A stretch of DNA of 64,000 nt from Takakia lepidozioides. Lineage: Eukaryota; Plantae; Bryophyta. The first letter of the stretch is position 1, and each line of letters opens with the position of its first letter. The stretch lies in NCBI GenBank assembly GCA_030704615.1, contig CM060733.1:29574001-29638000 (forward strand), in the 5' to 3' direction. The notes below the pieces were generated by a model. The model made no database searches. It was not told where the DNA came from and worked only from the letters and a program-made list of their open reading frames with translations. Shown here in pieces: positions 1-64,000 of this stretch. The translations under genes were made by a program, and so were the position numbers.

Positions 1-624
1 GACCACAAGGAGATGATGTCTCTCATACGGGTCAAAGACTGGACTCTCGACCTCTGTAATTACCAACTTCGACGCGAGCTTCTACGACTTGCAGTGTGGG
101 TATGATCCGGAAGCGAGCTAACGGTGACGATACATTTCTGCAGCATTTAAACCCACTGATCTAACGTACATATATAATTTGAGCGGCAACATGACCGGGT
201 TCGCAGGTGTGCTGCTGGAGTCCCTTGCAATCTCCCCAGGCCAGGCCATGTCCGGTGCGGATGAGAGGGCGAGCGTTACTCTGTAGATCATCAGTTGTCG
301 ACCGACAATCAGAATATTGGTCGGGCCTTTCTCTCGTCTCTCTCTTGTCTTCCGGAGAGTTCCTGCAAAGCAACCCACCTACCGCCCCGGAAAGATTCTC
401 CAGCCTTTCTCCAGCTCATTGACGGAACCGTTAAGTCTTTCAAGTCTCTTTACGATACCTGATCTTTACGGCTCTTCCTCTCCGGATCATCCATAACTGT
501 AAAATCAATTGAAATTCGAAGTATCGAGATGTCAAAGTAGCAGAGGTACAACTTCCCACTGGTGTGAACCTGGTCTTCTGAACAGGTCTGGAAAGCAACC
601 TTTGATAGTTTGGAACTCGTGACT

Positions 625-745
625 TTGACATGATACTGCCAAAGTGACAACAGGAAAGTATCCAGAAACAGAGATGAGGAGAAGCTGTGGAATGAATACT
701 TTTCTGACCCCAGTCAAAGTGAATGCCTGTTAGATTACATAGAGT
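625..745 (+). pseudogene. Isolated fragment of an OSB/PDF-motif exon (RDEEKLWNEYFSDPSQ), paralogous to 25530-25680 in the opposite orientation
   Basis: TGACATGATACTGCCAAAGTGACAACAGGAAAGTATCCAGAAACAGAGATGAGGAGAAGCTGTGG...CCCCAGTCAAAGTGAATGCCTGTTAGATTACA aligns by eye with the reverse complement of 25530-25680. The WWDNRxxK part is deleted. Confidence 0.65.
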
Positions 746-1211
746 AGCTTTCGGCAAACAATAGATCCGACAAGACCTTATGTGTGACGACTAGAGTTCA
801 CCCGGGCTTCGGATCCTCGACTAGTTTTAAGCTGTACTTCCGTCGCTAGCCCAAGAAATCCGAGAAATCAAGTCATATATCAAGGCTTCTGGAGGTACGT
901 GGGCCTCTCGTGCTGCACGAGCGTCTGTTAAATAAAGTCGGACTCCAGCTACATTTCTCCACAAAGGGTGGTGGCACTGCTCCTCATACCGATATGCTTC
1001 CGACTCTGGCATGAATTACAACTCTCGAACATCTATGCTGCATAGTTTTGATCAAATCTACAGTTAAGAATACATATGTTACAAGTATTGGATCTGCTGT
1101 TAAAGCTATACTTGCATGTTTTGAGATTTTTCCTCAAACTGCAGCTGGAAGTTCACTGATGTATCCTGTTGCGGTTTTGCAGGTCGGTTTACTTGCACAA
1201 TTCCAATCAGT

Positions 1212-1736
1212 ATGCCTCTAAGACAATCCAAAATGCGCTGTGCTTGCGGTCCGTCCTGTTTACTTTGGCTTGGAGGGTACATGTGCATGTTGGCAGTTAT
1301 GAGTCTTCCTTGCATCACTTTTGCAGCTAGCAGGACTCCCTTGCCTTCTCTTGCCGCTGACGGAGTGGATACCAAATCGAATTTGCTACCAGCCCCTGCT
1401 AGTGCCTGCTCACAGAAGAGTTTAAGCCTTTTTCAAGCGAAGGTACCGGTACCGCCTCCGAGGGGTGTTCCATCAGACGAGTTTGTATATAGTGTGCAAA
1501 TTCAGAATGATTGCTCTGTGTCCGGCTGTACTGCCACAAACATACATGTGTTCTGTGGAAGCTTTGCAACGTCCGTTTTCATCAATCCTAGAACTTTCAG
1601 GAAGGTACCAGGTACCAATCTCTGCCTAGTGAATAACGGGGATCCATTAGGCCAAGGCCAGACAATCTCCTTCCAGTACGTCAACACAGCGCCAGAACCA
1701 ATGCACATTGACTCCGCCTATGTGGCTTGTAGATAG
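1212..1736 (+). CDS. TPD1: TAPETUM DETERMINANT 1-like secreted cysteine-rich protein
   Basis: 174-aa ORF with a hydrophobic signal-like N-terminus and the TPD1-domain pattern CSQKSLSLFQ...YSVQIQNDC...CTATNIHVFCGSFATSVFINPRTFRK...CLVNNGDPL...ISFQY...C. An upstream acceptor TTTTGCAG at ~1181 suggests a 5'UTR intron. Confidence 0.88.
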   Translation: MPLRQSKMRCACGPSCLLWLGGYMCMLAVMSLPCITFAASRTPLPSLAADGVDTKSNLLPAPASACSQKSLSLFQAKVPVPPPRGVPSDEFVYSVQIQNDCSVSGCTATNIHVFCGSFATSVFINPRTFRKVPGTNLCLVNNGDPLGQGQTISFQYVNTAPEPMHIDSAYVACR

Positions 1737-2874
1737 TTGGTAAATCAGTCAGACTTGTAATTAAGCTCCGCATACAGATCAGACATCTGAACACTGAAAT
1801 GCAATCCCACCTTGTCTGTTGTATCCTTTAGCTGTGTGAGAAATACCATACACAAGACAGAAAGCTCATGTGTCATTTCATGCTTTTGTTGATCAATTAC
1901 TCACTCCCCCTTTATCAGTTCCTTCAAATTCTTGCTCTCTCTCCGGAATCACTACACTCTTGCTGTTTGCACCTTCCTTGTTTCTGCTGCTTGGAAGCAC
2001 ATCAGATTCCATGGAAGACTCTAGTTCCAAGAAACCAAGAACCTCACTAAAATTAGTTGAGTCCCTGCCCCACTATTGTTTCTTGCACTTTCAAGCTTAA
2101 ATCACAAGGACATTCACCCCCTCAGCTTGCTCAGCTGTTTGCATGACAAGGTTGTACCCATCTGCTCTGGTGACTAAAAACCTTCCATTCAATGTTCTTT
2201 GGGAATTTTCGTGTAGAACTGGGAGGCACAACGTCTCATCTCATGGGTGGAGAGTCACCCACATGTCAAAAGCCCATTCTTTTTATGTATGATTGCTCCA
2301 TCAAAACCATGCCAATGGAACCCTGGTAGGAGAATGAATCCGCGCCTTCATTTTATACCACTCGCAATGCTGGCTGCGGGGATACCATGTAGGAAAACTG
2401 GCTGTACACCAGAGGTACACAAGTACCTGTCATATCGCCATTCTTCAAATCTATTCCAAATCAATTATGGACAAAACAATGATGAGCATTGGACTCGCGC
2501 TAACTGAATGGTAGACATTTAACTTATGTTGACTGGTATTAAGTGGCATCCTATGAGGATTGGGAAAGGAAGAGGTAGAAAAACCTCCACATGAGTGAGT
2601 CTCCCCTAGAATTGAAAGTTGGGCTTGCCAAACTTACACAGAAACTGGCAGTACCCTTACATATCTCCAGTTTCAGGCCACCAACCGCTGTGAGGACTTT
2701 CTGACAGGATGGTCTATTTCTGTAATGTGTGCATACACACAAGCACTTACAAGTGGTAATATACAGAGCTGCATATGGAATTGCTGGATGGCCATCAATA
2801 AGGAAAACTCTTCATGGTTCGTCACTCCCACTCTCTATTTCCTAACTGCACAACTAGGCGCCTTGGACACCATC

Positions 2875-5800
2875 TCATGTTTCTTCCTCTTCCTCGTCTG
2901 ATTGATGGAAAATGGGTTCGGGCTGTGTTTCGGCATATGCAGGTGCAATGTAAAAGGGATCTGTGACTGCAGCATCCGCATGCTTCAAAATGGCTTCCCG
3001 AGGATCCTCTTCCATCCATGTCTCCTTGATCATCCCACCTTCCTGCAATCATTCACCATGTCCTCTGTCAGGTGTCTCGAGTCTTGGCTGTAAAACCCAA
3101 TTACAACAGACAATATCTGCCATCCAGGGACTGTGGGTAGCTGGTGGGAGGAACAACTGCATGCGCAATTTGAAGTTCCTCTCACAAATGGTCTGGATGG
3201 GAGATCTCACTTCCTCACTTTCAGCACCATTCTTTCAGCAATGTAACTTGCAGTGCAACTAGTCAGCCATTTCTCAGATCTGGGTTCTAAGGGCTACAGT
3301 AGCAGTGCTAGGCCCAATATCAAGCCTCCATCTCAATGCCAGCCCCTAACTCAACCTGCAGACTGTGCCTGATTGACAATAGTTGACCTACAGGAAGTCA
3401 TACACAGCCGATTCAGCTTGGGTTCAAACAAAGGTGGGCAAAACCTCCAAAAGGTAGCTTGTATGCATTTAGTACCCTGTGCGAATCTACCCTCAAGGGC
3501 GCAGTAAATACCCAACAATCACATGAATGTATCTCTCTGAGTGGGTATAAGTTGTATATCACCCATTTTTTGACTCTAAACCATCTGTGAAGGTGTATCT
3601 TATGCCATCCTTTCCGTAAATATTATTTTCTCCCTACGAAACAAACTCTCTCTCTCAAGCATTTCTGATACACTGTCCGGGGTTCTCTCACCAAAGAGAC
3701 GCTCTCTTCAAATCTATTAAGGGAATTGTGCCTGTACCCTGTTTACCAACTTTGAAAGTCTCGAGGCTGAGCCAAAAGCCCAGGCCCTCCTGAGGCCTAG
3801 TTTTTGGGCAAATCACACACAGCAGATTGATGCTTGTGTGAAGGGATTTCTAGAGGATATCTGGAAAACCCGGATTAATTCTTTATATGGAGGTAAGTCT
3901 TACTACCAACGTCAGCCCCTGACAGAGGTAGGTTCTGTCCCTTTTGTTCCCGCTCAAACTGGGCGCGGGGTCAATGGCCACAAGGCTACGGCAAACAACG
4001 TCTTATGAGTACAATCTCTCAAGCATCACTGCAATGTTTGGCCACACCCACCCTATTGCCTGGTCAGCAGCTTTGTACACAACAATATTAGACTACAATT
4101 ACACTTCACCTTAGCTTGCCTATTATGTCACCATGTTAACAACCTGCAATCAGCAAACTTTAGACAACGAAGACCACACTCACCCTCATGAGGTACTGGG
4201 TCAGCAAGCTGCCTTTGGTAGTCCCAACACGTCCCCCAAAGCCAGGCCCAGTGACTGGCAGGTCAGGACGCTTTGACTTCTTAGGGTCACTGCGAGCCTT
4301 CTCTCGGGCCCGCTTTCGGCTGGGCTCATCCCTAAACAAGGGGAGTGCATGTGGGTTATGCACCACTGGCTTCGCCTCGAAGTCTTGTGCAGATTTCTTG
4401 CGTGGTGCCCTGGCAACACATACTAGAGCTCCTCTCTCACTTGACGCTGGATCATACAAAATGTGTGTTCCACCTTCCTTTTTGTCCCCAGTCGTGGCAA
4501 AAATCTGTATGATAAAAAACAAGATCCGACCAGGGTTACCAGCAGATGTAAGTGATAGAATGCCAACAGTCACCTTTGACAAAAACATGCAAAGATAGGA
4601 ATCCACCTGGTTGAGCCGGCGGTGCCAGAGAGAACAAACGATGCTCTGGGTGGCAGAGACACCAACTCTGCGAACAAGATCGAGTCGGTCCTTATCGAAA
4701 AATACCAACAACCCACCCATGTTCCCTTCCTTTTCTATTGATGTCCCTGTTAGAATGAGGCGCTCATCTGGGCTGAATGTAGCAGTGGTCTGTGCATACG
4801 AATTAGGAAGATCCCCAAACACCTTCAAGGCTGCCTTTGTTTGGCGCAAGTCCCATACCTGTCCAGTTTCCATCCAAAACCTTCAGAACTCCATACAATT
4901 ACTCATGTTCAAAGTACTACAGGAAAGAACTAGGATATCTTCTGTTTCTAGGCCCCCAATACACAAGGATCAAACATATGCAAAGACTGAACCAGTGAGT
5001 GCCATACCTTCAGAGTGGAATCAGTGCTCCGAGAAAGAAGGGTGTGGCCATCAGCAGAAAAACAGAGGCCCGTCACATCATCCCCTGCTTCATGGGCTTT
5101 CTCCAGGTAGATGTCAGGCCGACTTCCCCACCCAGGCTTCACACTCCACACCTGTATTGTGTAGACAACACAGCTGGAATTATCAACTCTACCGCTCAAC
5201 AATACTCTGGGTGGATAATGGATATGAACCTACAACCATGTAAATATTGATCAGCTGCAAAGTACCCAGCGAGTGACTTCCCAGTACATTGAGGAGGTGG
5301 TGGCCACCCACCTGGATGGACCCATCAGCAAGACCGCCAGCTACACACTTTCCATCCAGGCCCCAAGAGCAGGCTGTCACCGCCACACGTCCTGGCCTTG
5401 CCAGCTTCGGTTTGATAACCTGCGAGTGCCTCCCCTCACCAATCCATCAGGAGTTGCACAGTGATCTCCACAAATCTCTGTGTCCCTTCCATTACTTCCC
5501 CCTTACAGACAACTTCACTTCTTTGCCACTGTCATGCAGCAAAAGATATTGCATCCCTTCACAAACATAGCAAAAGCACTGTGACCTCAAAGATGTGACT
5601 GCAACCGTGTACGATAGACACATGCGATAGATTTGACACTTCTGATCATAGTCTACAATGTACCACACTATACTGGGGAGAGGACGAAAGGTATGACCAT
5701 GCGCACCTGTTTTTGGCTCTTGAAATTGGTTACATCCCAAATTCTAAGAGACCCATCCTCAGACGAAGTGAGGGCTGTCTGACGCTCCTTGGGATGCCAT

Positions 5801-8602
5801 TGGCCCCCTGTTAGTCCTGATATATGGCCCTTGGTATTCTTCAGGTCGCGTATGTACATATCTCCTTTCACAAACTCACCTAGTGTGAAACCATCTCTGT
5901 CATAAATCTGCCACAGTACACCACTGATTGTGAAAGGTGAGCATACTGAAAAGTCCACCAATTTGTCTCCAGTTCTTACTGCATCTCTTGTTTTCCATGC
6001 TGCTAATGTCTTCAAATCCATCCTCAAAGGTTTGAGTATCTGTCAAATGCTTGCCCTCGCTCTTCCCTCCCCTTTTCCACAAACAATGAGTTGTGGATAA
6101 TTAAATAATGTCCAATTCCCAAATGGGAGGTAATAGAATTATGGGTGAAGACCCACCACAAACCAAGCTTGCTTCAGCAGGCATCCTTCTCATTTCTTTT
6201 CATTTTGTGGATAATCCCGAAATGCAGAAGCTAGCAAATGCTGTCAAACTTGCCCATATTGGACAACTTAACACAAAAGATGAGGTTGGACGCCTTAAAA
6301 TGTAGAAACCCAGAAACCTGGGAGTGATTTATATTTTGATGTCCATGACCAGACATCTTGGACTAGCAAGGAGGGAAGACGAAGGTTTTTTTTGCTGAGA
6401 ATTTTGCACTCTTTTCTATGCTTTGACCATTTGGGAAAAGCATATGAGAGTGTGTTTTGCTTCTCTTTCCCCGATCATACGAAGGAGAATATCCAATTTA
6501 TGTGACTATAGGTTGACCTGTGGCTTCTTCAAGAAGGTGAGCTCTATCTTTGTATATGAAAAGCTTGCAAGTAACAGAGTGGGAAATAATACTTCCATTT
6601 CAGTTGGAAAGCCTTGTTATTGTTATCGAGCTTGGCCTTGTGTGATAAGAGTGCTGGTTGTCACATGCAGTGAACATTTCTCTTGCGCCATTCTCTAACC
6701 TCTCTCTGGACTTCTACATTTTAAGGCGTCCAACCTCATCTTTTGTGTCCTCCCGTGTCCCTCCTGTCTGCATACTCAATGGCTGAAACTCAGCAACCAG
6801 CTCTGTGAGGGTTATGAGATTCTATCGAGACTATGCTTTAGTCAATGTTAACAGGGAAAAGTGACTGGAGATGTTCTCCTCTGGGCCTCTTGTGGATGTA
6901 ATGGCTTTTGTTCTCACGCTCTCTTCTCAACCAAAGCAGCAACTGGCTCTGTTGATCTTTAAGTTTTCTTTTTAGTTTTGAAGGAAACCTGAGCGACGGC
7001 TACAGGCAAGGGGGAAACTTAACCCCCTTTCTGAGCCATGAGGCATACAGGGGACAGAGCCCCAGCCAAAGGCAGACGATACCAAAGGGATTGAACCCCA
7101 GACCCACAGGCCAATGTACATGATTACAAACGATGCCAAACCACTGTGCCACAGGCTCAAGGTGTCTCTGGTTTGGATAGAATAAGATAAAATGGTGTGA
7201 TGAGTGCCAGGTTGACTTGTCAAAGTGACTAGCATGCGCAATGATGTATCATCATAAAGTGTGACAAACCATTATTGAACGAAGAATGGGAATGAATCAC
7301 TGACTCCTATCTTACTGTCTTCAACCCACCTTGGCCTGGGCAGAACCAGTGACAGCCAGAAACTGGTCAGCTGTGGGGCTCCAGCTGAGGGCTCGTAGCT
7401 GGTGGCCTTCACTGGGCTCCAGCTGGCGGAAGGAGCGCAAGCGAGAATCCATGCCTTGAAAATCAAACATTCGCACCGCATAATCATAGCCCCCAGTCAA
7501 CACCCTTGATCCTGTTGGATCAACTGCTATTGCTGAAACAACCTGTGACACAAATACCTCAATTAGCCCTAAACCCTAAGCAAGTATGTCAATGTCAGGT
7601 TCTGAAGATATGCACTTGAGAAAAGAACCAAGAAGCAACAGATCCAGGGGAAGTTATTGTGAAGCAGGGAGGAGGACCACAGGGATGTACTCAATGAATG
7701 TTAGTTTAGAGCAAATGAGATGACCTGCCCTAAGCCGGTACAGAGAACCTGAGAGAAAGAGCAACTGCTCAGCCACAGCAACCAAGATCTGCCCACATTA
7801 GTATTCTGAGATCTCAGCCTGAAAGTAGCACAAGAAATAACCTCCAGAGTTGAGACAAAGATGGGATCGCACATCCTACATAAGTCCACCAACCTCTAGA
7901 CTCAAGGAAGCAGGGATGGCATGCCTTGGTGTGTCCCTTGAGTACTATCTCATTACTGAGAGGCACACGATACTCGTCTTCATCATCCTCATCCTCATCG
8001 TCATCTTCTCCACTGCTTGCCTCCCCACTAGGCCTTGGAGGTCCTACCAGTTCTCCCTCATCTGACTCGTACTTGGGGAGAGGGGGTCCAACAAACACAT
8101 GCTCCCCATTGACACTGTCTGGAGGTCCAAAGACTCTTAGGGATTCATCTCCCACCGGCCCTGCAGGCTCCTAATAGCATACATGAATGTCAATTGCATG
8201 TTCAAGAATATGCATGAGACGCTACTGCGAGGCAATTGTGGAATCCTTACCTGAGTCATATATGTATGGGTCAGGTGGAGTCAACACCCATGGGCTGTCA
8301 CAGAGCAATTTGATATCGGAATGAGTTATATGATTGTAAGTGAGTGATTTTGATAGCGGTGCCTTGCCAGCTGCATTCCACATGGCGTCATTTTGCTCAA
8401 TAAAGGCACCAGATGTGCAAAAAATTGATTTCTTGTCTGAGTCTCTTACCCCAGCCAATCTGTCAACAACAACAGGTTTCGAGCGCTTGGTCTTGAAGTG
8501 GACAGCCTCTAGTGAAATCTGCTTGGTCTCTTGCTTGCCAAAAGAAAGAGGAAAGTTTGCTCGAAGCCCCTCGTGCACCTCAGCCTCATCAATTGTCGCC
8601 AT
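2875..8602 (-). CDS. WDR70: WD repeat-containing protein 70 (GAD-1 homolog), ~664 aa from Met 8602. Exons 8602-8251, 8160-7925, 7542-7330, 5907-5707, 5419-5312, 5151-5008, 4858-4607, 4504-4184, 3042-2875
   Basis: All exons are phase-consistent. Motifs: FPLSFGKQ, EIVLKGHTK|VVSAIAVDPTGSRVLTGGYDY, GDMYIRDLKNTKGH, VHNPHALPLF, GPGFGGRVG, DPREAILKHA. Intron 7924-7543 has a GC donor. Confidence 0.93.
3663..4014 (+). mobile_element. 5'-truncated copy of the (TC)n-tailed LINE, in the last WDR70 intron
   Basis: Near-identical to 49380-49730. Flanked by the direct repeat TCTCTCAAGCAT (3651-3662 and 4015-4026) next to a TC run. Confidence 0.88.
6271..6748. mobile_element. MITE-like element with a perfect 37-bp terminal inverted repeat, in a WDR70 intron
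   Basis: ACACAAAAGATGAGGTTGGACGCCTTAAAATGTAGAA (6271-6307) is the exact reverse complement of 6712-6748. No clear TSD. Confidence 0.7.
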
Positions 8603-9556
8603 GCTTAGTGGCCCATCAGGTACCTGAACTCCAGATCAAATGTCATGAGACCTCCTCTCGCCCTATCTATATGCTAAGGGCACGTGTGAGCCAGGTATTG
8701 ATGTAGAGATCCACAGGCCCTTAAATCAATACTCAATCAACCTGTAGCCAGACTGTCATAGGACACAAAAGGATCCATTGTAAGTAGGGAATGATGTTTA
8801 CAAAATAGTCTCATGGTCCTGTCCATGTGGGCTCCTAGGGGTTTGCAATGGAAGTACTTTGTGTCGTTAGCAAAAAAAACCTTCATATCTTCATCATCAT
8901 CCTCATCCTCCTCCTCAGGACGGTTCTCATCATTGATTGTTGATGGATGCGACACAAGACCTTCTTCCCGAACAGGGAGTCCTTCAAAATATACACTTCT
9001 CTGCATTGCCTGCAATAGAATCACAACTTCATCTTTGGCATTCCAAATACAGATAAAGCTCTATTACTTACGGTTCTTTAAGCACCACCCTCACAGCATC
9101 ATTTACTATTTTGGGTCCCAAAGGGACAACCTCCACTGGGATAGGATAGGAGAACTTTGAAAGAGGGCAGTACTTGAAAAATAATTTCTTACCAGTTCTT
9201 CAGCACGCCGCTGTTTCTCTCGCAGAACTTCCAGGGATGAAGACACAGCTAACTCTGTGCATGCAATCAGCCACAAAACTCGGTAAAATGCCGGTTCTTC
9301 CCTTGAAAAAAGCGACTCCCCCAGAAAAATAATTAAACTATGAAGCTTACCTGGCTGTGAGTCGAGTAGTTGCCGACCCTTTGCAGCTGCTCTCATTTGC
9401 CTCTGAATGGAGATACCCCAAAAGCACAAACACCACCAAGTCTGAATCATGATTTGTTCGATCAAAACTTACATTGGCTAGGCATTTCAGGACACCATTC
9501 ATGTTTCCCATCTCAAAATGTTCACAACATCTGAACCCTAAACCCTGCCAAACCAT
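8603..9556 (-). CDS. Putative upstream in-frame exons (9556-9473, 9402-9351, 9254-9193, 9009-8881, 8623-8603): N-terminal extension of WDR70 or a separate small gene
   Basis: GT-AG boundaries with phases 0,1,0,0 give MVWQG...MGNMNGVLKCLAN-RQMRAAAKGRQLLDSQP-ELAVSSSLEVLREKQRRAEEL-AMQRSVYF...EDMK-VPDGPLS-MATIDE. The last donor (GTTTTT) is weak. Confidence 0.5.
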
Positions 9557-9831
9557 GAAGATTAATGCATAAATCTCTCTCTTCTTTCACAGTTCTCTCT
9601 CCTATGAGAGCCAGGGACGATACTATTGCCTCTTCCGGGAAAGCCAATCTCTTTCTGAAGTCTTTCATTATGAGAATCAGAAATACTTGGCAACATATCT
9701 GCATGAGGCTTGCATCTTAGAGAATCTCTCGATTAATGGTTTTTTTCGGGCTACTTGTTGAAGGTCCCGCGTTCGTTTGTCTCATAAGCTCTTTTGAGCT
9801 TCGCATGGCCGTTACAAATTTTTCTCCTTTC

Positions 9832-9834
<3 letters not shown>

Positions 9835-9893
<59 letters not shown>
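9835..9893. repeat. Compound (CT)n(CA)n microsatellite in the divergent WDR70/CDC20 intergenic region
   Basis: Directly visible. Confidence 0.95.
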
Positions 9894-9894
<1 letters not shown>

Positions 9895-11019
9895 GGGCCA
9901 CAATGCGACGGAAACAACCTCACATTCTCTCACACACAAGATGGCGCTGAAACCCCGATTACAAGGGGTAGATAAAATTCCTGTCCAAGAGTATACTGCC
10001 AATTCAGGCTTGTGTAAGACAAATCTACTGTTATTTCAAGAGCCATCGCTAGGTTGTTGGACTACTGCAAAATTACATGCTTCAACAAGTGCCATACACC
10101 AACCGAGCGTACATACCATCTCAAGAGCATCCTCATCGTCAGACATAGCGACACCTCCAGTATCTGCGCAGCACAATCACAATTGTACACTGCAATTGTC
10201 GAAGAACCCACGAGCTTGTTCTTCGCCTCACACCCACACACCACTCAAAATTAGAACCCACCGAGCGAAGGATCCATGGAAGTGGATGGATCACACACCT
10301 ACTCACGCACATGTGTATCTGCATTCATCTTCTTTACACTATCACCCCCTTCCCATACACTTCCGCTCTAAGTACAAGTAGACGAACGACTGTGGATTCT
10401 TCTGCACAGTTGCGCACTCTGATCTTTCTTCCAGTAGGCAGGGGTTAGGGTTTGGGTTAGGGTTTGGAGGTTTTTTTCTTTCTTTAAATCAAAAGAGGGT
10501 TATGAGAAACTAAAGAAACTAAAAAGAAAAAAAAGCAACATAAATAAACAGAAAAAACGTAAAAAAGAGAAACAGAAAGAGCCGTTGAAAGCTGAACTCG
10601 CAGAGGATTTTTGAACAAAACCCCGGGCACACTGTGTTCTTCTCTCCTTCTTCTCGCAACGTTCTACACACCGAAGGAAATCTGGTCTACTGATAACGAA
10701 GTGCTCACTGTTTTGCTGCATGAACGCTGATGTAACTGTGTACCGATCGACCAGTGGGCCTGTCTGCGTGGATACTGTCTACCAGACTTTGCCCTGGTTG
10801 TTTCTTGCTCCTGCTTTCAAGCTCTCGATAGTAACTGGTGGCCTGGTTCTGTACTGATTGTGGCTTTGTGTTCTATTCTGTTTTTGCGTCGTCTTGATTC
10901 CTTGTTTGAATGTGAAAGAACTCTTTTTGCTTTGCGAGGTTGTTTTTTGTTTGCATCTGGACACTTGTTTGCTACCCAAGGTACGGGGTACAGAGTGTTT
11001 CACGTGTTTGTTGCAGGAT

Positions 11020-14000
11020 ATGGCCAAGGTGTTCCCTACACCACCGAAGATTGCGATTAGAAGCGGACGATGTCCTCTCAGGGAGCATATGTCCCCGGAT
11101 CCTCTAGCGAGAAAAACTCCCAAAAGCAAGACTCCTGGCAGACAGGTAAACCCCTCAAAACTGCCGTGCGCAGAGGTCAAGGTTATTTGATCGAATGTGA
11201 AAATGCTCTTCCCGACCCCATTATAGTATATGAGGTGGAATGTGCACTGCTGCAATCCCTGAACGGCGGCTATCATGTGTACAGAACGATCGCTTCATCA
11301 CCGACCGGAGTGCTATGGATTTTGAAGTGGCGAACTTCATGCTTGCGAAGGAAAACCCTACTTCCGATGTTCTTTCTCCTTCTAAGGTGTGTGGCGGCCT
11401 TCCTTATTTTTTTCGCAGTTCGTGTCGTTTCCTTAGGGTTTGATGAACAAGACAGCGTTGGCCGCTTTCCTGAAGATCGCTTGAGGACAAGAAGCATTCT
11501 TTGTTCGCCTTCCCTTGGGACGGTGGGTTGAAGTTAATTTGGAGCTCTTCTGAACCCGGTAGTGGAATGTGATCTACCATGGTTGGTGCAGAGCTAATAC
11601 AAAGTTAAATGGAGTTAATTTGTCGACTGAGGGGCTGGCATTCGCATATTACTAGAAGCTTCATGGAATAAAATAGAACGGCCAGAAAAGTGCTAGTGAA
11701 GGAGAACACCTTTTCTGGACCTTGGTTTGGATATCCATATCCAGTGAGAATGCCTATATCAATTGTTCAGTATATGCTGATTCTGTCCGCATCGCTAACG
11801 TGGTGCTGGTGCACCTGGATCAATTTTCAGGAAGAGTATAAGAAGCAGCTGGCAGGAAATCTATTGCGGGATAATGGGCAGAGGCAGACGCGCATCCTGG
11901 CCTTCAGCAAGCCTCCACCCCCGCCTGAAGGCTTTGAGAACAACCGAAAACTTCTCTATTCACAAAATGTGGGAGCTCCTCAGGCTAAGCCCCGAAAAAT
12001 GTTCCGGCACATTCCTCAGGTATGCTACAATTGATTCTGGTGTAATTCCAAATTCTCAGGCAATAAAAAGAGAGGTATGACAATTCAGCTTCGTTCATTA
12101 CGTATGTTGTCTACGTCTATTGTCTACGGATCTACCGTTCATTGCTTTTCGTCCAGCAATCCTTAACATTGACCCTCTCTTCTTCTTTCTTTCTTCCTCT
12201 TGTCCCATAAGCTCTTTGAGCTTCTTGCGGACGTTATAAAGTACCAATCATTTCATTTTATTGCTTTGTGGTGTCACTTTAAACGCAGCTGGTGACAGTA
12301 CTCGTATATGTATCATTGTAAATTGCAGACAGCAGAGAGAACCCTCGATGCCCCCGAGCTACTAGATGACTACTACCTGAACTTACTAGACTGGAGTGCC
12401 AATAATGTGCTGGCGGTTGCATTGGGAAACACGGTATACCTGTGGGATGCGACTACTAGCTCGATAGAGGAGTTGCTGAGTAACGAGGAGGGCCCTGTCA
12501 CTAGTGTCTGCTGGGCTCCTGATGGAAAATACCTTGCAGTTGGACTCAATAACTCTGATGTTCAATTATGGGACTCAAGCTCACTCCGTCAGGTGCAAAA
12601 GTACTCTCCGCTTCTTAGTAATATGGACTCAGTTGATGTTTGGCTTGGCTGTTGTTGAGATGCAGGTGAGGGCGATTACCCCTTTCATTTTAGATCTCAG
12701 AGAATCTCCGCATGATTTTTTTTTTAACACTACATGACGAAACATCCAACACCCAACTGATTGTTTTTTTTTCCTACAGTTGAGATCCTTGAAAGGCCAC
12801 ACTGCCCGAGTTGGCAGCTTAGCCTGGAATGGCCCTACTCTTAGCACCGGTGGCCGTGACAACGTGATCTTCAACCACGATGGTAGAGTTACCTCTCACC
12901 TGCCCCATGTATCTCGTTTCCATCCCAGTGGTCTATGGTTCTATTTTCCACTGTGCCTTATCTTGATTATTGTGTCCAGCTTGTATGTAATCTTGCTTTT
13001 GTCTTTGGTACTTCAACTTCTACCGCATCAGCAGAGAAGGAAGGGGACAAGTTTGTTGGTTTTACACCTCAACCAATCTCTTGTACGCTGCAGTGAGAAT
13101 TCGAGAACACATAACCAGTAGCATGACAGCCCATGAGCAAGAGGTTTGTGGGCTCAAGTGGTCACCCTCAGGCCAGCAACTGGCAAGTGGCGGTAATGAC
13201 AACCTCCTGCACATCTGGGATGCAGCCGCAGGGGCTTCAGGTGGACCTAGCCCTTATCTTCATCGCCTGGATGATCACCAGGCAGCTGTGAAGGCTTTGG
13301 CATGGTGCCCCTTCCAGAGCAACTTGCTAGCATCAGGTGGAGGCACAGCAGATCGCTGCATAAAGTTCTGGAACACACATACTGGGGCTTGTGTGAACAG
13401 CATCGACACCCACTCACAAGTATGAATTTTGAGTAATCACAGTTATTGTACTTTATGCTTTGAATGCACTGACCTCACTGTCAAGTACTTATCAAGATTT
13501 GTGCTTTATAGTGAGAGGGTCATCTTGAGCACAAACTGTTTCAATCAGTCTAATTGTGTTCAGTACAAACTCCACACCCTGGGGTGAACTGATGCAACTT
13601 TACTATGCAGGTCTGTGCCTTACAGTGGAGTAAGCATGAGAGGGAGATCTTGAGCTCACATGGTTTCAGTCAGAACCAGCTGTGCCTGTGGAAGTACCCA
13701 TCTATGGTCAAGATGGCGGAACTCACTGGCCATACTTCAAGGGTTCTCCATTTGGCTCAGGTGAATGCTTAGTTACTTAGTTAATACTTAGTTAATGTTT
13801 GATGATTGAATGCTTGTGCCACAATATGGTTGGTATCAAAGTTTGTGATGCCATCAAAGTTTGTGACTTCAGATACCATGAAATTATCATGTATACCGCA
13901 TTGAGAGGTGGAGGGAGCGAGGACTGACAATCATTTGCTTGTTTTTCCTCCAGAGCCCAGATGGTTATACCATGGCATCGGCTGCTGGTGATGAGACTTT

Positions 14001-14106
14001 GCGATTCTGGCAGGTATTTGGCACTCCTGAAAATGCCACGGCGGCATCTAAAACCAGGACCAAGCAGGCAGGCAGCGCCCTGACTTGCTTAACACGCATT
14101 CGCTAA
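11020..14106 (+). CDS. CDC20: APC/C co-activator CDC20 (fizzy), ~470 aa. Exons 11020-11145, 11285-11386, 11831-12019, 12329-12592, 12780-12882, 13094-13419, 13611-13760, 13954-14106
   Basis: C-box DRFIT, KEN box (AKENP), Mad2-interacting RILAF, WD40 repeats ([47 protein letters not shown]) and a C-terminal IR tail. Splice phases are consistent. Confidence 0.95.
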
Positions 14107-16527
14107 GCCTCGGCAAGGAGTGACTTTCCTGAAGGAGGCCTTCAAGACCTGCCATGACTTTGATGTGTGTCCATGGTTGCTGGATGTGCTTGACTGTGTG
14201 ACCATCTGAGCTCCATATGGATTCTACATTTATCGCAAACTGCCCCTGCCTCATGGTGTGTTGTCAGCACTTTGTCAATATTTAGTCACACATTCCTTGG
14301 TGTCTTGTGCACGTCAACATGTGGAACCAGAATCCAAAGGCCTGACAGGAGTTTTGGTGCCACGTGTCCACTGCCTTTGCTAACGTCCTGTATAGTCCAG
14401 AAAACTTTGTTGTGAAAGAAACCTTTTGTTGGAATCTGACTGAGACTTGTCCATCTATGCACTGAATAATAGGTTTCCCGTTTCCTGCAGGCTGGCATTG
14501 GGAGGATGGGGCAGTTGCTGCCTGTTCAGGAAGTGACACACTGCAACAGAAAATGTGTCCCTTTCTGAACTGGCAGGCAGTCTCTGCTGCTAGTGACTCT
14601 TCATACCAGGTGCATAATCAGTATGTGACTTGTATGTGAATCAGTATGTGAATTTGCTGCAGGATTACTCTACCTTGATGATGATCAATCTTGCTGTCAG
14701 CTTAAAGCTGGCAATGCCTTGTCATAGCAAAACAAACCCATATTGGTACAGTAGTGTAGGTGTTTAAATGCACTCCAGTTATAATGGTACACTGCAGGTG
14801 TTTGAGAATGTAAATGCACTCCAGTTATAAGCAGTTATAAGCACTTCCTGGATTGCCTTCAGTTTCAACTGGATGGTATTAGAGATGCAGGAAAGTTTGT
14901 TGTGACAACACAATCCCTTGGGATTTTGACGGTCCTGCAGATTTTGGTACACAGTTGGCTTAAAAGAAGTCCTCATGGCACTATCAATATCAGCCCCCAC
15001 TTGTAACCTCCACAACAAGTTCAGCCATACAATTGGGGGTGATAGTCTCATGATTAATGTGGATGTGAGTTTCGTCTGAGTACATGCAAATTGTAACCGT
15101 GCAGGTATTTAATTACTACTCAGTTTGCCTTTGTGAATTTAGAATAGAATCTTGTGTGCATGGGCAGTGAGTTTGCCTTTGCCTTCGTGAATTTGAATAG
15201 AATCTTGTGTGCATGTTTGCACGTTTTACACTTCCCTTGGTGGACTTTGCTTACACACACCAAATTTTGATTGTTGTCTTCTTCTGTTTTGGATGCTAGA
15301 TAAAGACATGTGGGAGTTTTGTCGTGGATGGAGAAGAGAGCTCTCAAAGCCAAGGCAAACAAAGAAGAGGACACGGTTCCGAGAGTGAAGGTGGCAAGGG
15401 ATTTTAGCACAGAATTGTCGTTAGCCCGTTTTCATGAAACTCTTCAAGTCAAAGTTACGACAGTTTCTTGAAAATGAAAAACTAAAACAGTTGGATATGC
15501 TATTCTTGATGCATATACCCCAAGTGCCCATTTGAATTACTAGCACACAGATTGGTAACAGAAGGATACAAATTGGGAAATAGTTCAATTGGTCTGCTGG
15601 GTGCAACTGACGGCCCGTGGATTTTCCCTTGCTTCCCCTACCACTCTGGTCTGTTATTGAGAAGAAAGTGTTGTCCAATTGCTTGTGAAGAGGCAGATCA
15701 GATACTTCTCGCAACAAGCAATAGTAAAGCAGGCCTCACCAAAGATGCCCGTAAAAGAGCAAACATATCTCCCCCTCTTGTGTACCCTAAACCTTCATCT
15801 GTCACATGAGGTTGGAGGGCACACATAAGAAAACAAACTGAGCAATGTCATCAAACACAAGGAAGATTGGGAGAGACTGTGAGAGAGGTACAACTGTCCT
15901 CTTGATGTTTGAGACCAGCAGAGAAGAGGAGAGCAGTGGAGAGGGCTCAGGAGCAGTAGAGTGATCCCCAACAATTCTCCACCTATAAAGCCGTAACTTT
16001 ACTGAAGCGCAACAGGGTAATTGTTTGATACAACAGCTAGCTACTACTACATCACCGCCAGAATTTCCCAAGAATGATAGCTTGAGTATCAATAGTGCAC
16101 CAAAGAATAGTCCTTCTATAAATCTGAAGAGTAACATGTCACTAGACACCTAGAAACATTGAACCGATACTCGGATACTCTTCACATTGTCAAGTCAGCA
16201 GCAGTTAAATTAAAGTGTACTCATATGTTTCTTGAGCTACATCTCATGATGCCAGTGGGAAAATCACTCCTCTGCACCATTGTTGGTGGTACACAGCTAC
16301 ATTGCTGGCAGATCATAAGGTTCCAAATTGAGGAACCAAGGATAACAGAAACTAATGTGGCTTCTGTACTACTGATTGTTATGAGTTGGGAACACACGAA
16401 TGTGTATGTTAGATGAACTAGAATGTTAGATGAACTAATGTGCATCTTCACATTTAGTGAATTTCGACAAATTTTGGAAGCTCCACTTGAGCCTTGGATT
16501 GAAGGGCTTGACTCGACTGATCATACA

Positions 16528-18541
16528 TCAGTGGGAGTTGACATGGAGCTTGGAGAGCAGGAAGAGGCAGCCAGAAGACAGAAGAATGGAGGCAGAGAAG
16601 CAGAGAAGATCGAGGCCACTGTTGATAGGCACCTTTTTACTCTTCTCAAACATCCCAACTACCAATATCATCACGATGACATCAACTCATCCAGTGACCG
16701 TATCTCAAGCCATTTTGGGCGTTCCTGTATACACCAAGCCAGCCAGATTTCTTTCAGATCACTGCACCGTCATCATGTGTTGAAAATCTTGATTCCAGCA
16801 TCTTTTCAGTTTGTACGCAGAAAGATGACCACCAACTCAAGAACCAAAAATGGCAATGATGAACCTCTCCCTCGCCTTGTGAGGGCTGTTTGGACGACAA
16901 TTGAAGGTCCTTGGAGGCCCATATTGGGCAGACTTGTGGAGAGCAAAATAGAGAAAGGAAGGCTTTGAGCATACCGACAGCCTCCACCAGAAGAAAAATG
17001 ACTTGGCTGGTAGCTAGACCCTGCCAGGCTGCCTGACAATACACCATAAGCGATTCCACCACAAACAGGGACCCCTGGTATCCCCACATTTGAGCCATGT
17101 GATTAGTCATTTTGTCTGAATAACAAAGAGATGATACACAGGGACAAGAGGTATATGCTAACTGGATTTTAGTTACTGGCTGATTAGGCTGCCACTTTGA
17201 TATTAGCACTCTCAGCTATTGTCTGCAACATCTCAACCAAAACCACCAGCGCTTCAATACGAGGTATCTTTGATTCTCAAGATGAAGATGAGAACAGAAA
17301 GAGAGAGAGAGAGAGAGTGAAGGAAAGGAAACTATGACGTCCGGCAAGAATTCAACCAAGCGAAGAAACAACTACAGCCCTCAATCGCTCAAAGAAGAGA
17401 CTTGTCTGAGTGAAGGTGACGAAATCTAACCTTGAAAAAGCAAAGAAGTGACCCAGCCAATGAGCCCACGACAGCCATCAGCGTGAGGAACCGGCAGTCA
17501 AAAATGGCCTGCATTTACATCCATAGAACCACCGAGTGTGTGAGAGAGAGACAGAGAGAAGAGAGAGAAACAAACGCTTTAGACGCTTACAACAGAGAAC
17601 TGTGCGTATCATACCCTGTATGGTATATAGTTATCCGGTTGGAAAACAACTTGCAGAGGAACTGCCAGCTCAAAGCCAGATTACACTTCACTCTAGCTAG
17701 TCTCAAACAGTTGGAGAGGGAGAGAAGAAAAAAAAACTTTTGACCTCCACGGGAAGCTCGGACAGAAGAAAGACGGGGAGGAATATGCATACCCGCTCAA
17801 TGAGCTCCTCAGTTCGCTGATTCCGTATCTCTTGACGTGTTTGTTTGGGATGTCTCATGGATGCACTGCAGACGCCTCTAACAAGGACTGAAGGGACGCG
17901 AATCCATCATCCAATGGAACCAACGGTAAAACATTCTCATACTGTGAACCCCTAACTATCATGTTTGTTGCCGTGCGGTTCCTCCTGCCCGTATGTGTTC
18001 TATGGGGTAAATATACTCCTAACTCGGAGCCACCGCCTGATAGAGAAATATTCTTCGGCCTACAGCCACTCCACCTATTGACACGATCGTGCCTCCTAGA
18101 AGCATGCTTCATAGGTGAAGTGGCCCTGACGATATCGTTGTGATGGGACAGTTTTGTCCGTAAGAACGAAGAAGGGAAATTGCATCTCAAGGAAGATCGA
18201 CCGACAGAGAGCACCTGATTTCCAGATTGTGTTCTGCAACCAACTCTATCTGTTTCTTCGAAACAACCGTGCGTCGTTAAGCAAAATGCTGCCTGAGGGC
18301 TAGCTAAACTTGGCAAAAGAAAAGTGCAGTGGCTTGTGCAAGGACCACGAGATGCCTGTCGACAGTTCACCGGATGTTCAAGAGGAGATGAGGTAGGAAG
18401 CAATGAGTTCATAAATCCAGGATTTGATATTGTCCTTGAGGCAACGCATTGCTCACAATCCAGTTGTCGCATCTGCAAATGTGCCCCTGGAGACCCGAAC
18501 GTCTGCATCGGAGGCGAAGACCCCATGGCGACTATGGCCAT
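16528..18541 (-). pseudogene. UPF0114/YqhA-family membrane protein with a long transit-peptide-like N-terminus, frameshifted. Exons ~18541-17793, 17508-17431, 17074-16975, degenerate ~16930-16830, 16724-16528
   Basis: TEELIER|AIFDCRFLTLMAVVGSLAGSLLCFFK|GSLFVVESL...LLVEAV|...ERPKWLEIRSLDEL-[deletion]-VIVMILVVGMFEKSKKVPINSGLDLLCFSASILLSSGCLFLLSKLH matches plant UPF0114 proteins. Exon 1 reaches TGA at 17855 out of frame with TEELIER, and the KTKLGH segment is deleted with a frameshift. Confidence 0.8.
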
Positions 18542-19729
18542 GGAAGAAGAAAAATGTACTTCGAACTTTTAAGACTTCTCCAAGACTAGGCGCAGGAATT
18601 TGAATATATTGAAAAGAATGTCAGTCTACTTTCTCTTCAACCACCACTGCATTGAGATCCACTGCATATACTTGTCAATATGAATAGAAGAAACAGCAGT
18701 GAGTATAGATCCCGGGACACCGAGTTGCAGCACTAATGGAGAAAGAATCGCTTCCAACGAGGTGCTTCAACTTGAACTCAAGGTGATAAGCCAGGAATAC
18801 TATTTCAGACGAGCACCCGGCGCACTGCAGCGCTCTTCACCTTCCCTCTCTTTTCTTCTACAGAAACTATTTTCGAAGAGATGGTTACCTCTCCTCTCCA
18901 GCTCTGAAATGCACAAGAGAGGAGGAGATTGTTCGCACTTCCAGCAGCGATCTCCATGGCGATAAATAGTTTACTCTCTCTCTCTCTCACGCTCCCATGA
19001 AGCTCATACTTCGCAAGTTCCGGCTTTTGGTTCTGCTCGCAGATCAATTTCCACGTGACCGGAACCGGCCGTTTCCGGTGATAGCCACCGACAATGACCG
19101 GTGTCAAGCGGCTAGCTCCACGAATGGCCACGGGCATTGCGAACCCCGTGACTGGGCACTGGCAGCAGCCGGTGTAAAGCGCTTGGCGCGCTTTTTGCAG
19201 AATGGCTCTGCGAAAGGGGAGGCCCAGGAACGACCGGCGCTCCGTGAATCTCAGCTGCCGGCGGCGGTCGCGTGTCAATGCCCTTTTTCCCTTCCTGCTC
19301 CCCCACGCCACGCGTCCTTCCAGGAAGGCCCTACCCACAGCCGACTGAGCGCCACGTGCGACTCCTTCCCCCGCTCACTGTTCCAACTTCAGCACGGACG
19401 TATCCGGCTGTTGGCTGCTGGATCCGCCACATCTGGAATCAGACCTAGTGCCACACAGAAGGCGACAGACTCTGTAGAATGGAATTTTAGGCGTGGCAAT
19501 TATGTGTGTATTGGGTGGGTTCCAAGGAAAGTGGCGTGGAAAAGGTCGCTGGTATGCTCATAAAAGTCACACACAAAAAGGAGGTATCAACTTGTTGTTC
19601 CCAGAATGATCCCCATGTACCCAAACGGAAATGTTGACAATATTTCTGTTCCCATTTGTAACTTAATGCATATAGATTTCTGACAGCACCACGGTTTTTG
19701 GATGTCAAATCTTCCCCACCCCTTTGAGA

Positions 19730-21080
19730 GTGACATGGGGGTGACACCGAACGAGGTGACACCAGATGTCAGGATGTCACACCGGGTGACACTCAATGGG
19801 ATGACAACATTCGGGGTTCGGGGTGACACGGAAGGGAGTGTAATCCCCACTTCGTGGCATGAAATTTGACTTAGTTTGTCTTATGTTGTGTCTATGCACA
19901 TGTGTCGTACACATGTTGAAGCACATGCTGGCAAAGATGGGCTTAACCACATCCGTTCAATGGGTGCACTAGCCATGCACGCATTACAGGATTTATTTTT
20001 TCGCAATGAACAAAAACTGGATGACAGGTGAACGCCTCATTGGCCCATTGAACGAATTTCGATTGATCTCATATTGCTCTGGGACCTGTCTGATGGTACG
20101 TTGAACATGCTGGCCAAGTCTCGAAGTGAACAAAAATCATTTGGATGGGCAACCATCTGTTGGCCCATTGAACGAATTTCGTTTCATCTCATATTATTCT
20201 GGGACCTCTTAGATGGTACATTGAACATATTGGCCAAGTCTAAAAAGGAACCAAAATCATTTCGATGGGCAACCATCCGTTCAACCATCGAATGAATTTC
20301 GATTGATCTCGTATTAGTTGGGGACCTGTGAGAGGGTGTCCCGAACATACTCGCAAAGTTTGAAAGCAAACAAAAATGATTTGGATGGGCAACCATCCGT
20401 TCCGTTCACCCGTTGAATGAATTCTGTTGGATCTGCTATTACTCTGGGACCTGTTGGACTGCGTTTCGAGTGCTCATGATTCTTTTTTCATTCTGTTTCT
20501 GAATCGTATGTGTAATGACTCCATATGCAACGTGCGTGCCGAATTCGGGAGGGAAACAAAATTCATTTGGACCGAGAACCACAGTTTAGCACTCCAAACT
20601 TGATTTGTGTTATACTTTGTGCACTCTTCATAGAGAATTCTGCAATAATGAGCGAGAGATGTCCAACATTTTTCTCTTGGATCTTTTTTTATTGGTCCAA
20701 ATTTTGGGGATGTAGCGGTGGGAGGTTTGAAGCCGCAGAACAAAATTGAGCCAAAAATAAAATCGATACATGGCAAAAACCCCCAATGAAAAGACAGTGT
20801 TGACCTAATTACTAGCTTCAAATTCATTTAAATTCGATTAAATTCTCGAATGGGTTGAGGGCTGAGCACGTCGATGGGAGGCAAATGATTTTGTCTTCTG
20901 TTGTGTCTCTGCACATGTGCCGCACACATGTTGAAGCACATGCTGGCGAAAGATGGGCTTTAACCACATCTGTTCAATGGGTGCATTAGCCATGCACGCA
21001 TTGCAAGTATGAAATGTACTAGGAGAAAGTTACACTAAATACCGGGGTGACACAAACCACATTGACCAAGGTGACAGGGT
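19730..21080. repeat. Probable non-autonomous TE: GGTGACAC motifs at both ends, ~112-bp direct repeats (19875-19985, 20890-21002) and ~3.5 tandem copies of a 120-bp unit (20041-20460)
   Basis: Units start at 20041, 20161, 20281 and ~20405 and share GAATTTC...GGGACCT...GATGGGCAACCATC. The direct repeats share CACATGTTGAAGCACATGCTGGC...AGCCATGCACGCATT. Confidence 0.7.
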
Positions 21081-21859
21081 CATCCAAGTAGTATTCTGAG
21101 GCAGTTTCAGGATGGACATCCTGGTCTAGTCCAGATAGACTACTCCTCCACTGTCTTTCAAACAGTATCCTGCCAAAGAATAGATAGCAACCAACTTATT
21201 CCGACCACCCATAAAATCCTTCAACCTACATGACACAACCTGTGATTTTAAGTGGCTTTTACAGCAGGTTAATTTTTTCCTTGGGTTCGAAGAAGGGTTC
21301 AGGCCCATGCTGTTGCTCACAAAACAGGTAGTGAAACTAATTTTTCAATGATCTGCAGTCCCAGATGGATAGGGACACAGGCATGTATCAAAGAGGTGTA
21401 GAAACAGTCAATCCCGAATGTTCAAAACATATTGGAGGATACATAAAAGTATTCTTACAGCAGTATTAGAGCAATTTTGACAAAAAGGATTTTTTGCAAT
21501 GATCCGTACTGGGACAGAATGTAGACAAACCGCCCCTATTCCAGTGCGGAAGAGCTCGGTCAGAGTGGCAAAGCCCTTCCTTTGCCATCTCTCTCTAGAG
21601 TTTCGGCACATGTCCTTAGCCGCTCTTGCACTTTTGCAAAAAATCTACAAACCCACTATCAAAATTTCCTGCCAAGTAATTTTGCCGGATTCAACAAGTA
21701 TAAACACTCCTGATCCTTCATCGTGATCATCGGCCAGCTCCACCTCTCCACAGCCAATGCCCGTCTGCGTGAAGAAAGAGAGTCGAGGAGACAAGCGGAT
21801 TCTTTGTCCGCCAGTAGCTTCTTCCATCTGCAGGACAATCCTCAGAGCTCCTTTGCTGG

Positions 21860-23033
21860 CCCATGCACTGAGAACACACATTTCTGGTGTTACGCATTCC
21901 CGTTGCATTTGCTCGTAGATCTCAATAGCCTCGCTGCCAGATCCATGCTTTGCATATCCTGATATCATTGTAGTCCATGTAAACACATCTCGTTGAGGCA
22001 TTTTGTCAAACACTTGGAGTGCCTCGACCTTGTTCCCACACTGGGAATATATAATGTTTGGCTTAAATCCACTTTGCACCTGCTTTCCAATTTCTAGGTC
22101 TTTACTTTGATGCACTCTTGCAAGAGACAGACATTGGTCTTGTAGTCTGCCAGAAAATGTCGTTGGTTCAAAATGTGCAGCGCATCTCGCAGTTGTCCTG
22201 CCTTACACAGTCCTCCATCAAATCTAGTGGTTGTGGTGGAGCTTCCAACTGCACCTGCTTCAACACTAGCATGACAAACTCCGAGTTCTTCAGTTGACAG
22301 AAAAAAATGAGAAAAAATTCTGCATTTCTGTTAGATAATAACAGGGTCACAGAACTATCGCTTTCCTTAGCACCTATCTACTGAACTAACTGTATCCATT
22401 CCATCAGCTATTTGGTACCCCTAAAACATCACCACAAAATACCTGTTGTATTCTTAGCCTGGAACTCCATAGTGCACACCAACCTTATTGCCAGAATAAT
22501 GTGCTGAAAAGGCAGCTAACTTTGTTTTCACCCAAGTAGGGTTCGACCAACCCTCAATCCAAAGGACTTCATTAGTGCACTTATGTCTGAAGTCTGCTGA
22601 TCTTGGGCTACTCTGTCAAAACCACCAGTGGGCCAGCTGAGCAGCTGTGGCTTGAACCACAGCCTTGCATAGACCAGGCTACAAGCATCTTTCACATACA
22701 AGGGAACAAGACTGAACAACATCCTCACAGCAGCAGTAAGAGACTTTGCTTCTACTTTTACGGTTATGAGGAAAACCATCACCACAACACCAGCATGAGA
22801 CATCTGCCCACCTCAACACAAACTCTTTGACGTCCTAAATGAAGACAGCTTCACCCGTTATCCCACCACTGTGAAGGATCTGAGAAGAACTCCTGCCAGA
22901 GCTGTTCTTTGTTCATTGCTTGACCTGCATGCAGGGACTACAAGGGCATTAGAACTTTGCAAGCTAGGATTGACTCATAAAAGAGATCTTTAGCAGATAG
23001 TAACAGGATTCAGGAATTCTTATGTAGATTTCC

Positions 23034-23069
<36 letters not shown>

Positions 23070-25680
23070 GGAGAGTGCCCGTTGTGTGGGCAACCTGAAG
23101 ACATTTTCATTTCCCGATTCATTGTCCGGGGTTCTCTCACCAGAGAGACGCTCTCTTCAAATCTATCAAGGGAATTGTGCCTGTACCTCTGTTTACCAAC
23201 TTCGAAAGTCTCGAGGCTGAGCCAAAGCCCAGGCCCTTTTGGGGCCTAGTTATTGGACAAACCACACACAGCAGGTTGATGCTTGTGTAAAGGGATTTCT
23301 AGAGGACATCTGGAAAACCCGGATCAATTGTTTATTCCAAGGTAAGTCTTACTACCGGCGCCAGCCACTGACAAAGGTAGGTTCCGTCCCTTTGTGTTCC
23401 GCTCCAACTGGGCGCGGGGTCCATGGCCACAAGGCTATGGCAAACAACGTCTTATGAGTACATTCTCTCTCTCTAACATCAGTAAATGTGCAGTGGTGGC
23501 ATTCAACGACCGAGGGGAGGGAGGAGGTGATCTCAAGTAGCAGTGGGGAAGCCAAGAGATACCAGTAGGGATCAACTCTGAAGTAAAAAATAACATGCAT
23601 TGCTGCGTTATTGGGCCTGCCTTGGAGTACGCATCTGCAGCATGGGTTGATGACTCCAACCAGGCTAAGTCTCTAGAATCCATTCAAGTGGGGGTGCTTA
23701 AGGAGTGCATGTCAGCATACTCCAAAACAGCCAACGTGGCTGTTAGGGGTGAGTTTGACATCCCTTCCTTGAGCTCCCAACGAGATGAATTCAAGGTCAG
23801 ATGGTGGGGTCAGCTGCAACATATGTAAAATATAAGATATCCTAAGTTAGTCGACTCTATACATTGGAAGCAGGATCGCCTCCTGTCAAACAGGCTGAGT
23901 CCTGGCGGAAGAGAGTAGAAGAGATTCTCAAGGATCTGAATCTAAGCCCGCAAGTCTTGACCCTGCTGGATAAATCTGACTTGAGGCTGTAGTCCAAAGC
24001 CATCTCTGTTGCCAGGAAATTGTCTGATGAAAACAAAGTTAGGCAGAAAGCTTCCCTGAACTTGTTTCCAGTCTGTTACATGGGAGAGGCCATCATGGAT
24101 GACCTCAAGGGTTTACCCACCATCGGCACTAGACTGGAATTTAAACTCAGGGCGGGAAGCCTACCTTTGAGCAGCAAACAGACGCAGAGAGGAAAAGAGG
24201 ATTCATTCGTTATGGTGTGGGCAACCTGAAGACAATATTCATTTTCTGATTCATTCTCCTGGGTACTCTCATGAGTGAGACGCCCTCTTCAAATCCATCA
24301 AGGAAATTCTGCTCGAACCTCTATTTACCAGCTTAGAAAGTCTCGAGGTTGAGCCAAAAGCCCAGGCCCTTTTGGGGCCTAGTTATTGGGCAAACCACAC
24401 ACAGCAGATTGATGCTTGTGTGAAGGGATTTCTAGAGGATATCTGGAAAACTCGGATTAATAGTCTGTTCCAAGGTTAGTCATACCACCGGCATCAGCCC
24501 CTGACAAAGGTAGTCTCTGTCCTTTTGTGTTCCGCTCAAACTGAGCACAGGGTAAATGGCCACAAGGCTACTGCAAACAACATCTTATGAGTACATTCTC
24601 TCTCTCTTTCTCTCTCTCTTGGCAATGCATTGGGTCGCACTAGAGGGATCAACTCTGAAGTCAAACAACCATGCTTTTCTGGCTATTAAGTCCTACCTTG
24701 GAGTACGCATCTGCTGTGTGGGTAGATAACTCCACCAGCTAAGTCCCTCAGATCCATTCAAGCGGGGTGCTCAGGAGTGCATGTCAGCATTCTCCAAGAC
24801 AACTAATGTGGCTATTCGGGGTGAGTTAGGCCTTCCTCCCTTAAGCTCCCGACACGATCAACTCAAGGTCAGATGGTGGGGTCAGCTGCAACGTATGACT
24901 AATAGCAGATATCCTAAGTCAATCGACTCTATATCTTGGACGCAGGAGCGCCCTATCAAACAGGCTAAGTCCTGGCGGAAGAGGGTAGAAGAGATTCTCA
25001 AGGATCTGAATCTAAGTCCGCAAGCCATGACCCTGTTGGATAAATCTGACTTAGAGGCTGAACTTTCCAAAGCCATGTCTGTTGCCACGAAATTGTCTGA
25101 TGAAAATGAAGTTAGGCAGAAAAACTTCCTGAACCTGTTTCCAGTCTGTGACAGGGGCGAGGTGAATCTGGATGACCTCGAGGGTTTACCCACTCTCGGC
25201 ACTAAACTGAAAGTCAAACTCAGGGCGGGTAGCACCTTTGAACAGCAAACATTGCATAAGGACAGGGGGATTGTCCGGGTAGTTTCTGTCCCTTTGTGTT
25301 CGGCTCAAACTGGGCGCCAGGTTTATGGCCACAAGGATACGCCAAACAACGTCTTATGAGTACATTCTCTTCTCTTGAGTCTACTCTCTCTTTTTGATTT
25401 GTTCTAGCAAACACCCAAACCCTACTTATCAGGTTCTTGTACCATCCACAGGGAATCATAGGCGAATGGTCCTTGGAGAGAAGAGATGAACATTTCCCAA
25501 CAAAGCCTTGCATTCTTGCTGTCTGCTTCTCTCTGTAATCTAACTGGAATTCACCTTTTTTCCTCCATTGCCCCACCTTTGACTGGAGTCTGAAAAGGAT
25601 TCTTTCCAAGGCTTCTCATCATCTCTGTCCTCTGTTTTTGGATACTTTCCTGTTGCCACTTTGGCAGTACCATGTCACAA
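21860..25680 (-). pseudogene. PDF-motif (OSB-like) + PLS-PPR pseudogene, copy 2, interrupted by a stack of LINE fragments
   Basis: Exon ~25680-25555 (RDDEKPWKESFSDSSQRWGNGGKK|gt), exon 22924-22855 (MNKEQLWQEFFSDPSQWWDN), exon 22612-22443 (SSPRSADFRHKCTNEVLWIEGWSNPTWVKTKL). PPR remnant ~22260-21860 (ALQVFDKMPQRDVFTWTTMISGYAKHG...EAIEIYEQMQRECVTP). Stops and frameshifts are present. Confidence 0.8.
23039..25375 (+). mobile_element. Three head-to-tail 5'-truncated copies of the (TC)n-tailed LINE (~23068-23475, 23476-24620, 24621-25370), starting at a (CT)14 run
   Basis: Each copy matches part of 48485-49730 and ends AAACAAC(G/A)TCTTATGAGTACATTCTC(TC)n. Each copy starts right after the preceding TC tract. 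Confidence 0.9.
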
Positions 25681-26184
25681 TCAATCCAACCCACCATCGA
25701 TCCACCCAACAAGCTACCATGCGAAATTCAACATGAAAAATTAGGGACGACGCTGAAAGAGGGAAAACAGGCCATGGCATTGCGTTAAGAAGGGTGCCCT
25801 CGACACCGCATTATCCTTGACCTTGTGTCGTGAAAGCAGCTAGCTTTCTTCCCCCAACGGAGAATTCAAAAACAGTTTCTTGCAGAGCATACCGAGATTC
25901 TGACTTGCCTAAACAACTTGTACAATGCAATGAATACATGTTTGAATGGCATCCCTGAACCTCACACACTACATTCACTAATAACTTACGCTGCTACCGA
26001 ATCCAATACTCACCTACTCTTCTTCTTCTTTGTAGAACAGAGGGTAAAGTAGCCCTCGACGGTTGGAAAAATTCTAGCGACGACCACTGAAGGTTGGAGA
26101 CTAGTTTTAGCGTAGAGCATGAACAGGGTGCCATAGTGCCACGTCATCGTCGTCAGCCATTTGGAACCTACCCGAAATGCCCGA

Positions 26185-28188
26185 AAACGAGACCACATCC
26201 CGCTAACCGTTTGTCGAGACTCCACACATCCACTATACTCCCACATTTGGCATACGTGTCAATAAGGTTTACTACACATTAACATCTGGTGCAATTCCAG
26301 CTTTGATGATGTCAGCATGGACCTGCTTGCCAATTAGGCTAGCACACTCATTGAGAACAGAAACGAAAGTGCTCCCGTTGGGCATCACCCGATCTTGTTG
26401 CATTCTCTCATACATTTTGAGAGCATCATCACCTTTGCCATGGTGTGCATATCCTGTGATCATCACATCCCATGAGACCACATCTCGTTTGGCCATTCTG
26501 TCGAACACTTGACGCGCTTCCATTAGGCTCCCGCATTTCGAATATGTGTCAACAAGGCTATTCTCCAAAATAATGTCTGAAGCAATTCCAGCTTTCAGAG
26601 CTTCAATGTAGCATGGACCTGTTTGCCCTTTTCCAGGACTTGTAGGCTAGCACATGCATTGAGAGCGCTTGTATGTGACTCTGTCAGCTGTCACCCCTTC
26701 TGATCGCATTTTCTCATAGATTTTGAGAGCCTCTTCACCATGTCCACACTGAGCATCTCCTGAGATCATCGCATTCCAAGAGACCACATCTCGTTTGGCC
26801 ATTTTTGCAAACACTTGAGTGCTACCTCCTTGTGCTCCCACATTTGGCATATGTGTCAATTAGGGCATTCTCTAAATTGATGTATGATGGAATTTCAGAT
26901 TTGAAGATATCAGCATGGACCTGCTTGACCTTTTCCAGTCTCCTCGGTTGGCACATGCATTCAAACAACAAATTGTAAGTGACCCTGTCAGGAGTCACCC
27001 CTTTGCATTGCATTTGCTCATAGATCTTGAAAGCCGCCTTGGCATGGTTGTGCTTGGACTATCCTACATCAGCAATTCCAGTGAAATATTTCGTTCATGC
27101 ATTTTCTCAAACCCTTGTCGTGCATCTGACATCTTCCCACACTTTGCATACATGTGGACAAGGGTGTTGCCTAATAAAATGCTTGGCTTCAATCCACTTC
27201 CGAGAATGTTGGAATGCACCTGCTTCCCAAATGCCAGGGCTTTCATGTTGGTGCAAACGCTGCAAGATAAGGACATAACTTTTGGAGTCTGCTGGAACGA
27301 ATCCTTGGTTCAGTATGTGCAGTGCCTCATTCAGCCTTCCCTCCTTACACACTGCTCTCACGCCAGCCCGGCTGGCAGCCTGGTGCCCATCCCCGTTGTA
27401 ACGATGTACCCCTGCCATCCTAAGTGACTCCCAACTCCTAGTCACGAACTTTGCTCCAAAACATATGAGAGTTTCTACATACTTTAAAGTAAGATCTCTT
27501 TAGGAGCACAAGCATGTAACAGGGTTACGTGCTGACCTGGCCATCCACTTGAAAAGAAACTATCATTCTAATCTGTTCAAGTTGAAACATTGCAATCATC
27601 TATCGTGGAACGATACCTGTTGTACTCTGTGCCTAGAGGTCCATTGTGCATACCACCATTAAATTGTGAGTGACCTTGTGTCATAGCAGATACCTCTGCT
27701 CTCGCCCAAAGAGGGTTTGACCGACTCTCCAACCATTGAGCATCCTTCGTACACTTCTCTTTGAAGTCTGGATATTTTGAAATCTGTGAAAAACAGTGTG
27801 CAGCTGAGCAGCCACACTTTCAAGTTTCTTTCAACCAGTGTCGAAGTACATGCCCTTCAAAACGCATGAACGACTCCTGATACCAACAAATAGAACCACT
27901 TTGAATTATTTAAGAACAGAAAGCAAGGTGAGCCACACCCTCATTTGTCCTGGTTTGAATGCTCATTAAAGTGCTTTTATTTCTTTCACCCACAAAAAAG
28001 CCAAGATAGTCCAATCTCTATAAGCCCCTGTGATTAAATCAAGCCCACAAAACATAATACAAGCTTTGACGAAGGCCCTCTTTGACACACCCTTCAGTTG
28101 ATAGCCTCACCTTCACAAACTTGTTCTCGCAGCGCTGTGAAGGATCTGGAGCGCTCCTGCCAGAGTTGTTCTTTGCTCCATGATTGGC
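26185..28188 (-). pseudogene. PDF-motif (OSB-like) + PLS-PPR pseudogene, copy 1
   Basis: Exon 28188-28111 (KEQLWQE/DPSQRCENKFVK|gtgagg), exon 27783-27617 (ISKYPDFKEKCTKDAQWLESRSNPLWARAEVSAM). A frameshifted P-L-S array follows at ~27440-26185 (VRAVCKEGRLNEALHIL; GKQVHSNIL; LGNTLVHMYAKCGKMSDAR; RDVVSWNAMISG; ENSLVDTYSKCGSLMEARQVFDRM). Confidence 0.85.
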
Positions 28189-29818
28189 CTGTTTCCCCAA
28201 AACTGCCAGAACATGAGATTTTTGCCCACTTCGAATTGACTCCTATCTTTGTGGACCAGTGATAGTGTAGCTTTGGGTAACATTTATTTAACTCAATCAA
28301 GTCTTCTACGTAAAATGAGAAAACAGATTTTTTTCTCAACTTGCTGAAGGAGCTCAATATGGAGGCCACTCTTCAAGCTTGAGAACCTAGTTCTTTTTTA
28401 AATCATCAGGACCTAAGGACGAAAATCCGTGGCAGACCCGTTGCAGTGGTAGGATTACACTTGGTTTGCCTGCATTCAAGGACCATCTATAACATAAAGT
28501 TCTAGCAGAATGTATTCGCACGGCTTTCATTGAAGAATCATAGTGGTAGGCATCCACAAGCCAATTGTTTCTCTTCCCTTCTTTCCGGCCTTTCCCATTT
28601 GCAAGGGTGAAGTTGGATGGCTTTTCACTGCTCTGGAGGGACCACAGCAGTATCTGGCTGCCCTTGAAATTCACACCTACTGCCTTTTCAGTGTGGGAAG
28701 GCAGTAACAAAATTATTAGCACCTTTTGGAACTTCAGGCAGAACATCTGCTGTTATGGACAAGCGCTCTCGTACCAATGAAAAGAACAGGGTCGACGTAT
28801 CCTCCTGAACGCATTATCTTATGGCCATGCAAATGTCTGTCCAGGGAATAAATATCTCTCTCTCAGAGCAACGAATGCAGAAAAACCGTACCAGAAATTC
28901 CGGCAGCTGACACGGTTGGACAAGGGTCATTCTCGCCCTCCTGTTCATCCCTTGTTAGACCATCCTCTAAACGTGTTCGGCCAAAATGGATCGTTCTGCC
29001 ATTATATGTGAGGGATAGTTTTGAGCTTGTCTGGCTCCGCCGCAGGGTACACGTGACCATGGCTCTCCCTGAAGATCTTCTTGCCAATTTATCTATGTCA
29101 TGATGGCTGGTTTCCCTGCAGGATCACGGACGATTCTGACTTTCTCTATAAATGTGCTCCTCTGTTTGCAGGTAGCTGGAGCACTTTGGAGCCATGGAGC
29201 ACTTAACAAGCATTCTTATATCTAAGAGGCTTCATTACCACAATAATCCTTTTTCGAGGAAGTACTGTTTCAAAGAAAACACACCACTGTGCTCACAACA
29301 GCAAGACATGGCAGCACTCTCTAGATATTCAGTTTCTATGGCGCGACTGACATCGTTCTTACCACAAAACTCCCAGATTTTCCATTGGGCACCACAGAGT
29401 TTCCCTTGAACGACAATGCCAGCAATATTGGGGGTTTCACAAATGTTAGGATAATAACTCTGCCCGCAAAGGAAGGTAGGCAGTGTGCGCGGGAATTGAA
29501 GGAGCAGCTCTGGGAGGCATTCGCGACGAGCGAAGCAGAGAAGAGCGGAGGGGCAGAGTGCTATCGTAAATGCAAGATCTTTGAGGCCTTCCAAGGTCAC
29601 AATTTTCTCAGATGGACTCCATCCAGATCTCATGTGCCGAAATGAGCCTTGTCCCAAATCTCAAGGACACCCTCAAATATCAGGTTTTTAGCCTTCTCTC
29701 GCCCTCTATTCACGCTAAAACTGGCAGCAGCTGGACAGGGAAAACATTGAAGACAACTGAGAAGAGATTTATAGAGCTCTGGCATGCACGCGGCGGTGAG
29801 GACAAGGGAGAGTACCTT

Positions 29819-30058
29819 GCACCACGGTAGCTCAGTTGGATAGAGCACTGAGTGCCACCCAGGTGATTCTGGGTTCAAATCCTGTCACCTTGTTGGGTGT
29901 GGTATGTTCTCCTCCCCATTCCCTTGGGTGGTTTTCCTAGAGTCTTGTGCTCGGCGCCTCATGGCGAGGTTAGTATGAAAGAGGTTATTTTCTCCTCTGG
30001 CATGATTTGTGAGCGGTTGCTCAGGGTATTTTTTCCTTTTTTTAGATATTAAAAAAAA
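29819..30058 (+). mobile_element. tRNA-Gly(GCC)-derived SINE candidate or tRNA pseudogene
   Basis: GCACCAC start, A-box TAGCTCAGTTGG (29828-29839), TGCCAC anticodon loop and B-box GGTTCAAATCC (29872-29882). The acceptor stem cannot be closed. A ~150-bp body follows, ending in T/A-rich runs. Confidence 0.6.
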
Positions 30059-30199
30059 GCTTGTAGAGTGAATTTCTTTTTCCAAAAATAAAGAAGTCTT
30101 TTCATTGGCATGTTAGGGTTCAACTCAACGTTCAAACCCCTGCCATATGTTTTATTTCTATTCTTATTGGCCCGCAAGGGATGGAGGCATTGTGGAGAC

Positions 30200-31962
30200 C
30201 AATGTTGGACGGTATATAGGTCCAACACGGGTATCAATACTGATATCAATCCGGGTAGGTAATACCAACCCCGTTGGTTGGTAGGGTGGCGTGGACAATA
30301 CTATACTAGGAGCAATACATACTTTCCTCCATAATTTGGTATATACCATACCGTCTGGTATTGTGATGGACAAGATTGGTATCGATACCAGTATTGTTGC
30401 TATGTGAGCCTCCAAAGGCGCAGTAGGTGTATGTGTGGAGTTAGGGCAAGGGAATTCAAGGGCATTTATGGCATCTGTTTTATACTCAATGTGCAATGCA
30501 GTCTGCCCTGGATAAATGTTACCTCTATAAACGTTAAACTACCATAAATGTTGAGAAAATTTTACTCCCATGCTTGTGCACATTAGCAAATGTTAATTGT
30601 TATTTGTTGGCTCTCTTCTATAGAAGAGAGACTTTGCAACATGTTGAAGTCAATGGAGAAAATATGGTCAAAGGACCTTACACCCTGTGAAGGCTCCAAT
30701 TGTTGTGTTGTGCTGAGTCATCCCCCTTATTAATCTCACTTCCCCTTATGTTTTGCCATTGCAAGAGAGCCCATTGGCGGTTGAGGCTTGTTAACAATTG
30801 TGTACTCCCCTCTTTGTAAATGCCCTCAATAAATGTTAAGTACACGATAAAGGCACATAATCAGGCATAAAGGCATATTATCATGCATTGTTGGAGGCAC
30901 ACATGGCTTTTGATAATCCCAGATTTGAATGAGGAGGGCTTTTGATAATCCCAAATTTGAATGAGGTGTCACATGATGAAGATCTCGATGAGGTCACTAC
31001 CCTGTTGAGGCAACTTTCCTTGGTCTCTGAAAATACTACTTCCCTAATTTACCGAATATGGATGCCCAAGAATTTGTCAATTATAAGGTTGAGTTTGATC
31101 TTAACAATCCTTATGAAGTTACCGAGGATGACATGTTGGAGTTGGTGGGTTCCGGGGGCTCTACATATGGTCAAGTTGATCAGGACGATGAGGAAGAACA
31201 CACACATGCCCTTGAAATTCCAGCCCCTGTAGCGTGCAAGGATGCCAAAATGGCCATAGCTACCATTTCTCAATATTTGGAACAAAGGCCTTATGACGTT
31301 ATGAAAACTATTTTAGCCATGAAACGCCTAGAGAAAGAAATCGAGGATATGTGATTCATATTTCTTGCCCATAACTGAATGACTCTATATATATATATAT
31401 ATTAATTGAATGACTCTATATAATTACATTTTGTTTCATAAGTGTTAATATCATAAATCTTATATTTGTTCAATGTTACCTTCTGTAAATGTTAATGTGT
31501 TAACCTCAAACCTTCATAACTGTTAATGTGTTAACCTTGTCTAAATGTTATTTTAACATTTATCCAGGGCAGACTGTATGCAAGAATACAGGTATGGTAT
31601 GGTGTATTTTTGCATGTGCAATGTATATAAGCAATGTATTTTTGTATGTGCATTGTGCTGTAATTGTGATCCATTATGAAGGTCAATTTTTTTCCTCAGC
31701 TTATTGGATATTTTCTTGAATATACTAAATATTTCATATACATACCCGGGGCAATATTCATAGTCCCCCCATATGAGATGGAGAAAAATAAATATTGATA
31801 CCCTACTGATATACATCCACAATTTTACGCTATTGATAACCCTCCTATACCCTACCCGCCCCGTACCCCAATACCAGGACCATACCAATGTTGGGAAATG
31901 TGGGCCCTTGTGATACCAGGACCAATGTGGTATCATATTTTTGTGATAACAGTCCAACACTG
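30200..31962. mobile_element. Non-autonomous hAT-type DNA transposon
   Basis: TIRs CAATGTTGGAC (30200) / GTCCAACACTG (ends 31962). 8-bp TSD GTGGAGAC / GTGGAGCC. GGTAT/ATACC-rich subterminal regions. Confidence 0.72.
30499..31576 (+). mobile_element. pogo/Tigger (Lemi1-like) deletion derivative nested in the hAT element
   Basis: Perfect 23-bp TIR CAGTCTGCCCTGGATAAATGTTA. TA on the right flank (TG on the left). ORF 31058-31354 (MDAQEFVNY...TEDDMLELV...DDEEE...KDAKMAIATISQYL) resembles the acidic C-terminus of pogo transposases. Confidence 0.82.
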
Positions 31963-32078
31963 GTGGAGCCATCTTGTATAGGCGGAGAACTAGGCTTATC
32001 CATTAAGCCTAGTCTATGGAGGGTTGATGGGACCCACAAGGGATAGAGGCATTGTGGAGAGATCTTGCCTAGGAAGAA

Positions 32079-35000
32079 CTAGAATGGAACCAACTCAATC
32101 CACTTGGAGAAGTGCTCCACCATCACCAACACATATCTGTGGTGGCGCATGGTCAGTGACAACGGTCCTGCAAAGTCAAGACTCCACCTGTAGCTCAATC
32201 CCATGATTGGTAAAGGATGCAACTGTGGTGTAGGGGCGTTGAATGAAGCACGCACCCTGTCACACACCATGCACCTAGCCACGAACTGTTGCACCTCTGT
32301 ATACATACCACGCCACCAATACTATCCATGCAGTAAACTGTGAGTGCGTCGCACTCCAAAATGCCCCAACTCCTCATGGGCATGCCGCACTAACCGTGCA
32401 CGCTGTGTGGGGTGAGGCACAATCCTCACCCGACCATCCTCCCATACTCGGAGCAGGTGTATCCCCTCCCACTTGAACCTCTCGGCTCGTTGCAGGATCC
32501 GATCCCTCTCCCTAGTAGTCACAGTGGTTGTCATGTCTCCCGTGCGGAGGTAGTCCAACACAGCTGAATCCTCATGTATATCTCTGGCACCACCTGGTTC
32601 ATCACTAGCCTCAGGGTCCTCAGACACTCCGTCTATAGTCATCCTTGTTGCATGTCCAACCTGACCTCCCGATGTCAAGATACACAAAAATGCAGATGCG
32701 TGCCATCCCGGCACCATCTCCTCGTCCGTCTCACCATGCCACCGAGCTCCAGTGTCATCCTGAGCTTCCGTAACCCCTTGGGTTACATTTATCAAGCGCC
32801 TCATGCGAGTGAAAACCTCCATCAAGCTCTCAGTCGACTTCCGTTGGAACTCTTGCAAGCTCCGCAACTTCTCTGTCCTCACCCCTTGGTAGTTCCCTCT
32901 CAACTCTTCGAAGAACTCCACAACAGGGTTGAAGGCAGACATGTGTACTGGTGCTGGTGCGGTAGTGGCTTGGGTGGACGTTGTAGCTACGGTACCACCA
33001 GTCCAACTAGTCCCACTGCTGCTTGCTGAAGCTGCCGGTGCAACGCAACGGCAGGTGTAGCCACTGCCCTCGTGACTCTAGTGCCCCTAGTGATAGAGAC
33101 ATAGGCGGCCCCTCAAGGTGCTGAAACATCCCCTTCCATGCCATGAAAGGCGTAAATAGTTGTGGATTGCGCATTTGCTGCAAATCACACCAACTATCAA
33201 ACTCTTGGATAAAATCATCCCAACTCGATGGTGCCCACCGCCCCAGAGTACCTTCATGGCCCCTTGGTAGCTCCATACATCTCCTCCATTGTGTCCCACA
33301 TCAATGGTAAGGAAACAACTTGCACCGCTGGTGTGAGTCCTCCTGATTCACAATCCGAATCAGAACCTTCCGTAGAAGACACAGGAGGTGAAGGTGGCCT
33401 AAACCGCACACCTCGTCTCGTGTACCCACTAGTATCGCTAGTGCTTGTACCGGCACTGTCCCCAGCAACTAGTGGCACCTTCGTGTTGACAAACTGTCAC
33501 TCAACCGGTCATGAACATGTCCCTAACACCCTCTCCACAAGGTAACCGGGTAGAGAACCTGTTACGGCTTATGGTTTGGAATACTAGGTTCCTAACATAG
33601 CCTACACCTGCACCTGCATCCACCTCAAGCACTCCTATGGTTGGCTGGTCAACACCTCCAACCTTACCACATGAGAAACAATGATGGTCTGACTGGTCAT
33701 CACCCCAGCCTCACCATTGACAACATGCTCTAGGACTGGCCGGTGATCAAATCCGGACCAATCACCTATAAAAACAAGCGCCCACACAAAACTAACATGG
33801 CGCACAGTCAAGCATGCAGGTATGGAGGGGATCCAAACACAAGAACTCAGAATGACAACTCCCCCACACCAAAAACAACTCCCTGGTGTTGCTTCTGCAA
33901 GGACAGCCCAACCCAAACCCGGACTGACTCTTGCCTCCACCTACGGAAAGATCTTGGCCTAATGAGAGGGTGGAAAACTATGAGGAAGAGAAGCTAAAGC
34001 AATGCCTAACCCCAGCATGCCCTCATCCCAACACTCTTTTTTTCATCTCTTCCCTCACTTGCATGACCATGGGAATATCATGAAGATACTCCTCAAACCG
34101 CCCTCCACGATCTTCAAAATTCGGCCTTTAAGACCACATGCCAGTCCTTAGGCAGTCCACCAGTGCCTCCACGAGTTAGCACAGGCCGTCCACAAGTCAA
34201 CACGGGCCACCACAGACCAGCACAAGCCCACACAGATCACTGGTCACAGCCGTCACAGCCCTACATAGGTCACAGGGTCACAGCCCCACAGGCCGGTGCA
34301 AGAGCTCTTCTTCCAAGCTCTGAAACCCTAGGTGCAGATTTCATGGCCTTGCCGCACCTCTTAGCTCATGTTCCAGCCCTGCTCTTGCCATGACAAGAGC
34401 CCTCTCAATGCTGAAGCTCCAGATTGAAACCCAATCTCAACATACTCCACAAAGTGCACTAATTTGCCCCAAGCCAAATCAGCCCTTCCGCTTGGTCTTC
34501 CAATCCTTCACACAATGAAAGCTCGCATTCCCAAGTCCAGTTCTCAGCTTTGCCACCAAAACCACTCTAACCTGCTCTTGACTGATCCTCTTCCCAATCG
34601 TGCTTGCTCATGCATGTGCACAATCTGAAACCATCAAGGTGCTCTGGAATTACCTGCAGCATGGTGTTTTCATCTCTGAAGCTGAAGATCGAATGCCAAG
34701 GTCTACTACCTCATAACCCACATCACCTCCGCTTGTAACAACCAAGAGCTCCACGGTACTCCTTGTATAACAACCTGGTTTCTTTCATTCTCAAGCAAAA
34801 ACCACAAGTGCTACAACTAATTCATATCTCGCACTCACAGATACGAGCTCATCTTTCTCGAGTGATAAAGATGAAGAATACAAGCACGAGCTCACAAAGC
34901 TGAAGCATAAACTCATGCATATATAACCTTATCACTCAAATACAAGTCAAGCCAAGTGCACCCCACGTCATGGGGAATCCACACTACGGCGCCATAGCTA

Positions 35001-35100
35001 GGTGCGGTGAGGCTCAACTCGATAAAGATGAGCCTCCCGCGCTTGCCGTGAAGATAACCACTCCAGGGCCTAAATATGCCTTGACCCCTGGATTGACACT
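32079..35100 (-). mobile_element. Internally deleted Ty3/Gypsy LTR-retrotransposon remnant (gag + integrase; probable LTR to the right of ~33560)
   Basis: Integrase H2C2 (HAHEELGHFGVRRT...CMVC) and core (WSLDFAGPL...LVMVEHFSKWIE). Gag-like EKLRSLQEFQRKSTESL...RMRRLI. The right boundary is uncertain. Confidence 0.8.
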
Positions 35101-35223
35101 TGGGCCAATCCCAAATGTCAATATATAAAAGCTAGCTATTTCCTAGCTAGTTTCACACTAGTGGTGAAATAACTTGACAAATGCCATGACAATAGCAATG
35201 GTTCGCTGATTTTGGAGCTCAAC

Positions 35224-35490
35224 AATGGCAAACCACATTTCATTCTCACAACTTGTACAATTCTCAATCCACAATAATATGCTCGGGATTATTGAGCAGT
35301 TGGAGATTACGTTGTATGACAGAGTGCACCCTACACTGGTTGAGATTTTCAATCTCGAGAATACTCCTGAACCAATGTAGAGTGCACTTTCTTATACTAT
35401 ATGTAGTCTCCAACTGCTCAACAAATTGCGAGCATATCATTGTGGATTGATAAGGTTATAGATTGAGGTGATGAAATGGTGCTTGCCATT
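35224..35490. repeat. ~270-bp imperfect foldback (long hairpin)
   Basis: The left arm TCAATCCACAATAATATGCTCG...TTGAGCAGTTGGAGA...GTGCACCCTACACTGGTT pairs with the right arm AACCAATGTAGAGTGCAC...TCTCCAACTGCTCAA...CGAGCATATCATTGTGGATTGA. Outer arms are AATGGCAA / TTGCCATT. Confidence 0.85.
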
Positions 35491-38400
35491 AACCCTTAAA
35501 GGACGAGTTAATTTTTTGGTGGGCCCACTAAAAAAAGATGCATACCCTTATGAACGAGGGTGTAACTTCTTACCCCCAATCATCCATGGGGATGAACCTT
35601 ATACTTATGTGTATATCTACTACATCCATGTCATGTCAAAAATGGAGGCAAATTGACTGTTGCATTCGGGAGATTATAACAAAGTAATATGCCCCAATTT
35701 GTAAATATATTCACAAATTGCATGGAAAAAGTTGTTTGACCACAAAATTGAAGTATCGAGTTGAATATTTCTAGACAAAGGCCCTCCATAATCTGATTAT
35801 GTGGCACCTAAACTACTGCCTCCCCAAAAAATCAGACCAAAATTCAGATAGGCTACTTTGTATGTGAAATCTGTGGGATAAATTATCTTGTTTTGGCTTC
35901 TTTCCCAAGTACACCCATGAGGTGACATTTGTTTTCCAATTCCTCTAGTAAGTAAGTGCACAATAACATTTCATGTTGCCTTGTCCAAATTTTTTGGCAT
36001 TATGATAAATTTTCAGCCCTAGATGTTATCTTGAAGATTGCCCATTTGGCTGCCACGTAGGCAAGTCAATGGTGCTCTAACACTGGATTTCCTCAACCCC
36101 TAGCATTTTGCAAAACCCTAGCACTTTGCAAAATTCTAGGGAGCAAAGCTTTTATTATGTTTTGGTGCTGTAAATTCCCACATGTGCTCCTCTTTGACAT
36201 CTACAATTCATCTTAAAGCCTTCACCTCCATCCACTATCATCCATGGGAACTGGAGCGTGGCCAATGTATCTACATGGTAATAGCCATGGGGGTATTGTA
36301 TGGTCCAACAGTTTTCCTTGGCTCGTGTCTATATTAATAAAGTTGAACCATCTAGAATCTAGATTTAGGGTGCGAGAGGATGAGTTTTTAAAGTTGCCAA
36401 ACACCGTGGTTGTGACGGGTTACGTGGAGTCCATGGATTATGGGATGTTTACAATAGAGGAGAAGATGCGGCCACTTGTGGGGGATGGAAATGGCATTAT
36501 ATGCAAAGTTTATTAGGATGTAATAAGGGCCAAAAGCCCATATATTGCCCATATCAAAATCGGGGTGTTTGTTTTAAATTGAGTATTGGTGATAATACAA
36601 GATGTCCACAATTGTGTAGAAGCAGCGATGCGACCCATTTAGATATGTAGGAGTTTGTATAGGTGCGAGATGCCTAGACTTGCTTCTTGGTTTTGCTTGC
36701 CATATATGTATGCAAGTCACAGATGGGGACTATGGCCGAGAATTGAGCTTCGATTGAAGTCAACCAAAAAGCATATGTGTGTGGATATGAAAATGTGTAG
36801 GGTTGGCAGTGGGCTGAATGAATCCAAGCTGGACAAATTAGTCTGCTATCTCATTGTCCGCAATGCCGAGTTAGGTTTTGGTTTATGAGAATGTAGCATG
36901 GAAACCAAACTATTTGTAAGAAGATAAAATGTCAAGCCAAGTTGACATGGAAGAGATTTCAAGGCATCATGTATGGCCATGCATGTGTTCTGCGCGCAAA
37001 ATGTTCTGTCGGCCTAGAAGACAGTTGTATGTTGGTTCCAACAAAATAGGCTCCATACCCTGTGTGTGCATCTTTTAGGGAGCAATATGTATAGATGCAT
37101 TGGCCGTGAGGTGAAAATAAAATTTAAGGGAAAAAAATTAGTAAAGTCCGGGATTAGCATGACTAGATGTTGTTGTGAGGTTGCCCAAAGCAGTCTCAGA
37201 ACAGCCAAGCGCCACAGTTTGTCAGGTTAATGCGAGGGTATATGTAGGTCGTTCGTATAATTTGGCTTATGGGTGGTGGTAGTGGGGCCGATTAAGTGGC
37301 TTAGTAGTTGCGTTAATTGTGAAAAGAAAATATAAGATATATGTGGGTCACTGCTGCTGGAGTGGTGTATACAAATTAGTTTAGCTAACGATGGTTCATG
37401 AATGGTACGCCATACACGGTGGTAGTGACGGAGTGGATTCATATACACATGAACATGGATCAAACATAGCAAAATATGAAGATAGGGGGGGGGGGGGGGG
37501 GGTTGGTTGAGGGCATCGGGAGATCAGTATTGGTGTGTTGGGAATAAGCAAGATGGTGAAGGCGTCCATGGATACATGGGCAGCTATTCGTGCCAAATGA
37601 ATTGTTTCACTAGCTGTATTAGAATTAGGGGGGTACGCAAAGCCTCGCTCTTGCCATTGGTGAAATCTTGCTAAACCTAGGGAGCCAGAAATTGGTGAGT
37701 ATTGTATACACTAGAATAGATTGCCATTCACACGGGGCATGTAAGAGGGTTAGAGTATTATAAAAGAATAAACTTAGGTTCCGTGGTAAAGAAGTTGAGA
37801 AGGGGTGCGAGAAGTGTCGAGTGGGAGTGTGCAAGAGATATTTTGTTAATTGATGTGCTAGCACATTTGGGAGGGGGATCTTGTGCATAGCATTAGAAGA
37901 GATTGGAAATTGCATGCAGCACAAACGTGGATGTCGTATGGGGATGCAGACTGTAAGTCTTATTCTCCTTCTAAGAATGCTCCCAAAAAGAAAAAATATA
38001 TATTTTTTCCGTCTTCGGTCTCTGTTATACCTACCAGAAGTATGGGGTAAATGAATGGTCAGAGTCAGTTTAATTTAGCGAGTGATATGTTTTTAATGGA
38101 TATCCTAGTTGTCGTGGCTCTTTACCCCGGAGGGTAGGGGGTCGGGACACAAGAAGGGTTGTCCTTGTGGTGGGGATAGTAGTGGGAGTGGGCCAGAACG
38201 ATTCTTGAGTGCCTAAAGTACTCAAGATGGCAGCGGCCCTTACTATGTGAAACCTCGCAACCGGGTTAATAAAGTGGGGGCTCCGAGTGGGGTGGTTGTA
38301 GCATATATAAAGAGTTGTATTGGGGTGGTATAAGACTTATCGTGGGGTCGAGGCCTTGTGGTGGGAGTCATGGGAAGCCTTAGGGCTCACCGCGGTCCAT

Positions 38401-38804
38401 TGGGCCATGGTAGGTGGGCCAAGATTCATTGCGACTCATCCTATGGAGTCGACTCGGTTGACAATGGTGGTTCACCAAAAAGGACTTGGGCCAATGTTTG
38501 TGAGACCTTTGTTAACACCTACAAAACTATATATAAGGAGTAGTAACCCCGAGAACAATGCAAGCCCGTTAAGCTATCAAAAGCTAATAAAGCAAGCAAG
38601 CAAGTCAAGAAATGGTCCTTTTTTGCTCCCCAACGCAACCCTCGACTATGCGGTTGTAAGCAGTCCGGAAGAAGTCCCCACACTCGACAAGTTAGCCCGG
38701 GTTCGGAGTTAGGCGTGCCAAAGCGAAAAACTACAGTATGACATGAGAGGGAGTTTACTGCGAGGTGCGCGGCATTCATCCTGTTTGCTTTTGGAACAGA
38801 TCCT

Positions 38805-39910
38805 TGCCACGTGGCATGAGCTTTCATGTTTCATCCACAACACGTGCCAATCAAGCAGACCAAAAGGCATTCATCCAATCTGCTTGCAAACTGAGGTCGT
38901 CCGTCACGCCACGTGTCAATAATGTCCTTTCTATAATAAATTAATTTATATTCTCCTTGTCGTCGTGGCCCACACGACACCAATCATTGAGTCCCCCATC
39001 CACAATCTCTTCCTCCTAGTTCCCTCACGTAATCTCTCTTCTCTTGTTTTCCTGCAAAAAAAAAAGAAGAGTGGGGATTTGAGCTCAGGACCACCCGACA
39101 CGGCTGCCGAAGCCACCGTCAGCAAGACAGCTGTCGCGGCGGTTACTGCCAGGCCGGGCCCCCCGCCGACGGACGCCTTCCGTCACGTCAGCGTCACCGC
39201 GCTGTCCCCACCGTCCACGGCAGTCAGCAGCCCGCACTGACCGCGGAAATGAGGTGGGCAGCGGACGGTCAGCCACGGCCGCCGCGCCGTCGACGCATGC
39301 GGAAGCGCGCCTGCAGTATTCCTTGCCGTCGTCATCATTGAGCACCTTTGTTCCATGGGCCCATCGAACACCTTATCGACTTATTATTTCTTTTCGAAAT
39401 TCTTCTTTTTTTCCTTTTTTTCCTTTTTTGCTTGCACGAAAAGTTAAAGAGAGGATTACCGACACGTCACCGGTCGACGCCTGAGAATGGGACGGCGTCT
39501 CCCGCACGTTACTTTCAGAGAAAACGCCGGCGGTTTGCAACCGTGCGTTGGCCGGGCAGCTCGGGCAGCCGGGTATCAGGATCCGTGTGGGCGCACGCCA
39601 GCCTGCGCCTGGAAGCTTCCCCCAACCATTCGCGCGGTTTGTCGCTTGCGAGAGCTGTGCACGGAACTGCGCGGTCTACCTGCGCTGCCAGGAAAGTACC
39701 GCGCGATGAACCGCGCGGCTGCGGGCAGCTTGGAGATTTCTCGTGCTCGTCTTTGGCAGGCGGTGCGGGGCAAGTGGGGAGGGAGGAGTCTTGGGAAGAA
39801 CGCGAAGTGCTTCCTCGCTCTTATAAAGCTCCTGCATCCCCTTTGCTTCTCATCTTTCCTTCGATCTTTCTTGAGTTCAGATTGGGCAGCGGTTCTGGAA
39901 GGCTAGAGGA
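38805..39910 (+). promoter_or_regulatory. Polyubiquitin promoter region: G-box/ACGT cluster, TATA box (TATAAA at 39822), heat-shock-element-like TTCTGGAA at ~39893
   Basis: CACGTG at ~38808, 38841 and 38909, plus further ACGT cores. The TATA box lies ~155 bp upstream of the ATG. Confidence 0.45.
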
Positions 39911-39955
39911 TTGTGAACGTCTGTTGTTTGCATCTGAGTTGAGTAGTTTTGGTAG

Positions 39956-42034
<2,079 letters not shown>

Positions 42035-43363
42035 AAGAGCATCTGTAGTTGCAACTCAGATGATATCATGCAGATAGGCAACTCTGAGCACAGTTCTCCA
42101 TATCATAGGAAGTCAAGAGTATGTATAGAGTTGGGCAACATATCACTTGATCTCAACTGTGTGTTGGGTTGAAAGCTGTGGAGCGTGCTGTGATTGTGCA
42201 TAATGTGAAATGTTTCTTAAGAGTATTAACATCCTGCGTGTACCTCCATTTGCTTCTGCTTTCGATTGTGCATCTTGTCCGGAAAAGCTGTTATCGTATT
42301 CTGGGTACTTCATATAACTCTCTGATTCTGCTGCTGCCGTTTGGGCAAAGGCCAGGGCCTTCTATTCCCCCTGGAAGAAACCCTCTGCTTCCTGTCCACC
42401 CACACCTGCTCCATCCACACTCTGGCCAGATATAGAGCAAGTGCGCCCGGTTTGGATACTCTCACCTTGCTGCCCACCATGTTTTCAAAGGGATGTGTAG
42501 TGACCTACCAAAGGAAGGTAGTGGAGGAGGGTGTTAGTCCAGTTCTTTGCAGATGTGCTGAAGAGAAGTGTCCAGCACTTATTATCAAATGAAGAGGCAC
42601 CTTATGCAGAGGCTCAGCTTTCTCTGAAGCAGGCATCAAACGATCCTTCAAACTCCCTTGTAGACGAAGGCTCGGGGAAGGAGGCCGTGGTCGTCGAGGA
42701 AGAATCGAAGCACAAAGGCAAGGCGCATCAAAGTTTTACCAAGCACACACAAGACCGTCAGGCTAGTGCCTTCTAGCTGTGGTCCATAGTAGCCTCATCT
42801 GTTGTCTGGTTCTACCATGCTTGCTTATTTCAGGTCCTTCTCTAGTCAGGCGCTCCAGATCAGCACGGTCCATGTGTTGATCTGTTTTTCTTTTGTAAGT
42901 TAGGGACTGATGGGTAGTTGGCCCTTCGCTTTGCTCACTTCATGGCTCTTGAAGTTATTCTTTCCTTATACCAATCTACTTCAGGGCTCCGATCCCCTTG
43001 ACAGAAAAAATAAAGAAACATTCAGTATGAAACAGACATCACTACTCTTTTGATATGAAAATCCTCCAGAGCTTACACATTGAAATGCAATTCCGAACAG
43101 TTGAATGAGATCTTTCAAACTTGTCGAGACTCTACAATGCAGTTTCTCTATGCCCCAACAGCGGTTGTCATCTTTATTCTTCAGTACACATGAACAGATA
43201 TTTTCTGTATCTTTCTCACATAATTTAGGCCTCGTGGTTTCTACAAGAGGCAGTTAATTCACAAACCATAAGCAGGGTAAGACATGGTCAGACATAGTAG
43301 GTTGTAACGTGACAATACAACAGTAATGAGTCAGTCGACAAGAGGAGGAGAGCATATATCGTT

Positions 43364-46300
43364 CTACAAACAGTCGTTTCTCATGAAATCAAAAAAGTTG
43401 TCAGCCACTGCAGCAGCTGCTGAATCATAGAACAGCACCCGTTTCCGAAATGCACGCAGAGAGCGCTTGTCTTGAGGTGTAGCGCACTGAAACTCATTCC
43501 ACACACGCATAGAGTGTGAAATTTCCATGTATATGCAAGTATGGACACTATGTACTTTGCAACACTGAATAGTTTGGAGAACAAAGGACTTTGGTACCTG
43601 GGATTTTGGATCCAGAACAATGTTAGCTTCCATTGCAATGTTCTTTAGGATGCGCGAAAGGCGGAGGAAACTTACAAAGGACTTTTTCCTCAAGAGGATA
43701 TCCGCAAGGTAGTGAATCCACAGGCAGTTGGTCTTAGGGAATCTGTTACAAGCGGGTTAGTCAACTCGAACCAACTTCACAGCTGTTCCTGCAACCTATC
43801 ACTACATCTTCCATTCCAACTCAACCTCCTCATGGACAACATATCATAATTATTGAGTTCTTAGCACAGGCAAGTTTGGGCAAACATTGTGTGCCTGAAC
43901 AATCATATCTTTCCTTGAATTGAATTTTCTTGGGCTACTGGATGAGCCAAAAATATGGCCTGGTTCTCCTAAGTTGACTGGCAAACAAAGGTGGCAACAA
44001 AGACTTCGAGGACATGCATCAAAGTAATGCCTCACAAATGGAGAGAGCTATCAACATATGAGTGATAAGTGATAACCACCAGGAGGGCCAATACAGCTTA
44101 AAAGGTTGGATCCAATTTGTACTCCAAACTTGAGCACCCTTTGATGGTTGGGCAAACTTCATTTCTATAAAAGCAGACACATTTGTTGCTTGAGTAAAAT
44201 AAAACCTCCCTGCAGCAATTGATAGCTTTTTACAACTATGAAGGTGAGGAGCCAGCACTTACCGTCCTTCCCATTGCCCTCCTGTAACTCGGAGCATTTG
44301 CCGGTATGTGTCTGCCTGTAACCACATCAGTGCACTTTCCAGGAGTCAGATGATGAGTACCAGTAGTCAGCATCGGCTGACCCTCCACTTGGGCACCCGT
44401 TACGATGCATAGATAGAAGGGTTCCTGCCAAGTATCTATTCTGGCATTAGAGGAAAAATTGGAGGTGTGGTAAGAGAATGGGACCTACACAAAGAGGTAT
44501 AAATTCCAGTGAAAAAAGGAAGATACAGATGGAACTGGTATTTACCTGAATATCACCTTTCTGGCCCTCAAACAGAGCTGGATCGGCTGACAAATTGCAA
44601 AACTGCACTTGCTTCCCTGCACATATTCACTAAAGCTAGAGTTTCATATCCCGCATAGGAAATTCGCAAATGAGAAAACGGCCCTAGCACATGCACAATA
44701 AGTCGCTGACTGCAAATCAAGGCCCTTTTCACAAGCATTCCACAGCCCCTCCATATGAGGTGCTCTTTTGCAGCATTATTCGATGTTGCAGTCAGAATGT
44801 CACATCTGTGTTAAGCAGAGGGCTACCTGACCAGTGCTACAGGGCTTTATCATAGCATGTCATCGTCAACACTTACAAAAACACTGTATAACATAAAACT
44901 CTCTCCCTGTCCTCTAGGAAGCCTATTGCCATTGGGTGGACTTGATACGGGAGTACATTAATGTCTCTGTGACTAAATGCCGGCCTTGTGACCTCGTGTC
45001 TTTGTTTGTTTCGACCTGAAGCGCTTTGCTCCAGGTAAGGTAGTGCATTGGATTTAGTTGGAAAGCTTGGGGCCTTTCCCTCTTTAGAATATGCCTACAC
45101 GGGCCATTCCCTGCAACTCCCTGGAGTGTGATCTCTGAATGGTAACAAGCGGACCCCTACCGCTTGGGGGCAGCCCCTCCGCCCAAATTGGGCAGGCGTA
45201 TGCTCTGTCTAGCATACTCGGCACTTGGGCTCGGGTTGGTTCTTGTGCTTAAGCTTATGGCCTGCGACAACAATCAAAATCTTATCCCCTATCAACATTA
45301 ACACTCCTCAGGGTGATTCCTGGGAATTGGTTACTTATGCCAAATCTAGGACTTCATGTGTAGTTTTTGGGGTGAATCCCAGGATGGACGATGTGTCCTT
45401 TAAAACTACATGCTCTAGCTTAGGCTTGAATTTCATGGCTGATGGTTCCATCTCGAGACTTGATAACAGGGGTACGTTGAAGGTTGCAATGCCCAAAAGT
45501 GCTTCTAATAGAGTCCCACATCAATTCAATCTCAAAGAAGTTCGTCCCTTGACTGGCTGGAGAGCGGTCTTAGACATTGGTGATTCAATGGGGCGCTCTA
45601 GGAAGACAACCAAGGGCAGGGACTTCAACTTGAGAGTTTCTAATCGGTTTGATGCTCTGGATGAGGTTGAATCCAAACAGCCAAACGGACAATCTGCCCC
45701 TAAGTGTACGGAACCTGAACGTCCTGTATCTGAAGGATTTGGTACTCTGAATGGTTTACCAATCCTCAAGGTTTACACAAGACGAGCAAATTCTATACAC
45801 GGGGTAATTGTCCCCAAGCCGTCAGATGGACAATCTGTCCCTAAGTGTGCAGAGCCTGAACGTCGTGTAACTGAAGGATTTGGTACTCTAAATGGTTTAC
45901 CAATCCTCAAAGTCTACACAAGACGAGCAAAATCTATACACGGGGTAATTGTCACCAAGCAGTCAGACGGACAATCTAAGTGTGCGGAGCCTGTACGTCG
46001 TGTAACTGAAGGATTTGGTACCCTGAATGGTTTACCAATTCTCAAAGTTTACACAAGACGAGCAAAATCTACACACGGGGCAACTGTCCCCCCTTTGCAG
46101 AACGGTTGGCCGTCCAGGAGCCACAAGCTACCTAGACGACAAACAATTCATATGCAACGGGCTGGCTTGTGGCTGGGCACTTCCAATTTCTCAGGGCTGA
46201 CTAACCAAAGGAAACAACTCGAAGTGGCACAAGTTCTTCAGGCCAATAACATTCATATTTGTGCTGGTCAGGAGACATGGGAAACACCGGATAAATTGGT

Positions 46301-49300
46301 TGGAGATGTCAATGGGTATAAGTGGACGGGAAAGATGTGTACTCTGAAGGCAGCCTCTGCCAAATGCGGCCAAAAAGGGGTTGGATTCTTTGTCCGCGAT
46401 TTCTTGTTTGATAATTGTGAAATTATCAACAAGGGTTTGAGGTATGAGCATAGTATCTGGCTAAAACTGAATCTGAATACGAAGGACCTCTTTGTGGGTT
46501 GTGTATACATGCCCACAGAGGGGACCCTTAGTGTTGACGCAGACAAAGCCTTCGAAGATGTAAAGCTGGACTGTGCTTCGTTCCTTGCCAAAGGTCAGGT
46601 GGTTCTATTGGGTGACTTCAAGCCCGGGTGGGCAAAGGTCTCCATCAGGACGATATCATTGGGCCTTTTGGTGAGGACGAGCTGAATTCTAATGGCAGAA
46701 GGTTAATTAACTGTCTGGAAGAGCTTCAGCTTTTGACCTTGAATAACAGGACAAGAGGTGACCAAGTGCAGTGGACTCGTGAGAAATCCCAAACTGGGGA
46801 ACGTTCCATTGTGGACTATATCATAATGGACAAAAATTTGTTTCCCCAGTGTGCCAAATGTGTTGATCGACAGAACTGATATTGGTACCTCTGACCACTT
46901 CCTGGTTTGGACTGAGATCAAAAGGTGTTTTCCCAACACCAAGAGATCTGTGAAACGTTCGATTCGGAAGTGGCGCATAGAAAAATTCCATAATGAGGAG
47001 GTCAAGGCTGAGTATGTCCAGGCCTTGCAAAAGGCTCTCCCTCATTTTGTCCACTCGTTCCCAGAACTTCAGTCTCGCTCTGACAATGCAAGAAATGAAG
47101 TCGAAAGAGCAGTGTACTATTGGGAGAGTTTTGTTTCCTGTGGCTGACAAGATCATTGGAAGGAAACTAATTGTCTGCGGTAGAGCTGTGGACCAATGAG
47201 ATTAAACTCAAGATAGCTGAGAGACGAGCCCTCTATAAAGAGTGCTGCAATTTGAAAACCAACAGAGAATTGTGGGCGAGGTACTACCAGCTCCGTAAAG
47301 ATATCAATCAGCTTGTTAGGTCTCAGAAGAAATTATACTGGGACAAGTTATACAGTGAAATAAACTCAAACCACCATGGTGGTAATGACAAGAAATTCTG
47401 GTTGGCCCTTCAACGTTTGTACAAGCCGAAAAACGGTCAGCAAGTACAAGCGCTGAAGCCTACTAAAGGTGCAGTGGTGACTTCATCGGTTGACATTGTC
47501 AAAACCTTTGAAACTCACTACAGTATCCTTGGCAGAACTTCTAGGTCTAACAGTGAGGGGGCTTCTGCTGAATGGAGGGACACAGTTAGAAAAACTGTTC
47601 CTATGATTCAAAACAGCCCTGATGAACTGGAGTATATTTCAATGTCTTATAACGCTCCCATTAGTTCTTCTGAGATTGTGGAAGCAATTGAACATTTAAA
47701 TGGATATAAAGCTGGTGGACCTGATGGTATAGTCAACGAGCTTATCAAGCACGGTGGCGATCCCATGATAGAGGCCCTAGTTCTCCTCTTTAACCTTATC
47801 TGGAAGACTGAAATGATCCCCTTTCGCTGGCGACAGGGGGTCATTGTCAATCTATACAAGAAAGGTGACAGAGAAGAACCGGGGAACTACCGTGGCATCA
47901 CGCTCCTCAATGCTGTTGGCAAGACATTCTGCAGAGTTATAAGTACTCGTCTCGAGGTTGATCTGGAGTCTAGAGGTCGAAGGCCAAGCTGGCTTTCGGC
48001 GAAACAGGGGCTGTATGGATCATATCTTCACTCTAAGCCAGATTATCCAGGGAAGGAAAAAAGAAGGGAAACCAACTTATGTTTTTTTCCTGGATGTCAA
48101 AAAGGCTTATGACACAGTGTGGAGAGATGGCCTATGGTTCCGCCTCTGGTCTTGTGGGATCAAGGGAAAGATGTGGAGAGTTGTCCACAACTTGTACGCT
48201 CACGCCAAAAGCTGTGTCACTGTTAACGGACAGAAGTCCAACTTCTTTGACATAGACCAAGGTGTAGCTCAAGGATGTACTCTCTCCCCTCTGCTCTTCA
48301 ATGTTTTCATCAATCAACTCCTCGAGGATGTGGAAAGTGAGGGATTTGGGTTAAGGGTGGGTGATACCACCATACCAGCCCTTATGTTTGCGGATGACTT
48401 CGCAGGCATAGGGGAGACTCCAACCAATCTCCAGGAGTTGATTGATTGCGCGAAGAGATACTTTGATCTTTGGGGTTAGAGGCTAATGTCAGCAAATGTG
48501 CAGTGGTAGCATTCAACGACAGAAGAGAGGGAGGAAGTGATCTTAAGTGGCAGTGGGGTAGCCAAGAGATCCCGGTCCTCCCTTCCTACACTTACCTGGG
48601 CGTTGAGTTCTCCTCCAATTGTAATTGGGATGCACATATCCGGAAAGTTGTTCAAACTGGCAAGGGCAAAGCTCTGGGGCTCACTAAATTTTTCCACTGC
48701 AGAGGGGTCAACTCTGAGGTTAAGAAAACCATGCTTTGTCGCGTTATTAGACCTGCCTTGGAGTACCGATCTGCTATATGGGTTGATAACTCCAACCAGG
48801 CTAAGTCTCTAGAATCCATTCAAGTGGGGGTGCTTAAGGAGTGTATGTCAGCATGCTCCAAAACAGCCAATGTGGCTGTTCGGGGTGAGTTTGGCATTCC
48901 GTCCTTAAGCTCCCGACGAGATAAATTCAAGGTCAGATGGTGGGGTCAGCTGCAACATATGTCCAACACCAGATATCCTAAGTTAATCGACTCTATATCT
49001 TGGAAACAGGACCGCCCTGTCGAACAGGCTAAGTCCTGGCAGAAGAGAGTAGAAGAGATTCTCAAGGGCCTGGACCTGGAACCGCAAGTCTTGACCCTGC
49101 TGGATAAATCTGACTTAGAGGCTGTAGTGTCCAAAGCCATGTCTGTTGCCATGAGATTGTCTTATGAAAATGTAGGCAGAAAACTTCCCTGAACTTGTTT
49201 CCAGTCTGTGACATGGGGGAGGACATCTTGGATGACCTCAAGGGTCTACCCACTCTAGGCACTAGACTGAAATTTAAACTCAGGGCAGGAAGCTTACCTT

Positions 49301-52300
49301 TGAACAGCAAAGAGAAGCAGAGAGGAAAGGGAGAGTGCAATAGCCCGTTGTGTGGGCAACATGAAGACAGTATTCATTTTCTGATACACTGTCCGGGGTT
49401 CTCTCACCAAAGAAACGCTCTCTTCAAATCTATCAAGGGAATTGTGCCTGTACCCCTGTTTACTAACTTTGAAAGTCTCGAGGCTGAGCCAAAAGCCCAG
49501 GCCCTTCTGAGGCCTAGTTTTTGGGCAAATCACACACATCAGATTGATGCTTGTGTGAAGGGATTTCTAGAGGATATGGAAAACCCGGATTAATTCCATA
49601 TATGAAGGTAAGTCTTACTACCAACGTCAGCCCCTGACAGAGGTAGGTTCTGTCCCTTTTGTTTCCGCTCAAACTGGGCGCGGGGTCAATGGCCACAAGG
49701 CTACGGCAAACAACGTCTTATGAGTACATTCTATGACATAAAACTAAAATATCAGGCCAGTTTTATTCAGTGGTCCATAAAACTCTCCCGGGAGGGTGGC
49801 GTTACTCAATGGGACGTGCCCCTCAAGGGTGATGGTCCAACACTCTATGAGTTGATCCACAGAGCCAGCATAAGATTTGCAGAGAGCTTGTTGTCTACTC
49901 TGCACATCTTTGACCTGGAGCTTGAAGCAAGAGAGTTGATCCTTCAGCCCCATCACAAGGGAACAGCTGTTGAATTTTGTCATGGTAAGCGAGACAAGTA
50001 CTCCTTAGACCGCTTGCTCCAGTCTTGTGGCCATAAACCCACCCCCAGGCAGAATGCTGTTGACAAAGATGCAAAGGAGGAAGAACACAACTTTCCAACA
50101 TTATAAGGCAGAGATCAACCCCAACCTGTATCAATGCGGGAGAGGGTGAAGTCAATGAGAGACACAGAGAGGCCAAAAGTTTTTACACGTATATCGTGGC
50201 CATGCAACCGGTATAGCACAGTCTCTTGCTTCTCTCGGGCCAGCACAATGTTACCCCTGCATCCAGTCCCTTCAGCATCAGTACAGTAGTAGCTGGCTAC
50301 TTTAATATTTTCAAGTAGAGGAGATTAAAACAAGCATTTAAATTAAAACTCAAAAATTGATCCCTCATCTTCGATGGAAGTTGGTTCTTCCCAAGTCAGC
50401 ATTTGTAAGGCACCAAAACTGAACAGGACTTCTGAGGTATGCTAAGCATGGAATCCATCCATGGGGTCCAACTTGGTCAAGACCACCCATGTCACCATGA
50501 GCCCTTCGTATAATATAATAGGGACTAGGAGAATGACCCTTTTCACTGCAAAACAGACATAAAGGCAGGATAGAAATTGAACCAGTGCAAGTCCCGATGC
50601 TCAAATTCACAGGCCTCTTCTGCAACTGCCAGCGCCAGTACAACCTGCATCCATGTATATGGGCATGCAAAAATCTCCAGGATAATGTGATCATGATTGC
50701 TATGACACATCTGTGAATACTCTTTGCATAATGATGTGAAAATATTGGGAAAATATCAGTATCAGTGTTATTTTTTAATCTCTAGGTGAGAGGAGTCTGT
50801 TCATTATCAGTGAAACTTCCGCTGCTGTATGGAACAGGCAGTTTACCTGAAGCAGGACAGTGCAAGCTTCATTGAAATCAGCCAGCACAAACCCCTCCAA
50901 ATCTTTTCCACCATCTGACAACACAAAAACGACATACAACTGCTTGCCCTACCTCTTCATCAGTTTGTCATCCAACTCGTCAAGGTAGTGGCATCAGAAA
51001 GCTGGTTATCTCTCTGGGGTTTCAAGAACAGCAGAGCAATGAATTTGGTTCATAGAGATCTTTGTGATTTCGAGGGCACACCCAGGGGACAAAAGACAGA
51101 CCTGCTACTAAAGAGAGAAGATACACAGACCTGTTGATCTGGAAAGATCATGGGGTGATCATTCTCTGAAGTGTGAGCTGCATCCCAGTCCTCCCATGCA
51201 CGAACCAAGTTAGGATCGTAGCAGCCCTGACAAATGCGTGTGCTGCCACACATCAGGTCCCCGCCCCACCCCGCCCCGGCCACCCCTTTGTAAGCAACCT
51301 TCATCCCTAATCCTCAGTCTCTGGCCTTTTTTAAGTTGTGTCCTTTTACCCACACACAGCCAACTTAATAAAATCAAATGGAAGTTATTTTCCACTTACG
51401 CTTTGGTCTCGATGAAGTTGGTGCATATGTTGGTGGCGGTGGCTGGGCTACCACGCAGTTTGTTCAGCGCATTGGAGAGCAGCACTTCACTGTACATGTC
51501 ATCTGATGTCTGTAGCCATCCATAAGATTCAAGGGTGACCCAAGTGAAACATTTTTAGACATTGAAAATTCAAAGACAAGAGAAACAAACCATTTTCTGG
51601 TAAGCATCTGATTACTACCTTCTGAATTTCACCATTGACTTGGAAATTGCCGTCCATGGGGACAATCTTGAAAACATTGCCACCTGCTTTGAAAGCCTCT
51701 CCAAATGTGCCTTCCCCCAACTTGACAACTTCACTCATGTCACTGCCCCACAAATCACCAGCAAAGAAAACAATGTAAGGCAAGTTATTAGCTGCTTCAA
51801 AATTGCACACTTTGACTGAAATAAGTGACATGTTTAGCTTCCATTACGCTAGCTTGAGCACCTAGGTCTGTGACACAACAGTTAAGAAGTATCTCCAGGA
51901 GCAAAGGGGTGGTGGAGCATTTGCAGGCTTTCTTGGCCTGGAAGCAGTAGCCAACTAGTGGATATTGTTCCAGCTGCCGAACAGCTAATCCTTGTACATC
52001 TCATAGACAAATAATCATAGAGATGAGCTCAAGCAGCCACACGTACAAACCAGAAGTGGGAAAGGGCCTCTCTCAAAGTCAGCACCCGTGTCTGGCCACA
52101 TTCTTGAAGAAGTGAATGGAAAACAGAGAGCAGTTCCTGTCCCAAATGTACCAATGGCTGCTCCTCTTTGTCTATATCTGCCAACTTCACTCACGCCCAC
52201 ATAGCAATTTCTTTGTCACAATGCAGTTCAGTTTTGGCCACATAAATTTGTTAATTATCTCAGACAGGAGAGAATTAACTCAAAGACCAAGCACCTTGGC

Positions 52301-54877
52301 TTTGGCCACTGACTGGCATCCCTGCTACACATTGGAGACTTTTATGTTCTTAAAACCTTGAGATGCCTTCAGACAGCTTGCTGAGGTCACAGATCACAAT
52401 ATCCTTCAACATCAATCAGAGAACAAATTCTAGATCCCAAATGTGTGAAGGTATGAGTTTGGTTTGTCTCTTTTCAGAGAGTACGAAGGTCCACGACACA
52501 TATGAGCAGATACCTTTGTAAACCCCTTAACTTACCTGGCATCCTTCATGATCTTGATCCAAGATTGTACCATGTGGGCTTGATTCCCGTGCCTCCTCCA
52601 GTATCGGTGCACAGAGCTCAATCCTGCTGAAGTGCACTGGGAACTCTTCTTCCCTGATTTGAAGTGCATCTAACCCACTAATCAAAGAGCCTGTGTCCAA
52701 AAACAAGTTCTCTCCAATTGTCTGGTTGCTAAAACTTTCTGGAACATCACTGAGTTTGCTGAAGAGAGAAACCCTTGGTTCCCATGATCGGCCATCCAAG
52801 GTTGCTTTACTTCCCCTAGGCACTGGTGTGTACATATGCGAAGACATCTGGATGACGGCATTCTTGACCTTTCGCACCAATGAAGGAGTCAGAAGGGCAG
52901 CAGTTAAGGGATCAATAGCTAATCCTTGAGTGATCTCTGAGGAAGTATTCTCTGGTACAGCTTCAAGTCGGGCATTCCATGGTCGGAACTTGCCATGATG
53001 ATCTTGAGCCAAAAACATTTCAGAGGATTCCTCCACCTGAGGCCTCTTAAAAAAGGATTTAATTGGGCTCTCTTCCTTCAGAGCGAAGGCATCAATCTCC
53101 GCAAAAATAGCTCGTTGCTCTTGCACAAGTGCAGTTGGAACATCTGCCCATGTCGTCTGGCATTTCTGTCATGGGAATGGCAAACATTTGCATGCAACAA
53201 GATCAGATGATGGACTAACAGTAGATTGACAATAACAGTTTCTTTTCAGGGGCTTTTCAGTGACTGCAAATTAGAACAACACTTCTATGTGTTCCCCCAT
53301 AATAGTCCCGACAAGCGCCTAACTTGTTCAGTCGCAGTGAAATCTCCACAAAGATTTCCTGACAATTGTCGAAGGTGTCAGAATACTGACGTGCATGCAA
53401 CACGAGCAGAAACCAAATGCAAGATAGACTTCAACTCTGGGTGTCAAGCTTTCCAAGGACAGGACTGGACTACCTTAGCACCATATTGTTGGAAGCTGGA
53501 GTAACAATAGTGGTGTGCACTACAGGGGCCCAAGGACATGGGAGCTACAAAGCCTGGTGGGAACAGCAGGTTGTCCATATGCATGTTTGTATCTTTGCAG
53601 ACTAAGCTACAAGTTGCACAGAATTGCAGGGTATGGTCTGTTGTATGGGCTATTGGAGATGAAAAGCACAATAAGAGACTTACAACACGTGGAGCCACCG
53701 TGACACCTTTATCACCAAAAATGAATCCTTGGTGGTGGCCAATTTGTTTTCCACAGGCTGGGGATAAAATGCTACTCCGTCTTCCCCTGCATACATGAAT
53801 GCAAGTACGGTTTTTCAGCCACTGTGTTCTAAGCTAATACTGGTAGCAAAACGAATCTGGAAAAATGAATATCCTCCAAGTGCTTCCTCTAAGTGATGAG
53901 ACCGATAGCAATCAGCCAAAGAGTAGCAGGACACAAACCTGGATGAAAGGGACCTGTCGATCCAACTTCTGTGGTCCTTCGTTGGACAACATCCTCCCCT
54001 ATCAAGCCTGCAGATGCAGTTGCAACTGAAAAGAATGTCTATGATTGTTGCAAGCATACTCTCTGTGCTACATTTTCCTCTCTTTTTCCTGACTTTCAGT
54101 GTGCTGGCTGTTGGTGTTTTGTATCCTCTAGTCACCTACTTTCTTTCCAGCCATATGGTCTCAGAAAATAGTGCTCTACACTTGTAGTCACATCACATTG
54201 TTGTTCTTTCCCACACACAAAACATACATTCTGACTTCATATAAGCCTAAGAAACTGTAGCCAATTTGCCATTTCCTTATCATTTCATACCACATCTGAG
54301 ACAGACAAACATCAAAAACTGGAATTGAGAGTTACGACAACATATGGTTTGACTCACTCATTATCCCCATTTACACGTGTGGAGGCTGTATGCTGAACCA
54401 GGAGAAGGGGGTCCAATTGCTTTGGACGGCGCTTGTAAACCACCGTAATTTTCTTGGCTTCTGGGCTGGTGAAGTCACCTGCATTGAAAAGATTCTTCAA
54501 TAAACAGTCATGGAGCTGCAAGGGGCTTCCAACGTCACTGTCCAGCTGAAGCTATGAAAGATCGACCAAACTATACATTCCAACATGATCACAGCATAGG
54601 CAATGTTGCAAACCGACAAGTACGCAGACAAGAAGACTGGATAACAGAAACATAGATTTTAGGGGTGACGTCTACACCCATGTCCCACTCAAGCATCTCG
54701 TTTTGTTAGATCAGTGTATCATGTGATATTCTGCTTATCATTGTATCGAGTAAATCATATTCTGTGATGCAACATCTTACTGACACACACAAAGAGACGT
54801 CAGCCTGGCCTGCAGATTCCATGGCAGAGAATTTTACCAAATTCGGACATATCAGCGACAGAGCCCCGACGATCCAT
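43364..54877 (-). CDS. HASPIN: Haspin (histone H3 Thr3) kinase, multi-exon
   Basis: Exons read MDRRGSVADMSEFG|DFTSPEAKKITVVYKRR, SWIDRSLSSR, FAEIDAFALKEESP, LLQECGQ, KLGEGTFGEAF...KIVPMDG, WEDWDAAHTSENDHP, YVVFVLSDGGKDLE, EFEHRDLHW|GNIVL, IDFTLSRI, LFEGQKGDIQ|ADTYRQM, FPKTNCLWIHYLADILL, and end ...FFDFMRNDCL* at 43364. The start codon is inferred. Confidence 0.9.
44901..49731 (+). mobile_element. Near full-length non-LTR retrotransposon (APE endonuclease + RT + C-terminal Cys/His motif; RTE/RTEX-like), frameshifted, antisense in Haspin intron 50125-44617
   Basis: APE motifs (GQETW, GVGF, GCVYMP, LGDF, IVDYII, SDH). RT motifs (KAGGPDGI, NYRGITLL, QAGFRRNRGCMDHIF, GVAQGCTLSPLLF, MFADD). C-terminal C..PLCGQHEDSIHFLIHC. 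TSD TATAACATAAAACT (44887-44900) / TATGACATAAAACT (49732-49745). Confidence 0.93.
45687..46090 (+). repeat. Three tandem 141-bp (47-codon) repeats in the LINE N-terminal coding region
   Basis: Units start at 45687, 45828 and 45969. Each encodes GQS..KC.EP.R.V.EGFGTLNGLPILKVYTRRA.S.HG. Confidence 0.92.
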
Positions 54878-55929
54878 CGCCTTTCCGCTTCAGATGTGCC
54901 ACATGATCTTGTTCAAGCTGGCATCCCAAGAAAAACAACCATAAATTCAAATTATCAAAAGACGGGACATGTGAGGAGCAATTCATCTGAGTTACTGCAT
55001 TGCAGCCTACAGATTCGATCAGAGAAGAGAAGGCCAACGTAGGGACTGTGAGAAATTGCTCTGAGAAACACAGGTGCGACTGTTCCCCTGTTCCCGCGCT
55101 TCTTTTTCAAAGAGACGGAAACTGAGGACGAGGCTCGGATTAGGTTCGGGTGAGGTCCGGCTCTGAAAGCAGGCAAGGATATGTATCTTGGACAACCGAG
55201 CCTATTGGCGTAGGTTCGATAGAAGTGACTCCATCCCCTAGGGTTAGGGTTTACCCCTTGGCTTACGATTTCTGTCGTTGCGTTAAAACCTACGGGTTTT
55301 TTCTCTTTGTATTTTCAGGGAGCTTACCTGACGGAATGTCACGTCAACAGTGGGCGGGGGATATTACGCGGGCCCGGGGATCTTATACGTAATTTCCTGT
55401 GGGTTATTACGCGTAATGTCCCGTGGGAGATTATGCACGCCATCTTTCCCTTACAATGTTAGATGCCCCAATCTGAGCCGTCCACAGCGAAAAGAAACCC
55501 TATGTCTTTACGCAGCGTAAGTCCCCCACCCTGGGGCTGGTACCTTGGTATTCGTGTCGTGACCTGGGGCGCAGCCACTCCCATCACACCGCAGTACACC
55601 CTCGGGTGGGGGACTTAGGGCCAACTTCCATGTCTCAGCCAGATCGGCCAAGTTAGCCAAAGTTGACCGACGTCGGTGGAGCATGGCCGACTGATGGGAT
55701 GGATGGTTGCTTATATGTGCATAGGGTTCAAGAGGAATCGGGCAGTAGGTCTGCCTCGTTGTCCAAGGCCCAGACCAATTGAGCCAGTCAAAGGGTGGGT
55801 CCCGCAGGCAAAGCGTGGGGTGGCAAGCAATGTGCACAAAGGTGACCTTCACAACAGGTAAAAGAGACACGGTAACCTAGTACAATAGGTCAAAAGTGAT
55901 TACCAATATCGGCGCCTCTCATTTTACAA

Positions 55930-58061
55930 TGTTATGGCGACGCGCGAGCTGACCAATGGGCCCCGCGCACGGACGCCCGGCTCCCCCCACCCCCCCTCCC
56001 CGCCGCTGCGCGCGGTCGCCCAGCCGCGCCCGCTGCTGTCGCGGCCCCGCCCGCGCTCTGCCGCGCCTCCGGTCCGCCGCGGCCAGTCCGCCCGCTAGTC
56101 CGCTTCCCATGAGTCCAGTTCCCCTCAGTCCGCCAAACCGCTAGTCTGTCGGCCAGTCCGCTGTGCACGCCAGTCCGTTGTGCCAGTCCCCGCAAGTCCA
56201 CCCAATAGTCCGATGTGCCTGTCTACTGCCTCCCAGTCTGCCAGTCTGTCAGTCGCGCCGGCCCATAGACCAAGGGCGAGGACCCAATGGTGAAGAACTG
56301 TGTTATTGTTGTAACCAGGCAGGACATCGCAAAGCAGCCTGTCCATTCTGGATCAGACACCAGAATGAGATGAGAGCTCCTGTGAATGAAGGCCCAGTAG
56401 TGGTAGCTCACATGGTTATGCCATGTTTTGTACAAGAAGTAAGTACAATGATAGTTACCAGAAGCAAAACAAAACTATTACCTCCAGTGGATGAGGAAGA
56501 AGATGTTAATGAAGATGGCAGTGATGTGCCTGAAGATTATGAGGCATGGAGAGATGAGAAGGAACTGCACAAAGAAGTGGCTGATACCATAAGAGAAATG
56601 CAAAAGGATACTGATATCCCTATGGCAGATTCTTCTGACTCTGAAAGAGAAGATGAAGAAAGTGAAGATGAGTGAAGCAAGAGGCTTCACAGGTACAGGA
56701 TAATGAAGGGGCTTTGGCTGAAGTAATATGCCAGTCCAAAGCGGAGATTACAATTGGGCAGCTATTGGCTGTGGCACCCCATTCTAGACACAGGCTGTAT
56801 CAAGCAATCAATCAGATTGCTCATGTGACAGAGAATACAGACCTGAACAGCAAATTGACAAGTTATAATGTGAAACCTGAAGGGCCAGAAACTGTCATGG
56901 ACTTTGATGATTCCATGCCAATAATCCAATTGAGAATTGGAAGCACAGACCTAACTGATGTACTGATAGATGGAGGCTCGGGAGTGAATATCATGACAGA
57001 CCAATTAAGGCAGAAGTTTGGTCTGAGTAACATGGAACCAGCCCCATTCATAGTAATAATGGCAGATCAAAGGAGTGTACAGCCATTGGGCTTGATAAGA
57101 GGAGTAAAGATACAGATTCAGAAGATGATCTTTAAGATCACAGTGACTGTGTTGAAAATGGATGATGTCATGGAAGCTTACTCATTATTGCCGGGTCGAC
57201 CATGGCTGAAACAGGCCAGGGTAATCCATGACTGGAATTCCCAGTTATTGACTGTGCATGATAGGAAGCACAAGATACAAATCACCACTAAGAAATCTAG
57301 TAGACTACTTGCTACCAGAAGACCTCGAGGAGTCAAAGAGTATGACTGGAGGAGAGGACTTGATAAAGAGCAGGAGGCTACTCTGTTTGCTGCACACCCA
57401 GAGTGGGAGCAGATTGCAGAAATGCAACTTGGAGAACTAAGTTGTTTCAAGGGTATATGTTGTGGTGCAGTAACAGCAACACCAATTGAGGGGAAAACAA
57501 GCAGTTATCCACCACATTTCTATGAAGAAAAAAAGGGAGAAATAGAAATCCTAGAGAAACCAGCCACTGTGAGTTTACAGGATGAAGTAGTGGCTGGATA
57601 GACAATCACAGCTCAAGAGCAGGTGAGAGAAGTCAATGTGGGAACTGAGGAGGAACCAAAAATGGTGAAAGTTGGGGCTGACTTGGAGCCTGAATTCTTT
57701 GAGGAAGCTAAGAGCTTATTTATCAAATACAAAGATGTATTTGTCTGGAGCTATAAAGACCTGAAGGGGATACCCCCTGAAATATGCCAGCACAAGATTG
57801 AGTTGGAACCAGGTTCTGTACCAATCAAACAGGCAAGATACAGGATGAATCCCAACTATGCACAGAAGGTTGGAGATAATGAAGCTGGCTGAGGCTAAGT
57901 TAATATACCCGATAGAGTATACAACTTGGCTATCACCCATCGTGATAGTTCCCAAGAAGAATGATGCCTCAGGAGAAGCATTGGGGGCTGTGTTAGCCCA
58001 AAATATCACAGGAAACATAGATTCACCTGTGTATTATGTTAGCAGACTACACCCCAAATAA
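55930..58061 (+). mobile_element. Deleted Ty3/Gypsy (Tat-like) retrotransposon remnant
   Basis: CCHC knuckle CYCCNQAGHRKAAC, VTRSK, protease VLIDGGSGVNIM and RT start KYKDVFVWSYKDLKGI...QHKIEL...WLSPIVIVPKK. This is joined directly to RNase H DASGEALGAVLAQ. The GC-rich 5' end carries many AGTC(C/T) repeats (56080-56255). Confidence 0.85.
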
Positions 58062-59084
58062 TTGCCCACCGTCACCTGATAGGCCCTGTCGTGCAAAACA
58101 GAGTTGGTGGCTATTTATTTGCATGCCAAAACTTTGATTTTTCAGTCTTCTTCACATGAAGTGCAGGCGATTCCACCTTTGCATCGTGATCAGGCCCCGA
58201 AGCCACATGACGCATTGTTTTGCCATTCCTTTTCGTGGGATGCGAAGTATCGTCTGGAGCAGGCACCATAGCAGCAACACCACCAAGAGTCGCCACCACA
58301 GATCGGTGCAGACGAAAGCCGACGTCCTCCAACTTGCCAATCTCCAGTGATGTTAGGGAGGTTCCCACCCGCACTGGCCAAATGGTGGGTGGGGGAGGCT
58401 TAGCAATGCAGGAGTCGCGGACAGTGCCATTCACATAGCGAGCCATATCGTCAGGGCAGAACCAGAATTTGTGCGTCTTTGATTCCTTCGACATATATGG
58501 CCGAATCAAACCTGTGAACGTCGGAGCTGGAGTACCCGCTGAGCCTTTGGCTATCCTGGACTTACACTTTTCATAACTAATGGCCCTCACTGCCGCGCAA
58601 CCAACTCTAGACCCTGGAGTAGTCCGCTCGATGTGCCATTCGGAGTCAGCACAAGGTGACTCCTGCACCGCCCCCCTGCGGTCCTCCTGGAAACCCGCAA
58701 TTACAGGGGTTGAAGGCAAAGGACATGGCTTTGTGGAAGAGGATGCACCAGCAGCCTGTTTCCTACTCGACGCCATAGTTTGTAGTGAAGACATCTTGAG
58801 TACAGAGAAGTTGTTTCTGTCATGCTGATGTGAATCCCCATCCTTGTTGCTGAACCAAAACGTCCAATATCCACAACGATGCAAACTTGAAATTCCAAAG
58901 GAGCGTTTGTGTGGGGCATCTGAGATGTGTGAATGGAAGTTGCCTGCGTTTCACGAAGAGCGGTGCTAAAAATGAGAGTGAGTGGGAAGGACTCTCCGAC
59001 AATCCTTTCATCCCAGGTTGTGCCCCACCGTCTGCAGTACATTTGTTTGTAAGTTCTGCAAGGTGGCCCCCTCCTGCATTACAC

Positions 59085-59415
59085 ATAGGCCACTACGGGT
59101 CTTGTTGGACTCGGGAGCACAGCCATTGATGTTGGGAAGAGCAGCAATTGCAGGCTTGGGCCTTACAGAAGCGGATTTGGAGCCTTGCCCTTTCCAAATT
59201 CAAACATCTTTGGGCAGTTCAGAGAAGGCACGAGGGATTACACGTCATGAGCTCTTCATTCGATTGCAGCCGGATCATCCTACGGACGGCTCAGTCATGA
59301 GAGCTAAAGCCATTGTTACGGACGCGATGTCTTATGATGTGCTTGTTGGTGGGGCGGTGTTATACCCCATGGGATTCACTCTGGACTTTTGGGAGGAAAC
59401 GACATCCTACATGCC
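59085..59415 (+). mobile_element. Retropepsin fragment from a second Gypsy family
   Basis: RVLLDSGAQPLMLG...SYDVLVGGAVLYPMGFTLDFW. Confidence 0.7.
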
Positions 59416-60058
59416 GGAATGGCAGTGCCTCTCCAGGAAACTTTTGATGGCAGCCAGCGCTATGGCAGATGGTTTGGCTGAAGGGGACTTTGCAAACTCC
59501 TCCGCGACAAGCCCACGCACCAACTCCACACTATCTCTGCAATCGCCTTGAGACACATGATGGTCGTGAGTCCCAAAATGGTTGTAGGCTCGAGTCATGG
59601 TTTGCAACGGTGAGTAACGTAGTACATGCGAGCAGGGATGTCTATTCCACTGGACTTAGTCCTTGGAAAAACACACGAAGAGGTGCATCAGAAGAGATCT
59701 GCAGGCAGAGCATATGAGGCTCTGCTTCATGTATAAGAATGTGACTACAATTCCTTGCAAGAGACCTGTGAGACCCCCAGCAGAAGTTGGTGGATTCAGT
59801 TCAAAGAGGATGTCACCGTCGAAGGAAGGTGGAAGGAATTAAACCCTTTTGGTTGGGAATGAATCCCACAGTATCCATGCGATCTCGTTTTTGGATCCTA
59901 GTTTTTCTGACAATGCTTTAAGATGTGGGATGACGCTAACGATTTCCTGAACATCGACATCCCTTCAGGAAGACGGTTCAGGGGAGCCGGTATTTCCGCG
60001 AATTCGTCATCCGAGGAATCCGACAGTGTGACAAAAGTTGTTGAAGTGGTGTCCTCCT

Positions 60059-60097
<39 letters not shown>

Positions 60098-61557
60098 CTC
60101 CGGCCGAGGCCGGCGTAACTAAGAGCCACTTCACCTTGCGGTTACTGCCCCCTTTCGGGGGTGGGCCCTATAACAAAAAAAATGTCCAGGGGGACACCAG
60201 GTGACCGCTAAGAATAGAGGGGGCGAGGGTACCCCTGGGTACCCAAGGGTATCCTGGGGGGCCTAAGGTGCGTTTGAAGTGTCGGATTCCAGTTGGCGTT
60301 TGTTGGTGATAATAGCTGTGAGTGAACGGAGTGCCGTGAGATGGATCTCTTTGAAACATTTGTGGATGGGAAGAATGGGAATTTGGAAGGTATCGTGTAT
60401 GTCCGTGATACTGGCGTTATGAATGCCACCTCAAGTGCCGGCTGTGATGACAGTTAACGGCCGATTTTTCAGCCACGCCTTCAGAGTGCAAGGATAAGCG
60501 GGGCATATTTTTGACGTTTTTCTAAGATTGAATCGTTTGGATAACGATCATGGCAAAATGTGAATTCAATGAAATGGATGGTGAGTTGTGGGGATGGTGA
60601 GGTGGGGGGTAAAGTGTTGATAGGTAGACCTTGGACGAGGAGTATGTCCGGGCAAAGTCGAGCGGGGCATGAGCATGGTGATCGGGTACATATGCATGGT
60701 AGTAGCCCGGTGGTACTGTGTGGTCGGGTGGCCGTCCCTGGTAGGTGCCTGCATTCATGAGCGAGAACCAACGGGTTTCAGCACATTTTAGAAAGAGCTT
60801 GTGGAGGTGCCAGACTGCCTGGTTATGACGCGTGATATGCAAGCCATGTATAACTGGGTGTGTACATTGGCTGAGGAGATGTGGCCAAGTGTCACGAGCT
60901 TGGTGGGTGGTTGCACATAACGGGAAGTATGGGGATGTGAACAGATGTGGCCAGAAGATGTGTTTGCGCTAGTGGCCCATGTATTGGGCATATCGGAATT
61001 TGAGTGTTTGTCGGATTTGTGCGTCGGTGGTGGCTTTGGTTAGCCAGAAATGATTGGAGAGTTTATGGTGCAATACATTGGATTGAGTCCATTTTTGGAT
61101 GTGTACTTTGGTATGGCTGATGAAGGCTGCCGCTTGTTTATTTGCTTCTCTGGTCAGAGTGGTCAAGAGGTTTCGGATTGGTCTGGGTGCAGGGGGGTCC
61201 GGAACGGGGTGTATGAACCAGAAGGGATGGGTGTGGGCGATGTGAATAGGGTCGTTCGAGGGTTCAACTATGGGTTGGGAGGCACCGAGTTGGGCGAGTA
61301 GGTCTGCTTCTTCATTACCATGGACGCCAGTATGCGAACGGACTTTGAGTATATGGACTGGGTGGCCTAGGGAGATGGCCCTCTGGACAATAGCGGCAAT
61401 GAGGTTGCGGTCGGGGTGATGATGATGGGCAGAGGGGTGGGAGATGTGGTTGCGAATGAGGAATAGTGAGGTAAGGCTGTCGGTGAAGATATAGTGTGGG
61501 GGGGGGAAGGTGTCAAGTAGAGAGAGGGCGTCATAAATGGCCATGAGTTCAGCCCGG
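60059..61557 (-). mobile_element. 5'-truncated non-LTR retrotransposon with RNase H, a Cys/His motif and a C-terminal restriction-like endonuclease (Dualen/RandI-like), with a (TC)n tail
   Basis: RNase H AELMAI...IFTDSL...KVRSHTGVHGNEEAD; DTWPHLLSQC...RHNQAV; RLE PDILLV...IEFTFCHD...KRQKYAPL; C-terminus ITAGT*GGIH...IITNKRQLE. 11-bp TSD GGTGTCCTCCT at 60048-60058 and 61558-61568. (GA)16 at 60061 is the 3' (TC)n tail. Confidence 0.82.
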
Positions 61558-62937
61558 GGTGTCCTCCTGCTTTACAGTCAGATGTCGCTTGCCTTGAACG
61601 ACAGAGGCAGCTGTCCCGGGAGTCACAATGGAGCCACCGCATTGTCTTCTTTCACTTCGGAACACACGATATTTTCCTGGAAGAACTCGCCATTCCTTGT
61701 GTTTCTGTGCAATAAGCGATTTTTGGAACAACGTTCTTTGAATGTTTCCCTCTAAGTCATAAATCTCTTTCTCAACAGAAACACAACCAATGTCAAGCCT
61801 GAACCTTGCTGCCAGAACATGCTCCTCCACCACAGCAAAACCATCATCTTCAGCAACAGCACTGAAAGGGCAAGGTTCTTCAGTATAGTGAACTCGGCGA
61901 AGGCCTCGTCATTAGGAGAAGTCATGTGGTGAAGATATGATGGTGAGTACTGGTAATACAACTGTGCAACATGGACAAGCAATAACCTTTTGAAAGCGAT
62001 TGCCACATCCTAGAAGCGTGTGCTAAGGCAAGAGGTTGTTGTATAGTTGGCCCCACACACCATCCAATAACGGTCAAGTGTATTGAACCATACCGCCAAA
62101 ATAGTTGGGCAATTGCCAAATTGATGGAGAAGGGAACAAAAGTGTTTATTTTGTCAGTGGCACAGCACCGGGAAAAGACGGCGCCGTCTTGGATAAGGCA
62201 ATCCAATGTGCGCTTTACGGCGTTCCACCACGTGAACCTGGACAGTGCATTGAGTGCCACACCCGGGAAATATCTGACCCCGGACGCACGCGGAGATGGC
62301 GTTCCTGGCGTTGAGGATGTTTTCTGTCCCAAGAAGGCATAATCCGTGTGGGCGAGGTCGAACACAGGACTCATCCGTGCAATACCAAATCACCAAACAT
62401 CCACATTTTAAGAAAACGCCCTTATTGATGGCAATAGGGGCGCCTAATCAAACGCAGCCACTGAGAACGATCCATTTGGGTGGTTAGAAGGCAGACACGC
62501 ACGTCGCTCACCGCATGCATAACTGACAGCTTATGAGGGTTCATTACTTGGTCTATTGTTGTTAGTCAAGCTGTAGAGTTGTGGGAGTGAGAGAGAAGCC
62601 GTAGGAAGAAGACGTAGAAGGCAGTCCCTTTACTTCACTAGTGCGATAGAGAGGAAAAACGCGCGAGTCAGAATGAGAAAGTTACGCAATCTGCAAAACG
62701 TTGTCGAGCAGGTTGCACGGGATACGCCCACCCAGGAATCACAACAGATGACAGAGGAGGACCAGCTACCTCAAATGGAGGGAAGAAGGGAAGGGGAGGA
62801 GACTGCCCCGGAGACCGATGTGCATGACATGGACATGGACACCAGCGTCGCAAGGCGATCCTCCTCCCAATCTGTATTAAGCTCGCAAGACTGTGGTGCC
62901 AAGTGAATAGATAGGATCTGAGAGATCCCTTAAAAAT

Positions 62938-63743
62938 TGAGTGCAGCACCGCACTCAGTTTTCAGGGGAGCTCTATAGCTTCCGTTGTGGGCTGAGGTGA
63001 AAACATAGAGGTACCAGGATCTGCAATGGAAGCCTGAAAGAGAGACGGGGAAACTGAGTGCGGTGGCGCACTCATTTTTAAGGGATGCTAGGCGATCTCT
63101 TGGGACTTAGGGAAAGAGGAAGGTGATGTCCAGAATGGGGGCTGAGAGACAGCGTAGTGGTCACCCAGAACTGAGTGCGCCACCGCACTCAGTTTTTTGA
63201 GCACCTGTAGATGGTTGATTTGATGATGTCTGAGATGAATCATAAGGTAAAAAAGATTGTGGAATTAGAAACCATTCTTTTTTTACTTATGGGAAAAACA
63301 ACAGAACACCCTGGAAATTGAGTGCGCTGGCGCACTCAGTTTTAACAGAGGAGTCGCCGATCTTTGAATACAGTAGGTAAGACGAAGTTGATATGGAAAC
63401 TGCGGAATGACAGACAGAGTGATGAGGTTTTTATTTGAATGTCATAGAAGAAACAGTTGTACCAATTTGAGTGTGGTGGCGCACTCATTTTTTGCCTCCA
63501 GAATGAAGCACACAATGTGGAAGAGGAAGTGTCAGTGGAGCCATTGAGTGAGTAGAAATGGAGTGCCTGCAATGTACATGATTCCATAGTGGGATGTCCT
63601 AAAAGGTGTCCCAAAAATGAGTGCGCCACCGCACTCAATTCCTGTTGACATGAAAGCAGGGTATTGTATGTTGTTTTGGAGAATTGTTGTTTGTTTGTTC
63701 GGATCCTTTGTGAGTCTTGAAACTGAGTGCGCCTCCGCACTCA
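62938..63743. repeat. Array of seven 20-bp palindromes TGAGTGCG-N4-CGCACTCA with unique spacers
   Basis: Copies start at 62938, 63055, 63172, 63319, 63468, 63618 and 63724, flanked by A-rich / T-rich bases. Confidence 0.9.
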
Positions 63744-64000
63744 ATTCTGGTAGGTGCAAGATCGTGAAAATGTAGCTGTAGAATGACAGATAGGCTGTAA
63801 TTGTGGGAGGTTCAGGGGAGGAAAAGGAAAGGGTTGCAGCCTGAGAAGCAACCGCAGCAGCAGGAGGCAGTGACTGAGAAGCCTGTGGAAGAAGACGATC
63901 CTTTCTACGAAGAGTGGGCGACAAAGGTCCTGGTGTACCAGAAGGTCAAATCCGCGCAGGTACCTGGAGGCAAGATTATGATCCCTCTCTGCTGCCTAAT

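Follow-up and report, generated by a model that had tools for sequence, protein, structure and literature searches.

Two tandem loci on the minus strand of the 64-kb window (the whole stretch of DNA analysed) follow a common exon plan, in which the first half of a PDF motif, an intron, the second half of the motif with a linker, and another intron precede an exon of PLS-class PPR repeats (Table 1). The two loci, termed U (28188-~26131) and D (25611-~21860), are duplicates at the DNA level: their alignment takes in intron sequence, and exon A is the same DNA sequence in both. A preliminary description of this DNA had quoted motif strings and splice coordinates, and all of the strings were found on the minus strand at the positions given for them, while 28111, 27783, 27617, and 25555 each fall on a canonical GT/AG. 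The splice sites in the window agree exon for exon with those of the Diphasiastrum gene O6H91_21G032400 and also with the layout of a second relative, L005: half A, phase 0, half B with linker, phase 2, and a single PPR exon.

Table 1. Features of the U and D loci and of the DNA between them (a slash marks an exon boundary).
Feature	Position	Strand	Evidence
U exon A, PDF first half	28111..28188	-	aligned at the DNA level with D exon A; acceptor aaacag/ at 28189
U exon B, PDF second half (..YPDFKEK..W..NP.W..) and linker	27617..27783	-	PDF HMMs
U PLS-PPR exon, ~12 motifs	26131..27419	-	Pfam PPR matches; tblastn; minimum-event path
Degenerate PDF first-half exon	25555..25611	-	PDF HMMs; donor GT at 25554
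Tandem LINE 3' fragments, separating D exon A from the half-exon upstream	23068..25370	+	84-90% identity to 48483-49732 and 3660-4020
D exon A, PDF first half, motif intact	22854..22924	-	OSB-only PDF HMM
D exon B, PDF second half and linker	22443..22612	-	OSB-only PDF HMM, E 7.3e-12, hmm positions 23-54
D truncated PPR remnant, ~3 motifs	21860..22330	-	Pfam PPR, 1.3e-14

Exon A of U retains its donor (..KFVK/gtgagg; AAG/GTGAGG) and is disabled by a frameshifting 2-nt deletion and by the change of both Trp codons of its WW pair, to Arg and Cys. Exon B of U (ISKYPDFKEKCTKDAQWLESRSNPLWARAEV..EYN(R)/gtatcg) is open over its 167 nt, without a stop, and starts in phase 0 and ends in phase 2. The PPR exon that follows begins at 27419 (ag/G ATG GCA..), ends near 26131, and shares 35-39% identity with PDF-PPR proteins by tblastn. 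In D, the acceptor of exon A (..EQLWQEFFSDPSQWWDN) is in phase 1 (tgcag/GT), like that of the Diphasiastrum gene, and the end of the exon together with its donor has been taken away by a 10-nt deletion relative to U. Exon B of D (..ADFRHKCTNEVLWIEGWSNPTWVKTKL..) carries Ala in place of the Pro of PDF and an in-frame TAA five codons ahead of the donor. One stop and one frameshift lie in the PPR remnant, for which the minimum-event count is at least 1. The preliminary description had also listed an extra upstream PDF half-exon for its copy 2. This half-exon is real but degenerate (25611-25555; ..KPWKESFSDSSQRWGNGGKK/gtgaat, also given as ..PWKESFSDSSQRWGN..KK/gtgaat) and stands ahead of D rather than U, with the small correction that it goes with the downstream locus. 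It probably represents the first module (module 1) of D, and no second half of this putative first module was found using either of the PDF HMMs described below. A fuller copy of the LINE whose fragments now separate the half-exon from the rest of D is present at 45.2-49.7 kb of the window.

That the large exons are PLS-PPR arrays, as had been proposed, is supported by Pfam matches to PPR, PPR_2, PPR_1, and PPR_3 above the cut-off on several pieces, by tblastn matches to PLS-E-DYW proteins, and by an internal repeat of 306 nt that corresponds to one P-L-S triplet (35+36+31 aa). We could not detect similarity to E or DYW within or after U or D, even at E 50, while Pfam E, E+, and DYW_deaminase are present in intact PDF-PPR relatives. 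These results also uphold the pseudogene call made earlier for both copies, as a minimum-event path through the PPR exon of U has to cross no fewer than 7 stops or frameshifts, D is truncated, with a stop in exon B and lost donors, and both are without E/DYW. Judged from these lesions, neither U nor D is able to make a protein. D has decayed through the loss of splice donors, the gain of a stop, LINE insertions that split it, and reduction to ~3 PPR motifs, with its PDF exons still in good condition; U has retained the exon plan, with a frameshifted first-half exon and a PPR exon full of stops and frameshifts.

None of the Pfam models covers the PDF exons, and the exons of U and D entered every search singly. 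The PDF motif reads W..FF..P..WWDN(R)..K in its first half and PDFKHK.T...LW.....P.WV...L in its second. The proposed membership of the exons in this motif of OSB proteins was analyzed using an HMM (OSB-only) whose 122 modules all came from OSB-type proteins with an OB fold, which was searched against the six-frame translation of the whole window (3575 segments, 117,331 residues). This revealed significant matches to three exons only (7e-12, 2e-7, and 3e-6; next best 0.1), in agreement with that proposal. These were exon B of D, exon B of U (E 1.8e-7, hmm positions 25-53), and exon A of D (E 3.2e-6 for the 22854-22937 minus-strand segment, hmm positions 2-18), and the last of these, a first-half match, is independent of the way the OB-bearing set was gathered. 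With an HMM built from PPR-linked PDF modules, exon B of U scored E 1.9e-8, and the degenerate half-exon upstream of D, which reached E 1.5 with the OSB-only model, scored 3e-4. A profile made from just the two second-half exons of U and D retrieved 240 proteins at E<=1e-3 in 1.84 billion, with library-wide E-values down to 1e-34. Among the best 150 of these 240 matches, 50 have an OB domain (OSB architecture), 14 have PPR arrays, in some cases together with E and DYW domains, and none has both. Pfam confirmed the combination SSB+PDF in P0007, P0018, P0019, P0028, and P0046 (E-values of SSB+PDF proteins with the two-exon profile, 1e-8 to 1e-21) and PDF+PPR(+E, +DYW) in P0008, P0020, P0022, P0080, P0076, P0111, P0114, P0118, P0042, and P0129. 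PPR-linked copies of PDF match the OSB-only HMM from end to end, with E-values of 1e-24 to 1e-26. No SSB-like OB-fold exon was found in the 64-kb window (best E 1.8). As an OB-fold domain is lacking both from the window and from the 14 PPR-bearing matches, U and D are not OSB genes.

The PDF of AtOSB1 is reported to bind single-stranded DNA (reviewed in PMC6963530, PMC4166229, and PMC13393729), and OSB1 and OSB2 prefer ssDNA over RNA (reviewed in PMC4166229), so an RNA-binding role for the PPR-linked PDF cannot be assumed. The predicted fold of the PDF module is confident and found no counterpart among solved structures; fold searches returned no usable match (Foldseek against the PDB, best E 2; VIA wide, best Z 4.2).

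In-frame linkage of PDF exons to PPR repeats, as anticipated in the preliminary description, is found in intact genes. The annotated gene O6H91_21G032400 shares its exons and splice phases with the window loci, and the Logan contig L001 encodes three PDF modules, a PPR array, and an E motif in one uninterrupted ORF of 1371 aa (4.1 kb). In O6H91_21G032400 the module is split as ..WWDNRYIK/gt .. ag/KSPKYPDFKHK.., with a phase-2 donor after the linker and then one large PPR exon. An OSB gene fragment from Logan has an OB exon followed by ..WWDNRKNK/gtattc .. tttacag/KNPKYPDFKHK, which places its intron at the same spot of the motif. This common intron position in PDF-PPR and OSB genes indicates that the PDF module of the former is homologous to that of OSB at the exon level, and its two exons have probably been moved or multiplied together. 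The contig L005 has the same PDF-then-PPR order and the linker most similar to that of the window, with no DNA in common between the two. There are ~78 PDF-PPR loci in Diphasiastrum and many in Sphagnum, with others in the liverworts Calypogeia and Riccia and the fern Adiantum, and the two parts are combined in ~130 database proteins, a count from non-exhaustive lists. The proteins nearest to the window loci share 35-70% identity with them. In a mostly poorly resolved module tree (55 columns), PPR-linked modules were more clustered than shuffled labels (7 vs 13.5 changes). We found the PDF-PPR combination undescribed in searchable papers and absent from domain databases, and the proteins are without a family name; the combination is real and old, and apparently new to the literature. 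The additional domains of Physcomitrium PPR proteins include RRM, LAGLIDADG, SMR, NYN, CBS, and SAP, with PDF not listed (PMC9459714), and a kingdom-wide survey of PPR fusions has no PDF among them (PMC13386178). A 2026 survey of OSB proteins demanded OB and PDF together and would thus have filtered out PDF-PPR proteins.

Taken together, we consider it highly probable (about 0.87) that U and D are dead members, duplicated in tandem at the DNA level, of a PDF-PPR family of seed-free land plants whose module is homologous to that of OSB. Gene fragments captured or shuffled by a transposon such as a Pack-CACTA or Helitron element, as opposed to genes decayed in place, could also be without E/DYW at both loci. 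Moreover, a 107-nt piece containing the half-exon upstream of D has an 82% identical copy on the other strand, at 620-719 (+), which shows that such fragments do disperse and so leaves this origin some weight. We nevertheless regard capture as improbable, as there is no CACTA-type TIR pair (>=22/30 matching) anywhere in the window, the sole inverted pair flanking the loci (21052/29881) resembles the ends of a tRNA-derived SINE, and in U and D alike the parts stand in the order of the intact Diphasiastrum gene, with its introns and splice phases, a degree of preservation that is unusual for shuffled captures. A search for a long inverted repeat around U and D found none.

PPR genes are usually intron-poor, and the small exons might on that ground be the remnant of an OSB-like gene lying beside a separate PPR gene, with no fusion between them. 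This would be very surprising given the missing OB exon, the ~130 proteins with both parts, and the recurrence of the same order twice in the window, in the Diphasiastrum gene with matching phases, in L005, and in the continuous ORF of L001, the last of which refutes the separate-gene reading for the family. The exons are also short, with 17-32 informative residues each, and a resemblance of Trp-rich short ORFs to PDF could arise by chance. That such a coincidence underlies the matches is refuted by the library-wide E-values, the independent first-half match, and the finding of nothing comparable elsewhere among the translated residues of the window.

Compared with OSB proteins, the PDF-PPR family has the same ~50-residue module with the same internal phase-0 intron, repeats the module 1-3 times, and is presumably also organellar; it differs in being without the SSB-like OB fold, in having PDF at the N-terminal rather than the C-terminal end, and in pairing it with a PLS-PPR array with E/DYW. 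With the PLS-class PPR-E-DYW editing factors it has in common the P-L-S periodicity, the E, E+, and DYW_deaminase domains of its intact members, and, in lycophytes and mosses, the expansion into large families specific to a lineage. Unlike these factors, it carries an N-terminal PDF on extra small exons, and the copies in the window are dead and without E/DYW. For the possible working of a PDF-PPR protein, the closest precedent is PPR4 of maize, an RRM-PPR protein in which an accessory single-strand nucleic-acid-binding domain likewise lies N-terminal to the PPR tract (PMC9459714). PPR4 differs in its RRM fold, P-class PPR repeats, and splicing role, and no homology is implied.

An intact PDF-PPR protein starts with a transit peptide and one to three PDF modules, each encoded by two small exons around the phase-0 intron; a short linker leads into the PLS-class PPR array, after which come, in most cases, E motifs and a DYW cytidine deaminase. 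The coupling of ssDNA recognition to RNA binding put forward in the preliminary description, at R-loops, nucleoids, or sites of co-transcriptional editing, is a hypothetical one. We infer that PDF would most likely grip single-stranded nucleic acid regardless of sequence, next to the N-terminal end of the PPR tract, the end that would contact the 5' side of the target. Such a grip may provide extra affinity for the transcript, or may keep the editing factor attached to ssDNA of the nucleoid. We tentatively place auxiliary single-strand binding ahead as the role of PDF in the PPR protein, at somewhat less than even odds; specific tethering to ssDNA or the nucleoid is a more doubtful candidate, and what likelihood is left goes to some other role, in protein contacts, import, or assembly.

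The expansion of PPR genes is usually put down to retroposition (PMC13386178), and the value of the relics in the window is that they record an intron-keeping tandem duplication at the DNA level, followed by decay, in the PDF-PPR family. More broadly, lycophytes, mosses, liverworts, and ferns have editing-type PPR proteins, about a hundred of them or more, that are fronted by a conserved OSB module present in multiple copies. PPR-DYW editing factors are under intensive study, with work under way to engineer them into programmable RNA editors, and OSB proteins protect organelle genomes from illegitimate recombination. To our knowledge, seed-free land plants do not have the MORF helpers of seed plants. 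The PDF-PPR proteins offer a testable handle on how editing factors find and stay on their substrates without MORF, and on what the PDF fold does. It is conceivable, though unlikely, that a large share of the organellar editing factors of seed-free plants grip nucleoid ssDNA through an OSB-derived PDF, such that editing is coupled to transcription or to recombination or replication intermediates. If true, the maintenance of organelle genomes would be physically linked to RNA editing in these plants, and seed plants would have lost or replaced that link.

The preliminary description had read two tandem minus-strand loci, upstream (U) and downstream (D), as sharing one exon plan, in which the first (A) and second (B) halves of a PDF module, the ~50-residue module of OSB organellar ssDNA-binding proteins, are followed by PPR repeats. 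Reading of the minus-strand DNA placed the exons of both loci on canonical splice sites, and DNA alignment revealed that U and D are paralogues, alignable in parts of their introns as well, which bears out this plan. All peptide strings originally quoted were recovered by minus-strand translation of 21.6-28.4 kb. An extra PDF half-exon lies between the loci, upstream of D; LINE 3' fragments in tandem, spanning 2.3 kb, intervene before D exon A. Elsewhere in the window, a LINE-like element was observed whose 3' end recurs at 84-90% identity, and a 685-aa ORF was found to contain nine tandem 228-nt units (88% matches). As the unit opens with the ubiquitin N-terminus, this is a nine-repeat polyubiquitin gene and, among the genes seen in the window, probably the only one that is clearly functional.

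Coordinates of the PDF-PPR loci and of other features in the window
Feature	Position	Strand	Details
U exon A	28188-28111	-	ends ..KFVK, donor gtgagg
U exon B	27783-27617	-	167 nt, open; acceptor cacag, ISKYPDFKEK .. EYN(R), donor gtatcg
U PPR exon	starts 27419	-	acceptor cttag, G ATG GCA ..
Extra PDF half-exon	25611-25555	-	ends ..GGKK, donor gtgaat
D exon A	22924-~22854	-	acceptor tgcag, GT .. EQLWQEFFSDPSQWWDN
D exon B	22612-22443	-	acceptor gacag, SSPRSADFRHK ..
D PPR remnant, short	ends near 21860	-	about 3 motifs
Copy of extra half-exon and its 5' flank	620-719	+	degenerate, 82% over 107 nt
27-nt inverted pair	21052-21078 / 29881-29907		81%, brackets both loci
LINE-like element	45225-49732	+	ORFs of 486, 313 and 240 aa
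LINE 3' end, tandem copies	23068-25370		between the PPR loci
LINE 3' end, one more copy	3660-4020
Polyubiquitin gene	39976-42027	+	nine repeats

Pfam, which is without any PDF model, detected only PPR repeats at the two loci. A 58-column profile of the two B exons, when compared with 1.84 billion representative proteins, matched 240 at E<=1e-3, 30 of them at <=1e-10 (top 6e-34). Local HMM and phmmer analysis of the best 150 of these 240 assigned an SSB-like OB fold to 50, PPR arrays to 14 and both to none, the 86 others consisting largely of multi-PDF proteins or of lone exons called as ORFs. By Pfam, SSB is confirmed for five proteins of the OB type, and PPR plus the E motif for ten of the PPR type, two of which also have DYW_deaminase. 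An HMM of 122 PDF modules, drawn from OB-bearing proteins only, was then scanned against the whole 64-kb window, translated in six frames into 3575 stop-free segments. It picked out D exon A (E 3e-6, HMM positions 2-18), a match independent of how the protein set was gathered, and the B exons of D (E 7e-12, 23-54) and U (E 2e-7, 25-53), matches that are partly circular because the source proteins were collected with exon B, a circularity from which the library-wide E-values of the exon-B profile are free. None of the other segments was significant (next best 0.1), in support of the proposed PDF identity. An HMM of 21 PPR-linked modules scored the same exons higher, raising the extra half-exon to E 3e-4 and a fragment at 634-744 (+) to E 6e-3, while the PPR-linked modules themselves aligned over the full length of the OSB-only HMM, with E 1e-24 to 1e-26. 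Among the matched proteins, P0090, P0115 and P0134 display a third architecture of ~200-245 aa, with a transit-peptide-like N-terminus, a single PDF module of the PKYADFKNK variant and neither OB nor PPR. Proteins P0001-P0006, which reach 1160 aa and show a weak SSB signal at best, carry 5-12 PDF-like stretches, a multiplication greatly exceeding the one to five known from OSBs.

Proteins containing both PDF and PPR, all labelled "hypothetical" or "PPR-containing", came by source name from the lycophyte Diphasiastrum complanatum (KAJ7517631, KAJ7568880 and, with DYW, KAJ7542974 and KAJ7518482), Sphagnum mosses, the liverwort Riccia sorocarpa and the fern Adiantum capillus-veneris. The 1281-aa product of Diphasiastrum O6H91_21G032400 mapped exactly onto its gene, in which exon 1 encodes a transit peptide, exons 2 (..WWDKRFDK, donor gtgaga) and 3 the halves of PDF-1, exons 4 (..WWDNRYIK, donor gtgtgg) and 5 (acceptor tag, KSPKYPDFKHK .., with a linker and a phase-2 donor) those of PDF-2, and exon 6 the PPR tract as a single 3.2-kb exon. 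This plan equals that of the window exon by exon and phase by phase, and accounts for the phase-1 acceptor of D as well as for the half-exon upstream of it, the latter being a first module that has degenerated. In a Logan contig (SRR4210093), a single unbroken 1371-aa ORF joins three full PDF modules to a PPR array plus an E motif; as genomic copies split every PDF module, it is most simply read as a transcript, and PDF and PPR are in frame whether it is one or not. An ENA contig carries two split PDF modules followed by PPR-E-E+-DYW ORFs. Word searches seeded with the PDF region of each of two intact proteins yielded 83 and 57 proteins; every one has PPR and many have DYW, and their sources are ~78 different loci of Diphasiastrum, numerous Sphagnum loci and Calypogeia fissa.

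In a genomic Logan contig, an SSB-like exon (E 2e-11) is followed by ..WWDNRKNK, donor gtattc, a ~550-nt intron and acceptor tttacag, KNPKYPDFKHK.., so that in this OSB gene a phase-0 intron interrupts the motif exactly where one does in the PDF-PPR genes. This is also where similarity begins in many short ORF-called matches from OSB-like exons. The module of the PPR genes is thus an exon-level homologue of that in OSB genes, and the simplest account is that it was transferred or multiplied as a two-exon unit. A maximum-likelihood tree of 127 modules resolved too poorly to tell one fusion origin from several.

Both local copies are pseudogenes, a pair of relics, as originally described. Compared with D, U exon A lacks 2 nt, and neither Trp codon of its WW pair is preserved; relative to U, a 10-nt deletion in D removes the end of exon A with its donor, and D exon B has an in-frame TAA just ahead of its donor. 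A minimum-cost path through frame switches and stops required at least seven disabling events in the U PPR exon, none in U exon B and at least one in the D PPR remnant, a tract down to ~3 motifs. Neither locus retains E or DYW similarity. Both have kept their introns and so originated through tandem duplication at the DNA level rather than retroposition. There is a small probability that the fragments instead arrived by transposon capture, for which the 107-nt copy of the upstream half-exon might speak; however, neither CACTA-type ends nor other bracketing inverted repeats were found around the loci. That copy lies on the strand opposite to the original with no PPR sequence close by, and represents a stray piece of the family or else a sign that such pieces disperse. 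The 27-nt inverted pair is probably not a set of transposon termini but of SINE or tRNA-derived ends, as one arm runs on into GGATTTGAACCC, a tRNA T-arm-like string.

Taken together, the preliminary interpretation is supported, its functional speculation excepted. The architecture revealed by U and D is a variant that combines what is known from PPR editing factors with the PDF modules of OSBs. Within the full-text-searchable literature, the combination is undescribed, no paper linking the PDF motif with PPR proteins having been found. An overview of Physcomitrium PPR proteins names RRM, LAGLIDADG, SMR, NYN, CBS and SAP as extra domains (PMC9459714), and a 2026 paper on OSB evolution, in which OB and PDF are both required, nowhere mentions PPR.

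According to reviews, the PDF motif of AtOSB1 is sufficient for ssDNA binding, and OSB1 and OSB2 prefer ssDNA to dsDNA and RNA (PMC4166229). A PDF-bearing fragment modelled with AlphaFold2 (maeb06467c839; 72-row alignment) reached pLDDT >90 over residues 21-80 and folds as a helix, three short strands and a long helix; no solved fold matched it convincingly (Foldseek best E 2, VIA best Z 4.2), so the structure adds no functional hint. Conservation in PDF-PPR proteins is highest for the module next to the PPR tract, with decay in those farther upstream, which argues for retained function. PPR tracts bind RNA with their N-terminus oriented to its 5' end, and an N-terminal PDF module would thus contact nucleic acid lying 5' to the sequence that the tract recognises, or single-stranded DNA nearby.
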